NCBI GenBank assembly: GCA_943355005.1 | Contig: CALRDV010000004.1 | Coordinates: forward strand, 7,898-71,897 | Reading direction: 5' to 3' | DNA length: 64,000 nt | Source of the DNA: Patescibacteria group bacterium | GTDB lineage: Bacteria > Patescibacteriota > Microgenomatia > UBA1400 > MFAQ01 | Part shown: positions 1 to 64,000 of the stretch, piece after piece | Layout of the letters: every line of letters begins with the position of its first letter | Position numbering within the stretch: the first letter of the stretch is position 1 | Position numbers and translations under genes: made by a program | Notes under the pieces: generated by a model | Databases searched by the model: none | What the model was told of the DNA's origin: nothing | The model's input: only the letters and a program-made list of their open reading frames with translations

Positions 1-665
1 CAGAAAAAGTTATTGCGTCCGGAGAGGTTAATCTTCCCTGTATTATTCATGCAGGAGGTGAAGTGTGGAATTTAGGTGGAGAAATGATTAAATCGTTTCC
101 CATTAATATTGAGACAAGAAAACTTCTTGCAAAACTCATACTGGAGAATAAGGACTCTATTGACCTGGCTAGATTTTATCCGGAAGGAGACAGAAAAGTT
201 TGGATTTATGTCGCTAACGATGAACTTGAAGAAAAGTTTAGCAAGCTATATCTGCCAACAAACTCTTTTGGAAAACTAACCAGATCAATAGACGAGTACC
301 TAGAGTGGTTTGTAAACACAAGCACCACCAACACTACCATTCGAACAAAAGAAAAGACAATACTACCTATTTCAAGTGAATTAGCAGATGCCGTGGAATT
401 CGACAACTCGGCAAAAAATGACTACTTTATCACCGCAAAGGGAGTCAAAAAGGTTACAACCTTACTATGGCTATGTGAATATTTAGGCTTGGATCCTAAG
501 GATGTGCTTACAGCCGGAGATAGCTTAGCAACCGACTCAGAAGTGTTTAAGCACACAATTGGTATCTCTGTCGGTCCGGAATTACTTCCACACGCTAAGA
601 TGAGTGCTCAGTCAATAGATGAGTTAGTAGTTTTGTTAGATAATATTTATAATGCTAATGACTAA
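1..665 (+). CDS. HAD-IIB (Cof-type) phosphatase, 5'-truncated by window edge
   Basis: The reading frame is open from nt 3 to the stop at 663-665. The C-terminal GDSLATD motif is a GDxxND-like HAD motif IV, and the sequence resembles Cof/sucrose-phosphatase-like hydrolases. The ORF-track Met at nt 63 is probably internal. Confidence 0.5.
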   Translation, partial: EKVIASGEVNLPCIIHAGGEVWNLGGEMIKSFPINIETRKLLAKLILENKDSIDLARFYPEGDRKVWIYVANDELEEKFSKLYLPTNSFGKLTRSIDEYLEWFVNTSTTNTTIRTKEKTILPISSELADAVEFDNSAKNDYFITAKGVKKVTTLLWLCEYLGLDPKDVLTAGDSLATDSEVFKHTIGISVGPELLPHAKMSAQSIDELVVLLDNIYNAND

Positions 666-1581
666 AGGATTTGGTGTCTCATCTGTCCACACACTCTCTG
701 TAAATAAGGATGGTGATTATATTGACTTATACACAGGGGAGAATATGAATATTATTGCAAAGAAGTACAGCCTGATGAAATTTGGCAGTGTTGCTGAAAT
801 TAACGAGGCATCTGATGAGATTTATCGTCAATTCGTTAAAAACATTGAAGAGTACCTTCCTTTTTTAGAAGAAGTCAAAAAAAAAGGTGAGTATATCGCT
901 ATAGCCGCTCCTGGCTACAGAAATGTAGAGTCAGCCTCTAATGCCATTATAGATAAGGCAATTAAGAGAATTAACATAGTTCTTTCGATGAGAGAATTAC
1001 CTACCATAATAGTCGTAAAGCTTCCGAGACTTGAATCAAATAAGGCTAATTACGCTACTCTATCTTCAGATGAAAGACACTCTTTACCTCCATCAACAGA
1101 TCAAATCATGCCCGGTAGGGAGTTTTTTCAGTTCCCGATTCACTTTATTTTTGGGGATGATATTAAAATTACTGGTGCTACAGCGAATGGGGCCAAAAAA
1201 GCTACCGAGCATTTTGGAGGAAAATCTTTTTCTGAGATGTACTGGGTTGCTTTAGATCCCATGCTTACCTCGAAGTATCCAGGCATTGAGGATAAAATTA
1301 ACCAAGCCCATATAAAAGATGAATTAAATGAGGATATAAAATATATCCTTGATCAAAATGACTTCCAGCCCGTACAAAGACTTATTCGACTCATATTAAA
1401 CGAGAAGAATCGTCCCAGACTTGCCAGCTTCCTAGAGAAAGTGCCAGATAGTAGCCTTTCTAAGCTTTTCATTTCTGCTCATAACAACGACTATCCAAAG
1501 AATATACTTTATTCTGAGTCCGTTTCTATTCTCAATGGAGAGATGAAGGTCCGTGGTTTAATGTCTGAAGAAGTGATCTAG
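652..1581 (+). CDS. Hypothetical protein with type-I phosphoribosyltransferase-like PRPP-binding motif
   Basis: 309-aa ORF. The motif IHFIFGDDIKITGATANGA matches the hydrophobic-DD-small-residue PRTase signature. The N-terminal roughly 150 aa are unrecognised. Confidence 0.4.
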   Translation: MLMTKGFGVSSVHTLSVNKDGDYIDLYTGENMNIIAKKYSLMKFGSVAEINEASDEIYRQFVKNIEEYLPFLEEVKKKGEYIAIAAPGYRNVESASNAIIDKAIKRINIVLSMRELPTIIVVKLPRLESNKANYATLSSDERHSLPPSTDQIMPGREFFQFPIHFIFGDDIKITGATANGAKKATEHFGGKSFSEMYWVALDPMLTSKYPGIEDKINQAHIKDELNEDIKYILDQNDFQPVQRLIRLILNEKNRPRLASFLEKVPDSSLSKLFISAHNNDYPKNILYSESVSILNGEMKVRGLMSEEVI

Positions 1582-1592
1582 AATCACTCAAA

Positions 1593-2351
1593 TTACCTTA
1601 CTAAATCTCTTATTAGTCCAATTCTTTCGGCTTCAATACCTTCCTTGGATGTAAGCTGAACTGCCTTTAAACCGGCAGACTTAGCTCCTAGATAATCGGC
1701 CTTGTAATTATCCCCTACATGTAAGATCATCGAACCATCTATGCCACTTTTCTCTACTAATGCCACAAAAATTAGTTTATTTGGTTTTGATACTCCAATT
1801 TCGTTGGAAAACAATTGAATACTGATAAATGGAAGAATACCAAGCTGTTCGAGAACTAGCCTCATTTGTCTACCACTGATAAAGCCTGTATTACTCATCA
1901 CAGCCATTTTTACACCCTTACTCTCAATGGCTGACAATGTTTTTAGAATGTCAGTTTCCAATATTGAAGGCAAATTTTGGACAATTAATAAATCTGCTAT
2001 TTCCTCAAATGCATTTACGTGTTCTTGTGTTAACTCAGGGAGTCTATGATCAATCGGTAAAGCCTCATAAACCTTTCGAACTCTTTCGGGGAGGCCAAAC
2101 TGTTCACCAGTAACATCCGATAATGCGTCAATCTCCTCATCTACCTTTTTCATCAGATCAGCAAAACCTTCCAAATTAACCGCCTCTGATCCTAAATGTT
2201 TACGCAGAGCTTCAGCTCTTGCTGTCTTATATGCAGGATTGCTAAGGAGTAATGTCTGCCAGATGTCAAAACTGACCAGTTTTATACCTTCTAGGTGGTT
2301 GACTTCTTTTTCCATGAGCTCAAGTATACTACGAAAGAAGCGATTAGTCAA
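1593..2351 (-). CDS. HAD-superfamily hydrolase, subfamily IA-like
   Basis: Motif I is VSFDIWQTL, a DxDxT variant. Ser/Asn, Lys and GDNYKAD (GDxxxD, motif IV) follow in the canonical order. 252 aa. Confidence 0.6.
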   Translation of the reverse strand: MTNRFFRSILELMEKEVNHLEGIKLVSFDIWQTLLLSNPAYKTARAEALRKHLGSEAVNLEGFADLMKKVDEEIDALSDVTGEQFGLPERVRKVYEALPIDHRLPELTQEHVNAFEEIADLLIVQNLPSILETDILKTLSAIESKGVKMAVMSNTGFISGRQMRLVLEQLGILPFISIQLFSNEIGVSKPNKLIFVALVEKSGIDGSMILHVGDNYKADYLGAKSAGLKAVQLTSKEGIEAERIGLIRDLVR

Positions 2352-2385
2352 GTGTTATGGGTTATTTCGTGCCTGACTTATAGTG

Positions 2386-2414
2386 TTGACACAGGCATAA
2401 AACAGCCTTATAAT
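2386..2414 (+). promoter_or_regulatory. Consensus sigma-70 promoter for the P-type ATPase
   Basis: TTGACA (2386-2391), an exact 17-nt spacer, then TATAAT (2409-2414). This leaves a leader of about 130 nt before the ATG at 2552. Confidence 0.55.
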
Positions 2415-2451
2415 ATCGAATGAGTTAAATCTCGTGTCCTTTGACAAGCCT

Positions 2452-2498
2452 GACCTAAGCACAAAGCCGATCTTTTTGGCCGGTTTTGTGCTTAGGTC
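2452..2498 (+). promoter_or_regulatory. Long perfect stem-loop in the ATPase 5' leader
   Basis: GACCTAAGCACAAA at 2452-2465 is the exact reverse complement of TTTGTGCTTAGGTC at 2485-2498. That gives a 14-bp stem with a 19-nt loop. No U-tract follows it. Confidence 0.45.
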
Positions 2499-2551
2499 GG
2501 AAATGATCCTAAATTGACCACAGCAAAATCTGACTGATAGGAGTGTGAAAC

Positions 2552-5311
2552 ATGGCAGACTTGCCAAAAGGGCCAAATCAGCCCTCAATTAAACAGCCTT
2601 GGGCTCAAACCCCACACAGTGTTTTTAAACAACTGGATTCGAATCCAGCAGGTTTAAGCACTAAAGAGGCTGAACTTCGTCTGACCCAGTATGGGCAAAA
2701 CGCCTTACCTGAGAATGACGAAAAGACTACCTGGTGGGGTACCGTGAAAGAGACATTCGCTGAGAAGCTTCCGTTGATGCTTTTGGTATCGGCGATCATT
2801 TCAGCGATCCTCGGATTGTTAATGAAAGAACCTGATCGATTCAAGGACTTCATGTCTCTGTCCGTAATTCTCCTGTCTATGGCTATTGCCAACTACTTAA
2901 TGGGCAAAAACACAGACAAAGGCCTGGCTTCGCTCAAAAAGACATTGCAGAAAGCTATCAGGGTATATCGTGACGGCATAATCATCAAGTTACCTGTAAC
3001 ACAACTTGTTGTTGGTGACGTCATCTTTCTTTCTGAAGGTGATCTGATTCCTGCAGATGGCCGCATTATCGAAGCCACAAACGCGTCTGTAAATGAAGCC
3101 GTTTTGACTGGTGAGTCCGATGCTGTTGACAAAAGCGTTGTCCAGATCTCACACGAAGCCGAGCTTGCACGCAGATCGAATATGATCTTCATGAATACGT
3201 TTGTGAGTTCAGGAACGATCGTGGCTGTATTAACTGCCACAGCTCTTCAAACGGAAATGGGCAAAATCGCGACTGAAATCGAGAAAGCTGAAGAAACCAA
3301 GACTCCGCTGCAAAAACAGTTGGACGTACTTGGAATTGTTCTGTTGAATGCCACGCTCGTTGTCTGTGCTCTCGTTGCCGCGTTTTTCTTGTGGCGGGCT
3401 TACCCAATCTTTGTGGCAACCTACCAATACATCCAGGCCCATGGTCTGGCTGCATCAGGTGCCCAGATTGCTGAAAGCCTCACTGTTATTGCCGACATCT
3501 TCACTGTATCGGTTTCACTTGCCATTGCCTTCATCCCCGAAGCTTTGAGCGCAGTAATCATTCTTGCTCTGGCTATCGGCGTTGCTGAAATGGTAAAAGA
3601 AGGTGCAATTGTCAAAAACCCGAAAGGTGCCGAAGCGCTTGGTTCCGTCACGATTTTCAACTCTGACAAAACCGGTACTTTAACCAAGGGTGAAATGGCC
3701 ATCGTGTCTTTCTGGACTCCTAAAAATGGTGACGTAAGTGCCGAGACTGTCCTAAACGGTAACGGCCAGTTTGCTGCCATGAAAGAAGTCATGGCATTCT
3801 GTAACGATTTACACGATGCGACTGAACGTGCTCTGGCAGAATTTGTGGCTAGTGCTGGTTTCATAATCGGTGAAGCCACAATTAAAGATCGCAAACTGAC
3901 AATTCCTTTTACTTCTACTCGTAAACGCATGTCAGTAATCTTCGGAAACGGAACCCTGAAAATGTTAACCAAGGGTGCTCCTGAAGTTGTCTTGGAACTG
4001 TGTAGCGATCTACAGGGTGAAAGCCTTGAATCCATACAATTCATTGTAGACAGTCTGTCAGACGAGGGATATCGTGTATTGGCTTTGGCGGAACGAAATG
4101 CCGAAAGCGTGTCAGATGTCAGCGAAAGCGGTTTGACATTCCTTGGCTTGGTTGCCTTGATGGACCCACCTCGCCCTGAAGTGGTTGAAACCATTGCAAC
4201 GATCAAGATTGCCGGGGTTACCCCAGTGATGATCACAGGTGACAATGGAAGAACCGCTCAAACGATCGCCCGTCAGGTCGGTATACTTGACTCCGACAGC
4301 AAGGAAGATCAATTGATGTCTGGTCAGCAGCTAAACTCTGCGATCGGAAATCGTGCTTTTGAAAAAGTCGAAGATATCAAGAAAATGGTCAGCGCGAAAG
4401 TGCTCGAGCAAATCGCCAATGTCAGAGTTTTCTATCGCGTCTCACCGACCGACAAGAAAATTATCGTCATGTGCCAGCAAGCGCTCGGCAACATTGTCGC
4501 CATGACTGGTGATGGTGTCAATGACGCTCCTGCTTTAAAACAGGCGGATATCGGCGTTGCCATGGGCGACCGCGCTACTGAAGTCACAAAAGATGTCTCA
4601 GACATGATCCTGACCAAGGGTTATGCTGCCATCGCTCCTGCTATTCGCGTCGGCCGGACAATATTGATGCGAACCCGCCTCTACACTCACGCTCTTTTGA
4701 GCACAAATATGAGTGAGGTTGGTATTTTCATCTACGCCGCAGTCGTTGGTTGGTTGCCACCTTTGACATCTGTAATGCTTCTGGTAATCAACTTCCTTGG
4801 TGATGGTTGGCTCTCAATTGCTCTAGCCACAGAACCCTCGGAAAAAGACGTGATGACCCAAAAGCCTCGCCCCAGCACCGAAGCCGTAATTACGCCTTAC
4901 ATGTGGACCAGTATCGCCCTTCAAGGCGTTTTGGTTACCATTATCTTGGCGTACGTATTCAATTTTGCTGGAGTCTATGCCAACAACTTAGGCTTGGAAG
5001 GTACTAACGCGCTCAAGTTCCAACAGAGTCTGACCTTTGCCGCTTTCTTGGTCCAGAAAGTCGCCCGCTCAAGCTTTACCGCCCGTTCCCTCAAGTACAA
5101 TATTTGGGAATTTGGCTTCTTCACGAACAAATGGACACTGTTGGCAGGATTTACGACCGCCGTGATGGGTATCAGTTTCTTGGAAATCGGACCTTTGTCC
5201 AACTTCCTTGGAATGGTTTCTATTCCTGCAGGATTATGGCCGATGATATTAGGTCTCGGCATGATTCCGCCAGTCCTCGAAGAGGTGGTCAAGTTCGTTC
5301 GCCGGAAATAG
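2552..5311 (+). CDS. Cation-transporting P-type ATPase (type II, Ca2+/Mg2+-ATPase-like)
   Basis: 919 aa. It has the DKTGTLT phosphorylation motif, the MITGDN and GDGVNDAPALKQADIGVAMG hinge motifs, an N-terminal cation-ATPase domain and about 10 TM segments. GC content is clearly higher than in flanking genes. Confidence 0.9.
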   Translation: MADLPKGPNQPSIKQPWAQTPHSVFKQLDSNPAGLSTKEAELRLTQYGQNALPENDEKTTWWGTVKETFAEKLPLMLLVSAIISAILGLLMKEPDRFKDFMSLSVILLSMAIANYLMGKNTDKGLASLKKTLQKAIRVYRDGIIIKLPVTQLVVGDVIFLSEGDLIPADGRIIEATNASVNEAVLTGESDAVDKSVVQISHEAELARRSNMIFMNTFVSSGTIVAVLTATALQTEMGKIATEIEKAEETKTPLQKQLDVLGIVLLNATLVVCALVAAFFLWRAYPIFVATYQYIQAHGLAASGAQIAESLTVIADIFTVSVSLAIAFIPEALSAVIILALAIGVAEMVKEGAIVKNPKGAEALGSVTIFNSDKTGTLTKGEMAIVSFWTPKNGDVSAETVLNGNGQFAAMKEVMAFCNDLHDATERALAEFVASAGFIIGEATIKDRKLTIPFTSTRKRMSVIFGNGTLKMLTKGAPEVVLELCSDLQGESLESIQFIVDSLSDEGYRVLALAERNAESVSDVSESGLTFLGLVALMDPPRPEVVETIATIKIAGVTPVMITGDNGRTAQTIARQVGILDSDSKEDQLMSGQQLNSAIGNRAFEKVEDIKKMVSAKVLEQIANVRVFYRVSPTDKKIIVMCQQALGNIVAMTGDGVNDAPALKQADIGVAMGDRATEVTKDVSDMILTKGYAAIAPAIRVGRTILMRTRLYTHALLSTNMSEVGIFIYAAVVGWLPPLTSVMLLVINFLGDGWLSIALATEPSEKDVMTQKPRPSTEAVITPYMWTSIALQGVLVTIILAYVFNFAGVYANNLGLEGTNALKFQQSLTFAAFLVQKVARSSFTARSLKYNIWEFGFFTNKWTLLAGFTTAVMGISFLEIGPLSNFLGMVSIPAGLWPMILGLGMIPPVLEEVVKFVRRK

Positions 5312-5320
5312 TTTCACTTA

Positions 5321-5351
5321 GCCCTGTGTGTTTATCACACAGGGCTTTTTT
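5321..5351 (+). terminator. Rho-independent terminator (usable on both strands)
   Basis: GCCCTGTGTG pairs with CACACAGGGC across a short loop and is followed by TTTTTTGT. It lies between the convergent ATPase and ruvC genes. Confidence 0.6.
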
Positions 5352-5356
5352 GTGGC

Positions 5357-5827
5357 TTAACGGACCTTGAAGGCGTGGGTGAGAGCGATAGCAACTGCGT
5401 CGGCGGCGTCGTCCGGCTTAATTTTCTCTTTGAGATGAAGAATTTTTCCGACCATGAACTCGACTTGAGTTTTGTCCGCCTTACCATAACCGGTCAAAGA
5501 CGATTTGACCTGTAAAGGAGTGTACTGAAAAGTCGGAATTTTGGCTTGAGCACCTTCCAAGAGGATGACACCTCTGGCCGCAGCAACATCAATGGCTGTT
5601 TTAGCGTTTTTTTCAAAAAAAAGTGTCTCTACACTTAACACGTCAGGTTTGTGCATCTTTATCAATTCTTTGAGAAAATCGCTGATTTTCAGCAATCTAT
5701 CCGGTAAATCTGAGTTTGCCCTGGTTTCGAAACAACCACAGTCCACAAAAGTATCAATTCCCTTCTCGTGGCTAACAATCCCCCATCCTAATCTGCCAGT
5801 TCCTGGATCTATGCCTAATATCTTCAT
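5357..5827 (-). CDS. ruvC: Crossover junction endodeoxyribonuclease RuvC
   Basis: The N-terminus MKILGIDPGTGRLGWGIV is the RuvC signature. 156 aa. Confidence 0.85.
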   Translation of the reverse strand: MKILGIDPGTGRLGWGIVSHEKGIDTFVDCGCFETRANSDLPDRLLKISDFLKELIKMHKPDVLSVETLFFEKNAKTAIDVAAARGVILLEGAQAKIPTFQYTPLQVKSSLTGYGKADKTQVEFMVGKILHLKEKIKPDDAADAVAIALTHAFKVR

Positions 5828-5909
5828 AACACCATTCTACACAAACAAAATTGATTTAGAGTTTTATTTTGAACCTATTAAATGATAAAATAAGCGTGTT
5901 GGTTTTTTT

Positions 5910-5983
5910 GGGTCAGTAGCTCAGTCGGTTAGAGCACCTGCCTTTTAAGCAGGGTGTCGTGGGTTCGAGTCCCACCTGACCCA
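5910..5983 (+). tRNA. tRNA-Lys (anticodon TTT)
   Basis: 74-nt cloverleaf. Acceptor GGGTCAG pairs with CTGACCC, the anticodon loop is CTTTTAA, and the T-loop is TTCGAGT. No CCA is encoded. Confidence 0.85.
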
Positions 5984-6138
5984 CTATTCCATGTACTATG
6001 GCCTTGTGCCAAAGTACATGAAATAATAGTAAGTGAGGACTCGAACGGGCACAGTCACGACGGTGACGAGCCAGGTCCGAACAAAACTTGACCAGATGTT
6101 TATGTGAGGCGAGTCCCAAGTTTTTAAATTAACATGTT

Positions 6139-6211
6139 GGCCCCGTCGTCTAGTGGTTAGGACGTCAGGTTTTCATCCTGAATATCGCGGGTTCGAGTCC
6201 CGCCGGGGTCA
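6139..6211 (+). tRNA. tRNA-Glu (anticodon TTC)
   Basis: 73-nt cloverleaf. Acceptor GGCCCCG pairs with CGGGGTC, the anticodon stem is TCAGG/CCTGA with loop TTTTCAT, and the T-loop is TTCGAGT. Confidence 0.85.
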
Positions 6212-6221
6212 CAATAAAAAG

Positions 6222-6246
6222 AAGCTGGCTAGTCCAGCTTTTTTTA
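6222..6246 (+). terminator. Rho-independent terminator after the tRNA pair
   Basis: AAGCTGG pairs with CCAGCTT and is followed by a T5 run. Confidence 0.55.
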
Positions 6247-6354
6247 TTGTAAATTTGCGGAAGTCGAACAAGGCGTAGCTGATCTTGTAACAAGCTCAGC
6301 GAGCCCGGTCCTGAGGCGAATGAAATTCGACCGAAGGCGACTCCCGCCGCTATA

Positions 6355-6370
6355 TCCCGCCGGGGTCACA
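6355..6370 (+). repeat. 16-nt exact direct repeat of the tRNA-Glu 3' end (att-like remnant)
   Basis: TCCCGCCGGGGTCACA at 6198-6213 spans the tRNA 3' end and two nucleotides beyond it. It recurs at 6355-6370. A further partial copy, GACTCCCGCC, lies at 6339-6348. Confidence 0.6.
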
Positions 6371-6372
6371 AA

Positions 6373-7041
6373 TTGAAAAGATCGGCATTGAATACCGAGT
6401 GTTACAATACTCAAATGACCGAAATTGATAATAAATTTTCTTCGTTTAGAGAAAGATGGAATGGTAGAGCATCCACATGGGACACAGAGATATTAATGCC
6501 TGAACATTACGCCAATTTTGAGGAAGGATATCGGAAATTCCTTGATTTTGAAATAGTTGTTTTAGATGCTTTTCCAAAAGCACTGGTAGGAATTGATCTT
6601 GGTTGTGGTACAGGAATAGCAGCAGAACCTTTGTCAAAAAAGGTCGAGCAATTATTTCTATTGGATGTTGCTGAACAAATGCTTAAAGAGGCAAAGAAAA
6701 AATATCCTAACGCTGATATTTTCCATGAATCAGCGACGGCGATTCCGCTTGATGATAATTCGGTTGATGTGGCCGTTAGCCGTGGGGTGTTGATTTCGCA
6801 CTTACCTCAAGGAGAGTACAAAAACTTTTTAAGTGAAGTTCATCGAATTCTTAGGCCTGGAGGATTGTTTGTTTTTGATTTCCTTAATAATCTTGAAACT
6901 GCCGATTTTCACCTATCATCTGAAAAAACAGTATTTACCAGACAAGGTATCTCTGAAGAACTTAAGGAACATGGTTTTGGTGACTTGGTGTTTGATGGCC
7001 TAGATACAAATAGAGTATTGAGGGTGGCAACTGTTAAATAA
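6373..7041 (+). CDS. Class I SAM-dependent methyltransferase
   Basis: Motif I is VGIDLGCGTG. Post-I acidic residues, LRPGGLFVF and the DVAVS motifs follow. 222 aa. Confidence 0.6.
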   Translation: MKRSALNTECYNTQMTEIDNKFSSFRERWNGRASTWDTEILMPEHYANFEEGYRKFLDFEIVVLDAFPKALVGIDLGCGTGIAAEPLSKKVEQLFLLDVAEQMLKEAKKKYPNADIFHESATAIPLDDNSVDVAVSRGVLISHLPQGEYKNFLSEVHRILRPGGLFVFDFLNNLETADFHLSSEKTVFTRQGISEELKEHGFGDLVFDGLDTNRVLRVATVK

Positions 7042-7174
7042 CTCCGAACATTTTTTATATATCGCAGATAAAATAGTCACGGATTGGTTCAGGTTTTGTA
7101 TACTTGGGGTCACAGTGAAAAATCCTTCGCTTGTCGAGGGATTTTTTATTGTCATGAGAGGATGGTAGTTCTGG

Positions 7175-8437
7175 TTAGGGTACTCTTTCTACTTTAAATT
7201 GATTTAGAGTCGCTGTGAGAATTCCTTGTCTCTCGAGAAGCAACTTTCTGAGATCTGCTTCGGTGGCTTTCTCGTCGACTTCTTTTAGCTTTACAAATTC
7301 GTATTTTGTTTCTGGGTTTTTCAAGGCATCCTCAGCAGCGGCAAGTGCCTCCTTCAGAACCTGTTCTATCGCCCCTTGAACTTTTTTAATTAAGTCCGGA
7401 TGAACTTTAATCCCCCACCCGGACTGGAGTTCGGTGAAGGTCTGTACTAGCCCAGCTACTCCATTTAGACCCCATTCAGGACGTAGGACCTTACCCCGAG
7501 ACCAGTTATCCTTTTTGTCTCCTCCGATTATTTGGATGGGTAGCTGGATATGTCTGCGGAAGAGGTCTACAAATCTATCTTGAAAGGCTTTATCGCTTTT
7601 TTCATCGTCCTTTATGCAAAGCTCCCCTTGCTCGTTGAAGCCAATGGAGTTTCCAAAAATATCTTCAAAATGAAAGATCATCCTGGCTCTTTCTACCGCT
7701 TTGTTTAAATTTTCTGGTTTGTCAGGTTCAAATTTTTCTTTAAGAGAATTGTGCTGTTCGGAAAAGGCTTTTTCACGCCAGATATCTTCGTGAAAGCCGG
7801 AAAGGCCGATAATGAACCGAACATCCTCTGCACTAAAAATTACTGTTTCTTTGTTTGAGGCAACGAAGCTTTTGCCTAAGAGGTGTTTGCCAATTATTTT
7901 TCTATAAATCACTTCATGATCAGAATCGATTTGGGCGTTCATGCTTCCCAAGAGTTTGGGAAGGTCGTGTGTGCTTCCGCTAAACTCCATTAACAATAAT
8001 TGCCTCTCGGTAAGAAGCTGGCCACGCTCGTGACTATTGAGATACTTAGATAGTCCGGAGGAAATAGATGTCACCGTCTGATTTACCTCGTCGAGGTGCT
8101 GGAATAGTTCGCCGGGCTTATATAGACCTTTCAAAAAAACTAAGTTAGCATTTTTAGATTCTAGGGCAATACCTAGAAAAAGAGCTTTAAGTCTCAAATC
8201 GTAACGATCAAATGATTCTTCTTTATCCAAAACCTCTAGCCCCCTCTCAAGGAGTCCAATATTAATTGCCATTTGCTCCCTGGCTTCGAAATTTTCTTTT
8301 ATGGAAATTAGCTTATCTATTCTCGTGGTAGGAGAATCTTCTGGGGAGTAGAAAATGCCATTTAAATAATCTGACTCTTTGAAGCCCAGAAATCTCGTTT
8401 CGTTCGGAATTAATTTTTCTCCATATTCAAAAGTCAT
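7175..8437 (-). CDS. Hypothetical protein (420 aa)
   Basis: Long uninterrupted ORF with coding-like composition. I recognise no motif. Confidence 0.45.
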   Translation of the reverse strand: MTFEYGEKLIPNETRFLGFKESDYLNGIFYSPEDSPTTRIDKLISIKENFEAREQMAINIGLLERGLEVLDKEESFDRYDLRLKALFLGIALESKNANLVFLKGLYKPGELFQHLDEVNQTVTSISSGLSKYLNSHERGQLLTERQLLLMEFSGSTHDLPKLLGSMNAQIDSDHEVIYRKIIGKHLLGKSFVASNKETVIFSAEDVRFIIGLSGFHEDIWREKAFSEQHNSLKEKFEPDKPENLNKAVERARMIFHFEDIFGNSIGFNEQGELCIKDDEKSDKAFQDRFVDLFRRHIQLPIQIIGGDKKDNWSRGKVLRPEWGLNGVAGLVQTFTELQSGWGIKVHPDLIKKVQGAIEQVLKEALAAAEDALKNPETKYEFVKLKEVDEKATEADLRKLLLERQGILTATLNQFKVERVP

Positions 8438-8485
8438 ATATCAAAGGAAATTTTATCACCTACAGACCCAAGCTCCACTTACAAA

Positions 8486-8510
8486 AACCTCCCCGAAAGG
8501 GGAGGTTTTG
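8486..8510. terminator. Bidirectional hairpin terminator
   Basis: AACCTCCCC pairs with GGGGAGGTT across a GAAA loop, with A/T runs on both sides. Confidence 0.5.
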
Positions 8511-8547
8511 AGAGCTTAAAACTTGAATATTATTCTTGATCGATAAG

Positions 8548-9255
8548 TTACTTAAAATTCTCCCGATATATTTGATCAGAAACATATGACATACAGCACC
8601 TAACACGTATCTTTTCTAAGTGTATCCAATCAAATCCTCCAGTTTTGACTAAACCGTAATCAGCTGGAAAATTATTAGGACAGCCATCTTTTTTGTTTAT
8701 GGCCTTAACCGAGTACCCATCTTCTATTTTCAAACCAAGTGCATTTAGGCATGCCGTATGAGGAGGAATTGCTTTCTTGTTAATTGTTTTAACCGGGGCG
8801 GCTGAAGGATTTCCCCCACCAAAATTAGCTTGAGTGGTTGGAGTGGGGGTGGAGTTATTTGTGGGAATAGAGGTGGGAACCGCCAATTGAGTGTTCGAGG
8901 TGGGTCTTGCTGTGGGAGCAGTGGAAACTACAGAAGCAGGATTGTAAGTAGTTCCTGTTGGGTTGGCTGCGGGCTTGGATGTGACGTTTGTTTTTGGTGC
9001 TGGTGCTGCAGTTGGTTTATATGGAGTTGGTGACTTCGTGGGGGCAGGTGTTGTTCTGGTGGTATATGGATCTGATTGAACCATTGCATATCTGTTGGTT
9101 CCGAGAACATTGCCACGGGCTTTAGCGGAGTAGCTAAGTCCGGAGCCGACGACTGCCATCAGGAGGGCGAACATTCCCAGCTGTCTAGCGAGAGGTGAGA
9201 AAGGTGAACCTTTAGTAAATCTCTTGTTTGAGCGGGCAGCCGTGGGTTTCTTCAT
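8548..9255 (-). CDS. Secreted/membrane-anchored Pro-Thr-rich protein with C-terminal Cys-containing domain
   Basis: The likely start is MKKPTAARS... at 9255, followed by a hydrophobic anchor. The protein has a long PT/PA-rich low-complexity linker and a C-terminal domain with 4 Cys. Confidence 0.5.
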   Translation of the reverse strand: MKKPTAARSNKRFTKGSPFSPLARQLGMFALLMAVVGSGLSYSAKARGNVLGTNRYAMVQSDPYTTRTTPAPTKSPTPYKPTAAPAPKTNVTSKPAANPTGTTYNPASVVSTAPTARPTSNTQLAVPTSIPTNNSTPTPTTQANFGGGNPSAAPVKTINKKAIPPHTACLNALGLKIEDGYSVKAINKKDGCPNNFPADYGLVKTGGFDWIHLEKIRVRCCMSYVSDQIYRENFK

Positions 9256-9380
9256 ATTTTTTGGTTGTAATTTAATAATATGAAATATCAAGCGTACTGT
9301 CAAATTGTATTTATCACGACCTCACCATCCTAATATTTAGAAAAATTTTTACAACTACTCGATATTTTTATGAAAAGTGT

Positions 9381-9932
9381 TTAGTTGTCCTCTGCAGGAA
9401 TGGATGGCATTGCCGGAATGGATGGCAAGCCCTTCATCATTTCACCAAGATCGGTGAATTTGACATCAGCAGGTGGAACAAATTCGGAGTCTTGAATAAT
9501 CCTAGTAGAACAGTCGACTTTGTATTTGGTTTCATCTTCAAAACCAGTGGCTTGGTCAGCGGGATTAACCGACTCAGGAATATTTCCGGTCACGGAAGGA
9601 GTTGGTGTTTCGGCGGCAACTTTTGTTTTTATACCGGTTTTGGTTCCTTCGTCCCACATATATGTATAGATATTGTCGTTAATGACTGTGCCCTTTTTGC
9701 CTTCACCCAAGTCAGAGCCGACAATCTTCATCTTTTTTCCTGAAATGGTCATCTGAGTACTGGTACTGTCTGCCAAATTAGTAATTTTACAATCCGCTTG
9801 ACCACCCCGACTAATTATTTGGCCTAGCTTTTCTGCTTTTTGAGTATTGGTGCCTGTAATAGGTGCTGAAGGTGAAAGAGAGCATCCGGAAAGAACTAAT
9901 GCGATGGGAAGAATAAATACCAACTTGTTCAT
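9381..9932 (-). CDS. Putative lipoprotein
   Basis: N-terminal signal with lipobox LSGC (MNKLVFILPIALVLSGCS). 183 aa. Confidence 0.55.
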   Translation of the reverse strand: MNKLVFILPIALVLSGCSLSPSAPITGTNTQKAEKLGQIISRGGQADCKITNLADSTSTQMTISGKKMKIVGSDLGEGKKGTVINDNIYTYMWDEGTKTGIKTKVAAETPTPSVTGNIPESVNPADQATGFEDETKYKVDCSTRIIQDSEFVPPADVKFTDLGEMMKGLPSIPAMPSIPAEDN

Positions 9933-10068
9933 ACTTTTGTAAAAATTAATATAATTTCATTATAATCACGATGGACATTTTTCGCATCAACTGATACTAG
10001 CCCAAAGTAGTAGCACGCGGTTCTACTTTAGACTATAGTTAAATCAGTTAACAAACAAACGGTTAAAT

Positions 10069-11292
10069 ATGGCTAGTAAATCATCTAAGAGTTCAAGGTT
10101 ACGCATAATTGCCGACTTTAAGTTTGTTTCCGGATTGATAGTAGTTTTCTTTCTAATGATTGGAATTTTTACGGCACTTAGAATAAACTCAGGATCTCTT
10201 GATGTTTCAACTATGGCTGCCACAAAGGGGGCTCAATGTTCGTCTGGACAAAAAACTTGTCAGACGGATGCTAATGGTGTAAATACCGGGTATCAATGTG
10301 TATGTAATTCTCTTGGGTCCTGGACTTGTACAACCAAAACTAGTTCATGTGCGCCTTCGTCCGGTGGTACTACCTCCACGGTAACCTGTACCGCCATAAA
10401 TGGAACAAAATACTCAAGTGGACAGGGGGTATGTACAACTTTGAACGGTCAAAGAAATGGAAATTATTGTACATGCATAGATGCTGGTGGTGTGGGGGCA
10501 ACCTGCACAGCTGGAAAAACTTGTGATACCGGTACTTGGAGATGTGTGGTTAATGGGACGAGATGCCCAATCGAAGTTTCAGACGTTAGAGTTATTGCTT
10601 CCGGCTCATCCACTAATTGTTCAGGAGCTAATTCGGTAAACCCAAATACAGGGTCACTTACTGCTCCCATAGGGGCATCTATATATCAATATTTCTGTCC
10701 CACAAAAACTCTGGCAGAAGCTACCAGTGGAGGATGCCAAGAAAATGGTGTAAAGGTGGCTGGAAATACTGCGACCTTTACCTCAAGATGCGGTGCCCAA
10801 CAAATAGACGTGGTTTCTAGTGCAGGTACTTGTTTTTACAGTACCTATATTCCTTGTACAACAACAGTTCCAACAAGGCCGCCTATCACAATTACACCAA
10901 CACGAATTATTCCTTCTTTTACACCCACAGTAACTTCCACATATACCCCATCGCCAACTAGGACACCGACACCTACTCCTACGACACCTACGCGGACACC
11001 TACACCGACTCCGATGCTGGTCTGCGAAGCAATGAGAGCTTACAGAGACGGAGAAGACATTACAAATAAATTAAACTTGATAAAAATGGGCAATAAGGTT
11101 GTTTTTAAGGGTTTTGCATCAAACACCCAAACTGTTAAGTCTATGACATTTCAAGTCACTGTTGACGGGGCAATTAAGGCTAAGGAAATTGCTCCTGTAG
11201 TTCTAGCGAGAAATATCTGGGTAGCTTCATTCAACTACCACTTCAATAGTTACGGTAACCACGTTGTCAAAATTATTTCCATAAATAAATAA
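10069..11292 (+). CDS. Cys-rich secreted protein with PT-repeat linker
   Basis: N-terminal TM anchor, more than 25 Cys in the ectodomain, and a TPTRTPTPTPTTPTRTPTPTP linker. 407 aa. Confidence 0.5.
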   Translation: MASKSSKSSRLRIIADFKFVSGLIVVFFLMIGIFTALRINSGSLDVSTMAATKGAQCSSGQKTCQTDANGVNTGYQCVCNSLGSWTCTTKTSSCAPSSGGTTSTVTCTAINGTKYSSGQGVCTTLNGQRNGNYCTCIDAGGVGATCTAGKTCDTGTWRCVVNGTRCPIEVSDVRVIASGSSTNCSGANSVNPNTGSLTAPIGASIYQYFCPTKTLAEATSGGCQENGVKVAGNTATFTSRCGAQQIDVVSSAGTCFYSTYIPCTTTVPTRPPITITPTRIIPSFTPTVTSTYTPSPTRTPTPTPTTPTRTPTPTPMLVCEAMRAYRDGEDITNKLNLIKMGNKVVFKGFASNTQTVKSMTFQVTVDGAIKAKEIAPVVLARNIWVASFNYHFNSYGNHVVKIISINK

Positions 11293-11294
11293 CT

Positions 11295-12629
11295 ATGAAG
11301 AATAAAGCCATATTTTCAATAATTGGGATAGTTGTAGTCGTTGGCCTATTAGCAGCCGTAGGACTGGCATTGGGAAAGAAAGACAATACCGAATCAAGAG
11401 TAAAGGCATCTCCGGTTTGCGAGTTGGCAATTAATTTAACTCCCAAAACTACTCTCACCCCTTCAAAAACTCCAACTCCTACAAAGACTCCGACACCCAC
11501 ACCTGGTAAATGTGCTGTATCCTTTGATCTGCCAGACACTGCCATCTGTGTGAAAGACCCGGTGACTGGAATGCCTGCCACATTTACTGTTCACTCACTT
11601 CCTTCTACCGGAGGACCTTTCTTCGTCCAGACTGATTGGTATATCGTGCTACCAAAACTTGGGCCTCATCATTATGTGTGGACAGAACCAGCAATCGTTG
11701 GTAAAACCTACACCATATACGGTGATTGGCCAGGAATTCCAAACTTTCCAAATTACAATGGCACAGTTGAAAACCACTATGGTGTGAATATAGTCGACAA
11801 TAATGGTACGCCTGTATCGCCAAATTGTACTGGAGGCTTGGACTTCTATTGGACACCATACGTCAACTGTCCGGAACAAACTCCTACACCAAGTACTACC
11901 AGCTGCACAAACTGGGGCATAGACGAGAAGAGTGGTACAGGATCTAAAGTTGTTAAAATTAGCCAGGACTTATCCACAGTTACATTGGCAAAAAATTATC
12001 TATGTAGTTCAGGCTTCTGTGAAATTGAAAGTATGGATTACGACCCAAGCAGAAAAACTTTATTTGTAGTCCCGAATGTGGCCCCCACCAGAGGACTTTA
12101 TTCCGTAAATACCAGTAAAAATGATAATATCGCCGATGGGACTCTTACACTTTTTAAAGCATTTAATCCGGCTTTTCAGGTTAACGGACTCTCATTTAAG
12201 AAAAGTGATTCGTCTAAGGTGTGGCTGTGGAGAAACGGTCACGGTCTTTACACAATGGACCTAAGTACCGGTGCAACAACCTTGGATTACGCCTCAGAAA
12301 ATAATGTCGAGAGCATCGAGTGGGACAATCAGAGCCGATATCTGTATATTTCTGGCTCGTCCAAAACAAATGACTATAAAGTATCCGAATTTTGGAAATA
12401 TGATCCAATGTCCAATACCAATAAAATAACGTCATTACCCAACTTGCCAGGGGTGACACATTCGATGGACTTTGCCCCCGCCGACTACTTAAATGGGAGT
12501 CTAATTGGCTATAATGAGAGCCCCGGTAAGAACTTTTACACCTACGACTTGATAAACAATAAAGTCATTATGAACTATCCAAATGTAGGAATTAATGGTG
12601 ATGCTTTTGCAGCTTGCATCCCTGACTAA
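11295..12629 (+). CDS. Secreted protein with PT linker (hypothetical)
   Basis: TM anchor, a TPSKTPTPTKTPTPTPG linker and a large extracytoplasmic domain. It starts 2 nt after the previous gene. Confidence 0.5.
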   Translation: MKNKAIFSIIGIVVVVGLLAAVGLALGKKDNTESRVKASPVCELAINLTPKTTLTPSKTPTPTKTPTPTPGKCAVSFDLPDTAICVKDPVTGMPATFTVHSLPSTGGPFFVQTDWYIVLPKLGPHHYVWTEPAIVGKTYTIYGDWPGIPNFPNYNGTVENHYGVNIVDNNGTPVSPNCTGGLDFYWTPYVNCPEQTPTPSTTSCTNWGIDEKSGTGSKVVKISQDLSTVTLAKNYLCSSGFCEIESMDYDPSRKTLFVVPNVAPTRGLYSVNTSKNDNIADGTLTLFKAFNPAFQVNGLSFKKSDSSKVWLWRNGHGLYTMDLSTGATTLDYASENNVESIEWDNQSRYLYISGSSKTNDYKVSEFWKYDPMSNTNKITSLPNLPGVTHSMDFAPADYLNGSLIGYNESPGKNFYTYDLINNKVIMNYPNVGINGDAFAACIPD

Positions 12630-12663
12630 CTAAGACACAAACAGGATCATAGTTTGATTAATA

Positions 12664-12688
12664 AAACCCTCCATTCCGGAGGGTTTTA
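12664..12688. terminator. Bidirectional hairpin terminator
   Basis: AAACCCTCC pairs with GGAGGGTTT across an ATTC loop. It sits between convergent genes. Confidence 0.5.
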
Positions 12689-12698
12689 TATATTGAAT

Positions 12699-14423
12699 TT
12701 ACTCCCCAAAGGTAAAGGCAAAAACCTGGATTCCTTTGTCATTGAACTGCAGTCTTAAGGTATGCCTCCCTGGACTACCTTGCAAATCAACTATTTCGTA
12801 CAGCCTCGCCTCATCAAGTATCAATTTACCATTATTGACATCTTTTCCTTGATTAGTTTTATCTACAGGTGCGCCATCGAGAAAGACATTTATAAGGTCA
12901 GCTTTCCCTTGTGGAGTGATTACCAGAAATACTTTTCCTGCATAAAAATTTAGATTTAACGCAGACTCTTTATCTGCCTCTCCATATTCTCCGGTAAGTA
13001 TCCAGCTTCCTTCGTAAGCAAATTGATTCTCGTTTATAATAGCCGGGATAGTGAAGATGTTCTCCCCTCTTTTAGGTCTTTCATTGGAGTCTAATGCTTG
13101 CAACCTATTTAGACCCAAATACAGCTCCGGTGTAAACCTAACTGTGGGTGTAGATTCAGGCATGCTGAGTACTTCCGTTGTCACCGGAGTACCATCTTCT
13201 GCAAGCAAGGATTGAATAGCTTTTTCGGTTTCCTCATACTTTCCTTCACCGTTATGCTGCATCCTAAGATGACCGTTTCTATCTATCAGGTATTTCGCAG
13301 GCCAATATACATTATTGAAACTATTCCATGTAGTAAATGAGTTGTCTTGAGCTACCGGATAATTGATACTAAACATTTTTATCGCTTTTTCGACATTTCC
13401 GGTCTTTTTTTCGAATTCGAATTCAGGAGTGTGAATACCAAGAACAACAAATCCTTGGTCTTTGTACTTTTCGTACCAACCGGTAACAAACGGAAGTGTC
13501 CTAATACAATTAATACAGGAGTAGGTCCAGAAATCGACGAGAATCACCTTTCCCTTTAGTGAAGAAATTGTTTGAGGTGAGCTGTTTAGCCAATTGGTAA
13601 TGCCCTTGATTTCAGGAGACTTTCCCATATCAGGCAGGAAGGACTTAGGTGTAGGTGGAGTAACTCCATCTCTGCCGCTTAGGCGATTTAATTCTTTTTG
13701 GACTTGATCAGATTGTTCGATTTTGTAAATAATATCCGTATAACCCGGGAACAAATTTAGTAATTTTACTTGAACTATGCGGTCATATCCTGACCATATT
13801 AGAAGTGCTGTAAAAATCATGATGGCTCCAAAAATTTGCTGAATAATCCCAGTGTAGGGCGACAAGCGACGGCTTTTGGCAAGTAAATTATTACCAAAGG
13901 TAGCAAATAAAAATAATGGGATACCCGTGCCAATCATGTAGACGATGGTTATGAGTATAACTTGCGAATTGACAGCTCTAGTGGCCGATAAGGCAGCTAT
14001 AGTAGCCAGAATTGGACCAGCACATGGAGCCCATACAACTCCGAGAGAGACACCTGTAAACAATCCACCCCAAAAACCGTTACCGGAATTTATCCGTCCA
14101 CCAAAAATATTATTTAGTCTTGAAGTGGCACCTTCTACAATGGCAGAAAGTTTGGGAACAATTAACACCATACCGAGAAAGGCAATAATGAGGACTGCAA
14201 CCAAACGAAGACTGTCCGGATCGAAATTAAATATTCTAACTAAATAAGAGAGACTTAAGGTAAGGAAGGAAAAACTTATTAGAATGCCCAGAGTTACCCC
14301 AAGTGGTTTACGATGACCACCACCAGATGAGGAAGACAGTACTATGGGAAGAATTGGCCAGATACAAGGAGCAAATATGGTGAATAGTCCGGAGAGAAAG
14401 GCTATGAGCAATAAAAGTAACAT
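12699..14423 (-). CDS. Thiol:disulfide interchange protein: CcdA/DsbD-type TM domain fused to TlpA-like thioredoxin domain plus C-terminal domain
   Basis: N-terminal membrane domain with an intramembrane Cys (FAPCIWPI). The periplasmic thioredoxin fold carries WTYSCINC (CxxC). A C-terminal domain of about 200 aa is unrecognised. Confidence 0.7.
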   Translation of the reverse strand: MLLLLLIAFLSGLFTIFAPCIWPILPIVLSSSSGGGHRKPLGVTLGILISFSFLTLSLSYLVRIFNFDPDSLRLVAVLIIAFLGMVLIVPKLSAIVEGATSRLNNIFGGRINSGNGFWGGLFTGVSLGVVWAPCAGPILATIAALSATRAVNSQVILITIVYMIGTGIPLFLFATFGNNLLAKSRRLSPYTGIIQQIFGAIMIFTALLIWSGYDRIVQVKLLNLFPGYTDIIYKIEQSDQVQKELNRLSGRDGVTPPTPKSFLPDMGKSPEIKGITNWLNSSPQTISSLKGKVILVDFWTYSCINCIRTLPFVTGWYEKYKDQGFVVLGIHTPEFEFEKKTGNVEKAIKMFSINYPVAQDNSFTTWNSFNNVYWPAKYLIDRNGHLRMQHNGEGKYEETEKAIQSLLAEDGTPVTTEVLSMPESTPTVRFTPELYLGLNRLQALDSNERPKRGENIFTIPAIINENQFAYEGSWILTGEYGEADKESALNLNFYAGKVFLVITPQGKADLINVFLDGAPVDKTNQGKDVNNGKLILDEARLYEIVDLQGSPGRHTLRLQFNDKGIQVFAFTFGE

Positions 14424-14468
14424 GTTTTCAGTATAGATTATCGCTACTTTTATTGTGACTTAGTGTAA

Positions 14469-15158
14469 GTGTATAATGAACACATGAGCAATAAATATGA
14501 CGTTACACAATACGACAGACCCTCTGTTTCCGTAGACGTACTCCTTTTCACCATCGAAGAGGGTGAGCTAAAGATACTTCTCATCAAGAGAAACGAGGAG
14601 CCGTTTTTGGGAACGTGGGCCTTGCCGGGTGGCTTTGTAAGGATAGAAGAATCTTTGGATGACGCCGCAAAAAGGGAACTTTTTGAGGAGAGCGGAGTCA
14701 AGAATATTTATTTGGAACAGCTATTTACTTTTGGCGCACCCAAGAGGGACCCGCGTACAAGGGTAATTACAGTTACTTACATGGCACTGGCAGGAAAGTC
14801 CGAGTGGAAGTTATCCTCCTCTGGTGACGCCCAAGATGCGGCTTTCTTCAAAGTTGATGGCCTGCCAAAACTAGCCTTTGACCATGCCGAGATTGTTAAA
14901 TATGGATTGGAACGATTAAGAAATAAACTCGGCTATACCAACATAGTTCTTGGTCTACTCCCCGGAGCATTCACTCTGACTGAGCTTCAGAAAGTCTACG
15001 AGATAATTTTGAAAACTAAAATCGATAAACGAAATTTCCGCAAAAAGATTTTATCTACCGGCTTAATATCTGCCTCAGGAAAGAAACTTGAAGGTATCGC
15101 TCATCGCCCGGCCATGCTTTACACTTTTAAGAACAAGAAGATTGTGATAACAGATTAG
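14469..15158 (+). CDS. NUDIX hydrolase (ADP-ribose pyrophosphatase-like), possibly NrtR-like with C-terminal extension
   Basis: Nudix box GTWALPGGFVRIEESLDDAAKRELFEESGV. About 90 additional C-terminal residues follow. Confidence 0.7.
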   Translation: MYNEHMSNKYDVTQYDRPSVSVDVLLFTIEEGELKILLIKRNEEPFLGTWALPGGFVRIEESLDDAAKRELFEESGVKNIYLEQLFTFGAPKRDPRTRVITVTYMALAGKSEWKLSSSGDAQDAAFFKVDGLPKLAFDHAEIVKYGLERLRNKLGYTNIVLGLLPGAFTLTELQKVYEIILKTKIDKRNFRKKILSTGLISASGKKLEGIAHRPAMLYTFKNKKIVITD

Positions 15159-15167
15159 GTGTAGTAT

Positions 15168-15698
15168 TTAGCGGGTGAACTGTCTCTCTTTTCGAAGAAT
15201 CTTCTTGGGTCCTTTTTTGACCTTTTTGACCTTGACTGCTTCGACTTTAGGGGCGTTCTTGACTTTGGTAGGAGCTTCCGGTCTAACTTTTTCTTCTTTG
15301 ACTGCCGGGGTAGCGCCCTCCTCGAGCTCTTCGACAGGAACTTCAATCATGGCTTTTAGACCCTTTTTGACGAAGACATCCTTAATCTTGGTAGCTTTTT
15401 TGCCCAGAAGATCTCTGAGGTAGTAAAGTTTGGCTCGACGAACCTTGCCTTTTTTCACTATTTCGATGCCTGTGATGGTAGGAGTGTTGATAGGAAGAAT
15501 CTTTTCTACACCAACGCCTCCGGTGGCAATTTTACGAACGATGAAGTTTTTACCTTCACCATCGCCACGAATTGCGATTACAATGCCTTGGAAGATTTGA
15601 TTTCTGGACTTTTCGCCTTCTTTGACGGCCAAAGACACCTTTATTGTGTCGCCGACGCCGAATTCGATTTTATCCGCCCATTTGATTTGATTTGCCAT
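15168..15698 (-). CDS. rplS: 50S ribosomal protein L19 with Lys-rich C-terminal extension
   Basis: MANQIKWADKIEFGVGDTIKV...RAKLYYLRDL is the L19 core. The start ATG at 15698 is 10 nt after the dnaE stop. The upstream part of the ORF-track frame is not coding. Confidence 0.8.
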   Translation of the reverse strand: MANQIKWADKIEFGVGDTIKVSLAVKEGEKSRNQIFQGIVIAIRGDGEGKNFIVRKIATGGVGVEKILPINTPTITGIEIVKKGKVRRAKLYYLRDLLGKKATKIKDVFVKKGLKAMIEVPVEELEEGATPAVKEEKVRPEAPTKVKNAPKVEAVKVKKVKKGPKKILRKERQFTR

Positions 15699-15708
15699 GA
15701 CCTTGATT

Positions 15709-18700
15709 TTACCAGGCGTGAAGGGTTTTTTCCACCTGCTTCTCGAGCTCAGAAGTGAAATCCACCTTATAAGGTAGGGTAATTTTCTTGAGATTGTTGC
15801 CGGATTCGATGGCCACCACGATTTCGTGATCACCCGGACGGGATTTGAGCAGGTCGCTGACCTGCTGCATTACTTCCTTGGGTGTTCCGGACTTGATGAA
15901 GATCTCGTGGACCATGTCCCGAGGCGTCTTCTTGGTATCTATCAGTATGCCTGAATCCACGACAATTTGAAGCTTATCCTCCCGGTTATCCACCTTTCCC
16001 TTAACAATTAGAGGAGAGTCTTCCTTCCACAAATCAGGATTTTCAGCGTAGAGCTTGGGGAAAACAATACAGTCTATGGAGCCGGTGTCGTCTGAGAGAG
16101 TTACAAAAGCCATCTTGGAATTGTTTTTCTTGGTAAAAACGAGCTTTTCTCTGGTAATTATACCTCCAAGAGTGACCGCTTGATTTAAATGTAAAGATGC
16201 TTCTAGGTTGTAAATTTTATGGGATACTAAATCGGATACAATACGGACAATTTTCTTAACCGGATTATCAGATAGGTAAAAGCCCAGCAAATCTTTCTCA
16301 AGTTTCAGTTTGTCTTCCAATATCATTTCAGGAATATTCGGTAAATTATCAGTAATATCATTACTATCCTCGGCGGCGAACAAGCCCACTTGATTTTGGC
16401 CTTTGCCTTTCTGGATTTTCACAAAATTATCTCGAATGACTGGTAGGGCCGCCAAAAGCTGAGCACGGTTGCCAAAGCGATCGAGGGCACCAACTTTAAT
16501 AAGCGATTCAGCAACTCTTTTATTTACCTTGGATAAATCTACCCTGTGCATAAAATCGGTAAAACTGGCGAATAGTTTTCCGGATTCACGGGCTGCCAAT
16601 ATGGCGGTAATTGCAGAGCCTCCAACATTCTTGATGGCGGATAACCCAAAGCGAATTGCTTTGCCTGTCCCCCTAGCTCGCCCTTCCGGTAGCCAATCGG
16701 TTTCCGGCAAATCCACTACAGTAAAATCTGTCAGAGATTCGTTTACATCCGGTGCCAGAACTTTTATACCAAGTTTTTCACATTCGGTAATAGCCATTAC
16801 TACTTTATCCGTATCTAACGCTTCGACTGACATTAGCGCAGTCATATATTCCACTGGATAGTGCGCTTTGACATAGGCAGTCCAGTAAGCCACAATTCCG
16901 TACGAAGCGGCGTGAGCTTTATTAAAGCCGTAGGCAGCGAAGGTTTGAATTTGAGAAAATAATTCTTCGGCTTTCTCTCTTGGTATATCCGATTTACTAA
17001 TGCAGCCTTCTACAAATTTAGAATGCTGGGCCTCCATCTCGGCGACAATTTTTTTACCAATGGCTTTTCTAAATTTGTCTGCCTCTTCCCAGTTGTACCC
17101 CGCCAGCTGGATGGCCATAAACAGAACATCGTCCTGATAAGTGATGATGCCATACGATTGATCGAGAATTTTTTCCAATCCGGGTACAAAATAGGAAATT
17201 TTTTCCGGATCTCTTTTCCTAGCAATGTATTCCGGAATACTACCCATAGGACCGGGGCGGTAAAGTGCCACCATTGCCATGACATCTTCGATTCTTTCCG
17301 GTTTTAGATCCATCAAGTACTTGGTCATACCTCCTCCGGCTAGTTGAAATACACCAAATGTTTCTCCGCGAGCCAGCATCTCAAAAGTTTCTTTATCGTC
17401 CAAGGGTAATTTTTTGATGTTTATTTTTATGTCCGGATGGAGAAGTTCGACTAGTTTTACGGCGTTGGCCAAAATAGTGAGATTTGCGATGCCAAGAATA
17501 TCCAGCTTGATCATTCCTACATCTTCAGCGGCGTGCATTTCATACTGAGTGATTACTCGGTCTCCCCCACCTGTTTCGTTTTGGAGAGGAGTGAATTTGA
17601 CAAGATCATCAGGACCTACAATGACAGCGGCGGCGTGGACAGAAATATGACGGGCGTTTCCTTCAACTTTTTGAGCTAGGTTTAATAGTTTTTTTACTTC
17701 CGGGTCCTCATCCCTCATCTTTACAAGTTCCGGTGTACTTTCAAGAGCTTTTTTCAAAGTCATGGGGAAACCTTGACTACCCTCCGGTATTGTTTTGGAA
17801 ATCTTATCTACTTTGGAATATGCCATACCCATCACCCTTCCGATATCACGAACAGCAGCTCTAGCCTTCATGGTACCAAAAGTACAAATCTGACCAACTT
17901 TTTCGTGACCATATGTATCCGCCAAATATTTGATTAAGGCGTCTCGATGAATGTCGGCCACATCCAAATCGATATCGGGGGGTGAAGGTCGGAATGGATT
18001 TAAAAATCGCTCAAAAGGTAGACGAAAATACAAAGGATCAACAGTGGTTATACCCATACAATAAGAAACAAAGGAACCGGCTGCCGAACCTCTAGTATTA
18101 GTATAGATTCCAACTTCGTTGGCATAGTTTACAATTCCTGACTCGAGTAAAAAGTACGGCGAATAACCTTTCTTTTCGATAATGTCGAGCTCGTAGAGAA
18201 GTCTTTCTTCTTGCTCTGGAGTGACACTGCCAAAAATATCGCGACAGCCTTGAAATGATCTCTCTTTGAGGACTTCCCCTGCTGTCTTACCTGCAGGCAA
18301 ATCTAATTTTGGGAAATACCATTCACCCAGCTTGATATTGACATCGCAGCGGTCTGCAATGGTTTGAGTATTATCTATTGCTTCCGGTAAATCAGAAAAC
18401 TCGGCAGCCATTTCATCCGGGCTTTTGAGATAAAAATCCGGAGTGTCAATGTAACGCATTCTATTGATATCCTCTATGGTTTTGCCTGTTTGGACACAGA
18501 CCAGGGCATCCTGAGCGGCGGCATCTTCTTGATTTATATAGTGGGAATCGTTGGTGGCGATTAGGGGTAGGCCCAGTTCTCTAGAAAGCTTGATGAGACC
18601 TTCTTCTGCTTTTACCTCGTTCTGGTGAAAGTCTAAAAGCTTCGGTTTAATTTCTGAAGGAACATTGGGGTTTAAGGCATATTTATCATAGTGGTGTCGC

Positions 18701-19218
18701 TGAAGTTCGATAAAAATGTTTTTGGAGCCAAAGATTTGCTCGTACTCGACCAATTCTTTCTTGGCGGCATCGTAACCTTCCTCAATTAAAAGTTTTTGAA
18801 TTCTACCGGCTGGACAGCCTGTGGTAGCGATGAGCCCTTTGGAATATTTGGCCAGAATCTCTTTGTCGACACGAGGTTTGTAATAAAATCCCTCCGTCTG
18901 ACCGAGAGTGACGATTTTTAGTAAATTTTGATAGCCCTCGTAATCCTCAGCCAAAAGAACCATGTGGTTCGCGTCGGACTTATTTTTATCCAGATGGGAA
19001 CCCTTGGCTAAATAAATCTCACAGCCAATAATAGGCTTAATTTCGTCCTTAAGAGCTTTCTTGTAAAATTCAATGGCACCATACATGGAGCCGTGATCGG
19101 TAATGGCGACGTGGGTCTGGCCAAATTCTTTGGTCTTGGCGACGAGTTTGCTAATTTTGCTTAGCCCATCCAATAGAGAGAATTCGGTGTGAACATGGAG
19201 GTGGGTAAACTTTGGCAT
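15709..19218 (-). CDS. dnaE: DNA polymerase III alpha subunit
   Basis: 1169 aa. N-terminal PHP domain HLHVHTEFSLLDG, followed by the polymerase core and an OB-fold C-terminus. Confidence 0.95.
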   Translation of the reverse strand: MPKFTHLHVHTEFSLLDGLSKISKLVAKTKEFGQTHVAITDHGSMYGAIEFYKKALKDEIKPIIGCEIYLAKGSHLDKNKSDANHMVLLAEDYEGYQNLLKIVTLGQTEGFYYKPRVDKEILAKYSKGLIATTGCPAGRIQKLLIEEGYDAAKKELVEYEQIFGSKNIFIELQRHHYDKYALNPNVPSEIKPKLLDFHQNEVKAEEGLIKLSRELGLPLIATNDSHYINQEDAAAQDALVCVQTGKTIEDINRMRYIDTPDFYLKSPDEMAAEFSDLPEAIDNTQTIADRCDVNIKLGEWYFPKLDLPAGKTAGEVLKERSFQGCRDIFGSVTPEQEERLLYELDIIEKKGYSPYFLLESGIVNYANEVGIYTNTRGSAAGSFVSYCMGITTVDPLYFRLPFERFLNPFRPSPPDIDLDVADIHRDALIKYLADTYGHEKVGQICTFGTMKARAAVRDIGRVMGMAYSKVDKISKTIPEGSQGFPMTLKKALESTPELVKMRDEDPEVKKLLNLAQKVEGNARHISVHAAAVIVGPDDLVKFTPLQNETGGGDRVITQYEMHAAEDVGMIKLDILGIANLTILANAVKLVELLHPDIKINIKKLPLDDKETFEMLARGETFGVFQLAGGGMTKYLMDLKPERIEDVMAMVALYRPGPMGSIPEYIARKRDPEKISYFVPGLEKILDQSYGIITYQDDVLFMAIQLAGYNWEEADKFRKAIGKKIVAEMEAQHSKFVEGCISKSDIPREKAEELFSQIQTFAAYGFNKAHAASYGIVAYWTAYVKAHYPVEYMTALMSVEALDTDKVVMAITECEKLGIKVLAPDVNESLTDFTVVDLPETDWLPEGRARGTGKAIRFGLSAIKNVGGSAITAILAARESGKLFASFTDFMHRVDLSKVNKRVAESLIKVGALDRFGNRAQLLAALPVIRDNFVKIQKGKGQNQVGLFAAEDSNDITDNLPNIPEMILEDKLKLEKDLLGFYLSDNPVKKIVRIVSDLVSHKIYNLEASLHLNQAVTLGGIITREKLVFTKKNNSKMAFVTLSDDTGSIDCIVFPKLYAENPDLWKEDSPLIVKGKVDNREDKLQIVVDSGILIDTKKTPRDMVHEIFIKSGTPKEVMQQVSDLLKSRPGDHEIVVAIESGNNLKKITLPYKVDFTSELEKQVEKTLHAW

Positions 19219-19262
19219 AACTGTTTTATCTTAGAGTAGAACTGTCATTATGTCATTACTAA

Positions 19263-19287
19263 AATGTCCCGGGTTAACCGGGACATT
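19263..19287. promoter_or_regulatory. Perfect 10-bp stem hairpin
   Basis: AATGTCCCGG pairs with CCGGGACATT across a 5-nt loop. It lies between the 132-aa gene and the dnaE start, and is a likely terminator or operator. Confidence 0.4.
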
Positions 19288-19290
19288 ATT

Positions 19291-19689
19291 CTAAAGAGGA
19301 ATTGAGGTGATATCAGGCCCCTGAAAACGTTGGATTTGTTGGGTCACTGCTTCAATGGTTCGAAGCCATCCTTCAAAAATTTCTATAACTAATCTATCCA
19401 GATCGTTTTTAGAAACTAAATACGGCCACCAAGCGACTGGAAAGATGAAGTGAGTACAGTCAAAGAATCCTTCCAGCTTTAGAGCAAAGCCAACTTCGTC
19501 TTTTTTCATAATCATCAGAAACCTTGCGGGCATTGATTGATCACCAGTTTCATCCTCTGCCAGATAAACGATGGGAATCGTTTGGCCTAGCGCGGTGTGG
19601 GTAAAGCTCAAGACAAATCGGCTATCTACTGCTACCATCGGGATCAAAGATTTGAATCTTTCCATCATTTCTTCGGTTTGAGAATTCAT
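19291..19689 (-). CDS. Hypothetical protein (132 aa)
   Basis: ORF with coding-like composition and no recognisable motif. Confidence 0.4.
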   Translation of the reverse strand: MNSQTEEMMERFKSLIPMVAVDSRFVLSFTHTALGQTIPIVYLAEDETGDQSMPARFLMIMKKDEVGFALKLEGFFDCTHFIFPVAWWPYLVSKNDLDRLVIEIFEGWLRTIEAVTQQIQRFQGPDITSIPL

Positions 19690-19719
19690 GACTACCTCCT
19701 TAATTAATGTTCTGGGACA

Positions 19720-20367
19720 TTATACCATTTGTCCTCGTAGCTTTCGAATTCCCCAGTATTTTATATAAGGATAATCCAGAAAAACTTGACTTAGGGTGGT
19801 AACTTTATATGGTTCTTTAATTCTCGTTTTCCCCCAAACAACTGTGTCACTCCGGTGATCTTTTCCCAAAACAAGAAAGGAATGAGCTTTTGTCGTCTCT
19901 CCGTACTCGTTTCCGTTTTCTGTCGAGGCGTGAACGACACAAGGAAAACCGAAGAACTCAAGCGCTTTTTTTAGCTCAAACTCATGGGTAAACATGAAAT
20001 AAGCAGCGTCGAAGAACTCCTTAGGGCAGTGTCGAGGCGCTTCTCCGGAGATACTTTCGTTCTCTAGAGCGTAAATAGCGGTATGACAATATAAATTTTT
20101 AATGTGTTCCAAACTTTTCTGATATTGTGGTCGAAACTCAGTCTTCTTGAACCAATCGAAATAATAAGGGTCGTTTTTGTGATTTGGATCCATATCTCTC
20201 TCTGCCCTAGGCTGTAGCAGCTGACACGCCCGAATTATTTTTTGTTGCCTGGGAGTTAACAAATACCAACCATTTGTTTCTTGCAATTTAGCCAGATCTT
20301 CTCTGTATTTATTGTTCTCAAGCTCAATATTGATTTGTGGACGAACAAGTCTCTCCATTTTCCCCAT
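19720..20367 (-). CDS. Hypothetical protein (215 aa)
   Basis: ORF with spaced Cys/His/Asp residues and no confident family assignment. Confidence 0.45.
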   Translation of the reverse strand: MGKMERLVRPQINIELENNKYREDLAKLQETNGWYLLTPRQQKIIRACQLLQPRAERDMDPNHKNDPYYFDWFKKTEFRPQYQKSLEHIKNLYCHTAIYALENESISGEAPRHCPKEFFDAAYFMFTHEFELKKALEFFGFPCVVHASTENGNEYGETTKAHSFLVLGKDHRSDTVVWGKTRIKEPYKVTTLSQVFLDYPYIKYWGIRKLRGQMV

Positions 20368-20381
20368 AGTATACTAGATTA

Positions 20382-20687
20382 ATGACTTTTGAGGAGAAAA
20401 TTTATGAAGTACTTAGGAAAGTGCCTAGGGGAAAAGTGACTACTTACAAGAATTTGGCCGAAAAAATTGGTTCAAAAGCTTACAGAGCAGTCGGACAAGC
20501 CATGAGAAACAATCCTTTTGCGCCGGAAGTCCCCTGCCACAGAGTGGTGAGGAGTGACGGAAGAGTTGGTGGTTTTATGGGAAAAACTACAGGGAAGGAA
20601 ATTCAGAAGAAAATAGAAATGCTTACTTCAGAAGGTGTCGAGATTATAGATGGAAAGGTGGCTGATTTTTCATTAAGATGTTTTTAA
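20382..20687 (+). CDS. MGMT-family protein (methylated-DNA-protein-cysteine methyltransferase DNA-binding domain only)
   Basis: The active-site motif PCHRVV is retained. The protein is 101 aa and lacks the N-terminal Ada/Ogt domain. Confidence 0.7.
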   Translation: MTFEEKIYEVLRKVPRGKVTTYKNLAEKIGSKAYRAVGQAMRNNPFAPEVPCHRVVRSDGRVGGFMGKTTGKEIQKKIEMLTSEGVEIIDGKVADFSLRCF

Positions 20688-20707
20688 TAGTCTTTTATAT
20701 AAAAAAA

Positions 20708-20729
20708 TACCTCCCTTTTGAAGGAGGTA
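20708..20729. terminator. Bidirectional hairpin terminator
   Basis: TACCTCC pairs with GGAGGTA across an 8-nt loop, preceded by an A7 run. Confidence 0.5.
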
Positions 20730-20735
20730 ATTAAG

Positions 20736-21077
20736 TTAGGAGAGCCTTAAGACATCTTTGCGATTAATGCGGATCCATGGGGAACCACCATCTCCCAAAT
20801 TGAATCTGAAGGTAAACTCATCCTCCAGCTGACGACGAATCCTCTCAACACTGACACCTCCAAGGTGCGTCGACTGTCCCCTTTCTAGACCCAGAAGCTG
20901 TTCTACATTAATTCTGGTGGGGACTTCGATAAACTTAAGGTCCTGTTCGTCGAAGATAACTATAACGGCTTCTCCTGACCAGGTGAACTTCACATAGTCT
21001 CTTCCTGAGCCAAGATTGGTTTCTTTGGCAACGAGCCAGCCAAGCGATCTAAAAATACGTACAAATAGTTTTTTCAA
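20736..21077 (-). CDS. Hypothetical protein (113 aa)
   Basis: ORF only; no motif. Confidence 0.4.
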   Translation of the reverse strand: MKKLFVRIFRSLGWLVAKETNLGSGRDYVKFTWSGEAVIVIFDEQDLKFIEVPTRINVEQLLGLERGQSTHLGGVSVERIRRQLEDEFTFRFNLGDGGSPWIRINRKDVLRLS

Positions 21078-21276
21078 AGCAACCTCCTACTAGTTAGACT
21101 GTACTAATTATATACTCAAAAAGGCCAAATTACAAGGTTTATAGGGTATTTGCCTTTAGATGGGATGTTTTATCTAAATCTAAGATATTCACTGACAAAT
21201 GGTTTGAGAATTTCTTTTGCCTTGGAATATTTTTCTTTTCGCCCGGTGAGCATTTTCTACAGTAATTTCATTCATT

Positions 21277-22596
21277 CTAACTATCTAATTTTTCTTTTAA
21301 TATTTTTGTTAAAGCTTGTGGCGAGGCGGAGCCGTGGGTTTCTTTCATGGCTTGACCAACGAAAAAGCCAAGAACGTTAGTCTTACCTTTTTTGTACTCT
21401 GCAACTATTCCAGGATTATTGTCAATTATTTTTTGAACTATTTTGGAAAGTTCGGCAGTGTCGGTGTTCCCGACCTTGGTTAATTTTTCATATTGGACCA
21501 GGACGTGTTCAGCCGGATCTAGTTTGCCATTGACGATTAAGCTGGCAAGCTTATTTACCTCCACTCTGTTATCATCTGAATAATCGTGAATAATTTGAAT
21601 GGCGACTCTATTTTGCAAACTAACTAAAATTTTTGCGTCTTTTGCGTCGACACCAATCTTTTCCAAGGAAGAAATTTCCTGATGGGGAAGAAGTGGGAGC
21701 TCTCGACGTAATTTTTCTACAACTTCATCTTCAATAATAAAGGGTGGAATATCGGGCTCCGGGAAATAACGATAATCCTTAGCTTCTTCCTTAGTTCTCT
21801 GTAAGAACGTAACTTTCTTAATGGCGTCGTATCCTCGAGTAGTCTTATTTGTTGGTGTTTTTTCAATGCCGGTTTTCTCGAATTCCTCCACTTGTCTTTT
21901 GATTTCAAAATCGATAGCTTGAGAAGCAAAGTTGAAGGAGTTGATATTTTTGACTTCGACCAGTGGAGTGTAATGTGTACCTGATTCGTTTTCGATGCAG
22001 ACATTTATTGTTGGTTCCAGGCGCATTTGACCTTTTTCCATATCAGCATTGGAGACGCCGATAGCCCGAATAATTTCATGAATTTTTTTGAGATATTCTT
22101 TGGCTTCTGTACTACTAGCCATGTCCGGCTTAGAAACTATTTCCACCAAAGGAACTCCGCTGCGATTGAAGTCGACAAGGGTTACTTTTTCACCGTTTAG
22201 ATTGGTGTGCTGAAGTTTCCCAGTATCCTCTTCTTGATGAACTCTTTCGACACCGATTTTCTTACCTGAATCTAAGGTGATAAAACCTTCGGAGCAAAAA
22301 GGTTCATCGTACTGACTGATTTGATAACCTTTGGAGAGGTCAGGATAAAAATACTGTTTGCGATCGAATTTGGAAAGTCTATTGATAGAACAGTTGACCG
22401 CTAAACCAATTTTGATACAAGATTCGATGGCTTTTTTGTTTGGTACCGGAAGTGCTCCGGGTAACCCGAGACACACAGGACAAGTTTGAGTATTTGGAGC
22501 CTTGCTAAAATGGTCGGCAGGACAACCACAAAACATTTTTGATTTAGTTTCCAACTCGACGTGGACTTCAAGACCGATTAGGGGTGTAATTTTCAT
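21277..22596 (-). CDS. gatB: Asp/Glu-tRNA amidotransferase subunit B
   Basis: MKITPLIGLEVHVEL...CGCP is the GatB N-terminus, and a YqeY-like tail is present. It overlaps gatA by 4 nt. Confidence 0.9.
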   Translation of the reverse strand: MKITPLIGLEVHVELETKSKMFCGCPADHFSKAPNTQTCPVCLGLPGALPVPNKKAIESCIKIGLAVNCSINRLSKFDRKQYFYPDLSKGYQISQYDEPFCSEGFITLDSGKKIGVERVHQEEDTGKLQHTNLNGEKVTLVDFNRSGVPLVEIVSKPDMASSTEAKEYLKKIHEIIRAIGVSNADMEKGQMRLEPTINVCIENESGTHYTPLVEVKNINSFNFASQAIDFEIKRQVEEFEKTGIEKTPTNKTTRGYDAIKKVTFLQRTKEEAKDYRYFPEPDIPPFIIEDEVVEKLRRELPLLPHQEISSLEKIGVDAKDAKILVSLQNRVAIQIIHDYSDDNRVEVNKLASLIVNGKLDPAEHVLVQYEKLTKVGNTDTAELSKIVQKIIDNNPGIVAEYKKGKTNVLGFFVGQAMKETHGSASPQALTKILKEKLDS

Positions 22597-24017
22597 AAAG
22601 TTTTATCTAAATCGGGAAATTTTTGAAAATCAGTGTTCCTCTGAAAACAATCAGCTATGGCTATAGCCTTTGACTCTTGGAATTGAGCGCAAGTAATTTG
22701 AAGTCCGATAGGTAAGTCATCTACAAAACCACAAGGAAGTCCAACACTGGTAAGCCCGGCGACGGAACTTGGCTCCACCAGAACATCCTCCATCTCCCCA
22801 AACATAGGCTGGTCCTTGGTAGCTCCGACTGAAAGTGCGGGGGTGGGTGACACTGCACCAATGACGGCATCGAAAGTTTTGAATACTTCAGCAAATTCGT
22901 CAATCATTTTTGTCCTGACAGCCTCGGCCTTTTTGTAAAAAGCATCATAGTAGCCTGCAGATAAAGTGTAAGTACCCAGCATGATTCTTCGTTTTGATTC
23001 CTGACAAAAAGTATCACGGGAGTTACCAAAGCGAATTCCATCAAATCTAGCGAGGTTTGAGCTGACTTCGGAACGCTGAACAACAGTGTAAACGCCAATG
23101 CCATATTTGGGATCCATCAAAGAAACTTCTTCGACCGTGGCACCAAGCTCTCTAAATTTATCAGCGGCGTCTAAAATTAATTTTTTAACATCTTCACTCA
23201 TGGAGGACATCAAGTATTCTTTGACCAGACCAATTTTAATTCCTTTTAAATCTTTTCTATTTAAAAAGGAAGGATAGTCTTCGACCGGAGTGGGGCTCGT
23301 GGTCGCATCATAAGGATCCTCACCGGAAATCACTCTGGTAATGAGAGCGGCGTCTGCAACTGATCTAGTAAGGGGACCAGGGGAATCAGTGGAACTGGCC
23401 ATAGCGATACAACCGTAGCGCCCTGCCCGTCCATAGGTAGGTTTCAGACCGGTAACACCCACCCACGCAGCTGGCTGACGGATGGAGCCTGCAGTCTCAC
23501 TACCCAGAGCGGCCGTAGCAAGCTGAGCAGAAATTGCTGCGGCGGAACCACCGGAAGAACCACCCGGAAGTTTTTCCGGATTCCAAGGATTTAGTGTCGG
23601 ACCAAAGTCTGATGTCTCGGTACTACTACCATGGGCAAAGGAATCCATATTTGTTTTACCAAGAAAGATGGCACCCGCAGCTAAAAGTTTACCTGTGACA
23701 CTCGATTCGTACTGGGGCATAAAACCTTTAAGAATGTTAGAACTGGCAGTCGTGGAAATGCCAACGGTTAAAAAGTTATCTTTAATCGCCATTGGAATGC
23801 CGAGCAATTCCCTATCAATCCCCTTTTCGGCAATTTCTATGTCGACTTCTGCCGCCTGCTTAAGTGCATTTTCATTCAGATCCAAGAAAATATTTAATTT
23901 GGGATTATATTTATCGATACGTTTAAGAAAATGTTTGACCAGTTCGACACAGGTAAAATCTTTGTTTAGATATCCGGCGTGGACTTCGGAGATTGAGAGT
24001 GCGTGTAGAGGTTTCAT
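22593..24017 (-). CDS. gatA: Glu-tRNA(Gln) amidotransferase subunit A (amidase signature family)
   Basis: GGSSGGSAAAI amidase signature with the Ser-cisSer-Lys triad context. 474 aa. The arrangement is TAATG with the gatC stop. Confidence 0.9.
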   Translation of the reverse strand: MKPLHALSISEVHAGYLNKDFTCVELVKHFLKRIDKYNPKLNIFLDLNENALKQAAEVDIEIAEKGIDRELLGIPMAIKDNFLTVGISTTASSNILKGFMPQYESSVTGKLLAAGAIFLGKTNMDSFAHGSSTETSDFGPTLNPWNPEKLPGGSSGGSAAAISAQLATAALGSETAGSIRQPAAWVGVTGLKPTYGRAGRYGCIAMASSTDSPGPLTRSVADAALITRVISGEDPYDATTSPTPVEDYPSFLNRKDLKGIKIGLVKEYLMSSMSEDVKKLILDAADKFRELGATVEEVSLMDPKYGIGVYTVVQRSEVSSNLARFDGIRFGNSRDTFCQESKRRIMLGTYTLSAGYYDAFYKKAEAVRTKMIDEFAEVFKTFDAVIGAVSPTPALSVGATKDQPMFGEMEDVLVEPSSVAGLTSVGLPCGFVDDLPIGLQITCAQFQESKAIAIADCFQRNTDFQKFPDLDKTL

Positions 24018-24403
24018 TAGATTACGGTTTCGGTTTCGTCGGTATCTATTATGCGGGGTACTACAAAAAAGCCATTACTGGTGAGCTTGGCTTCGCGGAG
24101 GGCAACGGACTGTGGAAGAATTCGAGATGTGTCTACAAAGTCTTCACGGGCAATATTGGATAACCCTGTAACTTGGTAGGTGGCGGAAACTGTGGAGGTA
24201 TCGATTTCGTTTAGCTGATTGATGACGTCGACGGTTTCGGTAAACTGACCGGCAAAAAGATTCACTTCGTTGGGCTGTAGCCTAAGGCTCGCAAGCTTGG
24301 CGATTTTTTTGACCTCATCGGCAGTGACGGTTACTTTGTGCACAAACACAATTTTAGCAGGATTTCCCGTGGCTGGATAGACAACCCATAGACTGGGAGA
24401 CAC
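24017..24403 (-). CDS. gatC: Glu-tRNA(Gln) amidotransferase subunit C (start uncertain, possibly GTG internal)
   Basis: TVTADEVKKIAKLASLRL is a GatC-type helix. It sits immediately upstream of gatA in the same operon. The ORF is longer than typical GatC, which is about 95 aa. Confidence 0.65.
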   Translation of the reverse strand: MSPSLWVVYPATGNPAKIVFVHKVTVTADEVKKIAKLASLRLQPNEVNLFAGQFTETVDVINQLNEIDTSTVSATYQVTGLSNIAREDFVDTSRILPQSVALREAKLTSNGFFVVPRIIDTDETETVI

Positions 24404-24415
24404 TAGTTGGGGTAA

Positions 24416-25777
24416 TTAGTCGTTTAGAAAGTTCTGTGAAAGTTTGATCTTTTGATTTTTGATCTCGTAGGCGATATCACAAACATTATTAAGCAGCTCA
24501 TGATCGTGAGAAATAAGCAGAACTGTGCCTTCGTAATCGACCAAAAATTCTTCCATAGCAGCAACAGATTTTAGATCTAAATGATTGGTGGGCTCGTCCA
24601 AAATTAAAATATCCGGATTGGTGTATAAGAAGAGTGCAAGCTGCAAGCGGGCTTTCTGTCCACCCGAAAGAGTCCAAACCTTTGACTTCATGGTGTTCTT
24701 ACTGAAATAAAATCTCTTGAGAACTGCGGCGGCTTCATAATCGGCTATAGGAAAACGCTTAGTAAAGCAATCAATGGGCGAAGCTTCTTTTTCCAATGTT
24801 TCCAAATGTTCTTGGGAATAATAGCCTACTTTGAGACCATCACCCGATTTAGCTACTCCGACTGACGGTTCCAGCTGTCCAAGAATTAATTTGATAAGGG
24901 TGGACTTGCCAGTACCGTTGGCAGAGATAAGAGCTACCTTCTCCCCTACCTCTAAGTATAGTTCAGCTTTTTCGAAGACTGCTGTTTCCGGATAAGCGAA
25001 GGAAAGATCCCGCACCATGACTGCCAGCTTGTGTTTGATTTGCTTGCCGGAAACTGATGTGTTTAGCTCGATATGGGCATCTCGATTCTTGGGATTTTTT
25101 ACCATTTCGTTTTCGAAACGCGCTAAACGTTTTTCCAGGGCATGGTAATAGCGGGCCGTCTTCAGACTACTGGCTGCTTTCTGTCTAAACCTTTCCACAA
25201 GATCTTTTAGACGCTTATGTTCTTTGTCTTGGACATGGAATAAGTGTTCGAGATCCTCCCTCTCTCTCTGATACTCGACGGTGAATTTTTCGTAACCGAA
25301 AGGATAAGTTCTAATTTCTCTGTCTTCGACCAGCCAGGTATGCGTCGTAATCTCACGAAGAAGATGCCTATCGTGCGAAATCGTGATGACCAGACCATCG
25401 AAGGACTTTAGAGCGCTTGCCAACCATTGTTTGTTTTCGATGTCTAAGTGATTATCCGGCTCGTCTAGCAGTAGTACGTCGTAAAGACTGGAATAAATAA
25501 GATCTGCGAGTAGAGCAATCTTCTTTTGGCCTCCTGAAAGAGTGGGCAAAGAATCGATTTCTTGCTGAAGATATCCTATTCGAGGATCTCCACCCCATTC
25601 GATCCGACCACCATCTTGTTCTTCCAAGCCAGCCATTATCTTCAGTAAGGTAGATTTACCTGAACCGTTATCCCCAATTAAAGCCACAATCCCATTACCT
25701 GTGTGAGACAGAGTAACATCATCGAGTAAGGGCTGGTTGTAGCTCTTTTCGAGTTTGGTAATTTTGAGATTGATCAT
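24416..25777 (-). CDS. ABC-F family ATPase (two tandem ABC domains, no TM domain)
   Basis: Two Walker A motifs, GDNGSGKSTLLK and ANGTGKSTLIK. Two ABC signatures, LSGGQKKIALL and LSGGQKARLQL. The likely start is MINLKITK at 25777. Confidence 0.8.
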   Translation of the reverse strand: MINLKITKLEKSYNQPLLDDVTLSHTGNGIVALIGDNGSGKSTLLKIMAGLEEQDGGRIEWGGDPRIGYLQQEIDSLPTLSGGQKKIALLADLIYSSLYDVLLLDEPDNHLDIENKQWLASALKSFDGLVITISHDRHLLREITTHTWLVEDREIRTYPFGYEKFTVEYQREREDLEHLFHVQDKEHKRLKDLVERFRQKAASSLKTARYYHALEKRLARFENEMVKNPKNRDAHIELNTSVSGKQIKHKLAVMVRDLSFAYPETAVFEKAELYLEVGEKVALISANGTGKSTLIKLILGQLEPSVGVAKSGDGLKVGYYSQEHLETLEKEASPIDCFTKRFPIADYEAAAVLKRFYFSKNTMKSKVWTLSGGQKARLQLALFLYTNPDILILDEPTNHLDLKSVAAMEEFLVDYEGTVLLISHDHELLNNVCDIAYEIKNQKIKLSQNFLND

Positions 25778-25874
25778 CTTACTTAGTTTTTTTGGCTGCA
25801 CACGAGCCTCGATAAGTATATCAAAATGTGGGATAATGTAACCTTCGCACATTCTACACATCTTTGGAGGCTCG

Positions 25875-26177
25875 ATGCCAGTTTTTACTATTTCTCCGGA
25901 ACCTCACGAATCAGAAGCGGTAATTAAGCAGTTACATCACATTGCTGTAAGAAAATTTCATATTCTTCAAGTACACGTACCTTATTCGGATAAAAATATA
26001 TTTGTAATTCATCATGAAGGTTGGAGATATGTGCTCGAACAACCACATATCGTTAAAGCTTCTAACAGAAAAACCGGGACCTGCATGGTAATTAACTTTG
26101 AAAGCGATAACACAACACAGTTGTCAAAAGTTATGCTGGAAATTGTGCACAAAATTCTTGCAAACCGTCCCACTTAG
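25875..26177 (+). CDS. Hypothetical small protein (100 aa)
   Basis: ORF between divergent ABC-F and clpB; no motif. Confidence 0.35.
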   Translation: MPVFTISPEPHESEAVIKQLHHIAVRKFHILQVHVPYSDKNIFVIHHEGWRYVLEQPHIVKASNRKTGTCMVINFESDNTTQLSKVMLEIVHKILANRPT

Positions 26178-26186
26178 GGGCGGTTT

Positions 26187-28316
26187 TTATTTGATGACAA
26201 GTCTGCCTTCGACAAAGGAAATCTTTATTGGCTTATCTTGATGAAGTTTACCTTCGATGATTTGAAGAGCGAGTTCGTCCTCAATTTTATTCTGGATTAC
26301 CCTCTTTACCGGCCTGGCGCCATAAATTTTGTCGAAGCCAAACAGCGCCACCGTTTGACCAACGGTTTTATCGAAGTCTATCTGATACCCCTTCCCGGCC
26401 AACCGGTACTTTAATTCATTTAACTGAATTTCGACAATTTCAGAGACTTGTTCCCTATTGAGTCTCTTAAATGTGATAATTTGATCGATGCGGTTGAGAA
26501 ATTCAGGACGAAAATACCCTCTGAGTATCTCAAAAGTCTTAGTCTCAATATCGGATTCGCTTAATTTATCATCTACGGCGAAGCTACTACCCAAATTACT
26601 GGTCATGATGATCACGGTATTCTTGAAGTTTACCGTGTGACCTTGACCATCAGTCAGTCGACCATCATCTAGGATTTGCAAAAAGGCACTAAAGATTTGG
26701 GGGTGGGCTTTTTCGATTTCGTCAAAGAGAATTACTGAGTAGGGTTTGCGTCGGACCGCTTCTGTCAGTTGACCTCCCTCTTCATATCCGACATATCCGG
26801 GAGGGGCACCTATGAGTCGAGCTACCGAATGGCTCTCTGTATATTCCGACATATCGATGCGGATGAGAGATTTTTCATCGTTAAAAAGTTCTTCGGCCAG
26901 AGCTTTAACTGTTTCTGTTTTGCCCACACCGGTAGGTCCAAGAAATAAGAACGAGGCGATGGGTCGATTCTCATCTGAGATGCCGGCTCTGGATCTTCTG
27001 ATAGCGTTACTGACGGCTTTGATGGCATCGCCTTGACCCATGACGCGCTTGGTCAATTCTGATTCTAGATTTATCAATTTGGCAGTTTCGGACCCAAGAA
27101 GTCTAGTAACAGGAATTCCTGCCCAACGAGAAATCACCTTGGCAATGTCTTCCGTGTCCACTTCCAACTGCAGAACCCTATCTTCAGGCTTAATCGCACT
27201 CCATTCTTTTTGCTTAACATCAAGCTGTTCCTGAAGTTTGGGTAAGGTACCGTATTTTAGCTGAGCTGCTTCTTCCAGGCGGACTTCTTTTTCGGCGGTG
27301 TCGAACTTTATTTTAGTTTGATCTATCTCAGCTTGAACTTTATTTATTTCTTCAATTAGACTTTTTTGCTTTTTCCATGCAACTTCGATTTTCAAAGCCG
27401 ACATTTTCTTCTCTTCGCGGTCATTTTCCAAATGCTCACGACGAGAGTTGGCTGAATCTGATTTTTCTTTTTTTATAGAGGCGAGCTCAATATCAATCTG
27501 AGTGATTTTTCTTTTTAAGATATCCAGCTCGGCCGGCATAGATTCAATTTCGATTTTCAGAGCCGACGCGGCTTCGTCGATTAAGTCTATGGCTTTATCC
27601 GGTAGAAAACGGTCAGGCAGATATCGGACAGAGAGATTCACAGCAGAAATTAGGGCGTCATCGCTAATTCTGAGCTTATGGTGGATTTCATATTTTTCTT
27701 TTATACCTCTAAGAATCGCAATTGTATCTTCTTGGCTGGGCTCCTCTACCAAAACAGGCTGGAAGCGTCTTTCCAAAGCAGCGTCCTTTTCGATGTATTT
27801 TCGATATTCATCTATAGTGGTAGCCCCGATTAAATGGAGCTCGCCTCTAGCCAAGGCTGGTTTGAGAATGTTGGCAGCATCAACAGCACCCTCCCCTGCC
27901 CCGGCGCCAACCAAAGTGTGAAGCTCATCTATAAATAAGATGTATTGACCTTCTCCTTTTTTCACCTCATCTACAATCCCTTTCATTCTTTTTTCAAATT
28001 CCCCCCTGTATGAAGCGCCGGCGAGAATACTGGCCATATCAAGAACGAGAATATCTTTATCTTTGATAGAGTCAGGGACATCTCCATCGGCAATGCGATT
28101 GGCAAGGCCTTCAACCAAGGCAGTCTTACCAACACCGGGGTCCCCGATTAATACGGGGTTATTTTTGGTACGGCGGGAAAGTACTTGCATCACTCGACGG
28201 ATTTCCATATCCCGCCCAATGACAGGGTCAAGCTTATGAGCCTTGGCTTTCGTTGTCAAATTAACTGTATATTTTTCCAGGAGCTTTCCCTCCTGTTGTT
28301 CAAAAGGATTTTCCAT
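26187..28316 (-). CDS. clpB: ClpB-type AAA+ disaggregase lacking the N-terminal domain
   Basis: Two AAA modules, GDPGVGKTA and [10 protein letters not shown] long coiled-coil M-domain sits between them. The sensor 2 / GYEEGG region is present. 709 aa, which equals ClpB minus the roughly 150-aa N-domain. Confidence 0.85.
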
Positions 28317-28388
28317 AATTCTAGAATACTACGATTCTGGCACTCCGTCAAGTCAACTGCTAAGAATTTCTTTGGTAAACTAGGGGTA

Positions 28389-29180
28389 ATGGAAAAACTT
28401 GTTTTGATTAAACTCGGAGGAAGCCTTATTACTGATAAGAGTAAAGATAGATCCCCTAGACCGGACATGATTGCTAAGATGGCAGATGAAATTATTGGCA
28501 TCGCCGGTAAATTCGACGGAAAAATGATTGTGGCTCACGGAGCCGGCTCCTTTGCTCACAGACCGGCCGACCAGTACAAAGTGAAAGATGGAATTAAAGG
28601 ACCTCTACAAATTAAAGGATTTCCTATAGTGGCCGACAGAGCTATCGAGCTCAATCGTATCGTAATAAAGAATTTTCTTGAGATGGATATTCCTGCTGTT
28701 TCTTTTTCTCCGGAAAGCATCATCATGTCCTACGACAAAAAGCCGGAATCCGTCTTTACTGATTCTCTTGAACATGCATTGAATTTAGGATTTTTACCGG
28801 TGCTGTATGGCGACGTCGTTTTTGACAAGAAAATTGGTGCATGTATTTACTCTACAGAAATGGTGCTTGGTGCTTTGGCAGGGAAACTGAGCAAGAAATA
28901 TGAAATTAGCTTTGTATATTGCACCGATACGGATGGTGTCTATGACTTGCGCCGAAGAACTATTCCGGAAATTAATCCAAAAAACATTAAAGAAGTGGAG
29001 AAGTTTATCACCGGCTCAAAAAGTACCGACGTAACGGGAGGTATGGTTCACAAAGTCCACGAGAGCTTAGAAATGGCAAAATTGGACATGAAAACAATTA
29101 TTGTAAATGGAAACAGAGTGAGTGAATTAAGAAATGCCGTCCTCGGGAAAGAGCACCATGGCACGGTAATTTCTGATTAA
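28389..29180 (+). CDS. Isopentenyl phosphate kinase (amino-acid-kinase fold)
   Basis: LIKLGGSLITDK is the glycine-rich kinase motif. HGAGSFAHRPA, DIPAVS, CTDTDGVYD, DVTGGM and NGN...ALLGKE..GT.I follow the order of archaeal IPK. The ATG at 28389 is the likely start within the longer ORF-track frame. Confidence 0.65.
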   Translation: MEKLVLIKLGGSLITDKSKDRSPRPDMIAKMADEIIGIAGKFDGKMIVAHGAGSFAHRPADQYKVKDGIKGPLQIKGFPIVADRAIELNRIVIKNFLEMDIPAVSFSPESIIMSYDKKPESVFTDSLEHALNLGFLPVLYGDVVFDKKIGACIYSTEMVLGALAGKLSKKYEISFVYCTDTDGVYDLRRRTIPEINPKNIKEVEKFITGSKSTDVTGGMVHKVHESLEMAKLDMKTIIVNGNRVSELRNAVLGKEHHGTVISD

Positions 29181-29545
29181 AAGAGATAGGTACCGACGCA
29201 TATTATCCGATGCCACAAAAATTCTAATTTGTCTAACTCCTGATAGCCGTGGGCTTTTTCTATGAGCTTTCTTCTAAGTGTACTTACATATTCAGGAGGC
29301 TTCTGCCCAACTACAAATTCCCAACCAATACCATAAAGCAAGGCAAAGTCCCTTGAGTCCTTAATGTCTTCCTCCGGATTAATCATGTCCAATACTGTTT
29401 CTAACTTAAGTGGTTTACTTGATTCCCACAAAGTAGACACATCTTCACTTTCCATATGCCAAAAATCAAACTTGGGTCCCAGCTCCGCGACTTTACCTGA
29501 GACTACAGTATGGAGAAGCATTTCCTTGGCACTATTCGTAGACAT
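29177..29545 (-). CDS. Hypothetical protein (122 aa)
   Basis: ORF only. Confidence 0.4.
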   Translation of the reverse strand: MSTNSAKEMLLHTVVSGKVAELGPKFDFWHMESEDVSTLWESSKPLKLETVLDMINPEEDIKDSRDFALLYGIGWEFVVGQKPPEYVSTLRRKLIEKAHGYQELDKLEFLWHRIICVGTYLF

Positions 29546-29558
29546 GCCTGAGATTTTA

Positions 29559-30110
29559 TCAGCTTTTAGGAAGAGTGAAACCCTTGGAAAGACCGAACTG
29601 AATAAAACCTTCCAGATCTAAAATAGTTTGACTGATTTGGCAGTTTTGGAAAGCAACTCCGGTAGTGTTTGAGTCGGTGAAATCCGTGTTCTTGAGCTTG
29701 CAATAATCAAACACCGATTTTTCAAAATCAATTTTTGTAAGTTTTAAGCCGGAAAGATCGCAATTAGCAAAATAGACCGACTTTAGCTCGGAATCAGGGA
29801 AGATACAGCCGGGGAGTTTTTGCTTCTCAAATGAGCAACCTTCGAGGCGACAGTGCTGGAAAATACACGCTGAGAGGGAAGTATCTTTGAAATTAATCCA
29901 GTTCATTTTGCAATCTTCAAACCGGCACTTGGTGAAAGATACTGAATCCAAAAGTGAATTCGATAAATCACAGTTTACAAAAGTGCAGCTCTCGAATCCG
30001 GTGAATTTAAACTGGGATTTGGTGAACTTGCAGTCCACGAACTTCGTATCCTCAAAATCGACACCTTTCAACTCCTCATCGGTGAAATTTTTGTCTTTGA
30101 GGGAAATCAT
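29559..30110 (-). CDS. Pentapeptide-repeat protein
   Basis: Tandem A(D/N)LxF-type pentapeptides, for example NCDLSNSLLDSVSFTKCRFEDCKMNWINF, recur throughout the 183-aa protein. Confidence 0.7.
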   Translation of the reverse strand: MISLKDKNFTDEELKGVDFEDTKFVDCKFTKSQFKFTGFESCTFVNCDLSNSLLDSVSFTKCRFEDCKMNWINFKDTSLSACIFQHCRLEGCSFEKQKLPGCIFPDSELKSVYFANCDLSGLKLTKIDFEKSVFDYCKLKNTDFTDSNTTGVAFQNCQISQTILDLEGFIQFGLSKGFTLPKS

Positions 30111-30271
30111 ATGGTTAATTATAATTCTGTGTTCGGGATCAAAGACTTTGTCTTTGCCCTCACCCCCGCCTCGCTGGGCTTGTTACAAGACCAGCTCCGG
30201 CAATCTCTCATAAATTCTTAGTTTTTTGTTTATAACGATTTCCACAAGGAAAATGATTATAAACATAGAAT

Positions 30272-31174
30272 TTACTCGAGACCTCTTAGAGCTTTAATTC
30301 TTTCTTTGACGGGAGGGTGAGTGTTGAAAAGGCCCGAGAACCAGCCGATGGAGTCGGATCTGTTTTTAAGCGGATTTGAAATGTATAAGTGAGCAGTTGC
30401 TTTATTGGCTGCTTCGAGGGGTTCTTTGTCGGCCGAAATTTTCTCCAAGGCACTTGCCAGGCCTTCCGGATATTTGGTGAGGGCAGCACCTGACGCGTCG
30501 GCTAAAAATTCACGCCGACGGGAGATGGCAAGCTGAATTAATTGGGCGATGATAGGTGAAAGTAGGGCAAGAACAATTCCAACAATAAAAAGAATCGCTC
30601 CAAGATTGCCATCTTCATTGTCCCGGCTTCGCCCTCTAATGCGGCTTCGTAATAGAATGTCGGCCAGTAAGGTAATCATACCCACTAAGATTGTTACGAT
30701 GCCCATTAAGCGGATATCGTAGTTCCGGACATGACTTAGCTCATGTGCCACCACACCTTCGAGTTCTGTGCGGTTTAGACGAGCCAGAAGGCCAGTGGTG
30801 GCACAGACCACGGCATGCTCAGGATCTCGACCGGTAGCGAAGGCGTTCATAGCAGTATCCTCGATTACATAAAGCTTTGGCATGGGAATTTTGGCGACTC
30901 CCACTAAGTTTTCAGTAACGGTATAGAAATCGAAAAAATCTTTTTTGGTAGCCGGTATAGCGCCGGAGATTGAAAGGATGATACTGTCGGAAAAATAAAA
31001 GCTAGCAAAACTCATGATACCGGAGATGATAAGAGCTATGCCAATAAAACTGGAGTCGAAGCCCATGGAGTAAGTAATGGCATATGCTGAGGCAGTAATA
31101 AAAGCAACAAACAATGCAATTACTACAACGCTACGGAATTTATTTTCGTCGACTTGTTCGTAAAAATTTTTCAT
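30272..31174 (-). CDS. htpX: M48-family zinc metalloprotease HtpX
   Basis: HELSHV (HExxH) sits between TM helices. The protein has a four-TM topology. 300 aa. Confidence 0.8.
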   Translation of the reverse strand: MKNFYEQVDENKFRSVVVIALFVAFITASAYAITYSMGFDSSFIGIALIISGIMSFASFYFSDSIILSISGAIPATKKDFFDFYTVTENLVGVAKIPMPKLYVIEDTAMNAFATGRDPEHAVVCATTGLLARLNRTELEGVVAHELSHVRNYDIRLMGIVTILVGMITLLADILLRSRIRGRSRDNEDGNLGAILFIVGIVLALLSPIIAQLIQLAISRRREFLADASGAALTKYPEGLASALEKISADKEPLEAANKATAHLYISNPLKNRSDSIGWFSGLFNTHPPVKERIKALRGLE

Positions 31175-31223
31175 AAGTTTATCCGGATGGATTCCCGATC
31201 AGGTCGGGAATGACAGGATGGAT

Positions 31224-31811
31224 TTATAGAGAAACTTTGGGGTCACTCATTTCTTCATCCGAGACAGAAAGATGAGCGCCTTCAGAGGCAGTAGCTAGAC
31301 CTTTTTGAGCCTTGAAGCCAAAGGCATTAGCAACTAGATTGCTTGGGAAGGTAACAATTTTTATATTGAAGTCTGCAGTCAAATCAATAACAACTCTTCT
31401 GGCATACATAAGCTTATCGGCAGTATCGCGAAGCTCGTCCATGAGCTTGTTCACTACTTCTACACCCTTCATTTCCGGATTACTTTCGACCAATACTTGA
31501 AGTTTGGGAACCAGATTGCTGATAGCATCGGAAGCGGCTTCAATCTTAGCCATATCTTTACTGCCGGCAGCTTTATCGACCGCTTTTCTGGCGGAGGTGA
31601 TTGCCTCATAGATACCTTTTTCGTGCTTCAAGTAGCCTTTGACAGAATTTTCTAGATTGGGGATTAAGCTGGCTTGTCTTTTTAACTGATTGCCAATATC
31701 TTGAATCGAGGCTGTAATCCTGGTCAGAGCGGTCTGAAACCAGTTGTAGAGAGAGATGACATATAGTCCGATAGCGACGGCAACAACGACGATTAGAGGT
31801 AATAGGTTCAT
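31224..31811 (-). CDS. lemA: LemA-family protein
   Basis: N-terminal TM followed by a LemA-like helical domain. It forms the conserved lemA-htpX gene pair. Confidence 0.7.
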   Translation of the reverse strand: MNLLPLIVVVAVAIGLYVISLYNWFQTALTRITASIQDIGNQLKRQASLIPNLENSVKGYLKHEKGIYEAITSARKAVDKAAGSKDMAKIEAASDAISNLVPKLQVLVESNPEMKGVEVVNKLMDELRDTADKLMYARRVVIDLTADFNIKIVTFPSNLVANAFGFKAQKGLATASEGAHLSVSDEEMSDPKVSL

Positions 31812-31869
31812 TTTTTTTCAAATTAAATAACTGTAATTATTCTATCACTACACGCAAGCCTTGCTTTGA

Positions 31870-33030
31870 TTAGAGCGATAGCAGGCTGACGACTCTGGTA
31901 ATGAAAGGTTGGTTTCTGGAAACAACATCGCCAGTGCCGGCAGAGACTGAGATGCTGACTGGTACTGTTACTGGAATCTTTCCAAAAACTTTATATACCT
32001 TTGTAGCTTCAAATTTATAAATCACCTCGCCATCGGAATATTCTATTTTTGGCACGACTTTGGAATTTACATTGGCAATCATTTTGAGAGCAATTACATT
32101 TTTAAGTGCTTTGTCCGGTGTGAAATTCATGGGTACCAGACCATCACGGGTACTGACAACTAATGAATTTGTATCGACATCAATCAAGATGGGTAAGTCT
32201 GTAAGAGCCGTAACCTTGCCATCTATTACTGCCAGCTGATTGTCCGGAGTTAAGTTTAGAGAAAGTCCCTTCTTCTCAAGCCTACTTAGCATCGAGGATT
32301 CCAAATCTCTGAGCTTAGTTTCATCTACATTGATTGATTTTCCGGTTTTATCCTCGGCTGTTAAAGAGACCTGTCCACCACTAAATTGGTATTTCAGCTT
32401 CATTTGATCGGGTAATATTTGTTCTTTGTACTTTTCTGTCGGCTTAACGGTCGGAGTGGGTTTGGGAGTTGTTGTCGGTGTTGATATTCTACCCACCCCA
32501 ATGGACTCAAACCCTCTTTTAATGCTGTCAATAAATCCTCCACTAGATTTTGTTACCGGTTTCGCACCTTCTTGTTGATTTACTACAGATCTGCCGGATA
32601 CCGATACGGTCTTGATTTCCGGCTGATTTATGACAGGAAGGTATTCCCGAGCATTTTGGTTTGATTGGAGGGACGGAACTGAGTAAGTAGGATCTGAATA
32701 TGTTGGTGCGATTTTGCGCATTTCGACCGGAGGTTCGGTTGGGTTGTTAAAAGGAGTCGCTGTAGGCTGTATTACAGGTTCATAAGTCGGCATTACAGAA
32801 TTAACTACAGTTGGTATCACGTTCTGTATCGTCGTTTGTGTTTCGTTCAGTGTTTTATTGCTGTGATTCTCAGAATTTCCCTTTTCATCGTCATTATTTT
32901 GATTTTCGTAATCTCCTAAAGCACTCTGAGATACGACAAGCACCGTTGCCCCAAAAACAAAAAGGACTATACCTAAAACTATCAAGAATTCGCGACGAAC
33001 CCCATACTTACTATGTTTTCTTTTTCCCAT
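31870..33030 (-). CDS. Membrane-anchored hypothetical protein with Pro/Thr-rich segment
   Basis: N-terminal TM (LIVLGIVLFVFGATVLVV) and a PTP-rich low-complexity stretch. 386 aa. Confidence 0.45.
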   Translation of the reverse strand: MGKRKHSKYGVRREFLIVLGIVLFVFGATVLVVSQSALGDYENQNNDDEKGNSENHSNKTLNETQTTIQNVIPTVVNSVMPTYEPVIQPTATPFNNPTEPPVEMRKIAPTYSDPTYSVPSLQSNQNAREYLPVINQPEIKTVSVSGRSVVNQQEGAKPVTKSSGGFIDSIKRGFESIGVGRISTPTTTPKPTPTVKPTEKYKEQILPDQMKLKYQFSGGQVSLTAEDKTGKSINVDETKLRDLESSMLSRLEKKGLSLNLTPDNQLAVIDGKVTALTDLPILIDVDTNSLVVSTRDGLVPMNFTPDKALKNVIALKMIANVNSKVVPKIEYSDGEVIYKFEATKVYKVFGKIPVTVPVSISVSAGTGDVVSRNQPFITRVVSLLSL

Positions 33031-33114
33031 CTACTCTTATTAAGACTTATTTAATTACAAGTGTCAAGTTGAGCTTACAATTTTATATTTTGTCGGTGTT
33101 TTATCTTAGTCTAT

Positions 33115-33531
33115 TTACAAATAACCCATTCTTTCCTTAACATAACTTGGAATATCCTTCATTGTAAAAATCTCATCTTTAGTCAGCCAGACAACCTCTT
33201 CTTGGTCTTCAAGTGGTCTTGCTTCTCCAGACTTCCAATCACACAGGAAGGTAAGCATGATTACATGGTCTCCACTGGAACGAATAAAAGAGTCGTTATA
33301 AATCAGCTTGATTTCGTCCTTTATCTCTACTCCCACTTCCTCCATAACTTCTTTTTTTAAAGTCTCTTCCAAAGGCCTTAGCTTAATACCTTTCTCCACT
33401 TTTCCACCAGGAATACTCCATTCCCCCGGTGACTGATCATCATTTTTACTTCTTCTTGCTAAAAGATACTTGTTTTCTTTTCTAATAATTGCCGTAACAG
33501 CGACTACATGAAGAGGAATTTTATTTGACAT
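33115..33531 (-). CDS. NUDIX hydrolase (MutT-like)
   Basis: Nudix box GEWSIPGGKVEKGIKLRPLEETLKKEVMEEVGVEI. 138 aa. Confidence 0.7.
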   Translation of the reverse strand: MSNKIPLHVVAVTAIIRKENKYLLARRSKNDDQSPGEWSIPGGKVEKGIKLRPLEETLKKEVMEEVGVEIKDEIKLIYNDSFIRSSGDHVIMLTFLCDWKSGEARPLEDQEEVVWLTKDEIFTMKDIPSYVKERMGYL

Positions 33532-33655
33532 AAGATGGAGTATAGCAAAAGTAAGTTATAGACTAATTATATCCACCCTATTGGTATGTGCAAATTATTT
33601 GTTCATATTTTTCACAATGAGAATTTGAGCTTAAATCACTCTTCTTTCCACGAAA

Positions 33656-33685
33656 AACCACCCTTGCGGGTGGCTTTTCGGTTCA
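33656..33685 (-). terminator. Rho-independent terminator of the RRM gene
   Basis: On the minus strand, GCCACCCGCAAGGGTGG is followed by TTTTTCG. Confidence 0.55.
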
Positions 33686-33718
33686 TGGTCTTGCGACCAC
33701 TATTCTTGAAGAGCTAAT

Positions 33719-34000
33719 TTAGCGTCCTCCGAAAGATCGCGCTGGGCGATCTTCTTTTGGTCGAGCTTCGTTAACAATTATGTTGCGACCATCGAGGTCA
33801 GCACCATTCATTTTTTCGATAGCGTTCTTAGCAGCCTCAGCGTCCTCGAATTCAACGAATCCGAATCCCTTACTCCTGCCGGAGAACTTATCTGATATAA
33901 CAGTTATCTCGCCTAGGGCTCCGAAAGGAGAGAAGATCTCCTGGAGTCTTGATTGAGTAACATTGTAGGGTAGATTCCCTACGTACAAACGAACAGCCAT
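33719..34000 (-). CDS. RNA-recognition-motif (RRM) RNA-binding protein
   Basis: RNP-2 is LYVGNL and RNP-1 is KGFGFVEF, with a Gly/Arg tail. ATG at 34000 with an AAAGGAG SD. 93 aa. Confidence 0.75.
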   Translation of the reverse strand: MAVRLYVGNLPYNVTQSRLQEIFSPFGALGEITVISDKFSGRSKGFGFVEFEDAEAAKNAIEKMNGADLDGRNIIVNEARPKEDRPARSFGGR

Positions 34001-34176
34001 TTCTGGCTCCTTTCTACTTTCCCTGTGGTAATCATCACCACAAGACAATCTGTAAAGGTTAAGATGATTTAACTAGCATATTATACCGCACTTTGTTAAA
34101 ATACACTTTGATACTCTCGATTTGAGGGTAATTTAGCTTCCGGAAGCTTATTTTGGGGTTTCCAGAACTTTAATCT

Positions 34177-34253
34177 GGGGTTGTAGCTCAGTTGGTTAGA
34201 GCGCCCGCCTGTCACGCGGGAGGTCAAGGGTTCGAGTCCCTCCAGCCCCGCCA
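34177..34253 (+). tRNA. tRNA-Asp (anticodon GTC), CCA encoded
   Basis: Acceptor GGGGTTG pairs with CAGCCCC, the anticodon loop is CTGTCAC, the T-loop is TTCGAGT, and the 3' terminus is GCCA. Confidence 0.85.
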
Positions 34254-34256
34254 AAG

Positions 34257-34285
34257 AAAATCTCTCCCTAGTGGAGAGATTTTTT
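34257..34285 (+). terminator. Rho-independent terminator after tRNA-Asp
   Basis: TCTCTCC pairs with GGAGAGA across a CTAGT loop, followed by a T6 run. Confidence 0.6.
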
Positions 34286-34375
34286 ATGCCTAATTCTTGA
34301 CACTATAGGTTTTTTCTGGTATAATAATTTTCACTAGGTCTTTAAATCAACCAGACAATTTTCGGAGGCAATAGT

Positions 34376-34831
34376 ATGGATATTTTTTCAGCACCCACAA
34401 CCGTCTATCGAGTCGATGGGCCGCCCAATAGGGGCTTATGGTATAACCCCGATGGAAAGTTCGTCGGAGAAATTCACAACAACCTATCATTTTGCCACGC
34501 AAGTGCATTGGAAATGCCTTACGACAAAACCTTAGTGGGTTGGCGTTCTTGCACAGAGACGCTAGAAGATCTCCTGCTCTGGATTTCGTTAGAAGAGTTT
34601 GTCCAGCTTGAGAGTAGGGGTTTTAAGGCATCGGTTTACGAAGCTCATCAAACGAAAACCTATATTCACATAGACCATGCGACGGGGCTTCAAATGCCTC
34701 ACCTGGTCTTCAAGAAAGACGCAGCACGATTGATCCGTCTTCTCTCGGTTAGGGAACTTGGTCTTCAACTCGAGGAAGACAAGCTGATTTCTTCAATCAA
34801 CTTAAGCCAGCAACAAATAGTCCCTCGCTAG
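34376..34831 (+). CDS. Hypothetical protein (151 aa), GC-elevated
   Basis: ORF of about 46% GC against a local background of about 38%. No motif. A terminator hairpin at 34821-34845 overlaps the stop codon. Confidence 0.45.
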   Translation: MDIFSAPTTVYRVDGPPNRGLWYNPDGKFVGEIHNNLSFCHASALEMPYDKTLVGWRSCTETLEDLLLWISLEEFVQLESRGFKASVYEAHQTKTYIHIDHATGLQMPHLVFKKDAARLIRLLSVRELGLQLEEDKLISSINLSQQQIVPR

Positions 34832-34854
34832 TCGAGGGATTTTTATTGCATAGA

Positions 34855-34941
34855 GGGACTCGAAATGCCGGAGTCGAACCCGTAACTGTTTCGGCGAGGT
34901 GGGTCCGAGAGAATTCCGAAGGGATTACTCGAGGGAGTCTC
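34855..34941 (+). ncRNA. Candidate structured RNA element, copy A (unclassified)
   Basis: It shares the core ATGCCGGAG(T/C)CGAACCCGTAAC(T/G)GTTTCGGCGAGG and GGTC(C/T)CGA...GAGGG(G)AGTC with copy B at 41753-41831. The closing stem GGGACTC/GAGTCTC covaries with B's GTGGGAC/GTCCCAC. An internal hairpin carries a GTAAC loop. Confidence 0.3.
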
Positions 34942-34967
34942 GTTCCCCCCAGCCCTGAACTTTTTTA

Positions 34968-34998
34968 CAAAAAAATCCTCTCAAGAATGAGAGGATTT
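34968..34998 (-). terminator. Rho-independent terminator of the 498-aa minus-strand gene
   Basis: On the minus strand, ATCCTCTC pairs with GAGAGGAT and is followed by T7. Confidence 0.55.
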
Positions 34999-35014
34999 AT
35001 ACAAATTTGGAGAG

Positions 35015-36511
35015 TTAGGTTATGTCTATACGACCACTTTGATTCGCATCGCCGTAGACTGACCGTTTTTTGGCGTTAATTGGAGTGCGGTTTTGAGGCT
35101 GGACAGACCAACCATCCTCGTTTACCTTGGTTTCGAGTTCGTCACCCCGGATTACGGAATAACTCAAGACTGGGGTGGCAAAGCCATCCACGTCATCTAC
35201 GCCCAAAAAGCCACCCACGAGCCGGCAATCGAAGTTTGCACCATTTCCACCGTTGTCTGCTTTAAAATTGCGGCCTGCAAATTCGCCAGTTGACTGATGA
35301 CCATGATTCTTGCCATAGTTCAAGACAAAGGGGACGCTGCTCAGGTGAGCAGGAATATCCTCACGATGAATCCCCTCACCATATTGGCGCTTGAGATTGA
35401 CCTTCCAATCATAAAGATTTTCAGGTTTGGGGTATGGTGTCCCTGTGTGGAATTTGTAGTTGACAAACGAAGTGATCCAACCGTCCATGTCATCTACGCC
35501 CGAGCCAGAATAATGATTGTAAATGCTGGCCCAGAAAAAGTTATCAACTTCTTTGCGTCCGGCAACCGTATCGGCAATTTCCTGCAGTACGGGCAAAAGG
35601 TTCTTGAAGTAAAGCCCGAGATGCTCGGAGAAATAGCCGGATAATTTTGTGCAGGCGGACAGAATGTTGTCGTAGTCTTCCGGGGTACCGAACAAACGAA
35701 TGCTGGGAATACCACAACAAACTCGCATCAGCATATCGTAGAACGGACTCGCGGCATCCAACACTGCTACGATAGAGGCTGTCTGACTGGCAAGATCATG
35801 TGTGGAAATTTCGGGGAGCATGAACTTTAACAGATCCGAGGGCATCTGCGATTCCAAACCCTTGTGAAGCAGACCAATACCCGTTGCCCATGCTTCAGCC
35901 TGATCAAACTGAGCGATATCGATATCGTTCACTTGTACATCGATCAACTTCTTCTCAGCTGAATCGGTGAATAGGTACCGGTATGTTTCAGGATTCTGAC
36001 GGACACAGATGCCGATTTCGTGCAGCACCATCCACATAAGAGCTTCCGGACGTATACCTAGTGGATGATGGTTTGTGAAGCAATAGTGAACGGTGTTTAA
36101 AAACAAACTTGAAGCGGCTCCGATGGGCTTGTGTTCACTCTCGGGCAAGTCTTCACTGTGCCCGGCCGAAATGCATTCTTTACCTTGCCAGACTGGATTG
36201 ACCCAGCGGGAGGTTCGATACCCACGCATATCAAGTGAATCATTTTTTTCAATCAGCTGAATAACAGGTTTTGATGCTTCAGGAAAAAGAAGTTTCATCT
36301 TTTCCGTTATCGCCTCGTGAGCCAAATTACCGTGACGCTTAGGCAGAGGTTCTGCCACCACACCGGGATAGCCAGGACCCGGTTCCCAGTTAGGATCGAC
36401 CTCTCTTCGGTATTGCCATATCGGTAACTCTGAGCCTGGTACTTGATACTTTCCCAGATTGGGAATATAAACTTGTACTTCTTTTGCAACTTGAAGTTTC
36501 TTCATACACAC
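35015..36511 (-). CDS. Hypothetical protein (498 aa), GC-elevated
   Basis: Long ORF at roughly 48% GC; no recognisable catalytic motif. Confidence 0.5.
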   Translation of the reverse strand: MCMKKLQVAKEVQVYIPNLGKYQVPGSELPIWQYRREVDPNWEPGPGYPGVVAEPLPKRHGNLAHEAITEKMKLLFPEASKPVIQLIEKNDSLDMRGYRTSRWVNPVWQGKECISAGHSEDLPESEHKPIGAASSLFLNTVHYCFTNHHPLGIRPEALMWMVLHEIGICVRQNPETYRYLFTDSAEKKLIDVQVNDIDIAQFDQAEAWATGIGLLHKGLESQMPSDLLKFMLPEISTHDLASQTASIVAVLDAASPFYDMLMRVCCGIPSIRLFGTPEDYDNILSACTKLSGYFSEHLGLYFKNLLPVLQEIADTVAGRKEVDNFFWASIYNHYSGSGVDDMDGWITSFVNYKFHTGTPYPKPENLYDWKVNLKRQYGEGIHREDIPAHLSSVPFVLNYGKNHGHQSTGEFAGRNFKADNGGNGANFDCRLVGGFLGVDDVDGFATPVLSYSVIRGDELETKVNEDGWSVQPQNRTPINAKKRSVYGDANQSGRIDIT

Positions 36512-36757
36512 ATCTCCTTGTTCAACTGGATTGAATTGACTTAGCTAATTCAAAGAACTTGCCAATGAATGGCAGGCACATTTTACCCAATTTAAGTATT
36601 AAAATCAAGTTATGGGATTCTTACTTGTAATCATTACAATAAATTCAAGATTCGATTCAAACCTATAACTATCAGGTGTCCTATCTCCTCTTGCCCTGCT
36701 GAATATATGATCGTGCCTTTGTGTTTGGTATATTTAGAGCCGTGAGATAATTGTGGG

Positions 36758-37450
36758 ATGGATGAAGCTATAAAAAGATCTGAAAATATAGGTAAACGGT
36801 TAAAAACGGCTGCGCATGATTATGACCATTTTAATCGAGTTAGAAACTGGGTTGTTTTAATAGCTAAGGATGAAGGTCTGAATGAGAGAGGGAAGTTTCT
36901 ATTGGAAATATCAGCACTCTGGCATGATATGGCACTGGATAAGGTTACCGACCGATCAAAACATGGAGAAGTAGCCGGAGAAATGTTTTTGCATGAGTTT
37001 AAAGGTTACGATGTTTTTACCGAAAACGAGAAAGAAACTATCTTCTTTATGCTCAAATACCACGATAAAGCCAGATTGGTTAGAAATTCAAAAACGGATA
37101 AAAAACTTTTACAGATGCTAAATATCCTAACCGATGCCGACACTTTGGAGCTGCTTGGGGAACGAGGATACGAAAGAGCTCTTGAAACTGCAAGGGCAAA
37201 TAATTGGCCTAACTTTGATACTAATAATCCAAAAGGTGAAACCTATGGCTTTTCGGCCAAACAGTTTGATGAAAGATTCGAATTGACTAAAACAGGAAAG
37301 ATCAAACATGTAAAGGAACCGACTCTGGTTGGCTTGCTAAACTTTCTGATTAGCTGTGCCGATAATTTGTATTCCTCCAAGGCTAAAACGGTGGGGAAAG
37401 CCGGTGCAGATTATTTAAAAAGTAAAATTGACTACATTATTGGACAATAA
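36758..37450 (+). CDS. HD-domain phosphohydrolase
   Basis: The H..HD metal-binding motif (HDYDHFNRV ... LWHDMALD ... DADTLE) is present. 230 aa. It is a paralogue of the gene at 41876. Confidence 0.7.
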   Translation: MDEAIKRSENIGKRLKTAAHDYDHFNRVRNWVVLIAKDEGLNERGKFLLEISALWHDMALDKVTDRSKHGEVAGEMFLHEFKGYDVFTENEKETIFFMLKYHDKARLVRNSKTDKKLLQMLNILTDADTLELLGERGYERALETARANNWPNFDTNNPKGETYGFSAKQFDERFELTKTGKIKHVKEPTLVGLLNFLISCADNLYSSKAKTVGKAGADYLKSKIDYIIGQ

Positions 37451-37461
37451 ACGCGATATAT

Positions 37462-37866
37462 TTGACTATGGAAACTATAATCCCCACCATCAGACTGCAA
37501 CAATTTAGAAGTACTCCGAGATGGAGAAGGTCGCTCAGTGGACCTTTTATCTGGGCACCTTTTTTACCTATGCTTCTGTTGGATTTTTTTATGGAAATTT
37601 ATCACCATATTTGTTTTCCATTGTATGGTCTTAAGCTAATACCAAGAAAAAACTACTTTTTCTTTGATAGAACTGAACTTAATCTAAGCTGGTCGGAAAA
37701 GATTAGCTGTCATTATTGTGGCTATGCCAATGGACTGGCTGCATACATGGTAGCGATTGCAGGAGAGACCGAAGCTTACTGGTGTGCCATCAAACACAAG
37801 GAAAGATTAAGTTTGGAGACTCAGCCGCACACAAAGGACTTCATAGCTCAGGAAAAATTCAAGTAG
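37462..37866 (+). CDS. Hypothetical protein (134 aa)
   Basis: ORF with a central hydrophobic segment and a Cys/His pair (CHYCGY). Confidence 0.35.
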   Translation: MTMETIIPTIRLQQFRSTPRWRRSLSGPFIWAPFLPMLLLDFFMEIYHHICFPLYGLKLIPRKNYFFFDRTELNLSWSEKISCHYCGYANGLAAYMVAIAGETEAYWCAIKHKERLSLETQPHTKDFIAQEKFK

Positions 37867-37872
37867 ATAGTG

Positions 37873-38475
37873 TTATCTAAAAATTAGATATCCCATGACT
37901 GAACCGAGGAAAGTCAGAAGCAAATCCCAATTGGTATCGTGTACTCCTGGACCGATCATATAATTTCTTCTCATAGCAATATCCACCAATAATTCTCCCA
38001 TCTCGATTCCCACAGAAACCAAGTTGACAGTTAATAAAATGAAAAAGGCAACGGCAGAAGGATGCTGAAAAATAATCGGGAAAATAGTTACAAACCCTGT
38101 TAGTTCCAAGCCATAAAATAATAAAAAACCGGTAGCGAAGTGCTCAAATCTGTTATAAAGTGCTTTTTCTTTTTTTTGAACGAAGCCAAGGGTAAATTTA
38201 ATTAAGTTGCACCAAAATGCAATCAATAGAAGATAGAGATATGTCGATTTATCTAGGGAAGAGGAATTTGACAAAGTGCCCATTAGAATTAGCATTACCA
38301 CAAAGATACCTGCTCCAATAAGCCAACCTAAGCTCATTTGACTATTTTTGAAATTTATAACGCCCACGACTTGCAGTATCCCAAACAAGAAACCACATAT
38401 TATCAGAAAGATTGGGATGGATAACATAACTAATCCTAACATGGAATGCAGAAGCAAAGACATAGCTATTGACAT
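37873..38475 (-). CDS. Integral membrane protein (hypothetical, ~6 TM)
   Basis: Highly hydrophobic 200-aa ORF. Confidence 0.45.
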   Translation of the reverse strand: MSIAMSLLLHSMLGLVMLSIPIFLIICGFLFGILQVVGVINFKNSQMSLGWLIGAGIFVVMLILMGTLSNSSSLDKSTYLYLLLIAFWCNLIKFTLGFVQKKEKALYNRFEHFATGFLLFYGLELTGFVTIFPIIFQHPSAVAFFILLTVNLVSVGIEMGELLVDIAMRRNYMIGPGVHDTNWDLLLTFLGSVMGYLIFR

Positions 38476-38502
38476 TGATAAAAGTTTATATAAGATTGGA
38501 TT

Positions 38503-39168
38503 ATGAAAACAGGACAGAGTACAGAAAAACGTATTAAAAATATCCTAAAATTCTTCAAAATGAACGAGAATACTATCAGCACCCTAATGGGTGGAGTGGT
38601 GATTGTGGTGATTGCCGGACTGATTTTTAACTACTTTAGGACCGCAAACCTCAAAACATGGCAAGGAACATTACTTAATGATCAGGAAACGGCCCAGACA
38701 GAAAACAAGGATATATCCGCCAATGATAAGCTGGTTACCACCCATAAAGTTGTCAAAGGAGATGACCTCTGGCACATCGCAGAAAAATACTACAAGTCTG
38801 GCTATAACTATGTGGATATCATGAAAGAAAATAAAATTACCGGAAAGGGAATTATCACAGCAGGCATGGAGCTTAGAATTCCTAACGTTGAAGCTAAGAA
38901 ACTCACAGTTGTAGAAGTCAAAAAAGAAATAGCCATTTCAAAAACAGGTGATGTAGTAAAACAAGACGTAAAAGTGGCCGACTCTAAATCTATTGAAGTT
39001 GGTGAATACACGACTCAAAAAGGTGATTCTTACTGGAAGCTGGCAGTCCGAGCATATGGAGACGGATACAAATGGACAAAGATTTACTGGGCAAACAGAA
39101 AGTTGTTCGCAAAACCTGACATGATTCACGCGAACGTCAAAATCAACATCCCGGCTCTGGAAAAGTAA
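38503..39168 (+). CDS. LysM-domain peptidoglycan-binding protein (2 LysM repeats, N-terminal TM)
   Basis: Two LysM-like repeats: HKVVKGDDLWHIAEKYY...VDIMKENKI and YTTQKGDSYWKLAVRAYGDGYKWTKIYWANR. Confidence 0.7.
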   Translation: MKTGQSTEKRIKNILKFFKMNENTISTLMGGVVIVVIAGLIFNYFRTANLKTWQGTLLNDQETAQTENKDISANDKLVTTHKVVKGDDLWHIAEKYYKSGYNYVDIMKENKITGKGIITAGMELRIPNVEAKKLTVVEVKKEIAISKTGDVVKQDVKVADSKSIEVGEYTTQKGDSYWKLAVRAYGDGYKWTKIYWANRKLFAKPDMIHANVKINIPALEK

Positions 39169-39207
39169 ATACAAAAAAAGAGCGCCTAATAAAGACGCCC
39201 TTCAGAC

Positions 39208-39498
39208 CTACTCGCTCATGCCACCAGATTCCATCGAATATTCTATTGAGCCCGCAAAATAATTATAACCAACGTTGCTCAATATCACATTCGCCTGATA
39301 AGGTCCAACTCCATTTCTAAACATGGTGGCGCTGAATGTATGACTAGCGGTACTTGAAACCGAATGTTTTGTTAAGACAGAAAGAAATACAAGCTCTGAG
39401 TCGTTGAGGGTCGCTTGAACCTGCTTCCCATGAAAGACCAGCTTAAGAAGTTCTACAGAACGAATGTTGATAATACCGTTTCCGGATAAGATTCCCAT
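39208..39498 (-). CDS. Hypothetical small protein (96 aa)
   Basis: ATG at 39498 is preceded by GGAGGT 4 nt upstream. The ORF track's TTG start at 39510 is unlikely. Confidence 0.4.
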   Translation of the reverse strand: MGILSGNGIINIRSVELLKLVFHGKQVQATLNDSELVFLSVLTKHSVSSTASHTFSATMFRNGVGPYQANVILSNVGYNYFAGSIEYSMESGGMSE

Positions 39499-39516
39499 GT
39501 GGACCTCCAATGAATT

Positions 39517-39843
39517 TTAATGTTCACTATCCCAATCGCTTCGATCATATTTATAGGTGATGGAACCTTGATACGTTGCACCATTATCTTGAGAATTTAG
39601 CGTTACAAATGCGTCTATGACATGTGAGTCATGAACGACTTGAGTTCTAAATTGGTGATTATTGCCGTCTTCGATACCTGAAATGCCAAATTTTCGATGA
39701 TCGGAAACTCCGTGAATCACTACACTGGATAGTCCGGACTGTAATGAGTCTCTAGCTTTTAGTTCAAGCGCGCCCAGTAACAGTAAAAATTCAGTAAATT
39801 GCTTTTTGGATATAGAAAAAGACAAGATGTATTTTTGCTCCAT
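39517..39843 (-). CDS. Hypothetical small protein (108 aa), first gene of a two-gene operon
   Basis: ORF ends with TAA at 39517-39519. The next gene has a GGAGGT SD. Confidence 0.4.
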   Translation of the reverse strand: MEQKYILSFSISKKQFTEFLLLLGALELKARDSLQSGLSSVVIHGVSDHRKFGISGIEDGNNHQFRTQVVHDSHVIDAFVTLNSQDNGATYQGSITYKYDRSDWDSEH

Positions 39844-39923
39844 TATTTTCTCCTTTATGTCAAAGAATGGCTTATTTTACATCACAGTAGTCTGATTTGA
39901 CTTTGCTCAAATGTTTCTATATT

Positions 39924-39939
39924 GTTAGACATGTCTAAC
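39924..39939. promoter_or_regulatory. Perfect 16-bp palindrome GTTAGACATGTCTAAC centred on the mntH ATG (candidate MntR/DtxR-type operator)
   Basis: The sequence is its own reverse complement. Its GTTAG/CTAAC half-sites resemble DtxR/IdeR iron-box half-sites. mntR is encoded directly downstream of mntH. Confidence 0.45.
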
Positions 39940-41220
39940 TTTATTAGAGATATCAATAATTCAGAAAAAATTAACAGCAAATGGTCCTGGTTCAGAAAGC
40001 TTCTAGCTTTCTCCGGACCGGGATATCTAGTGGCTGTGGGCTACATGGATCCCGGCAATTGGGCTACAGATTTGGCTGGTGGGTCGATGTTCGGCTACAA
40101 ACTTCTTAGTGTGATTTTGATTTCCAATATGATTGCCATACTTTTACAGCATTTGGCAGCCAAGCTGGGTATCGTGACAAAAAAAGATTTGGCTCAGGCA
40201 TGTAAGGACTTTTATCCCAAAAAATATCATCGTTTTCTGTGGATCTTGGCAGAAGTAGCAATAATAGCTTGTGACTTGGCCGAAGTTATCGGATCGGCCA
40301 TAGCCCTTAACTTATTATTCAAAATTCCAATCTTGTTCGGAGTACTTATTACTTCCATGGATGCGTTCCTACTTCTTTTTTTACAAAACAAGGGAATTAG
40401 ATATCTAGAGGCTCTAATTATTTCTTTAATTGCATTGATCGTCGGATGCTTTGCTGTCGAAATGATTCTTTCCCAGCCGTCTATTCATGCTATTCTTGGG
40501 GGATTAATACCAAGCTCGGATATTATTAAGGATTCATCGATGCTTTATATTGCCATAGGTATTCTTGGCGCTACCGTAATGCCTCACAACCTGTATTTAC
40601 ACTCATCTCTAGTACAAAGCAGAAAAATTGGAGGATCTCAAAAAGCAAAAACAGAAGCCGTGAAATTTGCTACTATAGACTCCACCTTGGCATTAATAAT
40701 TGCCTCCTTTGTAAATGGGGCGATACTCGTTCTCTCGGCGTCTGTATTTCACAAAAACGGTATGAACGAAGTGGCAGAAATTCAAGAGGCGTACAAACTA
40801 CTCTCCCCTATTCTGGGAACATCTTTAGCAGGAACACTTTTTGCCGTTGCACTTTTAGCTTCGGGACACAACTCTACTGTGACCGGTACGATGGCGGGCC
40901 AGATAGTGATGGAAGGCTTTATGAACTTTAAATTAAAACCCTGGCAAAGGCGCTTGCTTACCAGGTCACTTGCCATTCTCCCGGCCATACTAGTGATATT
41001 AATCATGGGAGAACAATATCTAGGGAAATTGCTTGTTTTAAGTCAAGTAATTTTGAGCTTGCAGTTACCATTTGCTGTAATTCCGCTGGTTCAGTTTACT
41101 TCGAACAAAAAAATTATGAAGGGCTTCGTAAATTCCAATGTCATCAAAGCATTAGCCGGATTCGCTGCAATTACAATTACCGGGCTGAATATATGGATGC
41201 TTTACTCGATCGTGGCATGA
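39931..41220 (+). CDS. mntH: NRAMP-family divalent metal (Mn2+/Fe2+) transporter
   Basis: NRAMP signature GPGYLVAVGYMDPGNWATDLAGGS with about 11 TM segments. The ATG at 39931 is preferred over the ORF-track TTG at 39922. It ends with TGA. Confidence 0.85.
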   Translation: MSNFIRDINNSEKINSKWSWFRKLLAFSGPGYLVAVGYMDPGNWATDLAGGSMFGYKLLSVILISNMIAILLQHLAAKLGIVTKKDLAQACKDFYPKKYHRFLWILAEVAIIACDLAEVIGSAIALNLLFKIPILFGVLITSMDAFLLLFLQNKGIRYLEALIISLIALIVGCFAVEMILSQPSIHAILGGLIPSSDIIKDSSMLYIAIGILGATVMPHNLYLHSSLVQSRKIGGSQKAKTEAVKFATIDSTLALIIASFVNGAILVLSASVFHKNGMNEVAEIQEAYKLLSPILGTSLAGTLFAVALLASGHNSTVTGTMAGQIVMEGFMNFKLKPWQRRLLTRSLAILPAILVILIMGEQYLGKLLVLSQVILSLQLPFAVIPLVQFTSNKKIMKGFVNSNVIKALAGFAAITITGLNIWMLYSIVA

Positions 41221-41236
41221 CATATAATGCTAACAA

Positions 41237-41611
41237 ATGAAGAAGTCACTCTCAGAACCAAATGAGGATTATCTGGAAAGAATTTGTGAACTTTTGGATA
41301 CAAAAAGCTATGCAAGAGTGTCCGATATCGCGGAAGAGCTAAAGGTAAAGCCGGCTTCGGTCACCTCTATGCTTCAAAAACTGGAAAACGATGGATATGT
41401 CATCCGGGAAGCTTACCGAGGTTTCTCAATGACCACTAAAGGTATCGAGATTGGTAAGAAAATCCAAAAAAGGCATGAGGTCCTAAATCGATTCTTAAGA
41501 TTTTTGAAAGTTGATGAATCTGTAATTGCCGGAGACATCGATGGTCTGGAGCATCACTTAAGTGACCAAACTCTGAAAAAGCTAGAAGAGTTCCTAGAAC
41601 AAAGCAAATAA
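41237..41611 (+). CDS. mntR: DtxR/MntR-family metal-dependent transcriptional repressor
   Basis: N-terminal wHTH (EDYLERICELL...RVSDIAEELKVKPASVTSMLQKLENDGYV) followed by a dimerisation/metal domain. 124 aa. Confidence 0.75.
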   Translation: MKKSLSEPNEDYLERICELLDTKSYARVSDIAEELKVKPASVTSMLQKLENDGYVIREAYRGFSMTTKGIEIGKKIQKRHEVLNRFLRFLKVDESVIAGDIDGLEHHLSDQTLKKLEEFLEQSK

Positions 41612-41629
41612 GGGTAAAATAGAGGTATT

Positions 41630-41702
41630 GCCGGGGTAGCTCAGCTGGTAGAGCGGCGGTATCGTAAACCGCAGGTAGTGGGTCCGAGTCCCACCCCCGG
41701 CT
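41630..41702 (+). tRNA. tRNA-Thr (anticodon CGT)
   Basis: Acceptor GCCGGGG pairs with CCCCGGC, the anticodon loop is ATCGTAA, the T-loop is TCCGAGT, and the discriminator is T. Confidence 0.8.
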
Positions 41703-41705
41703 CTA

Positions 41706-41735
41706 AAATATTATTTTTCCCTTGCGGAAAAATAA
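41706..41735 (+). terminator. Rho-independent terminator after tRNA-Thr
   Basis: ATTATTTTTCC pairs with GGAAAAATAAT across a CTTGC loop, followed by T-rich sequence. Confidence 0.55.
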
Positions 41736-41752
41736 TAATTTTGACAATTTGG

Positions 41753-41831
41753 GTGGGACGAGGAATGCCGGAGCCGAACCCGTAACGGTTTCGGCGAGGC
41801 CGGTCTCGAACAAAAGTGAGGGGAGTCCCAC
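41753..41831 (+). ncRNA. Candidate structured RNA element, copy B (possible cis-regulatory leader of HD gene)
   Basis: Closing stem GTGGGAC/GTCCCAC. The core ATGCCGGAGCCGAACCCGTAACGGTTTCGGCGAGG forms a 9-bp hairpin with loop GTAAC. The element ends 45 nt before the HD-gene ATG. Confidence 0.3.
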
Positions 41832-41875
41832 AAATTAAGGGTAGGGTCCCAAAAATAGTTAGAGTAAAATTAACC

Positions 41876-42538
41876 ATGGATGATTTGAATAAGACACAAA
41901 TAATTGCAAATACAGAGGAGTTTGTTAAGGGAAAGTTACTTGGTGAAGGGTCTGGCCATGATTGGTGGCATATTAAGAGAGTCTGGGATTTGGCAAAAAA
42001 TATATCTAAAAATGAAAATACTGATATATTTGTAGTGGAATTAGGCGCGTTACTTCATGACATAGCCGATTGGAAATTTAACGATGGTGATGAATCAATT
42101 GGTCCCAGATTGGCAGAAGAATGGCTTATAAGTCAAGGAGTTGATGGGAGAATTATTCAAACTGTCAAAGAGGCTATTGAGGACGTGTCGTTTAAAGGTG
42201 CTGGTGTTACAAAGAAGAATAGATCAAAAGAGGGTGAAGTTATACAAGACGCAGACAGACTAGATGCGATAGGGGCAATTGGAATTGCAAGATGTTTTGC
42301 GTATGGTGGTTTTAAGGGTAGAGAAATATACAACCCTGATATTAAACCTGTGTTAGATCAAACCTCGGAAGAATATAAGAAAAACTCTGCACCATCGCTT
42401 AATCACTTTTATGAAAAATTACTTTTACTAAAGAATCTGATGAATACGGAAACCGGTAAACGGATTGCCAATGATCGACATAAGTTTATGGAAATTTATC
42501 TTCAAGAATTTTTTTCTGAATGGGACGGAAAAAGGTAA
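41876..42538 (+). CDS. HD-domain phosphohydrolase (YfbR/YedJ-like)
   Basis: GHDWWHIKRV ... LLHDIAD ... DADRLDAIG carries the HD motif. Start at the ATG at 41876 (MDDLNKTQ). Confidence 0.7.
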   Translation: MDDLNKTQIIANTEEFVKGKLLGEGSGHDWWHIKRVWDLAKNISKNENTDIFVVELGALLHDIADWKFNDGDESIGPRLAEEWLISQGVDGRIIQTVKEAIEDVSFKGAGVTKKNRSKEGEVIQDADRLDAIGAIGIARCFAYGGFKGREIYNPDIKPVLDQTSEEYKKNSAPSLNHFYEKLLLLKNLMNTETGKRIANDRHKFMEIYLQEFFSEWDGKR

Positions 42539-42575
42539 TTTAAGTGCAATTAAAGCCCAAGGAGTAAAATTAACC

Positions 42576-42992
42576 ATGATTGATTTAAAGAAGAAAATTG
42601 AAAAAGACATGAGGTCTGTAGAAAAGCAGATCAAACAGGCGGCGACCGAACGTGATGAAAGTGCTACACCAACTGAATCTACTCATGATCAAACCCGCCA
42701 GATTGCGAATCAGCTTTATAATTCCTTACTGGAGGAGAGGAAAAAACTGGGAGAAATTTTGGGCCTGGCCGGTAATTACAACACCGTAGTAAGAATCGGA
42801 AATCTAACCACCGGAACTACTCAAAAATATTTCGTTGTACCGAATGGTCTGGGAGGGACATCCGAAGGAGATATTATTCTACTGAGTGAGAAGACACCTT
42901 TAGCCAAAACGATCTCGGGCAGGAAGCCTGGGTCAGAGTTTGAACTGAATGGGCAAAAACTAAGGATAGAGAAGATTGAGGAGAATAAATAA
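42576..42992 (+). CDS. GreA/GreB-family transcription elongation factor-like protein
   Basis: N-terminal coiled-coil, then a C-terminal FKBP-like segment VVRIGNLTTGTTQKYFVVPNGLGGTSEGDIILLSEKTPLAKTISGRKPGSEFELNG. 138 aa. Confidence 0.55.
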   Translation: MIDLKKKIEKDMRSVEKQIKQAATERDESATPTESTHDQTRQIANQLYNSLLEERKKLGEILGLAGNYNTVVRIGNLTTGTTQKYFVVPNGLGGTSEGDIILLSEKTPLAKTISGRKPGSEFELNGQKLRIEKIEENK

Positions 42993-43028
42993 TTTCCGGA
43001 TGGATTCCGGGTCAAGTCCAGAATACGA

Positions 43029-43796
43029 TTACTTTTTTAGACTTAGCGCTTTTGCCAGTTGGACAGATCTCTGTTTGTAAGCACAGTATTCACACTCGTG
43101 TGCCGGTGCAGGGATAGTGTCTGAATTTAAGAGCTCTCTTATTTCCAATAAAGTCAGCTCTATCCAATCAGGATTACCTTCATAAGGAAGAATAGACATC
43201 TCGAATTCTAGTTTTCCGTCGAACTTAGGTAAATTTTTCTTGGCGTTGGCAAAAACAAAATAACCTGTTTTAGAAACCGCAAAGCCAAGTTTGCGGAAAA
43301 TCCATTGGTAAATCTCTATTTGGCGTTTATAAGACTGCTTCCACTCATCGTCCAATGAAGGTGTTTTTGCCGAAGCAGTGGATTTGTAATCAACCATCAC
43401 CAGATTTTCTTTACTGTCTTGCCAAATATCATCCACCAAACCATTGATCATTAGATTTGATTTTTCATCCAAAACTAAAGCTCCAACGTAGGCTGTCACT
43501 TCTCCGCGCCACTTTGGCAAATCCGGGTGACTAAAAGGAATCGCGTCAATGGCATACTTTTCTATTAGCTCGTGCTTCTCGCCATTTTTACGCAATAAAT
43601 CGAATTCATTTTTAAGAAGATTATCGACCGCGGAATTTAGTGTGTAGGGCGGTGTAGAGGGCCTGGAAAGACCAAGGCGAACATCCATGTAGAAACATCG
43701 AGGACACTGCGTATAAAGCTCGATTTTGGAGCGACTGATTTGAAAAGGCTCTTTGGATTTGGGGTCGAACTTACCTCTAGTTTTCTGATAGTACAT
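43029..43796 (-). CDS. PD-(D/E)xK nuclease, Cas4/RecB-like with Fe-S Cys cluster
   Basis: N-terminal CPRC. The core motif is ...VMVDYKS (D-x-K). C-terminal CEYCAY gives the 4-Cys arrangement of Cas4/AddB nucleases. Confidence 0.65.
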   Translation of the reverse strand: MYYQKTRGKFDPKSKEPFQISRSKIELYTQCPRCFYMDVRLGLSRPSTPPYTLNSAVDNLLKNEFDLLRKNGEKHELIEKYAIDAIPFSHPDLPKWRGEVTAYVGALVLDEKSNLMINGLVDDIWQDSKENLVMVDYKSTASAKTPSLDDEWKQSYKRQIEIYQWIFRKLGFAVSKTGYFVFANAKKNLPKFDGKLEFEMSILPYEGNPDWIELTLLEIRELLNSDTIPAPAHECEYCAYKQRSVQLAKALSLKK

Positions 43797-43863
43797 GGTG
43801 CCATGTTAGCACATTGATGGAGGGGGATCCCTCGACTTCGCTCAGATAGACCGCTATAATCAT

Positions 43864-45291
43864 ATGTTGATAAATCAAGAAAAATATATGAATAAACTTA
43901 CTAAAATCGTCGCAACCTTGGGCCCCACCAGCGATTCGGAGGAAAAAATTGAAAAATTAATCGAAGCAGGAGTAAATGTTTTCCGATTTAATACTAAGCA
44001 CGGTACTTCGCAATGGCACCAGGAGAGAATCTCCAGAGTCCAGAAAATTGCCGACAAAATGAAGGTGAATGTGGGAGTTCTTCTTGATTTACAAGGACCC
44101 GAAATCAGACTGGAAACTTTTGACAAGCTACCATTTGCGATTAAGAAAGATCAGATTGTTAGATTTACACCTTCCTTTACCGATGGTGGAAATAGTATTT
44201 GTATTCCCCATGAACTGGTTTTCGAATCTCTCTCGCCAAATGACCAAATACTTATTGATGATGGAGCCGTAGAACTTATCGTAGAGAAAGCCAGTAATGA
44301 TTTGATAGAAGCCAGAGTTCTGGAAGATGGTGAGATTGGTCATCGTAAAGGAGTAAACCTTCCCGGAGTAGAGATACCACTCCCCTCTTTGATTCAGGAA
44401 GATTTGATGAAGCTAGACATGGCGGCAAATAATAAAGTGGATTTTGTGGCTTTGTCATTTAGTAGGACCAGAAAAGATATCGATATTCTCAGACTGGAGA
44501 TGACCAAGAGGAATTTTAATGCCATGATTGTAGCCAAAATAGAAAGCCAGCAAGCGCTGACTAATATCGACGAGCTGATTGCAGCTGCCGATGTAATTAT
44601 GGTGGCCAGAGGAGACCTGGGAACCGAAGTGCCAATTGAGCAGCTTGCTTACTGGCAAAAAATAATTATTTCCAAATGTCGTGCAGCCAACAAGCCTGTA
44701 ATTACAGCGACTCAAATGCTCCAGTCTATGACAACCAATCCGAGACCAACGAGAGCCGAAGCGACCGATGTAGCGAATGCGGTACTAGATGGAACAGATG
44801 CCGTAATGCTATCGGGTGAAACCGCCAGCGGTAAATATCCGGTAAAAGCTGTTCAAGCCATGGCAAGAATTGCAGTTTTCAACGAAAAGACTAATACTTT
44901 TCCTGATTTTAAGGTAGAGCCTTCCAGCCAAACAGATATTATTGTGAATGCCACCAAGGAGCTTTTAAGTCAGAAATTTGTAGAAATTAAACTTATCTTG
45001 GTGTTTACCAGTACAGGAAGGACCGCCAGATCCATATCTAGATTAAGACCCAACGTGCCAATTATTTCGGTAACGGCTGACCAAAAGGTGGTGGAAGAGC
45101 TTACAATCTCCTACGGAATTGAAGGATTTAAGTCGCTACTTAGAGAGGGAGACTTTACCCTGCCAAACAAAACGACTGATGATTTGGTCGCCTCCGGCAG
45201 GATTAAGGTAGGTGACACCATCATTGTGGTCCACGGTCAAAACTTCTACAAAGAAGGTTCGACAAACGCCGTGGCTCTGCTCAAGATTTAG
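43864..45291 (+). CDS. pyk: Pyruvate kinase
   Basis: KIVATLGPTSDS N-terminus with the K+/Mg2+ site motifs. -10 TATAAT at 43853-43858. The alternative ATG at 43888 (MNKLTKIV) is perhaps the true start. Confidence 0.85.
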   Translation: MLINQEKYMNKLTKIVATLGPTSDSEEKIEKLIEAGVNVFRFNTKHGTSQWHQERISRVQKIADKMKVNVGVLLDLQGPEIRLETFDKLPFAIKKDQIVRFTPSFTDGGNSICIPHELVFESLSPNDQILIDDGAVELIVEKASNDLIEARVLEDGEIGHRKGVNLPGVEIPLPSLIQEDLMKLDMAANNKVDFVALSFSRTRKDIDILRLEMTKRNFNAMIVAKIESQQALTNIDELIAAADVIMVARGDLGTEVPIEQLAYWQKIIISKCRAANKPVITATQMLQSMTTNPRPTRAEATDVANAVLDGTDAVMLSGETASGKYPVKAVQAMARIAVFNEKTNTFPDFKVEPSSQTDIIVNATKELLSQKFVEIKLILVFTSTGRTARSISRLRPNVPIISVTADQKVVEELTISYGIEGFKSLLREGDFTLPNKTTDDLVASGRIKVGDTIIVVHGQNFYKEGSTNAVALLKI

Positions 45292-45385
45292 CCATTTGCC
45301 ATATTTCATACAGATTGGTTGACAGTATAGCCTCAAAGATGTAGTATATGGGTTATCTGATTTCAGTTCTTTGAGAGGAGCAATA

Positions 45386-45763
45386 ATGATGAATCTTTCA
45401 TCTTCCAGTTTGATGGTCAACAGCGAATTAACGCTGGAGACTATCCGAAAATTTGAGTTGGAATGGGGTGAACTAAGAAAGTATTTTTATCGGGGTTTGT
45501 ATTGCAATTCGTTTCTTCCTCTTAACTATTTGAAGGAAATGGTGAACCTTGGACTTCCGGTAGCAAAAGATTGTTATAAATATTACGTATTGGTGTCCTT
45601 GTCCGGCGCACTCTATGATTCGAATACAGACGCGCCTAATAATGTATTCTTTAAGTTAACAATTTTCAAGATTTTGCACCACATTTATCCAGGTATCTCC
45701 AAAGAAGAAAGAAATGCAAAGTTTATCAACCTTTTAAGCTTAATTATGATGCTGAAAGTTTAA
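45386..45763 (+). CDS. Hypothetical protein (~126 aa)
   Basis: GAGAGGAG SD precedes the ATG. A terminator hairpin (GCTCCC..GGGAGC plus T6) lies at 45768-45795. Confidence 0.35.
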   Translation: MMNLSSSSLMVNSELTLETIRKFELEWGELRKYFYRGLYCNSFLPLNYLKEMVNLGLPVAKDCYKYYVLVSLSGALYDSNTDAPNNVFFKLTIFKILHHIYPGISKEERNAKFINLLSLIMMLKV

Positions 45764-45794
45764 AATGACGTCAGGCTCCCTATCGGGAGCTTTT

Positions 45795-46904
45795 TTATGG
45801 CTCGAGGAGGTCTAGGCCTTTGACGGAAGGGAGTGACTGGCCGGCGACACCCTGAATACTGCCATAGATACCGGCGGTACTCATGATGATTCGCTCTGCT
45901 TGAGCTTCTCTCTCTTTCCAAATCTTTTCGAAGGCAGCTCGCTCTTTGGAAATCTGGAGTTGCATATTTTGATGCACCTCGATAATACTTTGGATTTGCT
46001 GAACAAAGGCGTCACTTGTGAGATAGGTATAAATCATATCGGCTTTGGTTCCCCTATCCTGGCCATTATGCTTTTCTCTGGCAATATCAATCAAATTCTT
46101 TCGAAGAATTTCAGCCAAGGGCTGAACATACTTTGGCTCGGCTACCCAGACTCCTTGGAAAAAACCAAAGCCGGATTTCACTTCTTTGGGCAAGACAGTC
46201 GTGATGATGACCGGGATGTTCGCTTTGGAAGCACGCAAATCATCTTTTAGTTTGACTGCCCAATCATCTACCCAGGCTTTGGTACGTTTTGATTCCCACA
46301 AAATTACACCACAGGTAGTGCCAAGATTGGTACGGACCACTTGGCTGATATCTGCACCCCTCACACCTTTACCCACGGGATTAATTTCGTCATGAGGAAA
46401 GGCGGTGTGTAGATATTCTTCCAGATCCAGCTCTTGTACCTCTCCTTGGAGCTGTTGGGAACCTTGATTGGCTTTTAACTGGGCATCTTCTAGAGATTTT
46501 TTGAGATCGTTAATCATTTTCTCTTTCTCCAAATCTTTCAGCCGGTGAGCATCACTGGCTTCCAATAAAGTTTGTTGACGGATTTTGTCCCTCTCCTGAT
46601 CAAGTTGCTTTTGCTTTTCCAGCTCAAAATTTTTCTTTTCATCTTCCAGTTTCAGTTTCTCCTGATGCATTTTTAATGCTTCGGCTCTAGCTTCAGATAA
46701 TTTTTGGTCTTTAAATTTTAGTTCTTCTTCTATTAATTTAGTTTTATCCGCCAATTGAACTCGAACTTTTTCTTCAGATTCTTTTTCGAATTTTATCTTT
46801 AATTCTTCTCTATCTTTCTCGAGCTGCTCCTTATTAGACTGGCTCATGGCATCCGAGATTTCGAACTCTTCTCCGCATTTGGGGCATTTTATTTGATTGG
46901 GCAT
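45795..46904 (-). CDS. DUF2130-like protein: N-terminal Zn-ribbon, long coiled-coil, C-terminal restriction-endonuclease-like domain
   Basis: MPNQIKCPKCGEEF (CxxC). About 150 aa of E/K-rich heptads. The C-terminal domain contains GADISQVV ... ILWESKR. True start at 46904. Confidence 0.5.
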   Translation of the reverse strand: MPNQIKCPKCGEEFEISDAMSQSNKEQLEKDREELKIKFEKESEEKVRVQLADKTKLIEEELKFKDQKLSEARAEALKMHQEKLKLEDEKKNFELEKQKQLDQERDKIRQQTLLEASDAHRLKDLEKEKMINDLKKSLEDAQLKANQGSQQLQGEVQELDLEEYLHTAFPHDEINPVGKGVRGADISQVVRTNLGTTCGVILWESKRTKAWVDDWAVKLKDDLRASKANIPVIITTVLPKEVKSGFGFFQGVWVAEPKYVQPLAEILRKNLIDIAREKHNGQDRGTKADMIYTYLTSDAFVQQIQSIIEVHQNMQLQISKERAAFEKIWKEREAQAERIIMSTAGIYGSIQGVAGQSLPSVKGLDLLEP

Positions 46905-46961
46905 TTTATTATTATATTCGGTATTTGTTAGGGTTTGCAAGAGCAGTGTTAGAATACGAGC

Positions 46962-47429
46962 ATGACAAGCTTTAGTGAAAGAGCAGCAAGAGTATATGGG
47001 ACGGGAGAGAAAAAACCGGAGCAAAATGTGTCCTGGATTCCAAAAAAGGCAACTGGGGGTCCTCTAGCTCAGTTTAAGAAAGAGCATCTGGACGAAAACT
47101 ACCTAAGCCAAGTCCGAGCAGAGGAAATCCTAACTAGCCAACACAAGCCTGGAGAAATCTTTGAGATGGTGAAGGAAATGCTGGAAATTATTTGTCACAC
47201 AGATGAGATAGATACCCAGCTAGCCAACTTTCACGAATCCTATGGAAAGTTTTATGAAAAATATGAAGGTTTACTTGTCCAAGCGATAGAAGAGTTTATT
47301 GAGGATAAAATCAACTTCCTGGTCTATTCGGGCCATATCGATAAAGAAATCCTAAAAGGAAAGATAAAGGAAATTGAGCAAAGGAAGAGACGGGAAAAAA
47401 GAGAGCATAGAGAAGCGGCAAATCAATAG
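46962..47429 (+). CDS. Hypothetical protein (155 aa)
   Basis: ORF divergent from the DUF2130 gene; no motif. Confidence 0.35.
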   Translation: MTSFSERAARVYGTGEKKPEQNVSWIPKKATGGPLAQFKKEHLDENYLSQVRAEEILTSQHKPGEIFEMVKEMLEIICHTDEIDTQLANFHESYGKFYEKYEGLLVQAIEEFIEDKINFLVYSGHIDKEILKGKIKEIEQRKRREKREHREAANQ

Positions 47430-47728
47430 CCTCGCATCTTCTCGATGTATTTTTTGACTTGTCTTTTGGCTTGATTCCTGACACGAACAACACCGTCCAT
47501 GAGAACCTTGTGGGTATCTTTGATGTTTATGGGAGAACCTGGTAAATTCATGTCGAACTTAATCTCGTAGCCGGAGCGGGTAACCTTTTCAATAGAGAGC
47601 GAGGCAATCTTTAGATCTTCTTGGTAGTTTTTTAAGAGCTTGCCTAACCCTTGGTCGAATTTTGTTTTTATCCTTTGTCGAAATCTTTCGCTGAGTGATA
47701 ACTTTTGGGGATTGAAAACTATGTTCAT
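47423..47728 (-). CDS. Ribosome hibernation factor (HPF/RaiA short form)-like protein
   Basis: The 101-aa protein MNIVFNPQKLSLSERFRQRIKTKFDQGLGKL... follows the HPF beta-alpha-beta pattern. The upstream part of the ORF-track frame is repeat-derived. Confidence 0.4.
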   Translation of the reverse strand: MNIVFNPQKLSLSERFRQRIKTKFDQGLGKLLKNYQEDLKIASLSIEKVTRSGYEIKFDMNLPGSPINIKDTHKVLMDGVVRVRNQAKRQVKKYIEKMRGY

Positions 47729-47844
47729 AGTATTGATTGTAATACAACAGATGAATCCCCGCTTTCGCAAGGAAGACGGTGGAGTGAGATTGCCGCGGAG
47801 TACCTCGCAATGACGAAGAGTGAAATATATTTTATAATGAAATA

Positions 47845-48768
47845 GTGAAAACATTTTTGAGGCTCTTGTTATTTTTTGTTTGTGCGGGAATCGTGGTTTA
47901 TGGTGCTCAAAATATACCTTTAGGTGATTTTGGCAAACAATTGATAAGCCCAAAAATCTATCTCCAGAGAAACAGTTCTAAATTTCTTCAAGATTGGACT
48001 AGGGAAGATATACTGTCGAAAATCAACACAGCAAGAGAAAAGGAAGGCTTTTCCAGAGTAACAATAAACGATAAACTGAACAAGGCAGCTCTCAACAGAA
48101 TGTCTGTAATATTGTCAGAAAATGATTATGATGGTACTCTAACCGGTGTGACAAGAGAGGCATCGATAAAAAGTGCGGGGTATGATGCGAATCTTATTGG
48201 AGATGTTGTGTTAATGGACTTTTTCAAAACCAACGATCCGATCTTGGAATGGGAATCAGACAGTGTCACTAGAGGTACCTTGATGCATCCTGATTTTAAA
48301 AATGTAGGTATCGCGATAAAAAATGATCAAGATACCGTAAGTGTGTATGTAATTTTTGTATCCCCACAAAAAGTAATTCCGGCGCCGGTTGTAAAGAAGA
48401 TTACTTGGGGTGGACCCGATTTGTGGTCATCTGTCAACAAGAGAAGAGTTGAGCTTGGGGTAAACCCCTTAAACAAGAAAGACGAACTCTGCACTATCGC
48501 CTCCATAAGACTAAACCAGCTACTGGAATTAAAAAAGCTGGACGGTCATGCAGGCTTTGTACCAACCCTAGACAGAGAAGATTTGAAATGGATTTCTCAA
48601 AAATATAATATTAGTGAATTCCTTGCCCAAGGTTACGATACTCCAACAGATACAGTGGCTGCCTGGGAAAACACACTTGGTCACAAGGCGTTACTTTCCG
48701 GAGGTGAATATGTCTGGGGTTGTGTGTACGCTCAAAATACTTTCGCAGTCGCCATCGCAGCGTATTAG
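47845..48768 (+). CDS. Secreted hypothetical protein (signal anchor), possibly CAP/SCP-like C-terminus
   Basis: N-terminal hydrophobic signal. The C-terminal ...GHKALLSGGEYVWGCVYAQN weakly resembles the CAP-domain GH..W..C signature. Confidence 0.35.
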   Translation: MKTFLRLLLFFVCAGIVVYGAQNIPLGDFGKQLISPKIYLQRNSSKFLQDWTREDILSKINTAREKEGFSRVTINDKLNKAALNRMSVILSENDYDGTLTGVTREASIKSAGYDANLIGDVVLMDFFKTNDPILEWESDSVTRGTLMHPDFKNVGIAIKNDQDTVSVYVIFVSPQKVIPAPVVKKITWGGPDLWSSVNKRRVELGVNPLNKKDELCTIASIRLNQLLELKKLDGHAGFVPTLDREDLKWISQKYNISEFLAQGYDTPTDTVAAWENTLGHKALLSGGEYVWGCVYAQNTFAVAIAAY

Positions 48769-49643
48769 ACAATGAAGCTGTCTTCCGTATCCTCTACTTC
48801 GGGAATTACTTCTCTATCGAGAATATAAGTATCCCGATGACCCATCTCCCCCACACGCTCCCCTTCTCCTCTGATAATGGCTTCGATAGGGCGACACTGG
48901 TAGCAGCCATCTCTGCCATTTGGGCACTCGAATTTTTCCAACTTGCGGGCTAACTTAATCTTCCGACCAATATCAAGAACCTGAGTATTGGCCTCTTCCA
49001 TATCAGGTAGTTCTTTTTCTTTGGGTAGGTCGGAAAAGTCCAAATACCAATAGCTGGCTCCGGAGATTTTTCTTTTCTGACAATTGCTGACCAACAGGAG
49101 ATAAATGGGTAGCTGAAGTGAGGAAGAGGTTTCTTCCTTTTTACTGGTTTTGAAGTCCAATATATGAACACTGTCTGTGTCTTTAAAATACTCGAGCCAG
49201 TCGACTTTGCCACAAAGGATAATATTCTCATCTTCGGACAGCCAATAGTAAGGTAAACTTTCTTTAATTTTTACGGCAAAATTTAGTAAGGGACCCGGAT
49301 GGTCCATAACTCTTCTGAGCATGGCTTTACCTCTTTCTTTGTATTTATGCTCTTCATCTAAATCTTTGAAGCCACCTTTCTTGCCCGAGTACTTATCCCA
49401 GAGCGCGTCAAATTTAAGGACCAAAGATTCTTTGAAGCGAACATCGGTAGGAATAATAGAAAGAGATTCGATAACTTCGTGGACAGCAGAACCCAGCGCT
49501 AGGGCTGGAGAAACAATTTGAACTTTGTTTCCGGTAGCTCTATCCTTGTAAATATTTTTTAGATAGTATGCCCTGGGGCATTGGAGGTAATCACTAATTG
49601 AAGTATGAGAAACCCAAACAGCAGAGTATTTATCTTTTGGCAT
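48765..49643 (-). CDS. PD-(D/E)xK nuclease, Cas4/RecB-like (paralogue of 43029-43796)
   Basis: N-terminal QCPRAYY. The core motif is ILDFKTSK (D-x-K). C-terminal CPNGRDGCYQC forms the Cys cluster. Confidence 0.65.
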   Translation of the reverse strand: MPKDKYSAVWVSHTSISDYLQCPRAYYLKNIYKDRATGNKVQIVSPALALGSAVHEVIESLSIIPTDVRFKESLVLKFDALWDKYSGKKGGFKDLDEEHKYKERGKAMLRRVMDHPGPLLNFAVKIKESLPYYWLSEDENIILCGKVDWLEYFKDTDSVHILDFKTSKKEETSSSLQLPIYLLLVSNCQKRKISGASYWYLDFSDLPKEKELPDMEEANTQVLDIGRKIKLARKLEKFECPNGRDGCYQCRPIEAIIRGEGERVGEMGHRDTYILDREVIPEVEDTEDSFIV

Positions 49644-50286
49644 TTTTATCGTTTCTTTTGTTTAGCCCGATTGTAAATAGAAGAATCAGAGCACCCAGAA
49701 CATACCCACCGACAGTATCACTAGCCCAATGAGCACCGAGATAGATTCTAGAGAGTCCGATGGTGAGAATCAAGAAGGAAGAGCTGAGAATAATAATATT
49801 TTTTAACCAATAGTTTTTTATATTGTGGAATGCCAGGTAAATTATGTAACCAAAAATAACAGTAAAAAGGATAACATGTAGACTAGGAAAACTTTTGTCT
49901 TTAAGAAGTTCCTGAATGGTTACCAGGTCGGAACCGGGGCGGGGTCTGCCAATAATTTTCTTCATATAACTTCCCACAAAGGCGGCAATCAAAGGTGAGG
50001 CTGTAATACTAAAAGCACCAATCGTGTTACCCGTATAGAACAAAATTAGAGCAAGAGAACCTACAATTAGCTCTAGTTTGAAACCATCACCAATTTCACT
50101 GACAAAATTCATAACAAATGAGAATGTAGGGTTTTGAAAGCTTTGAAGATAACGACTGAACCTCAGATCTAAGTCAAAGAATGCATTGCTATATGCGCTA
50201 ATTGCCAATATAAGGAAAATTAAGATAAGCCCAAAAGTGGCAAAAAATAAATTATGGTTATGCTTGGTAATATTTGGGTTTTTCAT
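49630..50286 (-). CDS. PAP2-family phosphatase (undecaprenyl-PP/phosphatidic acid phosphatase-like)
   Basis: KKIIGRPRPG is KX6RP, SFPSLH is the PSGH-like motif, and SRIYLGAHWASD is SRX5HX3D. 6 TM. Confidence 0.7.
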   Translation of the reverse strand: MKNPNITKHNHNLFFATFGLILIFLILAISAYSNAFFDLDLRFSRYLQSFQNPTFSFVMNFVSEIGDGFKLELIVGSLALILFYTGNTIGAFSITASPLIAAFVGSYMKKIIGRPRPGSDLVTIQELLKDKSFPSLHVILFTVIFGYIIYLAFHNIKNYWLKNIIILSSSFLILTIGLSRIYLGAHWASDTVGGYVLGALILLFTIGLNKRNDKNAKR

Positions 50287-50307
50287 GCCTTACTATTATC
50301 ATAATCG

Positions 50308-51507
50308 ATGTTAAACTGTTTAAGCATGAAGAATTCAGGAATCTCTTTTAAAGTTGTCATTTTGGGGATTGTAAGCCTTCTAAACGATATTTCTTCGGAG
50401 ATGGTTTTTCCCGTTGTACCCATTTTTCTAATTTCGGTCCTTGGGGCTCCTGCACTGGTCGTCGGCTTTATAGAGGGATTGGCTGATGCCATTTCAAGAT
50501 TTTTGATGGCCTTTAGCGGTGTTTTGTCCGACAGGTCGCAGAAGAGAAAACCGTATGTCGTCTGGGGGTATAGCTTTGCCACGGTATCTCATCTAATGAT
50601 GTCGCTAGCCTATACGTGGCCACTTGTCTTGTTTGCCAGGGTAATTCACAGAACCGGAAAAGGAATTAGGACTTCTGCTCGTGATGCTTTGATTACAGAG
50701 ATTGCTGAAAAAGAACAGCGTGGACGAAACTTTGGATTTCACCGAACCATGGACTCACTCGGAGCCGTAATTGGACCTCTACTTTCAATAGCCCTCTTGA
50801 AGCTTCTACATGATAATTATCGTCAATTATTTTTGATTGCGTTCATTCCTTCCCTCATTGGAGTTTTACTAATTATATTTTTTATCAATGAAAAGAAAAA
50901 AACTCCGCTTGGTGTCGATGGTTTAAAATTTGAATGGGCAAAAACTAACGCTTCGTACAAAATTTTCTTATTTATAAGTTTTGTATTCGCTGTTGGAAAC
51001 AGTTCAAATGCGTTTATGATTCTTCGAGCGCAAGACCTAGGACTTTCGATAGGGCTCACATTGATTACCTATGTTTTATATAACATTGCCATGTCCATTT
51101 TTTCACTTCCTGCCGGCATTTTGGCAGATAAAATCGGGGCAAGAAAAATTTTGTTTATTGGTTTTCTAATTTTCTCCCTTGTTTACTTCGTTTTTGGATT
51201 CATTGACTCACCAGTGTGGATTTGGGTTCTGTTTCCGATTTACGGCATCTACATGGCCCTAACTGATGGTGTTAGCAACGCTTACATCTCCAAACTTGTT
51301 CCCCATGAAATTTCTGCTTCGGCTTTTGGAATTTATCACACGTTAATGGGGATAGCTACATTCTTGGCTTCTACCATCGCAGGAGCCTTGTGGACAATGG
51401 TAGGCGCTAGAAGCCCATTCTATTTTGGAGGAGCAATGGCTCTGATAGCTGCTTTACTTTTCCTTGTATTAACCAAAAGAATTAAAGAGGTTCAACCTGT
51501 TGCCTGA
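50308..51507 (+). CDS. MFS transporter
   Basis: 12-TM hydrophobicity pattern with MFS-type loop motifs. 399 aa. Confidence 0.7.
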   Translation: MLNCLSMKNSGISFKVVILGIVSLLNDISSEMVFPVVPIFLISVLGAPALVVGFIEGLADAISRFLMAFSGVLSDRSQKRKPYVVWGYSFATVSHLMMSLAYTWPLVLFARVIHRTGKGIRTSARDALITEIAEKEQRGRNFGFHRTMDSLGAVIGPLLSIALLKLLHDNYRQLFLIAFIPSLIGVLLIIFFINEKKKTPLGVDGLKFEWAKTNASYKIFLFISFVFAVGNSSNAFMILRAQDLGLSIGLTLITYVLYNIAMSIFSLPAGILADKIGARKILFIGFLIFSLVYFVFGFIDSPVWIWVLFPIYGIYMALTDGVSNAYISKLVPHEISASAFGIYHTLMGIATFLASTIAGALWTMVGARSPFYFGGAMALIAALLFLVLTKRIKEVQPVA

Positions 51508-51562
51508 GGGTTACAGGAATGTATGACTATTAATTATAATTTATTGTAGATACTATTAACTT

Positions 51563-52714
51563 ATGGACGTATCACCCACAACAGAACCTATTAATCCGGT
51601 ACCGCAATTTGAAGTGACTCCCCAACCAGTTCAAATTATTCCGACTCAAAACATCCAGCCTCTTAATTCTCCTTCAGAATTCCATACAAAATTAAGAAGT
51701 TATTCTCTGATAATTAGTGTTATTGGAGTTTTTATAATCATCTTCATCGCGGTTATTTACTTAATCTCTCCCAAGAAATTAGCGGAGACCACTGTAGCTT
51801 CACTACCTTCACCCACTCCACTTATTACTACACCTATTACAAACACCCCCACCATTCAAATTACCAACTTTTTATCACCTACCCCCACATCTACGCCAAC
51901 AGAGTGCAACTCGCCTTTGGCACCGCTAAATGTCAGACCTTATGTAAGGTGTTACTATCGACAAATTAAAATTGACCAACTTGAAGCTCAGGCGGTAGAA
52001 AATAGAATTAGTCAAACGGTTGGTAGCCTGACCATTCCCATAAGTTTGGTTTTTGAACACTCTGAAGTTTATAAGGGAATCCCCATAAAATGGACAAAAA
52101 ATCAGCCGTTAACCCCAGACGTCTTAACTTGGCTCAAGGCTGGCATCGACATCTTACCTAACTATTTTAATATTGACCATCCCGTTGCAGCGATAATTTC
52201 AGCTACTGATGAGGAATTGGAGTCGAAGTCAATAATCAAACCAGGACCAGACACTATGGCATATGCAAGTGGTTTAAATATATTTATTACCGCAACAACT
52301 GCAAAAGGTGGATCAACGTATTACCCCGTAGACAAGACATCTATTATAAATATCCTATTTCATGAATGGGTGCATGTAGTCCAGTACTACGAAGCACTTG
52401 AGACTTTTACCGAAGAATATTTAGCTAAAGGTAGGTTGGTCGAAGCAATGGCCACAGGTCCTCTGGAGAAAGGTTTTGCAAAAGAAGTTGGGTGGGTATA
52501 CAACAGTGATGAGTTCGGCGACGGAATAATAGCAAAACTTAAAGCTGATAGCGAATCCCAAAAAACGACTGATTATGGAAAAACCAAGGTTAGAGAAGAT
52601 ATGGCGGAATCAGGAGCACTGTTTATGGTTTGTAAATCAAATCTAATATCTGAAGCTCGGATTCTGTGGTGGGAAAAGACTACCGGTGAAAGTCGTACTA
52701 AATTTTGTCACTAG
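51563..52714 (+). CDS. Membrane-anchored hypothetical protein with PT linker and HExxH motif
   Basis: TM anchor, a PSPTPLITTPITNTPT linker, and FHEWVHVVQYYE, which suggests a zincin-like metalloprotease fold. Confidence 0.45.
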   Translation: MDVSPTTEPINPVPQFEVTPQPVQIIPTQNIQPLNSPSEFHTKLRSYSLIISVIGVFIIIFIAVIYLISPKKLAETTVASLPSPTPLITTPITNTPTIQITNFLSPTPTSTPTECNSPLAPLNVRPYVRCYYRQIKIDQLEAQAVENRISQTVGSLTIPISLVFEHSEVYKGIPIKWTKNQPLTPDVLTWLKAGIDILPNYFNIDHPVAAIISATDEELESKSIIKPGPDTMAYASGLNIFITATTAKGGSTYYPVDKTSIINILFHEWVHVVQYYEALETFTEEYLAKGRLVEAMATGPLEKGFAKEVGWVYNSDEFGDGIIAKLKADSESQKTTDYGKTKVREDMAESGALFMVCKSNLISEARILWWEKTTGESRTKFCH

Positions 52715-52734
52715 TCTCTATGGGGTCGAGAAAA

Positions 52735-54042
52735 TTAAAGAGAATCAACCTGTTGCCTAAGTCGCCTCAAAAAATCAATAACTCTGGCGTCCATAATAAT
52801 GCTTTCTTCGCTGATGGGTCTAATAAGCTTTAAACCCGATAAAGTAGTGCATCTACTGAGAGCGACGTAAGTTTGCCCGTGGGCAAAGGCTCCCCTGCCG
52901 AGATCGATGGCGACTTTTTCAAAGGTTTTTCCTTGGCTCTTGTGGATGGTGATGGCCCAGGCCAAGCGGATGGGCATTTGGTTGTAGCTTCCCACCTCAT
53001 TTGTTTCGAGGGCTGCTTTCTCAGGATTAAATACAGTTTTGAAAGATTTCCAGGTCACTGGTTCGATTCTCTCAAGCTCTCCCCCATCAATTTTGACGAA
53101 AACTACATCTGACTGAGCTCTAAATAAGGTGCCAACCGTGCCATTGATCCAGCGACCTTGTGGATCATTGTTTAAGAGCATGACTCTGGCGCCTGTCTTA
53201 AGAACGATAAGTTCGGCAGCGGGAGCTTGACCCTCGGAAAAATCACCGGACCTGATAGCTCGGAAAGAAAAGGTAGGTCCTTCGATTTGATCTAGCCTCG
53301 TCTGATTTATTTTGTCGGCTTGGTCGTTTATCGCCGTGAGGATAATATAGTCTTCGATAAAATCCCCTTCTCCCACAACTTGATTATTTAGCTTTTCGAT
53401 ATCTTTTACCGTGGTTTCTTTGTTTCTAATTTTGTTCAAAAGTTCAACAAAATTCTTTTCTTTTTGGCGGTAAATCTTATCCAACTCGATAAACTTCAAC
53501 TGAGAATATAGCCCTCCAAAGAGGTCATTAAAAACTCTGGAGGAAAAAAAGTATGGCGTTTCGTACATAGCCGCCAAAGCGTCCTTTTCTACGTAGGTTA
53601 CCACAGGGGGAAGCTGATGAAGATCACCAACCATGATAATCCTTACACCTCCAAAAGGAATATCTCTCTTCCTTGCAGACCGCAAAAATGCGTCAATACT
53701 GTCAAACAAGTCTGCTCGAACCATAGAGATTTCGTCGATAACCAAGATATCTAAGGTGTTGTAAATTTTTGATTTTTTCGTCCGTTTGGCATCCAGTGTT
53801 GCTTTGTCCGGAGTAATGTTTGGTGCAAAACCAAAAAATGAATGAATCGTTTCACCTCTGACATTTACTGCTGCAACCCCTGTAGGTGCAATAACGGCGA
53901 TATTTTTCATCGTAGAGTTTCTAAAATGATCAAGCAGAGTGGACTTCCCCGTGCCGGCGTTGCCGGTCAAAAAAATGTGTTCTTGGCCATTCTCCATTAT
54001 TTCCAAAACGGCTTTGGATTTTTCATCAAAAGTTAATGACAT
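52735..54042 (-). CDS. PIF1-family SF1B DNA helicase
   Basis: Walker A GNAGTGKSTLL, Walker B DEISMV, the PIF1 signature VGDLHQLPPV, and the C-terminal TIHKSQGKTF (UvrD_C_2-like). 435 aa. Confidence 0.75.
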   Translation of the reverse strand: MSLTFDEKSKAVLEIMENGQEHIFLTGNAGTGKSTLLDHFRNSTMKNIAVIAPTGVAAVNVRGETIHSFFGFAPNITPDKATLDAKRTKKSKIYNTLDILVIDEISMVRADLFDSIDAFLRSARKRDIPFGGVRIIMVGDLHQLPPVVTYVEKDALAAMYETPYFFSSRVFNDLFGGLYSQLKFIELDKIYRQKEKNFVELLNKIRNKETTVKDIEKLNNQVVGEGDFIEDYIILTAINDQADKINQTRLDQIEGPTFSFRAIRSGDFSEGQAPAAELIVLKTGARVMLLNNDPQGRWINGTVGTLFRAQSDVVFVKIDGGELERIEPVTWKSFKTVFNPEKAALETNEVGSYNQMPIRLAWAITIHKSQGKTFEKVAIDLGRGAFAHGQTYVALSRCTTLSGLKLIRPISEESIIMDARVIDFLRRLRQQVDSL

Positions 54043-54044
54043 GT

Positions 54045-54746
54045 TTATATCGAAAGTAATAAATGATTCCGGTGTAGCCAGCGCCGGTGTTCTTTGTATC
54101 TGGGGTCAAACTTGGCTACCAAACCCCAAAAATGACTACTGTGATTCCGGTGAACCATGTGGCAAACCTCATGAATCACCACATAATTAACTATCTCATG
54201 TGGAGCCATAATTAGCTTGCGATTGAAGCACAGTTTATTATCCGGAGAACAACTTCCCCAGATGGAAGAAACTTTCTTTATATCTATGCGACTATAATCG
54301 ACACCGATTTGCTCACTATAATAATTTACTTTCTCGGTGATAACCAAAATTCCGGTTTCCAGATACCATCGTAGCATGCCATCTTTCAGCTCCGTAATTC
54401 TCTTTGGGCCCACATACCCCTTGTATACAGAAGCGGTAAGGATTTCTTCGTTGATTTCCACTCTAGTTCTACCGGGGGTATCTGACTCAATAATATTCAG
54501 GGGGTATTCCCGACCAAAGAAAAGGTGCTTTTCTCCATGCTCGTATTTTTTTTCTTCTGGTCTAGGTGACCTGACGGATAGATGCTTCATTATCCAATCT
54601 GATTTTTCCTCTACAAATTTTTTGATGGCAAAGGCTGGTAGCCAAAAAGGTGCTCTGACTGTGACTCCCCTTTCCGGGTGCACACTAATTGTGGCTCCGG
54701 AAGCAATCCGTTTCGATCTAATTACTTTATATTCAAATGGAGGCAC
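54045..54746 (-). CDS. YgjP/DUF45-family metal-dependent hydrolase (M48 superfamily)
   Basis: The N-terminus ...YKVIRSKRIASGATISV..GVTVRAP is DUF45-like. HEVCHMVHRNHS..FW is the HExxH motif. It lies 2 nt upstream of the helicase in the same orientation. Confidence 0.65.
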   Translation of the reverse strand: MPPFEYKVIRSKRIASGATISVHPERGVTVRAPFWLPAFAIKKFVEEKSDWIMKHLSVRSPRPEEKKYEHGEKHLFFGREYPLNIIESDTPGRTRVEINEEILTASVYKGYVGPKRITELKDGMLRWYLETGILVITEKVNYYSEQIGVDYSRIDIKKVSSIWGSCSPDNKLCFNRKLIMAPHEIVNYVVIHEVCHMVHRNHSSHFWGLVAKFDPRYKEHRRWLHRNHLLLSI

Positions 54747-54773
54747 GCCGACTATTGTAAACTAAATTCAACT

Positions 54774-55397
54774 TCAGAGTATTTCCAAGGAGTAAATAAT
54801 GGAGTCGGAAAGGGCAACCAGACTCTTGTCGGTGGAATCTTTGATAATGAGGTAACTTTTTTCTCTGGGGACGTAATAATAGGTTATTTCCTGACCGTCC
54901 TCTATGGTCGTAAAGGTAACTCCTGTGATTTCGCCTATGGAAATGGGTGAAATTGAATCAATCAGCTTAAAGCTGTCCCCCATTTTGGTAATTTTGGAAT
55001 TAATGTTTGACTCCGCTAGAGTATTCACTGTATCCTTGTCGTTTAAATTTTCAAGAGAAATATTAATTTTCAATAGATCTCCAAAAAGAGTTAAGGATCG
55101 ATTAATTTCTTTTTTTGGATTGATGCCACTAGGAAACTTAATCCTAATTTCCAGAGTTGAATCCTCATAAGATTTCCATGCCGAGGTGTCTGAAAGAAGT
55201 GTGGTTGAGGCTCCTAGAGTTTCCGGAGTTGACGCTGATTCTGTAGCGGAGTTTAATGAAATTTCGTTTTTTGGAGGAACTACGGGGATTTTATTCCAAT
55301 AAGTACTTAGTCCGTATATGGATATGACCACTAAAAGCAAAATTGCTTTGAGCATATGATAACAATATCTTATCCTACTTAGGATATTTTTTCTCAA
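54774..55397 (-). CDS. Secreted hypothetical protein (207 aa)
   Basis: N-terminal hydrophobic signal. It is the first gene of the putative operon that continues with DUF45 and PIF1. Confidence 0.4.
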   Translation of the reverse strand: MRKNILSRIRYCYHMLKAILLLVVISIYGLSTYWNKIPVVPPKNEISLNSATESASTPETLGASTTLLSDTSAWKSYEDSTLEIRIKFPSGINPKKEINRSLTLFGDLLKINISLENLNDKDTVNTLAESNINSKITKMGDSFKLIDSISPISIGEITGVTFTTIEDGQEITYYYVPREKSYLIIKDSTDKSLVALSDSIIYSLEIL

Positions 55398-55523
55398 ATT
55401 CGTTATTTTACAGGGCAGCGGAGTGTAAATGGAGCGGGATAGGGGAATCGGACCCCCTTCTCATCCTTGGGAAGGATGCATTCTACCGGTGAACTAATCC
55501 CGCGATGGCTTATTTTATGCTAG

Positions 55524-55663
55524 GTGGAGTGAGATTGCCACAGCTCGAGTACGAGATTCGCAATGACGGTCTTTGTCATTCCTGCGCAGGCAGGAATCCA
55601 TTCAATTATTCCGAATTCTGTATTTATTTGATGGATTCCGGGTCAAGCCCGGAATGACAAGGT
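55524..55663. repeat. Cluster of dispersed palindromic (MITE/REP-like) repeat units
   Basis: Three units: GGTGGAGTGAGATTGCCACAGCTCGAGTACGAGATTCGCAATGACGG; GTCATTCCTGCGCAGGCAGGAATCC; and GATGGATTCCGGGTCAAGCCCGGAATGAC. Related copies lie at 31183-31225, 42996-43030, 47752-47825, 58761-58898 and 59521-59690. Confidence 0.65.
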
Positions 55664-55700
55664 TGATGAATGAGTGGTTAAGATGTATTAGAATAGAGGC

Positions 55701-56390
55701 ATGGCAGGCAGATACCGAAATAACCAAGAAAGTAGCAGATCAAGATTTTATATCCTTCTTTCCGTAGTTTTTGTATTTGTGGTGATTAAATGGGGAATCC
55801 CCTTTTTTGTAAATGTATTAGCCGGAGACGGTTCTCCCAGAATCAGTCAAGAAAAAGATGTAATCCCTCCTCAAGTCCCTATCTTGTCGGCATTACCGGA
55901 AGCTACCAACAGTGCTTCTCTACAGATAGAAGGCTATACCGAGCCGGGGGCGGCCTTGGACTTTCTCATAAACGACAAAATTTCTATTACAGACAAAGCA
56001 AATTCAGACGGTTCTTTCTCTAAAATTGCTACTCTAGACACAGGCTCTAATAGAGTTCAAGTGAGAGCGGCCGACGAAGCAGGCAATATCAACATTTCCG
56101 AAGTTAAGCTGGTAATTTTCGACAATAAACCACTTGATCTGACAATCACTTCACCAAAAGATGGCACAGAATTGTTTGGAAAAAACAATCAGGTCGTGGA
56201 TATCCAAGGAGAAACAAGTAAACCGGAAAGCCAAGTAATCATCAATAGTTCTTTCGTAATTGTAGGAAAAGATGGTAGTTTCGTTCACAGACTACAGCTT
56301 CAGAATGGCAGTAATGAAATAAAAGTAGTCGCTTCAGATAAAGCGGGAAATTCCGCAGAGACGAAGCTTACTCTTGTGTATACCCCTTAA
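55701..56390 (+). CDS. Secreted protein with bacterial Ig-like domains (start uncertain)
   Basis: TM anchor followed by beta-rich repeats (…QVRAADEAGNIN…, …KVVASDKAGNSAET…) typical of Big/Ig-like folds. The 5' part of the ORF overlaps the repeat cluster. Confidence 0.4.
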   Translation: MAGRYRNNQESSRSRFYILLSVVFVFVVIKWGIPFFVNVLAGDGSPRISQEKDVIPPQVPILSALPEATNSASLQIEGYTEPGAALDFLINDKISITDKANSDGSFSKIATLDTGSNRVQVRAADEAGNINISEVKLVIFDNKPLDLTITSPKDGTELFGKNNQVVDIQGETSKPESQVIINSSFVIVGKDGSFVHRLQLQNGSNEIKVVASDKAGNSAETKLTLVYTP

Positions 56391-57450
56391 CAGGAAGGGC
56401 CAGAACTAGCCAGAAAGTAAAATTGAGCCAGATGTAGAAGAAGCTGTTGTTGAAGAAACTGTGAAAAAGTATCGTGAACATAAATATCTTGATGGGCAAA
56501 GAGATCTCAGCCAGAGCCTTCTTTATCAATACGAAGAAAGTGATTAATCCTGCCAACCCCGTAGTGGCAGCAATAGCAATATAACTATTGTCTATCTGGA
56601 ATCTATCTCCGGTAATGTTCCTTAAGGTGTTATAACCCCAGCCGAACAGTGGCCTTTGGATAAATAATTCGAGCCCTGTTCTCCAGCTGTCAAAACGGGA
56701 AAAAATTGAAAAAGTTCTTAGTAAATTAACCCCTTCTCCAAAAGGCTTAGGAATAATCCAAATAAGTAAACCTAAACCTAAGAGAAATAAGGTTAGAGAG
56801 TATTTTTTATTTACGATTAACAAATAAACAATACCCAAAAGGAAACAGAGGTAGGATGCTCGAGAAAAGGTCAGAGCCAAAAGAATTATTAACGGCAAAC
56901 TAGCCAACCAACTCCCCAAAGAAATAAATGACAGAGCGCTTGCCGCCAGAATTGCCCCGGTGAAGTTTGGATCGTAAAGAGAGCCAATCAAACGAAAATA
57001 GTGATCATCAAAGCCGATCAGTTTCAAATATCTCATGTCCGGGAATAATAAATATTGAAGAGCACCAAGGAGACAAAAAATTGCCAAGGAAATTAGAGCC
57101 GGTTTTAATATATTTTTTTTGGAGTTTAATTTGGCGGCGAAGTAAACTGATGGGTAGGCAAACAATCTACCCAAATAGAGGAGGGGATAGATAATTCCCC
57201 CGCTTTGAAGATTTTTCAGATTAAACACCAAAGAAAGCAGAGCAACTCCTAGAAACCAAGCCAAGGGCATAAATAACTTATCAGTATAGATTTTGGCGTG
57301 GTTCTTTCTTCCTACAATAAGTGAAACGGTAAGCAGACCAAGGACGATATCCAAGAGGTAAACATTGCCAATGGAGCCGGGAATTGAAAAAGCAAGTAGT
57401 TGCCCAAATGGCCAGACAAAAATGGAAAGAATTAATAATAAATAAGTCAT
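56368..57450 (-). CDS. Polytopic membrane protein, O-antigen ligase/polymerase (Wzy_C)-like
   Basis: About 10 TM segments with a large periplasmic loop. The annotation follows the glycosylation-cluster context. 360 aa. Confidence 0.45.
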   Translation of the reverse strand: MTYLLLILSIFVWPFGQLLAFSIPGSIGNVYLLDIVLGLLTVSLIVGRKNHAKIYTDKLFMPLAWFLGVALLSLVFNLKNLQSGGIIYPLLYLGRLFAYPSVYFAAKLNSKKNILKPALISLAIFCLLGALQYLLFPDMRYLKLIGFDDHYFRLIGSLYDPNFTGAILAASALSFISLGSWLASLPLIILLALTFSRASYLCFLLGIVYLLIVNKKYSLTLFLLGLGLLIWIIPKPFGEGVNLLRTFSIFSRFDSWRTGLELFIQRPLFGWGYNTLRNITGDRFQIDNSYIAIAATTGLAGLITFFVLIKKALAEISLPIKIFMFTILFHSFFNNSFFYIWLNFTFWLVLALPVKGYTQE

Positions 57451-58937
57451 TTTGTCAGTTTAAATATTTGAATTCCCAATTTATTTGTATTTACCAAAAC
57501 CCCCTTGATATTTCCCGAGTCCTCCCCTATCGTTACCAAATAATCATACCCCGAAAAGTTTGTGACCCATGAAGTATGATCAAAATCACGAGGGAAATAA
57601 TATAGATTGTGCAGCTTATCTACGATTATTTTACTGTCTTTTGGAAGACTTGCGACAAAGCCATCCGCATCAATAAAGATTCCAGGCAGGCGAAAATATT
57701 GAGAGGTTAAAAGAGTGTTTGTGTCTACCCTACCCAACAAGAACGGAATGTATTTTTGCATAGCCAGCAAGCGAAGCCCTAAGATTAAAAAGCCCGATAA
57801 AATAACTGCCCAAAATGTGATTTTTTGATAGATTGCATTTTTTATAGTGCTTAGGTAGACAATAACCGAAACAATTAGAGCCGGAAAGTAAGGCAAGAAA
57901 TACCTGGTGGAAGGTGGGACCAGAATCATGGTGAGAATACTGCCGAGTATGCCTACTACGGCAATTTTTCCAGCAATATTGTTTTTTTGCTTCAGAGAAA
58001 TTATGGCTAAGATAAAAACCAATCCCACTAGTGGAGAAACAAAATCATCAAAAGGTTTTGTGAGATACCATGGCGTAAGCAAAACGTGCTGAAAAGCACT
58101 TCCAATACCCGAAAATGAGTTGTCTGTAAGACCACTAAACAACGGATAAATTGGATTTCCGGTAAACCTGTATGCCAAATAGAACCAAGGAGAAGCCACC
58201 AAGATTGCAGGAAAAATGATTTGAGGACCAAACACAATACTATAAATCGCCAAAGTACCGAGCGCGAGCCATTTAGTGCCTATTGCCAGCCCCAAAAAAA
58301 TGCCTCCTATTTTCCAAGAACCTTTAATACAAAAATATAAAGCCAAAGCTTCCAAAAAAGTTCTAATGAGATCTATGTAGGCACTTCCAGACTGCCAGCT
58401 CACTAGCCAGGTGCAGTAAAAAAGAGAAACGCCAATCAATTTCCACAATGTGGTTTGTTTAAAATTCTCCAGAATTTTCCAGATGACATATCCCGTTCCT
58501 ATTCCGGCTAAGTATTGGACCAATTTGGGTCCAACGGTGCCGGTGAAGTGGATGAGAGGGGTGAAAATGGTTTCGGCTAGTCTTGGCATGACCGAGTAAT
58601 AAAGTAGCCCACCCGGGAAATACCATTGGTGCTTTAAAAGCCACAATTTTGGGATGGTCAGGTGGTACCAGAGCGCGTCGAAGCCGAGCTCGGGGGTGAA
58701 GACGAGGAGAAAATTGAGGAGGGCTAGTAAAATGATGGGGACTAAAAGAAGCACTACTAACCTGGATTGCCACAGCTCGAGTACGAGATTCGCAATGACG
58801 TGGGTGGAGGGAGATCGATTAACAGCTATTTTGTCATGCCGGACTTGATCCGGCATCCAGGCTTTTCTGGATTCCGGGTCGGAGTCCGGAATGACGTCAA
58901 TTATTTTTGAGTTAAGAGTTAGTTTTGGTTTTCCCAT
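57447..58937 (-). CDS. GT-C fold membrane glycosyltransferase-like protein (ArnT/PMT-like); N-terminal ~55 codons are repeat-derived and probably not coding
   Basis: Many TM helices followed by a C-terminal soluble domain. The 5' end of the ORF (58761-58937) coincides with dispersed repeat units. Confidence 0.45.
   Translation of the reverse strand: MGKPKLTLNSKIIDVIPDSDPESRKAWMPDQVRHDKIAVNRSPSTHVIANLVLELWQSRLVVLLLVPIILLALLNFLLVFTPELGFDALWYHLTIPKLWLLKHQWYFPGGLLYYSVMPRLAETIFTPLIHFTGTVGPKLVQYLAGIGTGYVIWKILENFKQTTLWKLIGVSLFYCTWLVSWQSGSAYIDLIRTFLEALALYFCIKGSWKIGGIFLGLAIGTKWLALGTLAIYSIVFGPQIIFPAILVASPWFYLAYRFTGNPIYPLFSGLTDNSFSGIGSAFQHVLLTPWYLTKPFDDFVSPLVGLVFILAIISLKQKNNIAGKIAVVGILGSILTMILVPPSTRYFLPYFPALIVSVIVYLSTIKNAIYQKITFWAVILSGFLILGLRLLAMQKYIPFLLGRVDTNTLLTSQYFRLPGIFIDADGFVASLPKDSKIIVDKLHNLYYFPRDFDHTSWVTNFSGYDYLVTIGEDSGNIKGVLVNTNKLGIQIFKLTK
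58761..58898. repeat. Dispersed palindromic repeat units
   Basis: CCTGGATTGCCACAGCTCGAGTACGAGATTCGCAATGACG is a near-exact copy of 55527-55566. TGCCGGACTTGATCCGGCA and TTCCGGGTCGGAGTCCGGAATGACG palindromes follow. Confidence 0.6.
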
Positions 58938-59773
58938 TGGAAGGTGCGGACGGTTAGTGATTGGACTGCCATCAAGTAAGCCAAAAATAATCCCGCCGTG
59001 CCGTCCAGGATTCCAGCTTTAAAGAAATAATTGACTTTAAATTTGAGCAGGGGATAGAAAATTAGACGAAACCAGGAAAATGGTTTGTTTTCTAAATTTA
59101 AATATTTCGCATCAATGGGACTGTACTTTCCCATTCTGTTCGAAAATGCAGACACAAAATGATCTTTCCGGTGATAGAGAGGTGATGCCAGCTCCCCTAC
59201 CCTACCTTTGATTTTCCAAACTTCATGGACAGTTCTAAAAAAATTTCCGGCGCTCCGCTTGGCCAACCTGAGAATTTTTATGTTTCCAGTTTCACCATGG
59301 CTTAAGGGCTGATGAAAAATGACATCTTTGCGACGTATACAGTAACCTGAGCACTTTGGATCTTTGAGGGTTTCAATTATTTCTCTTTGAAGCTCACTTC
59401 CCACATATTCATCATCATCCACAAATAGTACCCAGTCGGCCTTGGTCTGCTCTAAAGCGAAGTTTCTTTGGGCTGAGAAGTCGGAGTTGAGTGGGTGAGA
59501 GATGTATTTTATTTTTGATTTTTTGTTTTGGTCCAGATGGATCCCCGCCTTCGCGAGGATGACATTTGCGGAATTTCTGGATTCCGGGTCAAGCCCGGAA
59601 TGACGGGTGACGGTACCTGGATTCCAGGTCAAGCCCGGAATGACTGAAGTTGAGTCGAGGATGACAGAAATTGAATCCTGGATTACGATGATTTCGTCGG
59701 CGAAAGAAATTGACTTTAATAACTGTGAACTAAGAATCGAATTATTTGTAATGATGGCGACAGCTAGTTTCAT
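58919..59773 (-). CDS. GT2-family glycosyltransferase carrying an in-frame repeat insertion
   Basis: MKLAVAIITNN...ADEIIV and DDDE are GT2 motifs. Residues about 34-83 (DSISVILDSTSVIPGLTWNPGTVTRHSGLDPESRNSANVILAKAGIHLDQ) are encoded by repeat units at 59521-59690. Confidence 0.55.
   Translation of the reverse strand: MKLAVAIITNNSILSSQLLKSISFADEIIVIQDSISVILDSTSVIPGLTWNPGTVTRHSGLDPESRNSANVILAKAGIHLDQNKKSKIKYISHPLNSDFSAQRNFALEQTKADWVLFVDDDEYVGSELQREIIETLKDPKCSGYCIRRKDVIFHQPLSHGETGNIKILRLAKRSAGNFFRTVHEVWKIKGRVGELASPLYHRKDHFVSAFSNRMGKYSPIDAKYLNLENKPFSWFRLIFYPLLKFKVNYFFKAGILDGTAGLFLAYLMAVQSLTVRTFQWENQN
59521..59690. repeat. Tandem/dispersed palindromic repeat units inside the GT2 ORF
   Basis: CTGGATTCCGGGTCAAGCCCGGAATGACG at 59576-59604 and CTGGATTCCAGGTCAAGCCCGGAATGACT at 59617-59645 are 41 nt apart. 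GAGGATGACA occurs twice. Confidence 0.6.
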
Positions 59774-60915
59774 TGGCCTAAAATCTTCTTACTAACTCTA
59801 TTTGACAAACTTAAAGATGGAATTTCGACATATTTATAAACCAGGAGAGAAACTCCTGTGGCAATCAGGGTAGACAGAATCAGTAAGACGAAATGGATGG
59901 TTAAATAATAATCTGCATAGGGAAGGTTGGGAAGATAAAGAAACATGAACCTAGCCAAGATATAGAGGATAGAAAAATGGATGAGATAAAGACTGTATGA
60001 TATTTTGCCAAAAAATTGAAGTGTCTTGTTGTCCAGAAAATCAAATAATTTGGTTTTGTCGCTATAGATGATGAGTCCTATCAATTTCCAAGAGACAATG
60101 GCTTCAAAAACACCACCAACATACTCATCTGTCATATATCTGGTAACGAGCAAAATCACTAGTGTCACCGGTAAAGTAAGAGCGATGTACCAGTTCGGAA
60201 AATGGGAGAAGAATTGTTTAAATTTGGGCAACATCAGTCCAAGAAAAAACATATATAAATACCTTAAATCGCGAAAATCAGGAATATTAAAAATGGTAAA
60301 GTCTGCATAAATTAGTGCGACCGCAATTAAAAGATCAACAAACCAAGAGGTCTTTCTGGTGAAATGATAAAAAATTGGAATAATAAAGGAAGCAATGACA
60401 ATTACCCGTAAAGTCCAAGTAACTCCCCCCAAATAGGTGTGAATAAAAAATAAATTGTAGAAAAACTCTTTGAAAGTCATCTCAAAGTTCATCCACCAGA
60501 TGTACCAAAGCGAGGCTTGAGGAAAGGTCTGATAGACGAAGCCCAGCCGCATGTATAGAGCAATAAGTAAGATTACAAAGATGTAGACAGGATAAAGTCT
60601 AATCAATCTTTTGGTAATAAATGCAAACAAACTTCTTGGTGAAAATTCGACACGGCTGAGTGACTGTCCCAAGACCAATCCTGAGAGAATAAAAAATAAA
60701 GTGACAGCTGCTCCCCCATTCCCCAGAATCATCAACAACTGCTGAATCTTGCTCTGTAAATCGTGAAACTCGAAATAGTTCTGACCCCAGACATTGGCAA
60801 AAGCCGGAATGGCTACCACCAGAAATGAATGATTCAAAGCAACTATCAAAGATAAGATACCGCGTAAACCGTCAAGTTTGGTGATGCGTTCGGGTTTTTT
60901 TGACTCCATCATCAT
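59770..60915 (-). CDS. Acyltransferase family 3 (OafA-like O-acyltransferase) membrane protein
   Basis: The N-terminal ITKLDGLRGILSLIVALNHS is the AT3 motif. About 10 TM. Confidence 0.7.
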   Translation of the reverse strand: MMMESKKPERITKLDGLRGILSLIVALNHSFLVVAIPAFANVWGQNYFEFHDLQSKIQQLLMILGNGGAAVTLFFILSGLVLGQSLSRVEFSPRSLFAFITKRLIRLYPVYIFVILLIALYMRLGFVYQTFPQASLWYIWWMNFEMTFKEFFYNLFFIHTYLGGVTWTLRVIVIASFIIPIFYHFTRKTSWFVDLLIAVALIYADFTIFNIPDFRDLRYLYMFFLGLMLPKFKQFFSHFPNWYIALTLPVTLVILLVTRYMTDEYVGGVFEAIVSWKLIGLIIYSDKTKLFDFLDNKTLQFFGKISYSLYLIHFSILYILARFMFLYLPNLPYADYYLTIHFVLLILSTLIATGVSLLVYKYVEIPSLSLSNRVSKKILGQ

Positions 60916-60929
60916 GTATTATAGTGACT

Positions 60930-61802
60930 ATGAGAGATTTTAGATTACAGACTTTGGTAGACTGCATAAAAATATTGCAGAAAAGACAGATGAGTCTGTC
61001 GGACCTCCTGGCTTACGGATGGTTATGGGTCAAACCCTCTGAAGACAGGAAGGTAATGCCAAATAAAATGTATGATCGAATTGATTTGGTACAACTCAGA
61101 AAAATATCTTTCAAACTGGCACAAAGAGATCCGGCTTGGTTCCCTCGTTTATTCGAACCAACAACTCTTGGAATTAGAACTTGGGAGTATGGAGTGATGC
61201 TAAAACATGTTTCTTTTAGGGGAAAAACAGTTTTGGATGTCGGTCCGGGCAATAGCCGATTACCAAAGAATTTATCCAAAATGGGTGCCAAAGTAACAAT
61301 GCTAGACATGGATGAGCCGCTTGAAAAAACAGAAATCAAGAAAGACAAGAATCTTCGCTTTGTATTGGGAGACATGACAAAAATTAGTTTTAAAGATAAT
61401 CTTTTTGATCGAGTAATTTGTATCTCGGCAATTGAGCACGTAGATATGAAATCCGGAGGTAAGTTTTTTGATCTATCGGAGTACCTAAATAGAGCACTTC
61501 AAGCTATCAGAGAAATGGCTAGAGTCACAAAAAAAGGAGGCGTTTTTTACCTGACAACTGATTTTTATCTGCCCGAACAAAAAACCGATAAGTGGTCCGA
61601 GTCAACTGATAAAATTCATGGGGCATTCCCGTGGACCTATATCGACAAATTTGCCGAAGAAATTGAGAAGTCAGGAATTAAACTAAACTCGAAGGTAGAA
61701 TCGGATGAAGAAATTCTGAGAGGCAATACAAATAAAGCTATTTACCGGGGTAGGTATTTCACGACCGTCGCTTTTATGGGAAGTAAAACCGACAAACAAT
61801 GA
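60930..61802 (+). CDS. Class I SAM-dependent methyltransferase
   Basis: Motif I VLDVGPGNSRL, an acidic post-I residue, and FDRVICISAIEHV. Start at ATG 60930 (MRDFR) rather than the overlapping 60900. Confidence 0.6.
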   Translation: MRDFRLQTLVDCIKILQKRQMSLSDLLAYGWLWVKPSEDRKVMPNKMYDRIDLVQLRKISFKLAQRDPAWFPRLFEPTTLGIRTWEYGVMLKHVSFRGKTVLDVGPGNSRLPKNLSKMGAKVTMLDMDEPLEKTEIKKDKNLRFVLGDMTKISFKDNLFDRVICISAIEHVDMKSGGKFFDLSEYLNRALQAIREMARVTKKGGVFYLTTDFYLPEQKTDKWSESTDKIHGAFPWTYIDKFAEEIEKSGIKLNSKVESDEEILRGNTNKAIYRGRYFTTVAFMGSKTDKQ

Positions 61803-61819
61803 TATAAGTTCACACAAAA

Positions 61820-62605
61820 TTGGGATCTTTTGATTTTTGGTACAAAAAAGGCGACTTGGTAATTGGAAGACGAATCTCCCTTAACAAATATGAGAAATTT
61901 GAGTCCTTTTTGATGAAAAAATTATCTTTAGACGACGGAATTGCATTTGATGTTGGTGCCAATATCGGTTTTTATTCTCTTATTCTTTCTAAGCTTGTAA
62001 AAAAAGTGGTTGCCTTTGAGCCGGAACCTATGAACTTAAAGTTGTTAAATAAGAATATTCATGAGAATAAGATTCGAAATATTGAGGTGATTGGGATGGC
62101 AGTCTCAGATAATACCTCTAAACTGCACCTTGGTTTGTCTACTGATAATTTTGGAGATCATCAGATAAATTCTATTGACGAAGACCGCAAAAATATTACA
62201 GTCGAATCTACAAACCTAGATTCTCACATGTCACAAAAGGTGGCATTGTTAAAAATCGATACTCAAGGCTGGGAACCGAAAGTTATCGACGGAGCAAAGA
62301 AATTGATTATTAGAGATAAACCGACAATTTTTATGGAATTTTGGCCTGAGGGATATAAAAGATCTGGCTTGGACTTCACAAAAATGATGAATTTTTTGGA
62401 AGAAGTGTACGGGAAAATATATCTAATTGATGATCGATTAAACTTAGTCTATCCAATCAATAAAGATTCACTACAAAAAAGATGCAAGTCTAAAAAAGGA
62501 TATCTAGATCTTCTGTTTAAATCTAATATGACTACAACGGATGTCTGGATTTGCCTTTGTAAATTTAGGATTAAAAAGATATTTTCTTTATTCAGACTAG
62601 CCTAG
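61820..62605 (+). CDS. FkbM-family methyltransferase
   Basis: FDVGANIGFYSL is the FkbM signature, followed by the ...IDTQGWE motif. 261 aa. Confidence 0.65.
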   Translation: MGSFDFWYKKGDLVIGRRISLNKYEKFESFLMKKLSLDDGIAFDVGANIGFYSLILSKLVKKVVAFEPEPMNLKLLNKNIHENKIRNIEVIGMAVSDNTSKLHLGLSTDNFGDHQINSIDEDRKNITVESTNLDSHMSQKVALLKIDTQGWEPKVIDGAKKLIIRDKPTIFMEFWPEGYKRSGLDFTKMMNFLEEVYGKIYLIDDRLNLVYPINKDSLQKRCKSKKGYLDLLFKSNMTTTDVWICLCKFRIKKIFSLFRLA

Positions 62606-63382
62606 AAAAAACTTTACTCTTAAAAAGAGATTGAAGATTAGATATAGTGGGCTGGCCATCACAGAAAGGTGTTTGCGGCAGAACAATAAATGGCTTTGAG
62701 CCAGTATCCAAAGTTTTCCTTTTCCCAGTTTTGACGTAGTTGTGGAAAGATGGTGAAAGAGAATTGCCTTTATAGCAATTTTTTGAGTGAAGCCTGCCTT
62801 TACAGCCCGTAGACAAAAATCGGCATCTTCATAATATAAGAAGTAGCTGTCGTCCAAATAGCCTATTCTCTTAAAAACTTTAGCCTTGATCAAAAGACAG
62901 GCTCCGGTAAAGTAATCCGGAAGCTGAGATGGCAATTTTAGTTTACGACTAGTGAGATGAGTATTTCTTCCGAATTTATGATCAACAACTCCTCCAAAAT
63001 CATAGGTGTTTTGTCCATCCTTATTGTATTTAATTACGGGGGCAGCTATATCAGAGTTTTCTTTGAGGAGTTCGGAGACAAAATCTTTCGAATCAATTAA
63101 GCTATCCGGATTTATAAGTAAGACATAATCGGCTCCGTCTTTGAGCGCCTGTTTAATTCCTAGATTGTTTCCGCCCGCAAAACCGAGATTTGTAGTGGAA
63201 CGAATTATTTTGACTCCCGCTAGATTTTTGGTGAGATGAGCAAAGGAATTACTTGTACTCCCGTTATCTACGACATAAAAATATAGATTTGATTCCCCAC
63301 TTTTTGATTTGGAAAAGGATTTGATACAGGCAACTGTCTCTTCTTGATTATGATAGTTTACGGTGATGACGGCGATTTTCAT
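62597..63382 (-). CDS. GT2-family glycosyltransferase (rhamnosyl/GalNAc-transferase-like)
   Basis: MKIAVITVNYHN...VVDNGSTSNS, DGADYVLLINPD and YYEDADFCLR are GT2-A motifs. Confidence 0.75.
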   Translation of the reverse strand: MKIAVITVNYHNQEETVACIKSFSKSKSGESNLYFYVVDNGSTSNSFAHLTKNLAGVKIIRSTTNLGFAGGNNLGIKQALKDGADYVLLINPDSLIDSKDFVSELLKENSDIAAPVIKYNKDGQNTYDFGGVVDHKFGRNTHLTSRKLKLPSQLPDYFTGACLLIKAKVFKRIGYLDDSYFLYYEDADFCLRAVKAGFTQKIAIKAILFHHLSTTTSKLGKGKLWILAQSHLLFCRKHLSVMASPLYLIFNLFLRVKFFLG

Positions 63383-64000
63383 AAAATATTATTTCTAATT
63401 CTGAGACGTTTTTTTGCCAGGTAAAATTGCTGACTGATTCCTTCACCCCATTCTCCCCCATTTTTAATAATTTTTCTTTGTCTCTTAGAAGTTTACCAAG
63501 AGCGTCGGCAATAATTGTGGAATCCCTTTCGATTAGTAAACCTGTTACACCGTGAATTACAGTTTCTTTAAAACCGCCTTCGTTTACAGCCACTACAGGA
63601 GTTCCGCATGCCATGGATTCAACCACTGAGAGTCCGAATGGTTCTAGGTGTGCTACAGCTAAAGTTAATTTGGACTGGCAGTAGATTTTTCTAAGCTTTG
63701 CTTGGTCCAGACCAATAATTATATCCAGATCTATATGAAGCTTCTTAGCCATTTTCGTTAGACCGGAAATATCCCAATTTCTGGGAGACGCGATTACAAG
63801 TTTTGGCCTAGTCTTTTTATCGATTTTTGAGATGATTTCGATTGCGAAAGGCAGCGCCTTCTGTGGTTCGTGATTGCCTACAACCAAAAATTGATTTTTC
63901 CTAACAACTCTTTCAGGGAAATATTCTTTGGTATCAATTCCTAGATGTATAGGCTTGCTCAAAAGACCATAAGCTCTAAAAATAGATTCTGAGGAATAAA
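63348..64000 (-). CDS. GT4-family (GT-B) glycosyltransferase, truncated at window end
   Basis: EPFGLSVVESMACGTPVVAVNEGGFKETV is the GT1/GT4 C-terminal motif. The frame stays open upstream of the ORF-track start through nt 64000. Confidence 0.7.
   Translation of the reverse strand, partial: YSSESIFRAYGLLSKPIHLGIDTKEYFPERVVRKNQFLVVGNHEPQKALPFAIEIISKIDKKTRPKLVIASPRNWDISGLTKMAKKLHIDLDIIIGLDQAKLRKIYCQSKLTLAVAHLEPFGLSVVESMACGTPVVAVNEGGFKETVIHGVTGLLIERDSTIIADALGKLLRDKEKLLKMGENGVKESVSNFTWQKNVSELEIIFYENRRHHRKLS

Follow-up and report, generated by a model that had tools for sequence, protein, structure and literature searches.

CGTC-tagged DNA hairpins in a Collierbacteria-like member of the Patescibacteria and their probable tie to a small Ssn-type GIY-YIG nuclease

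Tagged palindromes in described bacteria

The closest described counterparts of the repeats discussed here are the CGTC-tagged REPs, comprised of the families CGTC-1 to CGTC-4 and including dRS3 of Neisseria (Di Nocera, De Gregorio and Rocco 2013; PMC3733652). These are defined by a CGTC, often TGTC, tag, an 8-9-bp stem starting with AT, a loop of 4-5 nt and an unpaired 3-nt tail that is mostly CCA, and RPE-4 and RPE-6 of Rickettsia also belong to this class (PMC3733652). A dedicated enzyme is described in a more recent study, which presents SsnA as a GIY-YIG single-strand nuclease of CDD family cd10448 together with its NTS and Ssn-related motifs (SRMs), and in which biochemical work on Neisseria and Wolbachia demonstrates strand-specific binding and nicking of single-stranded DNA (ssDNA) (Chenal et al. 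2025; PMC11893778). Two further systems are comparable. The GTAG REPs and BIMEs of Enterobacteria and Pseudomonas, together with RAYT, share small tagged hairpins located in spacers and probably handled as ssDNA, along with a dedicated gene bracketed by its own repeats, but they are distinguished by the GTAG tag and a HUH Y1 transposase. Bacterial MITEs, such as the Correia elements of Neisseria, are likewise non-coding and multi-copy, reside in spacers and at times within genes, and break assemblies, but extend over 100-400 nt with TIRs and target duplications, neither of which is a feature of the units described below.

The units studied here lie in a stretch of 64 kb (the window, meaning all of the DNA analysed) from a Collierbacteria-like member of the Patescibacteria, a lineage of the candidate phyla radiation (CPR) that is outside the survey of PMC3733652 and is not named in the main text of PMC11893778; a literature search combining Patescibacteria with extragenic palindromic repeats returned no relevant paper. 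Judged by sequence, they belong to one superfamily with dRS3/NTS of Neisseria, RPE-4 and RPE-6 of Rickettsia and the Ssn-related motifs. The short units agree point by point with the definition of the CGTC class, and as in that class, one genome holds several types of stem, copies inside genes are translated and no transposase is adjacent (PMC3733652). The NTS, given as CGTCATTCCCGCGMAVGCGGGAATCYRG in PMC11893778, agrees with the units in tag, stem start and tail. Two differences concern form and arrangement: the long ATTGC...GCAAT form, with an inner stem and a 21-nt interior, falls outside the four described families, and whereas CGTC-tagged REPs are mainly head-to-head dimers that rarely cluster, the units here are mostly in head-to-tail arrays and tail-to-tail pairs. 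Clusters are also formed by the CGTC repeats of Neisseria and Wolbachia (PMC3733652). The SRM pattern published in PMC11893778, HGTCWYN(0-2)YYVSBRHN(0-5)WNVSBRGN(0-2)RNCYNB, matches only one of the 13 units (59537-59564; 0.08 expected from shuffles) and is too narrow for this family, as it excludes both the 5-nt-loop type and the long form.

Architecture and arrangement of the units

The hairpins of the window form a single family of 13 units, located at six loci, and one half unit (Table 1), each a self-contained module of 27-36 nt. Read on one strand, the short form presents a YGTC tag, an 8-bp stem beginning with AT, a 4-5-nt loop and a CCA tail; the eight clean short units bear the tags TGTC (five), CGTC (two) and AGTC (one), and every one of them ends in CCAT or CCAG. 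A single unit, at 58868-58896, departs from this form with seven stem pairs and an 8-nt loop. The long form, CGTCATTGCGAATCTCGTACTCGAGCTGTGGCAATC, folds into an outer ATTGC/GCAAT stem and an inner 4-bp stem, ends in CCA or CTCAC and carries CGTC in all three cases, and has the tag and the AT-start stem in common with the short form, although its interior exceeds the 4-5-nt loop of the CGTC-tagged REPs. Tag and tail are unpaired, and the first two stem pairs are A-T and T-A. Under a strict family grammar the window holds seven short and three long units, against means of 0.01 short and 0.01 long units in 200 shuffles that permuted adjacent two-base blocks. The stems covary, and the covariation preserves the hairpin: 13 two-sided changes fall in stem cells of the unit alignment, compared to 4.7 +/- 1.4 in shuffles (0 of 500 reached 13), and pairing in these cells, at 95.5%, falls to 41-58% when the partner is shifted by one column.

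Table 1. Repeat units of the window and the two genes that contain translated copies.
Feature	Position	Strand	Structure	Site
Short unit	31188-31215	minus	tGTC-ATTCCCGA-cctga-TCGGGAAT-CCA; DNA fold -7.6 kcal/mol, z = -3.2	49-nt spacer between LemA-family gene (31224-31811, minus) and M48 peptidase gene (30272-31174, minus)
Degenerate short unit	43001-43027	minus	tag mutated to CGTA, stem weakened; z = -0.5, decayed	between converging GreA-like gene (ends 42992) and PD-(D/E)XK nuclease gene (ends 43029)
Degenerate short unit	47752-47778	minus	CGTC-TTCCTTGC-gaaa-GCGGGGAT-TCA; 4-nt loop	upstream of HPF-like gene (likely start 47728)
Long-unit variant, shorter	47785-47815	minus	cGTC-ATTGCGAGGTACTCCGCGGCAAT-CTCAC	
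Long unit	55533-55568	minus	CGTC-ATTGC-GAATCTCG-tact-CGAGCTGTG-GCAAT-C, tail CTCACTCCACC	between tRNA-Gly(CCC) (55430-55503, minus) and Big-domain gene (55701+)
Short unit	55574-55600	plus	tGTC-ATTCCTGC-gcag-GCAGGAAT-CCA; 4-nt loop; z = -4.6	
Short unit	55632-55659	minus	tGTC-ATTCCGGG-cttga-CCCGGAAT-CCA; 5-nt loop; z = -4.5; contains the widespread 26-mer	
Long unit	58762-58800	minus	matches 55533-55568 over 36 nt; tail CCAG	in frame, membrane-protein gene
Short unit	58832-58859	plus	tGTC-ATGCCGGA-cttga-TCCGGCAT-CCA; z = -4.6	antisense within membrane-protein gene
Short unit, enlarged loop	58868-58896	minus	cGTC-ATTCCGG-actccgac-CCGGAAT-CCA	in frame, membrane-protein gene
Short unit	59538-59564	minus	tGTC-ATCCTCGC-gaag-GCGGGGAT-CCA; 4-nt loop	in frame, GT2 gene
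Short unit	59578-59605	minus	exact copy of 55632-55659	in frame, GT2 gene
Short unit	59618-59645	minus	1 mismatch (G-T stem pair)	in frame, GT2 gene
Half unit (5' half)	59653-59666, approximate	minus	tGTCATCCTCGAC...; truncated first member of head-to-tail array	GT2 gene
Polytopic membrane protein gene	57447-58937	minus	496 aa; orthologues 442-452 aa	
GT2 glycosyltransferase gene	58919-59773	minus	284 aa; insertion-free orthologues 241-242 aa	

An earlier, sequence-only reading of this DNA had named three related sequence types, and all of them were recovered with slight coordinate shifts. The first is the 36-mer GATTGCCACAGCTCGAGTACGAGATTCGCAATGACG, identical at 36 of 36 positions between 55533-55568 and 58765-58800, with its shorter variant at 47785-47815; the second, GGATTCCGGGTCAAGCCCGGAATGAC, is exact at two of its three sites (55633-55658 and 59579-59604) and carries one mismatch at the third (59619-59644), against an expectation of 0 in shuffles; the third is GTCATTCCTGCGCAGGCAGGAATCC at 55575-55599. 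The degenerate copies were also found, at 31188-31215, 43001-43027 and 58868-58896. Absent from that reading were three full units (58832-58859, 59538-59564 and 47752-47778) and the half unit at about 59653-59666. Its view of a REP-like palindromic family of related types holds, through the common YGTC tag, AT-start stem and tail. The spacing, which it had judged unlike that of a CRISPR array, is indeed irregular, with start-to-start distances of 40, 3946, 12631 and 11813 nt and units in both orientations, and no cas operon is present in the 64-kb window.

The second half of its label, MITE, is in the strict sense not supported for modules of 27-36 nt without TIRs beyond the hairpin and without a consistent target-site duplication. 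True MITEs would be internally deleted copies of a DDE-type IS, moved in trans and bearing both of these features. Such an origin would suit the 9-mer GGATGGATT, which had been reported on both sides of one palindrome and does lie at 31185-31193 and 31216-31224 as a 9-nt direct repeat around unit 31188-31215, and it would suit the tail-to-tail pairs 55574-55659 (spacer of 31 nt, 55601-55631) and 58832-58896, which look like two ends around a lost interior. However, a flanking duplication is found at no other unit. The 9-mer is the same as the extended tail AATCCATCC(CC) that is common in tandem arrays, so that a more fitting source for it is the tail of an earlier, truncated unit of a head-to-tail array; the second copy of AATCCATCC precedes the unit and overlaps the LemA stop codon. 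Identical 36-nt and 27-nt copy pairs have unrelated flanks, and their identity breaks off at the very limits of the hairpin with its tag and tail. The tail-to-tail pairs resemble the flanks of the GIY-YIG cassettes described below and not those of any DDE element, and no transposase gene lies within the window. An origin as true MITEs is therefore extremely unlikely.

The units are arranged as two clusters of three, a head-to-tail array and the two tail-to-tail pairs, and in 11 of the 13 the tag is carried by the minus strand. For most units the tag is also on the sense strand with respect to the genes nearby, as would be expected if they acted in RNA as transcript-end stabilisers, attenuators or terminators for the flanking envelope genes, a role proposed for classical REPs, and any link to a nuclease were incidental. 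The G-T stem pairs at 59618-59645 and 59538-59564, tolerated in RNA, agree with such a role, as does the location of unit 31188-31215 and of orthologue spacer units just past stop codons, like the 'uni-REPs' (PMC3733652). Against it, a T run follows none of the units and none is scored terminator-like, three units are placed between divergent starts, in front of both tRNA-Gly and the Big-domain gene, and two have an orientation antisense to that of the local gene. The intergenic location attributed to most copies by the sequence-only reading is true of about half; six full units plus the half one, seven in all, lie in frame inside coding sequence, a further point against an RNA-level role. A search of the window against Rfam yields tRNAs only, with no family matching the units, and the conserved unpaired tag and tail, as well as the gene-flanking cassettes, would be left unaccounted for. 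A role at the RNA level is accordingly doubtful.

Nuclease cassettes and dispersal in relatives

Copies are abundant beyond the window, to which the repeats might have been confined. The exact 26-mer is present at no fewer than 120 loci, in more than 20 phyla among the matches listed and with a DPANN archaeal bin among its carriers, and a CCA tail is borne by 207 of the 246 units detected in 120 genome loci among the matches listed. The long-unit pattern has at least 123 copies in at least 120 metagenome loci, several on contigs of 0.8-1.1 Mb; related contigs of this size hold many long units, and 19 of the 123 metagenome copies listed share a 40-mer identical to the long unit at 55533-55568. 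The units represent a known and very widespread class of DNA hairpins of about 28 bases, found here in a CPR bacterium.

Two of the 26-mer loci (L099 and L065) contain a gene for a 94-96-aa GIY-YIG protein with exact 26-mer units on both flanks. Four of the long-unit loci (L186, L220, L250 and L264) contain a gene for a 96-97-aa GIY-YIG protein with YGTCATTGCGAG...GCAATCC units on both sides within ~100 nt, and these four proteins are assigned to PF01541 by Pfam and are 47-59% identical to the L099 protein. The innermost units in L186, L250, L264 and L099 place their tags distal and their tails proximal to the nuclease gene, while in L220 the downstream flank consists of two units fused head to head. 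The L186 protein (NCP47275.1 / PIP85750.1; 97 aa) comes from Candidatus Collierbacteria, and the proteins encoded next to it are Collierbacteria proteins too; Pfam assigns it PF01541 alone, and the closest solved structure is that of a UPF0213 protein (E = 0.0055). As the nuclease gene is present in only 2 of the 120 listed 26-mer loci and 4 of the 120 listed long-unit loci, the link is one of cassette architecture and not of general proximity. For Collierbacteria it derives from the metagenome loci and not from the search for homologues of the L099 nuclease, whose best 120 homologues include no named CPR match. A second GIY-YIG family of 79-88 aa, found beside tRNA-Gly at the syntenic locus L123, was considered as a partner and rejected: each of the four lineages examined has it tied to tRNA genes and to another hairpin, CCTGCCCGCA...TGCAGGCGGG, with no CGTC units nearby, and this hairpin is absent from the window.

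These cassettes share with the Ssn system the motif-gene-motif architecture, built on the 26-mer in L099 and L065 and on the long form in the Collierbacteria contigs, and a nuclease consisting of a single GIY-YIG domain of 94-97 aa; the gathering of units near surface-related genes is a further likeness. The window itself differs in that the ssn gene is missing: neither a regex search nor tblastn (E >= 9) located a GIY-YIG gene in the 64 kb. With the repeats alone here, the nuclease is either elsewhere in this genome or lost.

Y1 transposases were also found among the long-unit loci, and these bear on the possibility that a RAYT-type (IS200/IS605-like Y1) tyrosine transposase mobilises the units, as in the gammaproteobacterial REP/BIME system. 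Genes of this type (Y1_Tnp; PF01797) are present in 3 of the 120 listed metagenome loci (L163, L207 and L250), and small hairpins with an unpaired tag are common to both systems. The tag, however, is YGTC and not GTAG; the Y1 genes lie ~1 kb from the nearest unit and have no flanking units of their own, and upstream of those in L163 and L207, which are identical in sequence, there is instead another, GTAG-containing hairpin, CCTACGAGG...CCTCGTAGG. The HUH/Y1 motif is absent from the window, and CGTC repeats have no associated transposase according to Di Nocera et al. (PMC3733652). Mobilisation by such an enzyme is very unlikely.

We therefore consider it likely that the units are CGTC-tagged palindromes of a Collierbacteria-like host, ssDNA hairpins tied to a GIY-YIG nuclease of the Ssn type; the place of the transposase that the sequence-only reading had thought to look for is most likely taken by this small enzyme, unit-flanked in related Collierbacteria contigs. 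In such a system the units would act as single-stranded DNA hairpins, and by analogy with Neisseria and Wolbachia the nuclease would bind and nick the tagged strand only. Their spread would be tied to that of the nuclease, the gene of which, enclosed between inverted units, recalls a very small insertion sequence. One observation counts against this mechanism. The G-rich strand is usually the leading strand, and the lagging-strand template is the strand most exposed as ssDNA; the plus strand of the window is G-rich, so that by this rule the minus-strand tags would lie off the lagging-strand template.

The CGTC/Ssn system would thereby be extended to the Patescibacteria. That the 26-mer is identical in more than 20 phyla may possibly stem from a recent passage of the nuclease cassette between phyla and not from ancient inheritance. 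Among candidate nucleases for cutting single-stranded DNA at specific sites are the Ssn enzymes, and the long bipartite hairpin carried by the Collierbacteria cassettes, compared by sequence, implies a different specificity, which makes NCP47275.1 and its distinct, putative recognition hairpin of 35-40 nt a candidate for a new one. Many of the nuclease genes were found on contigs shorter than 2 kb, and the units probably break assemblies as well.

Copies translated within two envelope-sugar genes

The copies inside coding sequence reside in two overlapping genes, encoding a GT2 glycosyltransferase and a polytopic membrane protein. The former gains about 40 residues (approximately residues 36-84) between the motifs 'IIVIxDS' and 'KIKYxxHPLN', composed of three full units and the half unit translated in frame. 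An AlphaFold model gives residues 36-84 a pLDDT below 50, flanked by confident strands, and the public database record of the protein is the 284-aa product. In other Collierbacteria the same linker carries different units, either one (L121 and L144), one decayed (L123) or two (L143), and in some orthologues it has no unit at all. The membrane protein bears an in-frame insert of ~44 residues (an alignment gap of 46 columns) before its first hydrophobic segment, located in the N-terminal tail and comprised of three units. Its start, MGKPKL, is conserved upstream of the insert, as is the 19-nt overlap with the GT2 gene, and the L143 orthologue has another three-unit insert at the identical position. 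In both genes the reading frame is open and the conserved motifs are intact despite the inserts.

Under the nuclease-linked reading, copies would persist where harm is low, namely in short spacers and flexible protein linkers, and within linkers the survivors would be stop-free insertions with a length that is a multiple of three, which would explain the two translated three-unit arrays of GT2 and its membrane partner. The Rickettsia RPEs offer a parallel as short palindromes in frame in the genes of a reduced genome, adding tens of residues to host genes that remain intact. They differ in size, since the classic RPE-1 spans 100-150 nt and the arrayed window units 27-36 nt, and in lineage and genes, with the same two linkers holding different units across relatives here. 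Besides Rickettsia, a second reduced-genome lineage is thus shown to tolerate hairpin arrays in its genes.

A bolder reading, which we regard as improbable, holds that the units are still mobile in Collierbacteria, that the nuclease has acquired a new specificity for the long ATTGC...GCAAT hairpin and that the two linkers are true hot spots of insertion. The linkers of these adjacent envelope-glycosylation genes would then have been hit repeatedly and independently, and the arrays would be a source of in-frame length variation in the surface-modifying enzymes of an episymbiotic bacterium with a reduced genome.

Whatever their mode of spread, the units are translated in gene calls, and the resulting pseudo-peptides distort alignments and family models of CPR proteins as well as their length statistics. 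A typical peptide derived from such repeats, VIPAKAGIQ, had no match in a full-text literature search. Recurring peptides encoded by the repeats are VIPGLTWNP, RHSGLDPESR and VILAKAGIH.

A family of CGTC-tagged hairpin repeats

The repeats form a real, well-defined family of a known kind, the CGTC-tagged REPs, now extended to Patescibacteria and with a long-form variant. CGTC-tagged REPs are defined by a CGTC tag (in many cases TGTC), 8-9-bp stems, nearly all starting with AT, loops of 4-5 nt and a CCA tail; copies within genes occur, no transposase accompanies them, and they have been equated with Neisseria dRS3 and Rickettsia RPE-4 and RPE-6 (PMC3733652). The units of the window share this layout: on the tag strand, all clean short units consist of (C/T)GTC, an 8-bp stem starting with AT, a 4- or 5-nt loop and CCA(G/T). 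A strict grammar of the family recovered 7 short and 3 long units, against a mean of 0.01 each in shuffles permuting adjacent two-base blocks. All three sequence types of the sequence-only reading were found, at coordinates shifted by a few bases, its degenerate and variant copies were confirmed, and further units that it had overlooked were added.

Repeat units, host genes and other elements of the window
Feature	Position	Strand	Detail
26-mer GGATTCCGGGTCAAGCCCGGAATGAC	55633-55658, 59579-59604 (exact); 59619-59644 (one mismatch)		0 expected from shuffles
36-mer GATTGCCACAGCTCGAGTACGAGATTCGCAATGACG	55533-55568, 58765-58800		36/36 nt identical, flanks unrelated
GTCATTCCTGCGCAGGCAGGAATCC	55575-55599		
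Degenerate copies	~31190, ~43003, ~58870		
Variant copy	~47790		
Overlooked units	58832-58859, 59538-59564, 47752-47778		
Overlooked half unit	~59653-59666		
Short unit			tGTC-ATTCCGGG-cttga-CCCGGAAT-CCAT
Short unit			tGTC-ATTCCTGC-gcag-GCAGGAAT-CCAT
Short unit			tGTC-ATGCCGGA-cttga-TCCGGCAT-CCAG
Short unit			tGTC-ATTCCCGA-cctga-TCGGGAAT-CCAT
Short unit			tGTC-ATCCTCGC-gaag-GCGGGGAT-CCAT
Tail-to-tail pairs	55574-55659, 58832-58896		
9-nt repeat	31185/31216		
GT2 gene	58919..59773	minus	284 aa, as in public protein P0001
Membrane protein gene, adjoins GT2	57447..58937		496 aa; 442-452 in orthologues
Three-unit insert in membrane protein gene	58762-58896		
51-nt repeat	34855-34905, 41755-41805		86% identity
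AAAAATCCCTCGCTAGTCGAGGGATTTTT-type hairpins	7118-7146, 34256-34284, 34816-34844		

Folded as single-stranded DNA, intact units reach -7 to -9 kcal/mol (z -2.7 to -4.6). When 11 units (10 of the window plus one of an orthologue) are aligned, pairing holds in 95.5% of stem cells and 13 cells carry two-sided changes, compared to 4.7 +/- 1.4 in shuffles (reached by 0 of 500), while shifting the 3' partner by one column leaves only 41-58% pairing; the hairpin is thus kept through compensatory change, and the unpaired tag and tail are kept in sequence. The long unit, which is unit (i) of the sequence-only reading, bears the same tag and AT-start outer stem (CGTC-ATTGC ... GCAAT-C) around a 21-nt interior with a 4-bp inner stem (CTCG-tact-CGAG), which covaries among metagenome copies (CTCG/CGAG with TTCG/CGAA). 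The boundaries of copies are unit-sized.

This layout upholds the REP-like part of the earlier designation as MITE/REP-like, but a strict MITE reading fails, as terminal repeats and target duplications are both lacking. The 9-nt repeat equals the extended tail of the family, and so probably marks a truncated unit upstream. A CRISPR array, already discounted in the sequence-only reading, is ruled out by the spacing and orientation of the units. Mobilisation by a RAYT is unlikely, given that the tag is wrong, that the window contains no Y1 gene and that those of related loci lack flanking units of the CGTC family. RAYT-like Y1 transposase genes (PF01797; motif LMPNHFHLM) are found in CPR-like metagenome contigs (L163:5632-6357, L207:3080-3790, L250:9930-10595), preceded in L163 and L207, which are identical in sequence, by the GTAG-containing hairpin CCTACGAGG-accat-CCTCGTAGG; the two REP superfamilies may thus coexist in such genomes, served by separate enzymes.

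Arrays within two adjacent envelope genes

Homologues of window proteins carry the names Candidatus Collierbacteria or Microgenomates, and the gene order at 52-61 kb (acyltransferase, GT2, membrane protein, Wzy_C, Big-domain protein, tRNA-Gly, YgjP-like, PIF1 helicase) is syntenic with Collierbacteria contigs. Here, 4.2 kb of an envelope-glycosylation cluster holds 10 of the 14 units (half unit included), whereas the syntenic 20-kb loci L121 and L123 hold one unit apiece, indicating that the family expanded locally in the lineage of the window.

Two of these genes are a clear case of translated hairpin arrays, set in frame at two linkers with lineage-specific content. GT2 orthologues lacking the insertion have 241-242 aa, and the whole length excess aligns to a single variable linker flanked by 'IIVIxDS' and 'KIKxFxHPLN', where the sense strand carries a half unit and then three full units, head to tail and all open in the gene frame, encoding the peptide ...VIPGLTWNPGTVTRHSGLDPESRNSANVILAKAGIH.... 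The same linker holds one 4-nt-loop unit in L121, one decayed ATTGCGAG-type unit in L123, a CGTCATCGCGAGC...GGCGATCCAG unit together with a long unit in inverted orientation in L143, and one unit, TGTCATTCCGGGCTACGACCCGGAATCCAT, in L144, and is unit-free in several orthologues. Insertion points vary by a few codons among Collierbacteria and both open unit frames are in use, a pattern that argues for repeated insertion or turnover over a single static insertion. In an AlphaFold model of modest quality (mean pLDDT 61), GT2 residues 36-84 fall below pLDDT 50, flanked by confident strands at 27-32 and 88-92.

Both the MGKPKL start of the membrane protein and its overlap of 19 nt with the GT2 stop are conserved. 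After this start, three units add about 44 residues in frame (46 columns of alignment gap), beyond which the alignment resumes at the first hydrophobic segment; the corresponding site in L143 also carries three units, as a different insert. Half of the window copies lie within genes, and three family units lie within one 647-aa open frame of L070 (Gottesmanbacteria). As read from sequence, every short unit lacks stop codons in two of its three frames, whichever strand is translated, so open in-frame arrays are the expected remainder after purifying selection. Intragenic copies would be tolerated passengers of flexible protein segments. Some spacer copies may have a role at the RNA level, but no unit is terminator-like, seven fall within coding sequence and three are upstream of divergently oriented genes.

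Spread across phyla and nuclease cassettes

The exact 26-mer occurs at no fewer than 120 loci in a genome scan, with hosts among the matches listed from Bacteroidota, Nitrospirota, Chloroflexota, Beta-, Delta- and Alphaproteobacteria, Planctomycetota, Spirochaetota, Firmicutes, Armatimonadota, several CPR groups and one Woesearchaeota bin; across the loci listed, the CCA tail is present in 207 of 246 units detected. The long-unit pattern has at least 123 metagenome copies, and the matches listed include at least 19 occurrences of the window's exact 40-mer and several that lie on single 0.8-1.1-Mb contigs. Among viral sequences, the 26-mer is confined to 12 stretches on 11 contigs. Two viral-classified contigs, L265 (IMGVR_UViG_3300025714_000452) and L276/L270 (IMGVR_UViG_3300003667_000196), hold 6 and 10 exact copies, all on one strand, and the other nine a single copy each. 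The archaeal match (L057, JACQXV010000161.1, 2247-2270; Candidatus Woesearchaeota bin, DPANN, groundwater) is either a real occurrence in another domain or the result of misbinning among co-occurring CPR bacteria.

The oriented Neisseria element was redefined as NTS, CGTCATTCCCGCGMAVGCGGGAATCYRG, by Chenal et al. (2025); this element is bound, and the DNA next to it cut, by SsnA, a GIY-YIG protein of 94 aa, on single-stranded DNA only and one strand only (PMC11893778). The motif commonly flanks ssnA genes, and related motifs and nucleases are present across phyla; Patescibacteria are unmentioned in the main text (PMC11893778). The degenerate search pattern of that study for Ssn-related motifs matches just one window unit.

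No GIY-YIG gene was found in the 64-kb window, but nuclease cassettes carrying such units are present in Collierbacteria. Among the 26-mer matches listed, L099 and L065 have a 94-96-aa GIY-YIG gene with exact 26-mer units on both sides, and the low-GC loci L186, L220, L250 and L264, among the long-unit matches listed, each have one of 96-97 aa (PF01541; 47-59% identity to the L099 protein, with which they align, C-terminal 'NPxWxDLY' segment included), with YGTCATTGCGAG...GCAATCC units on both sides within ~100 nt. These four flanks show up to three tandem copies upstream and one inverted copy downstream, with tags distal and tails proximal in L186, L250 and L264, and a fused head-to-head pair downstream in L220. 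The L186 nuclease is NCP47275.1 / PIP85750.1 of Candidatus Collierbacteria, and the genes around it likewise encode Collierbacteria proteins. The L099-type family, at ~70% identity across Nitrospirota, Betaproteobacteria and Syntrophales, has at least 7979 members (E <= 1e-8).

The tail-to-tail pairs of the window have the polarity of the cassette flanks and could be gene-less cassette derivatives. By analogy with the published enzymes, the units would be substrates of an Ssn-type enzyme, whose gene would lie beyond the window or have been lost, and on which their spread would depend. Tags lie on the minus strand in 11 of 13 units; the plus strand is G-rich, which by the usual rule places these tags off the lagging-strand template, a polarity that the proposed mechanism leaves unexplained.

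Other elements nearby

A second small GIY-YIG family in CPR (79-88 aa, PF01541; L123:14580-15150, L125:3740-4340, L131:3740-4320, L137:3740-4320) lacks the 'NPxWxDLY' segment and is always found immediately 5' to a complete tRNA gene, whose start it overlaps. It is preceded by a 5' tRNA fragment, present as a duplicate, and by a conserved ~40-nt hairpin, CCTGCCCGCA...TGCAGGCGGG(T), and in L123 a 3' tRNA-Gly fragment follows too. It looks like a homing-type element targeting the D-loop region of tRNA genes, and in L123 it fills the exact spacer where the window (55504-55700) has three CGTC units. Both small GIY-YIG families are mostly on contigs <2 kb, and short contigs and wide spread fit a gene that moves horizontally in association with repeats and interrupts assemblies.

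The 51-nt repeat (GGGAC..GAATGCCGGAG.CGAACCCGTAAC.GTTTCGGCGAGG..GGTC) lies ~600 nt downstream of tRNA-Asp and, in its second copy, ~50 nt downstream of tRNA-Thr; it has no convincing match in Rfam (best asX2, 21 bits; gathering score 70) and may represent a pair of small RNA paralogues. Three related hairpins bracketed by A-rich and T-rich stretches, at gene or tRNA ends, look like a common bidirectional terminator motif unrelated to the CGTC family.

Follow-up and report, generated by a model that had tools for sequence, protein, structure and literature searches.

The glycosyltransferase gene at 58919..59773 (minus strand) of the window, by which we mean the whole 64-kb stretch of DNA analysed, raises the question of how a protein-coding gene can remain open when dispersed repeats lie within it. 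A sequence-only reading had proposed that repeat DNA is kept in frame inside this ORF, and our analysis agrees: the ORF is intact, all 284 codons are open and the insert is composed of dispersed hairpin units. The gene belongs to an operon whose order (Acyl_transf_3, GT2, GT-C and Wzy_C) is kept in relatives; the stop of its upstream neighbour, an acyltransferase gene (59770-60915), overlaps the GT2 start, and the downstream gene, for a GT-C-fold membrane glycosyltransferase (57447..58937, minus strand, 496 aa), has its ATG within the GT2 3' end (19-nt overlap), an arrangement also found in orthologues. Here, we show that the GT2 cluster arose by a lineage-specific insertion that added ~126 nt to the beta2-beta3 loop and kept the frame, in a Collierbacteria-like genome of the candidate phyla radiation (CPR), and that the junction between the GT2 stop and the GT-C start is a second REP hot spot. 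Functional genes with tolerated, translated repeats are the most likely explanation.

The GT2 enzyme and its expanded loop

The host gene was assigned to the GT2 (GT-A fold) glycosyltransferases on the basis of a PF00535 match above the gathering score (39.2 bits; cutoff 23.3), a DxD motif (VDDDE) of which D119, D121 and E122 are invariant in an alignment of 118 sequences, and a predicted GT-A fold; its best matches among those listed are from Ca. Collierbacteria, at 55-68% identity. The Pfam match covers residues 83-150 only, placed on profile positions 50-117, indicating that the N-terminal third of the GT2 domain is interrupted. The protein keeps the family residues at every invariant (28) and near-invariant (37) alignment column, and AlphaFold2 (mean pLDDT 87.3; core above 93; below 50 at residues 37-46 and 48-65) predicts that the GT-A core is intact and the insert disordered. 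Foldseek matched this model to SunS, ThuS, TarS and SpsA, with SunS and ThuS on top, and the sequence profile of the family gave E values of 1.2e-15 with GmaR and 5e-8 with SunS. GmaR and SunS/ThuS, whose structures have been solved and which by these predictions would have the GT-A fold in common with the window protein, keep the canonical GSTDST-helix segment after strand beta-2, whereas the subfamily of the window protein has a short loop there, and this loop is the REP hot spot.

Repeat DNA (envelope 59521-59690) encodes residues 33-82 (DSISVILDS...AGIHLDQ), and the expanded beta2-beta3 loop comprises codons 34-82 (SISVILDSTSVIPGLTWNPGTVTRHSGLDPESRNSANVILAKAGIHLDQ; 59528..59674, minus strand), ~42 codons in excess of the orthologues. 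The insertion site follows the conserved Asp that ends beta-2 (D33) by 1-3 residues and precedes the DxD motif by ~85 codons. No support was found for the view that a short, DxD-proximal loop is the canonical state of GT2 enzymes here: canonical relatives carry DDxSTDxT, helix alpha-2 and strand beta-3. The DDxSTDxT/helix alpha-2 segment after strand beta-2 is absent from the window protein and across the Collierbacteria/Woesebacteria-type GT2 subfamily, to which a short loop of 13-14 aa is confined, and is present in more distant Patescibacteria homologues.

In the inserted segment, CGTC-tagged REP units follow one another head to tail, three as full hairpins and a fourth truncated to about half, all on the coding (minus) strand. 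The truncated unit (GTCATCCTCG...; 59645..59665, minus strand), as read from the sequence, corresponds to a 5' half of type d and shares an identical 10-nt head with unit d. Unit b (AGTC-ATTCCGGG-CTTGA-CCTGGAAT-CCAG; 59618..59645, minus strand) has an 8-bp stem with one mismatch and a 5-nt loop, and encodes VIPGLTWNPG; unit c (CGTC-ATTCCGGG-CTTGA-CCCGGAAT-CCAG; 59578..59605, minus strand) gives RHSGLDPESR in another phase, and its core is identical to an intergenic copy at 55632-55658; unit d (TGTC-ATCCTCGC-GAAG-GCGGGGAT-CCAT; 59538..59564, minus strand), with a 4-nt loop, encodes VILAKAGIH. The GC content of the insert is 0.54 against 0.40 in the remainder of the gene, and only one of its six frames, that of the host, is free of stops. 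The predicted tryptic peptides of the insert are HSGLDPESR, NSANVILAK and AGIHLDQNK.

That this segment is an insertion held true when it was measured by homologue alignment. The stretch from E27 to N96 has 70 aa in the window protein, whereas 72 of 118 homologues have 27-28 aa there, and most orthologues from Ca. Collierbacteria and relatives have a total length of 241-243 aa, against 284 aa in the window; the window protein therefore has a net excess of ~42 aa (126 nt), and its insert is the longest seen in the family, about twice any other. The insert also proved patchy in presence: the loop is expanded in 22 of the 118 orthologues, most of which carry different REP-type peptides, ~80% of the orthologues have no insert, REP-bearing loops are scattered on the tree, and the nearest relatives (P0002 and P0009) are without REP peptides in the loop. 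In orthologue loop DNA, taken from individual locus look-ups (L002, L081, L092 and L165-L168), the types, numbers and orientations of the REPs vary at the same place, and strict detection over 168 loci found few clean units outside Collierbacteria-like loci. Together, these comparisons show that the loop is a short, fast-evolving replacement of the canonical DxSTD/alpha-2 segment and a recurrent site of REP landing or turnover. In the close loci examined we saw no genuinely frameshifted GT2 allele, in a set of orthologues found mostly as predicted intact proteins and hence biased against disrupted alleles. The one seemingly truncated homologue examined (P0028/L169) was traced to a scaffold gap (N-gap) inside its REP loop.

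A second cluster at the GT2/GT-C junction

Searches of Pfam and NCBIfam gave no match to the window GT-C protein, and the GT-C label that it had been given is upheld by its AlphaFold2 model (pLDDT 91.2; below 50 across most of residues 1-34), for which the top Foldseek matches were ArnT (5ezm, E = 9e-7), ALG12, ALG9, STT3 and PimE; the protein is thus predicted to have a multi-pass membrane GT-C fold. A second in-frame REP-cluster insert of 53 aa (58761..58919, minus strand) occupies codons 7-59 and begins directly 3' of the GT2 stop codon (58919-58921). This repeat had been taken for a spurious N-terminal extension, but the six opening codons of the gene (MGKPKL) correspond to the native start that orthologues conserve, and the repeat follows them as 53 internal codons in frame. 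A GTG near codon 62-63, 3' of the insert, could serve as the start of translation instead, and late GT-C starts are annotated in some orthologues (P0129 and P0136).

This cluster contains unit e (CGTC-ATTCCGG-ACTCCGAC-CCGGAAT-CCAG; 58868..58896, minus strand), with a 7-bp stem and an 8-nt loop; unit f (TGTC-ATGCCGGA-CTTGA-TCCGGCAT-CCAG; 58832..58859, plus strand), in the opposite orientation and forming a tail-to-tail dimer with unit e; and the long-loop unit g (CGTC-ATTGC-GAATCTCGTACTCGAGCTGTG-GCAAT-CCAG; 58762..58800, minus strand), of which 36 nt are identical to 55533-55568 and whose type also occurs in the orthologue GT2 loops L002 and L166. Similar to the GT2 insert, one frame in six, the host frame, is stop-free; IIDVIPDSDPESR, AWMPDQVR and SPSTHVIANLVLELWQSR are the expected tryptic peptides. 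The second site is supported by the GT-C alignment and by the DNA of L165 and L166, and eight further GT-C orthologues have inserts after residue 6; ~92% of the GT-C orthologues have none.

The sequence of the GT-C insert is identical on a separate ENA contig (L164), which bears on whether short-read assembly across a dispersed repeat made or distorted the GT2 array or its number of units. Assemblies do break at REPs, since contig L164 ends inside GT2 and scaffold L169 has its N-gap in the REP loop, and the GT2 insert is on record from one metagenome assembly (P0001, with one member on one contig). An artefact is nevertheless highly improbable: the flanks are two halves of one gene, ordered and in frame, the array of 128 nt is below typical read length, independent genomes have REPs at exactly the GT2 loop, and the GT-C insert is reproduced on the separate contig.

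REP units across the window and their family

REP units, GC-rich stretches of 24-28 nt in which a CGTC or TGTC tag precedes an 8-bp hairpin stem (first bases AT) with a loop of 4-5 nt, and CCA forms the tail, occur at six sites in the 64 kb, the GT2 insert and five others. A structural detector found eight clean units in the window, against 0.12 expected and a maximum of two in simulated sequence, and an exact 26-mer occurs three times against none expected in shuffles, the 26-nt core of the GT2 insert recurring exactly at 55633-55658. Tags among the clean units are TGTC (five), CGTC (two) and AGTC (one); seven have 8-bp stems starting AT (two with one mismatch) and one has a 7-bp stem; loops are of 4 nt in two, 5 nt in five and 8 nt in one; and the tail is CCA followed by G or T in all eight. 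An intergenic cluster between tRNA-Gly and a Big/Glucodextran_B-domain gene (55533..55659; units at 55533-55568, minus strand, 55574-55600, plus strand, and 55632-55659, minus strand) is ~130 nt long, similar in length to the GT-C insert, with which it has end units in common. A single intergenic unit (TGTC-ATTCCCGA-CCTGA-TCGGGAAT-CCAT; 31188..31215, minus strand) lies between LemA and peptidase M48 genes, 10 nt past the upstream stop codon, and a degenerate unit (43001..43027, minus strand) lies between convergent GreA-like and PD-(D/E)XK nuclease genes, these two copies being 2-10 nt from stop codons. An ATTGC-type unit (TCGTC-ATTGC-GAGGTACTCCGCG-GCAAT-CTCA; 47786..47815, minus strand), with a partial unit downstream, is upstream of a 101-aa ORF with a likely start near 47728 and is therefore intergenic, not coding.

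CGTC-tagged REPs, of which families CGTC-1/CGTC-2 (Di Nocera, De Gregorio and Rocco 2013) include Neisseria dRS3 (PMC3733652), are defined by an unpaired CGTC tag (often TGTC or CCTC), an 8-9-bp stem with complementary A and T at positions 1-2, a loop of 4 nt in family 1 and 5 nt in families 2-4, and a short unpaired CCA tail (PMC3733652). They are mainly extragenic, near ORF 3' ends and mostly in head-to-head dimers, with occasional intragenic clusters, and their hosts belong to five phyla, none of them CPR (PMC3733652). Within the window, our units agree with this super-family in tag, stem, loop, tail and dispersed multi-copy occurrence, as well as in having several stem/loop subtypes in one genome, and some of them lie just 3' of ORFs. 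The encoded peptides also match those of intragenic CGTC REPs (VIPAKAGI, VIPGLDPGIH and RHSGGGRNL); VIPAKAGI, from the intragenic CGTC-1 REPs of R. conorii, is the peptide type of VILAKAGIH in unit d (PMC3733652). Unlike the published elements, those in the window have a CPR/Patescibacteria (Collierbacteria-like) host, tail-to-tail or head-to-tail dimers, about half of the units in genes, and a common long-loop ATTGC subtype (58762-58800 and 55533-55568) that breaks the rule of a 4- or 5-nt loop.

The Rickettsia palindromic elements (RPE; Ogata et al. 2000, 2002, as cited in PMC10969869 and PMC3733652) offer a second comparison: RPE-4 and RPE-6 are themselves CGTC REPs, and clusters encoding 43-82 aa are known. 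RPE are selfish palindromic repeats in frame in functional genes of a small, compact genome, translated as extra surface segments, and the window inserts would resemble them in this. The RPE-1 type is a 100-150-bp unit with a conserved peptide, whereas the window inserts are mosaics of 24-39-nt REP units; in addition, unlike RPE, many orthologues use the two sites seen in the window again, with REPs of differing content. We therefore claim no membership of RPE-1, the likely analogy being confined to the in-frame mode of insertion. The BIMEs of E. coli and the NIMEs of Neisseria are composite, extragenic REP arrays with alternating orientation and short linker motifs; the window mosaics resemble such arrays but are, judged by their sequence, translated.

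The inserts had been called MITE-like, and the clusters do hold inverted-orientation units with common end units; they are better termed CGTC-type REP clusters than classical MITEs, and no target-site duplication was identified at the junctions. No transposase was found among the ten genes flanking REP sites, and to our knowledge no dedicated transposase exists for this REP class. A CRISPR-like array was ruled out by the 27-nt units, spacers of only ~13 nt and singly dispersed copies, and no feature was seen to support removal of the inserts as an intein, an intron or by bypass. No intrinsic terminators were found in 58600-59900 on either strand, and the sense RNA has A-rich, not U-rich, sequence 3' of the hairpins. 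Rfam at gathering score returned tRNAs only. Below threshold, the REP dimer at 58813-58916 matched Wolbachia WsnRNA46 on both strands (30 bits; threshold 65), which hints at REP relatedness rather than membership.

Retention of the repeats and their probable translation

The sequence-only reading had left a tolerated surface loop and an intact-looking pseudogene side by side, and our data favour the former. The Asp that ends beta-2 contacts the nucleotide in GT-A enzymes, and a 42-aa loop at D33 could therefore impair donor binding; a REP cluster could thus have inactivated GT2, for instance at this nucleotide-binding edge, the open frame being a matter of luck or recency. The insert directly follows D33, is the family's longest and leaves only residues 83-150 visible to Pfam, and units b and c differ little from each other and from the intergenic copy, a likeness that suggests a recent event, one that may be too young for visible decay. 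However, inactivation is unlikely. A neutral insertion would combine the right orientation, the one open phase and a length that is a multiple of 3 in about 1 of 18 cases, and these odds apply independently to the neighbouring GT-C gene. Neither gene appears from its codons to have a frameshift, a premature stop or a lost essential residue (284 and 496 codons open, invariant columns kept); the host frame is the sole open one of six, the ~200 codons downstream and the surrounding operon are intact, the core is intact in the AlphaFold2 model, and orthologues keep in-frame REPs at the same loop.

The repeats might also be kept for a function, either as RNA hairpins tuning mRNA stability or translation rates within an operon that has no intergenic space or through turnover that diversifies a donor-pocket loop. 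Both sites recur across many genomes with differing REP content, the GT-C site coincides with the GT2 stop/GT-C start junction, the sense RNA of the inserts is more stably folded than shuffled sequence (z = -2.7 and -3.4), and a role as RNA elements has been proposed for REPs elsewhere (PMC3733652). We consider such a function improbable, as most orthologues of either gene and the closest relatives of the window are without an insert, the insert sequences are not conserved, and the z-scores are modest and expected of any hairpin repeat. It is equally doubtful, although conceivable, that in ultra-compact CPR genomes with overlapping genes, REPs that act at the RNA level, on stability or on translational coupling at the GT2/GT-C junction, are forced into coding sequence and make hypervariable peptide loops by the sugar-donor pocket; if true, REP turnover would be a repeat-driven diversification of surface-glycan enzymes in a cell-envelope glycosylation operon.

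Our preferred explanation, which is probably correct, is that both genes are functional and that translated REPs are tolerated in the GT2 loop and the GT-C N-terminus. In an operon with overlapping genes and without intergenic space, REPs that normally lie just 3' of ORFs would therefore persist only where their translation does no harm. Out-of-frame or stop-bearing insertions would all be purged by selection. GT2 would still be produced, with the repeat as a disordered surface loop of ~45 residues, and the GT-C protein would be made with a lengthened cytoplasmic N-terminal tail.

In-frame REPs are a known phenomenon, as in Rickettsia genes, and not a new kind of element; orthologues carry such repeats at the GT2 loop and the GT-C start, which are thus a new example of that phenomenon, and CGTC-type REPs are apparently recorded here for the first time in CPR. 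For annotation, REP peptides (VIPxxAGI, RHCEE, RHSG, ...RND) in CPR proteins should not be mistaken for domains, wrong starts or signs of a pseudogene. Each hot spot points to a structurally dispensable position, one in a GT-A and the other in a GT-C enzyme, and together they provide a natural loop-length series (0 to +42 aa and 0 to +53 aa) for tests of tolerance. More broadly, in-frame selfish palindromic repeats, so far documented mainly in Rickettsia and a few Proteobacteria, would extend to CPR, another tiny, gene-dense lineage, which supports a general rule that, without intergenic space, REPs survive only at permissive coding sites.

REP units in the GT2 gene and across the window

The GT2 reading frame (58919-59773, minus strand) runs through 284 codons without interruption; its Pfam GT2 match starts only at residue 83 (profile positions 50-117; 39.2 bits, cutoff 23.3), and residues 33-82 are encoded by repetitive DNA. 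On the coding (minus) strand we found three full REP units, AGTC-ATTCCGGG-CTTGA-CCTGGAAT-CCAG (59618-59645), CGTC-ATTCCGGG-CTTGA-CCCGGAAT-CCAG (59578-59605) and TGTC-ATCCTCGC-GAAG-GCGGGGAT-CCAT (59538-59564), together with a truncated one, the 5' half of a TGTC-ATCCTCGC-GAAG type unit (59645-59665). A 26-nt REP core has a second exact copy at 55633-55658, where shuffles predict 0. Eight units in the window passed a detector set to GTC, a 7-9-bp stem closed by a 3-8-nt loop, and a CC tail; in 200 simulated sequences it counted 0.12 on average and 2 at most. The in-frame repeat proposed for this gene by the sequence-only reading is thus real, because its core recurs exactly, units far exceed simulation and G+C is higher in the insert (54%) than in the remaining gene (40%); that reading located the insert, although its envelope (59521-59690) was slightly generous.

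In a typical clean unit, an 8-bp stem (beginning A, T) with a 4- or 5-nt loop is preceded by an unpaired [C/T]GTC tag and followed by a CCA tail. By sequence comparison, the units agree with the 'CGTC-tagged' REP super-family described by Di Nocera et al. 2013 (PMC3733652) in the defining features that were tested. That survey already described intragenic REPs, including clusters coding for 43-82 residues, and its supplementary table lists the REP-encoded peptides VIPAKAGI (two R. conorii genes), VIPGLDPGIH (Starkeya novella) and RHSGGGRNL (Sphingomonas wittichii), which resemble VILAKAGIH, VIPGLTWNPG and RHSGLDPES encoded in the GT2 insert. Units occupy six sites in the 64-kb window. The one at 31188-31215 lies between the LemA and M48 peptidase genes, a degenerate one at 43001-43027 lies between two convergent genes, and that at 47786-47815 is upstream of a 101-aa ORF. 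A group of three (55533-55659) sits between tRNA-Gly and a Big-domain gene, and the remaining two sites are within the GT-C gene (58761-58919) and within GT2 (units at 59538-59665). Two copies of a long-loop subtype, CGTCATTGCGAATCTCGTACTCGAGCTGTGGCAATCCAG, at 55533-55568 and 58765-58800, agree at all 36 nt. The intergenic 55533-55659 cluster and the GT-C insert have both end units in common and are similar in length (130-135 nt); therefore, these mosaics seem to be moved or copied as blocks, as far as their sequences indicate. In addition, the REP dimer at 58813-58916 gave, on both strands, a sub-threshold Rfam match to Wolbachia WsnRNA46 (about 30 bits against 65; E = 0.0025), an sRNA family that may have CGTC-type REPs as its own building blocks.

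Other repeats were also observed. An element of about 90 nt, on which neither ARAGORN nor Rfam made a call, occurs at 34855-34950 and 41755-41850 (minus strand), each copy a short distance downstream of a tRNA gene; its conserved 3' part, CCTCGCCGAAACNGTTACGGGTTCGRCTCCGGCATT, resembles a tRNA T-arm, and the first copy is flanked by terminator-like hairpins. Hairpins of another, unrelated family, AAAAATCCCTCG-CTAG-TCGAGGGATTTTT (7118-7146, 34256-34284 and 34816-34844, the latter two downstream of tRNA-Asp), look like bidirectional intrinsic terminators. The adjacent ORFs 41816-42538 and 42465-42992 are probably a tandem duplication, because their ribosome-binding-site/start regions (41862-41894 and 42562-42594, 33 nt) are 88% identical and the second contains a GreA/GreB C-terminal domain.

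Derived insertion at two recurrent sites

A protein search returned 337 relatives. The closest carry the annotation Candidatus Collierbacteria, Microgenomates or Woesebacteria, and almost all have a length of 241-243 aa. We measured the loop in a 118-sequence alignment as the stretch matching E27 to N96 of the window GT2. This stretch spans 70 aa in the window protein alone and 27-28 aa in 72 sequences; it spans 26 aa in three sequences, 10-15 aa in 21 (a still shorter connection, present in some relatives of 226-230 aa) and 29-50 aa in another 21, so that 22 of the 118, window included, have an expanded loop of at least 29 aa. The longer loops contain mostly REP-type peptides that vary between orthologues, such as SVIPGYDPES, VIPAKAGNH, SRHCEEV..NLTPP, RHCESRTRAVAIS, ISRHRERSVAIQ...FEYETRND and RHCEAGNLPAGRS. 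Loop DNA from eight expanded-loop orthologue loci comprised one clean REP each in L092 and L167, a REP with additional sequence nested in its loop in L168, a long-loop unit in L002 and L166 and two units of opposite orientation in L165 and L169; L081 has the flanks of L002 but a different 66-nt filling. In a neighbour-joining tree built with the loop left out, REP-bearing GT2s were scattered across one large clade, with a single outsider (P0038), and the nearest relatives of the window GT2 (P0002 and P0009, 65-68% identity) have plain loops of 14-16 aa. Thus, the alignment and tree indicate that the window insert is derived and that this loop has been struck, or its content swapped, many times.

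A short loop at this position is not a property of canonical GT2 enzymes, as had been assumed, because more distant Patescibacteria homologues keep the full canonical segment, VIDDxSTDxTVxIAKKxGAKVY. The view that the 50 residues are foreign was correct. The DDxSTDxT/helix alpha-2 segment is missing throughout the Collierbacteria/Woesebacteria-type subfamily (window 59675-59683), which, judging from the alignments, lost helix alpha-2 before the insertion and has a short, poorly conserved loop instead.

The start of the adjoining GT-C gene is, by the same kind of comparison, a second REP hot spot. In orthologous operons, Acyl_transf_3 is followed by GT2, then by a membrane protein of 442-443 aa and Wzy_C, and the membrane-protein ATG overlaps the final 19 nt of GT2; the window gene has the same ATG and begins with MGKPKL (MGKRKL in the orthologue), after which come 53 additional in-frame residues and the conserved first transmembrane helix. 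The repeat is therefore not a spurious N-terminal extension, as had been thought, but an internal insert after residue 6 (58761-58919, minus strand) that contains three REP units and starts directly after the GT2 stop codon. Other orthologues have different REPs at this point, adding 12 aa in L166 and 33 aa in L165; among 117 relatives, eight apart from the window have inserts following residue 6. This is the usual place of an 'extragenic' REP, just 3' of an ORF, and it is coding here because the two genes overlap. A separate ENA contig of 3.5 kb encodes an identical 496-aa protein, and the GT-C insert is therefore not peculiar to one assembly. On a 99-kb public contig the protein is recorded only as 282 aa from an internal start codon (P0122), compared with the 496-codon window ORF, probably a gene-calling effect of the insert. 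The GT-C label itself is supported by the AlphaFold2 model (pLDDT 91.2; most of residues 1-34 disordered), whose top fold matches are ArnT, ALG12, ALG9, STT3 and PimE.

Frame preservation and the functional state of GT2

In each insert only one of six frames is stop-free, and it is that of the host gene; a neutral insertion would have the correct orientation, phase and length divisible by three about once in 18 times per gene, and both satisfy this. All invariant and near-invariant columns of the 118-sequence alignment match the window residue, including D119, D121 and E122 of VDDDE. With the insert included, AlphaFold2 predicted a confident GT-A core (pLDDT >93 outside the insert, 87.3 overall) and a disordered insert (residues 37-65, pLDDT <50); the model matches the folds of SunS, ThuS, TarS, TarP and SpsA, and at the sequence level the profile of the family hits GmaR and SunS. 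No genuine frameshift occurred among the close loci examined, the sole truncated relative reflecting a scaffold gap inside a REP. No terminator-like structure was found in the sense direction at the inserts; their sense RNAs form somewhat stronger folds than shuffled sequences do (z = -2.7 and -3.4), as expected of hairpin repeats.

Of the two readings originally offered, a tolerated loop or an intact-looking pseudogene, the host frame, retained residues and confident core favour the former: GT2 is probably still a working enzyme whose REP loop is translated and disordered. A very young pseudogene is rather unlikely but deserves weight: the insert begins 1-3 residues past the conserved beta-2 Asp, which in GT-A enzymes contacts the nucleotide, and has about double the length of any other in the family; the units within it are nearly identical to one another and to an intergenic copy, so the insertion may be recent; and the sample is biased, most orthologues having come from proteins predicted to be intact. 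Distortion by assembly is very improbable, although the GT2 insert is known from one assembly.

Proposed spread of REPs in overlapping genes

The REP identity, the derived insertion, the two recurrent sites and frame preservation are demonstrated here, whereas the manner in which REPs spread is a proposal. The CGTC class has no known transposase of its own, and the ten genes that flank REP sites in the window did not include one. In an operon without intergenic DNA, only REPs in structurally dispensable, translatable positions would escape selection; in GT2 this position would be the degenerate beta2-beta3 loop, and in GT-C the cytoplasmic tail that precedes the first helix. Resident copies might subsequently attract or exchange more units. 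The repeats could also be adaptive, either as RNA elements where the two genes join or by diversifying the loop, but we do not favour this, because inserts are absent from about 80-90% of orthologues and what they contain is not conserved.

Assemblies of related populations fail exactly inside the REP-bearing GT2 loop (contig end in L164; N-gap at L169:1020-1030); therefore, it is likely that too few REP inserts in CPR genes are reported, or that they show up as truncated proteins. The hosts in the 2013 survey belong to five phyla other than Patescibacteria (PMC3733652), and we found no report linking REPs to Patescibacteria in the literature searched. In lying in frame within genes, the window inserts follow the Rickettsia palindromic elements and the gene-internal REPs that the 2013 survey listed (PMC3733652). 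What is added is modest: orthologues reuse the same two sites, and there is a connection with overlapping genes.
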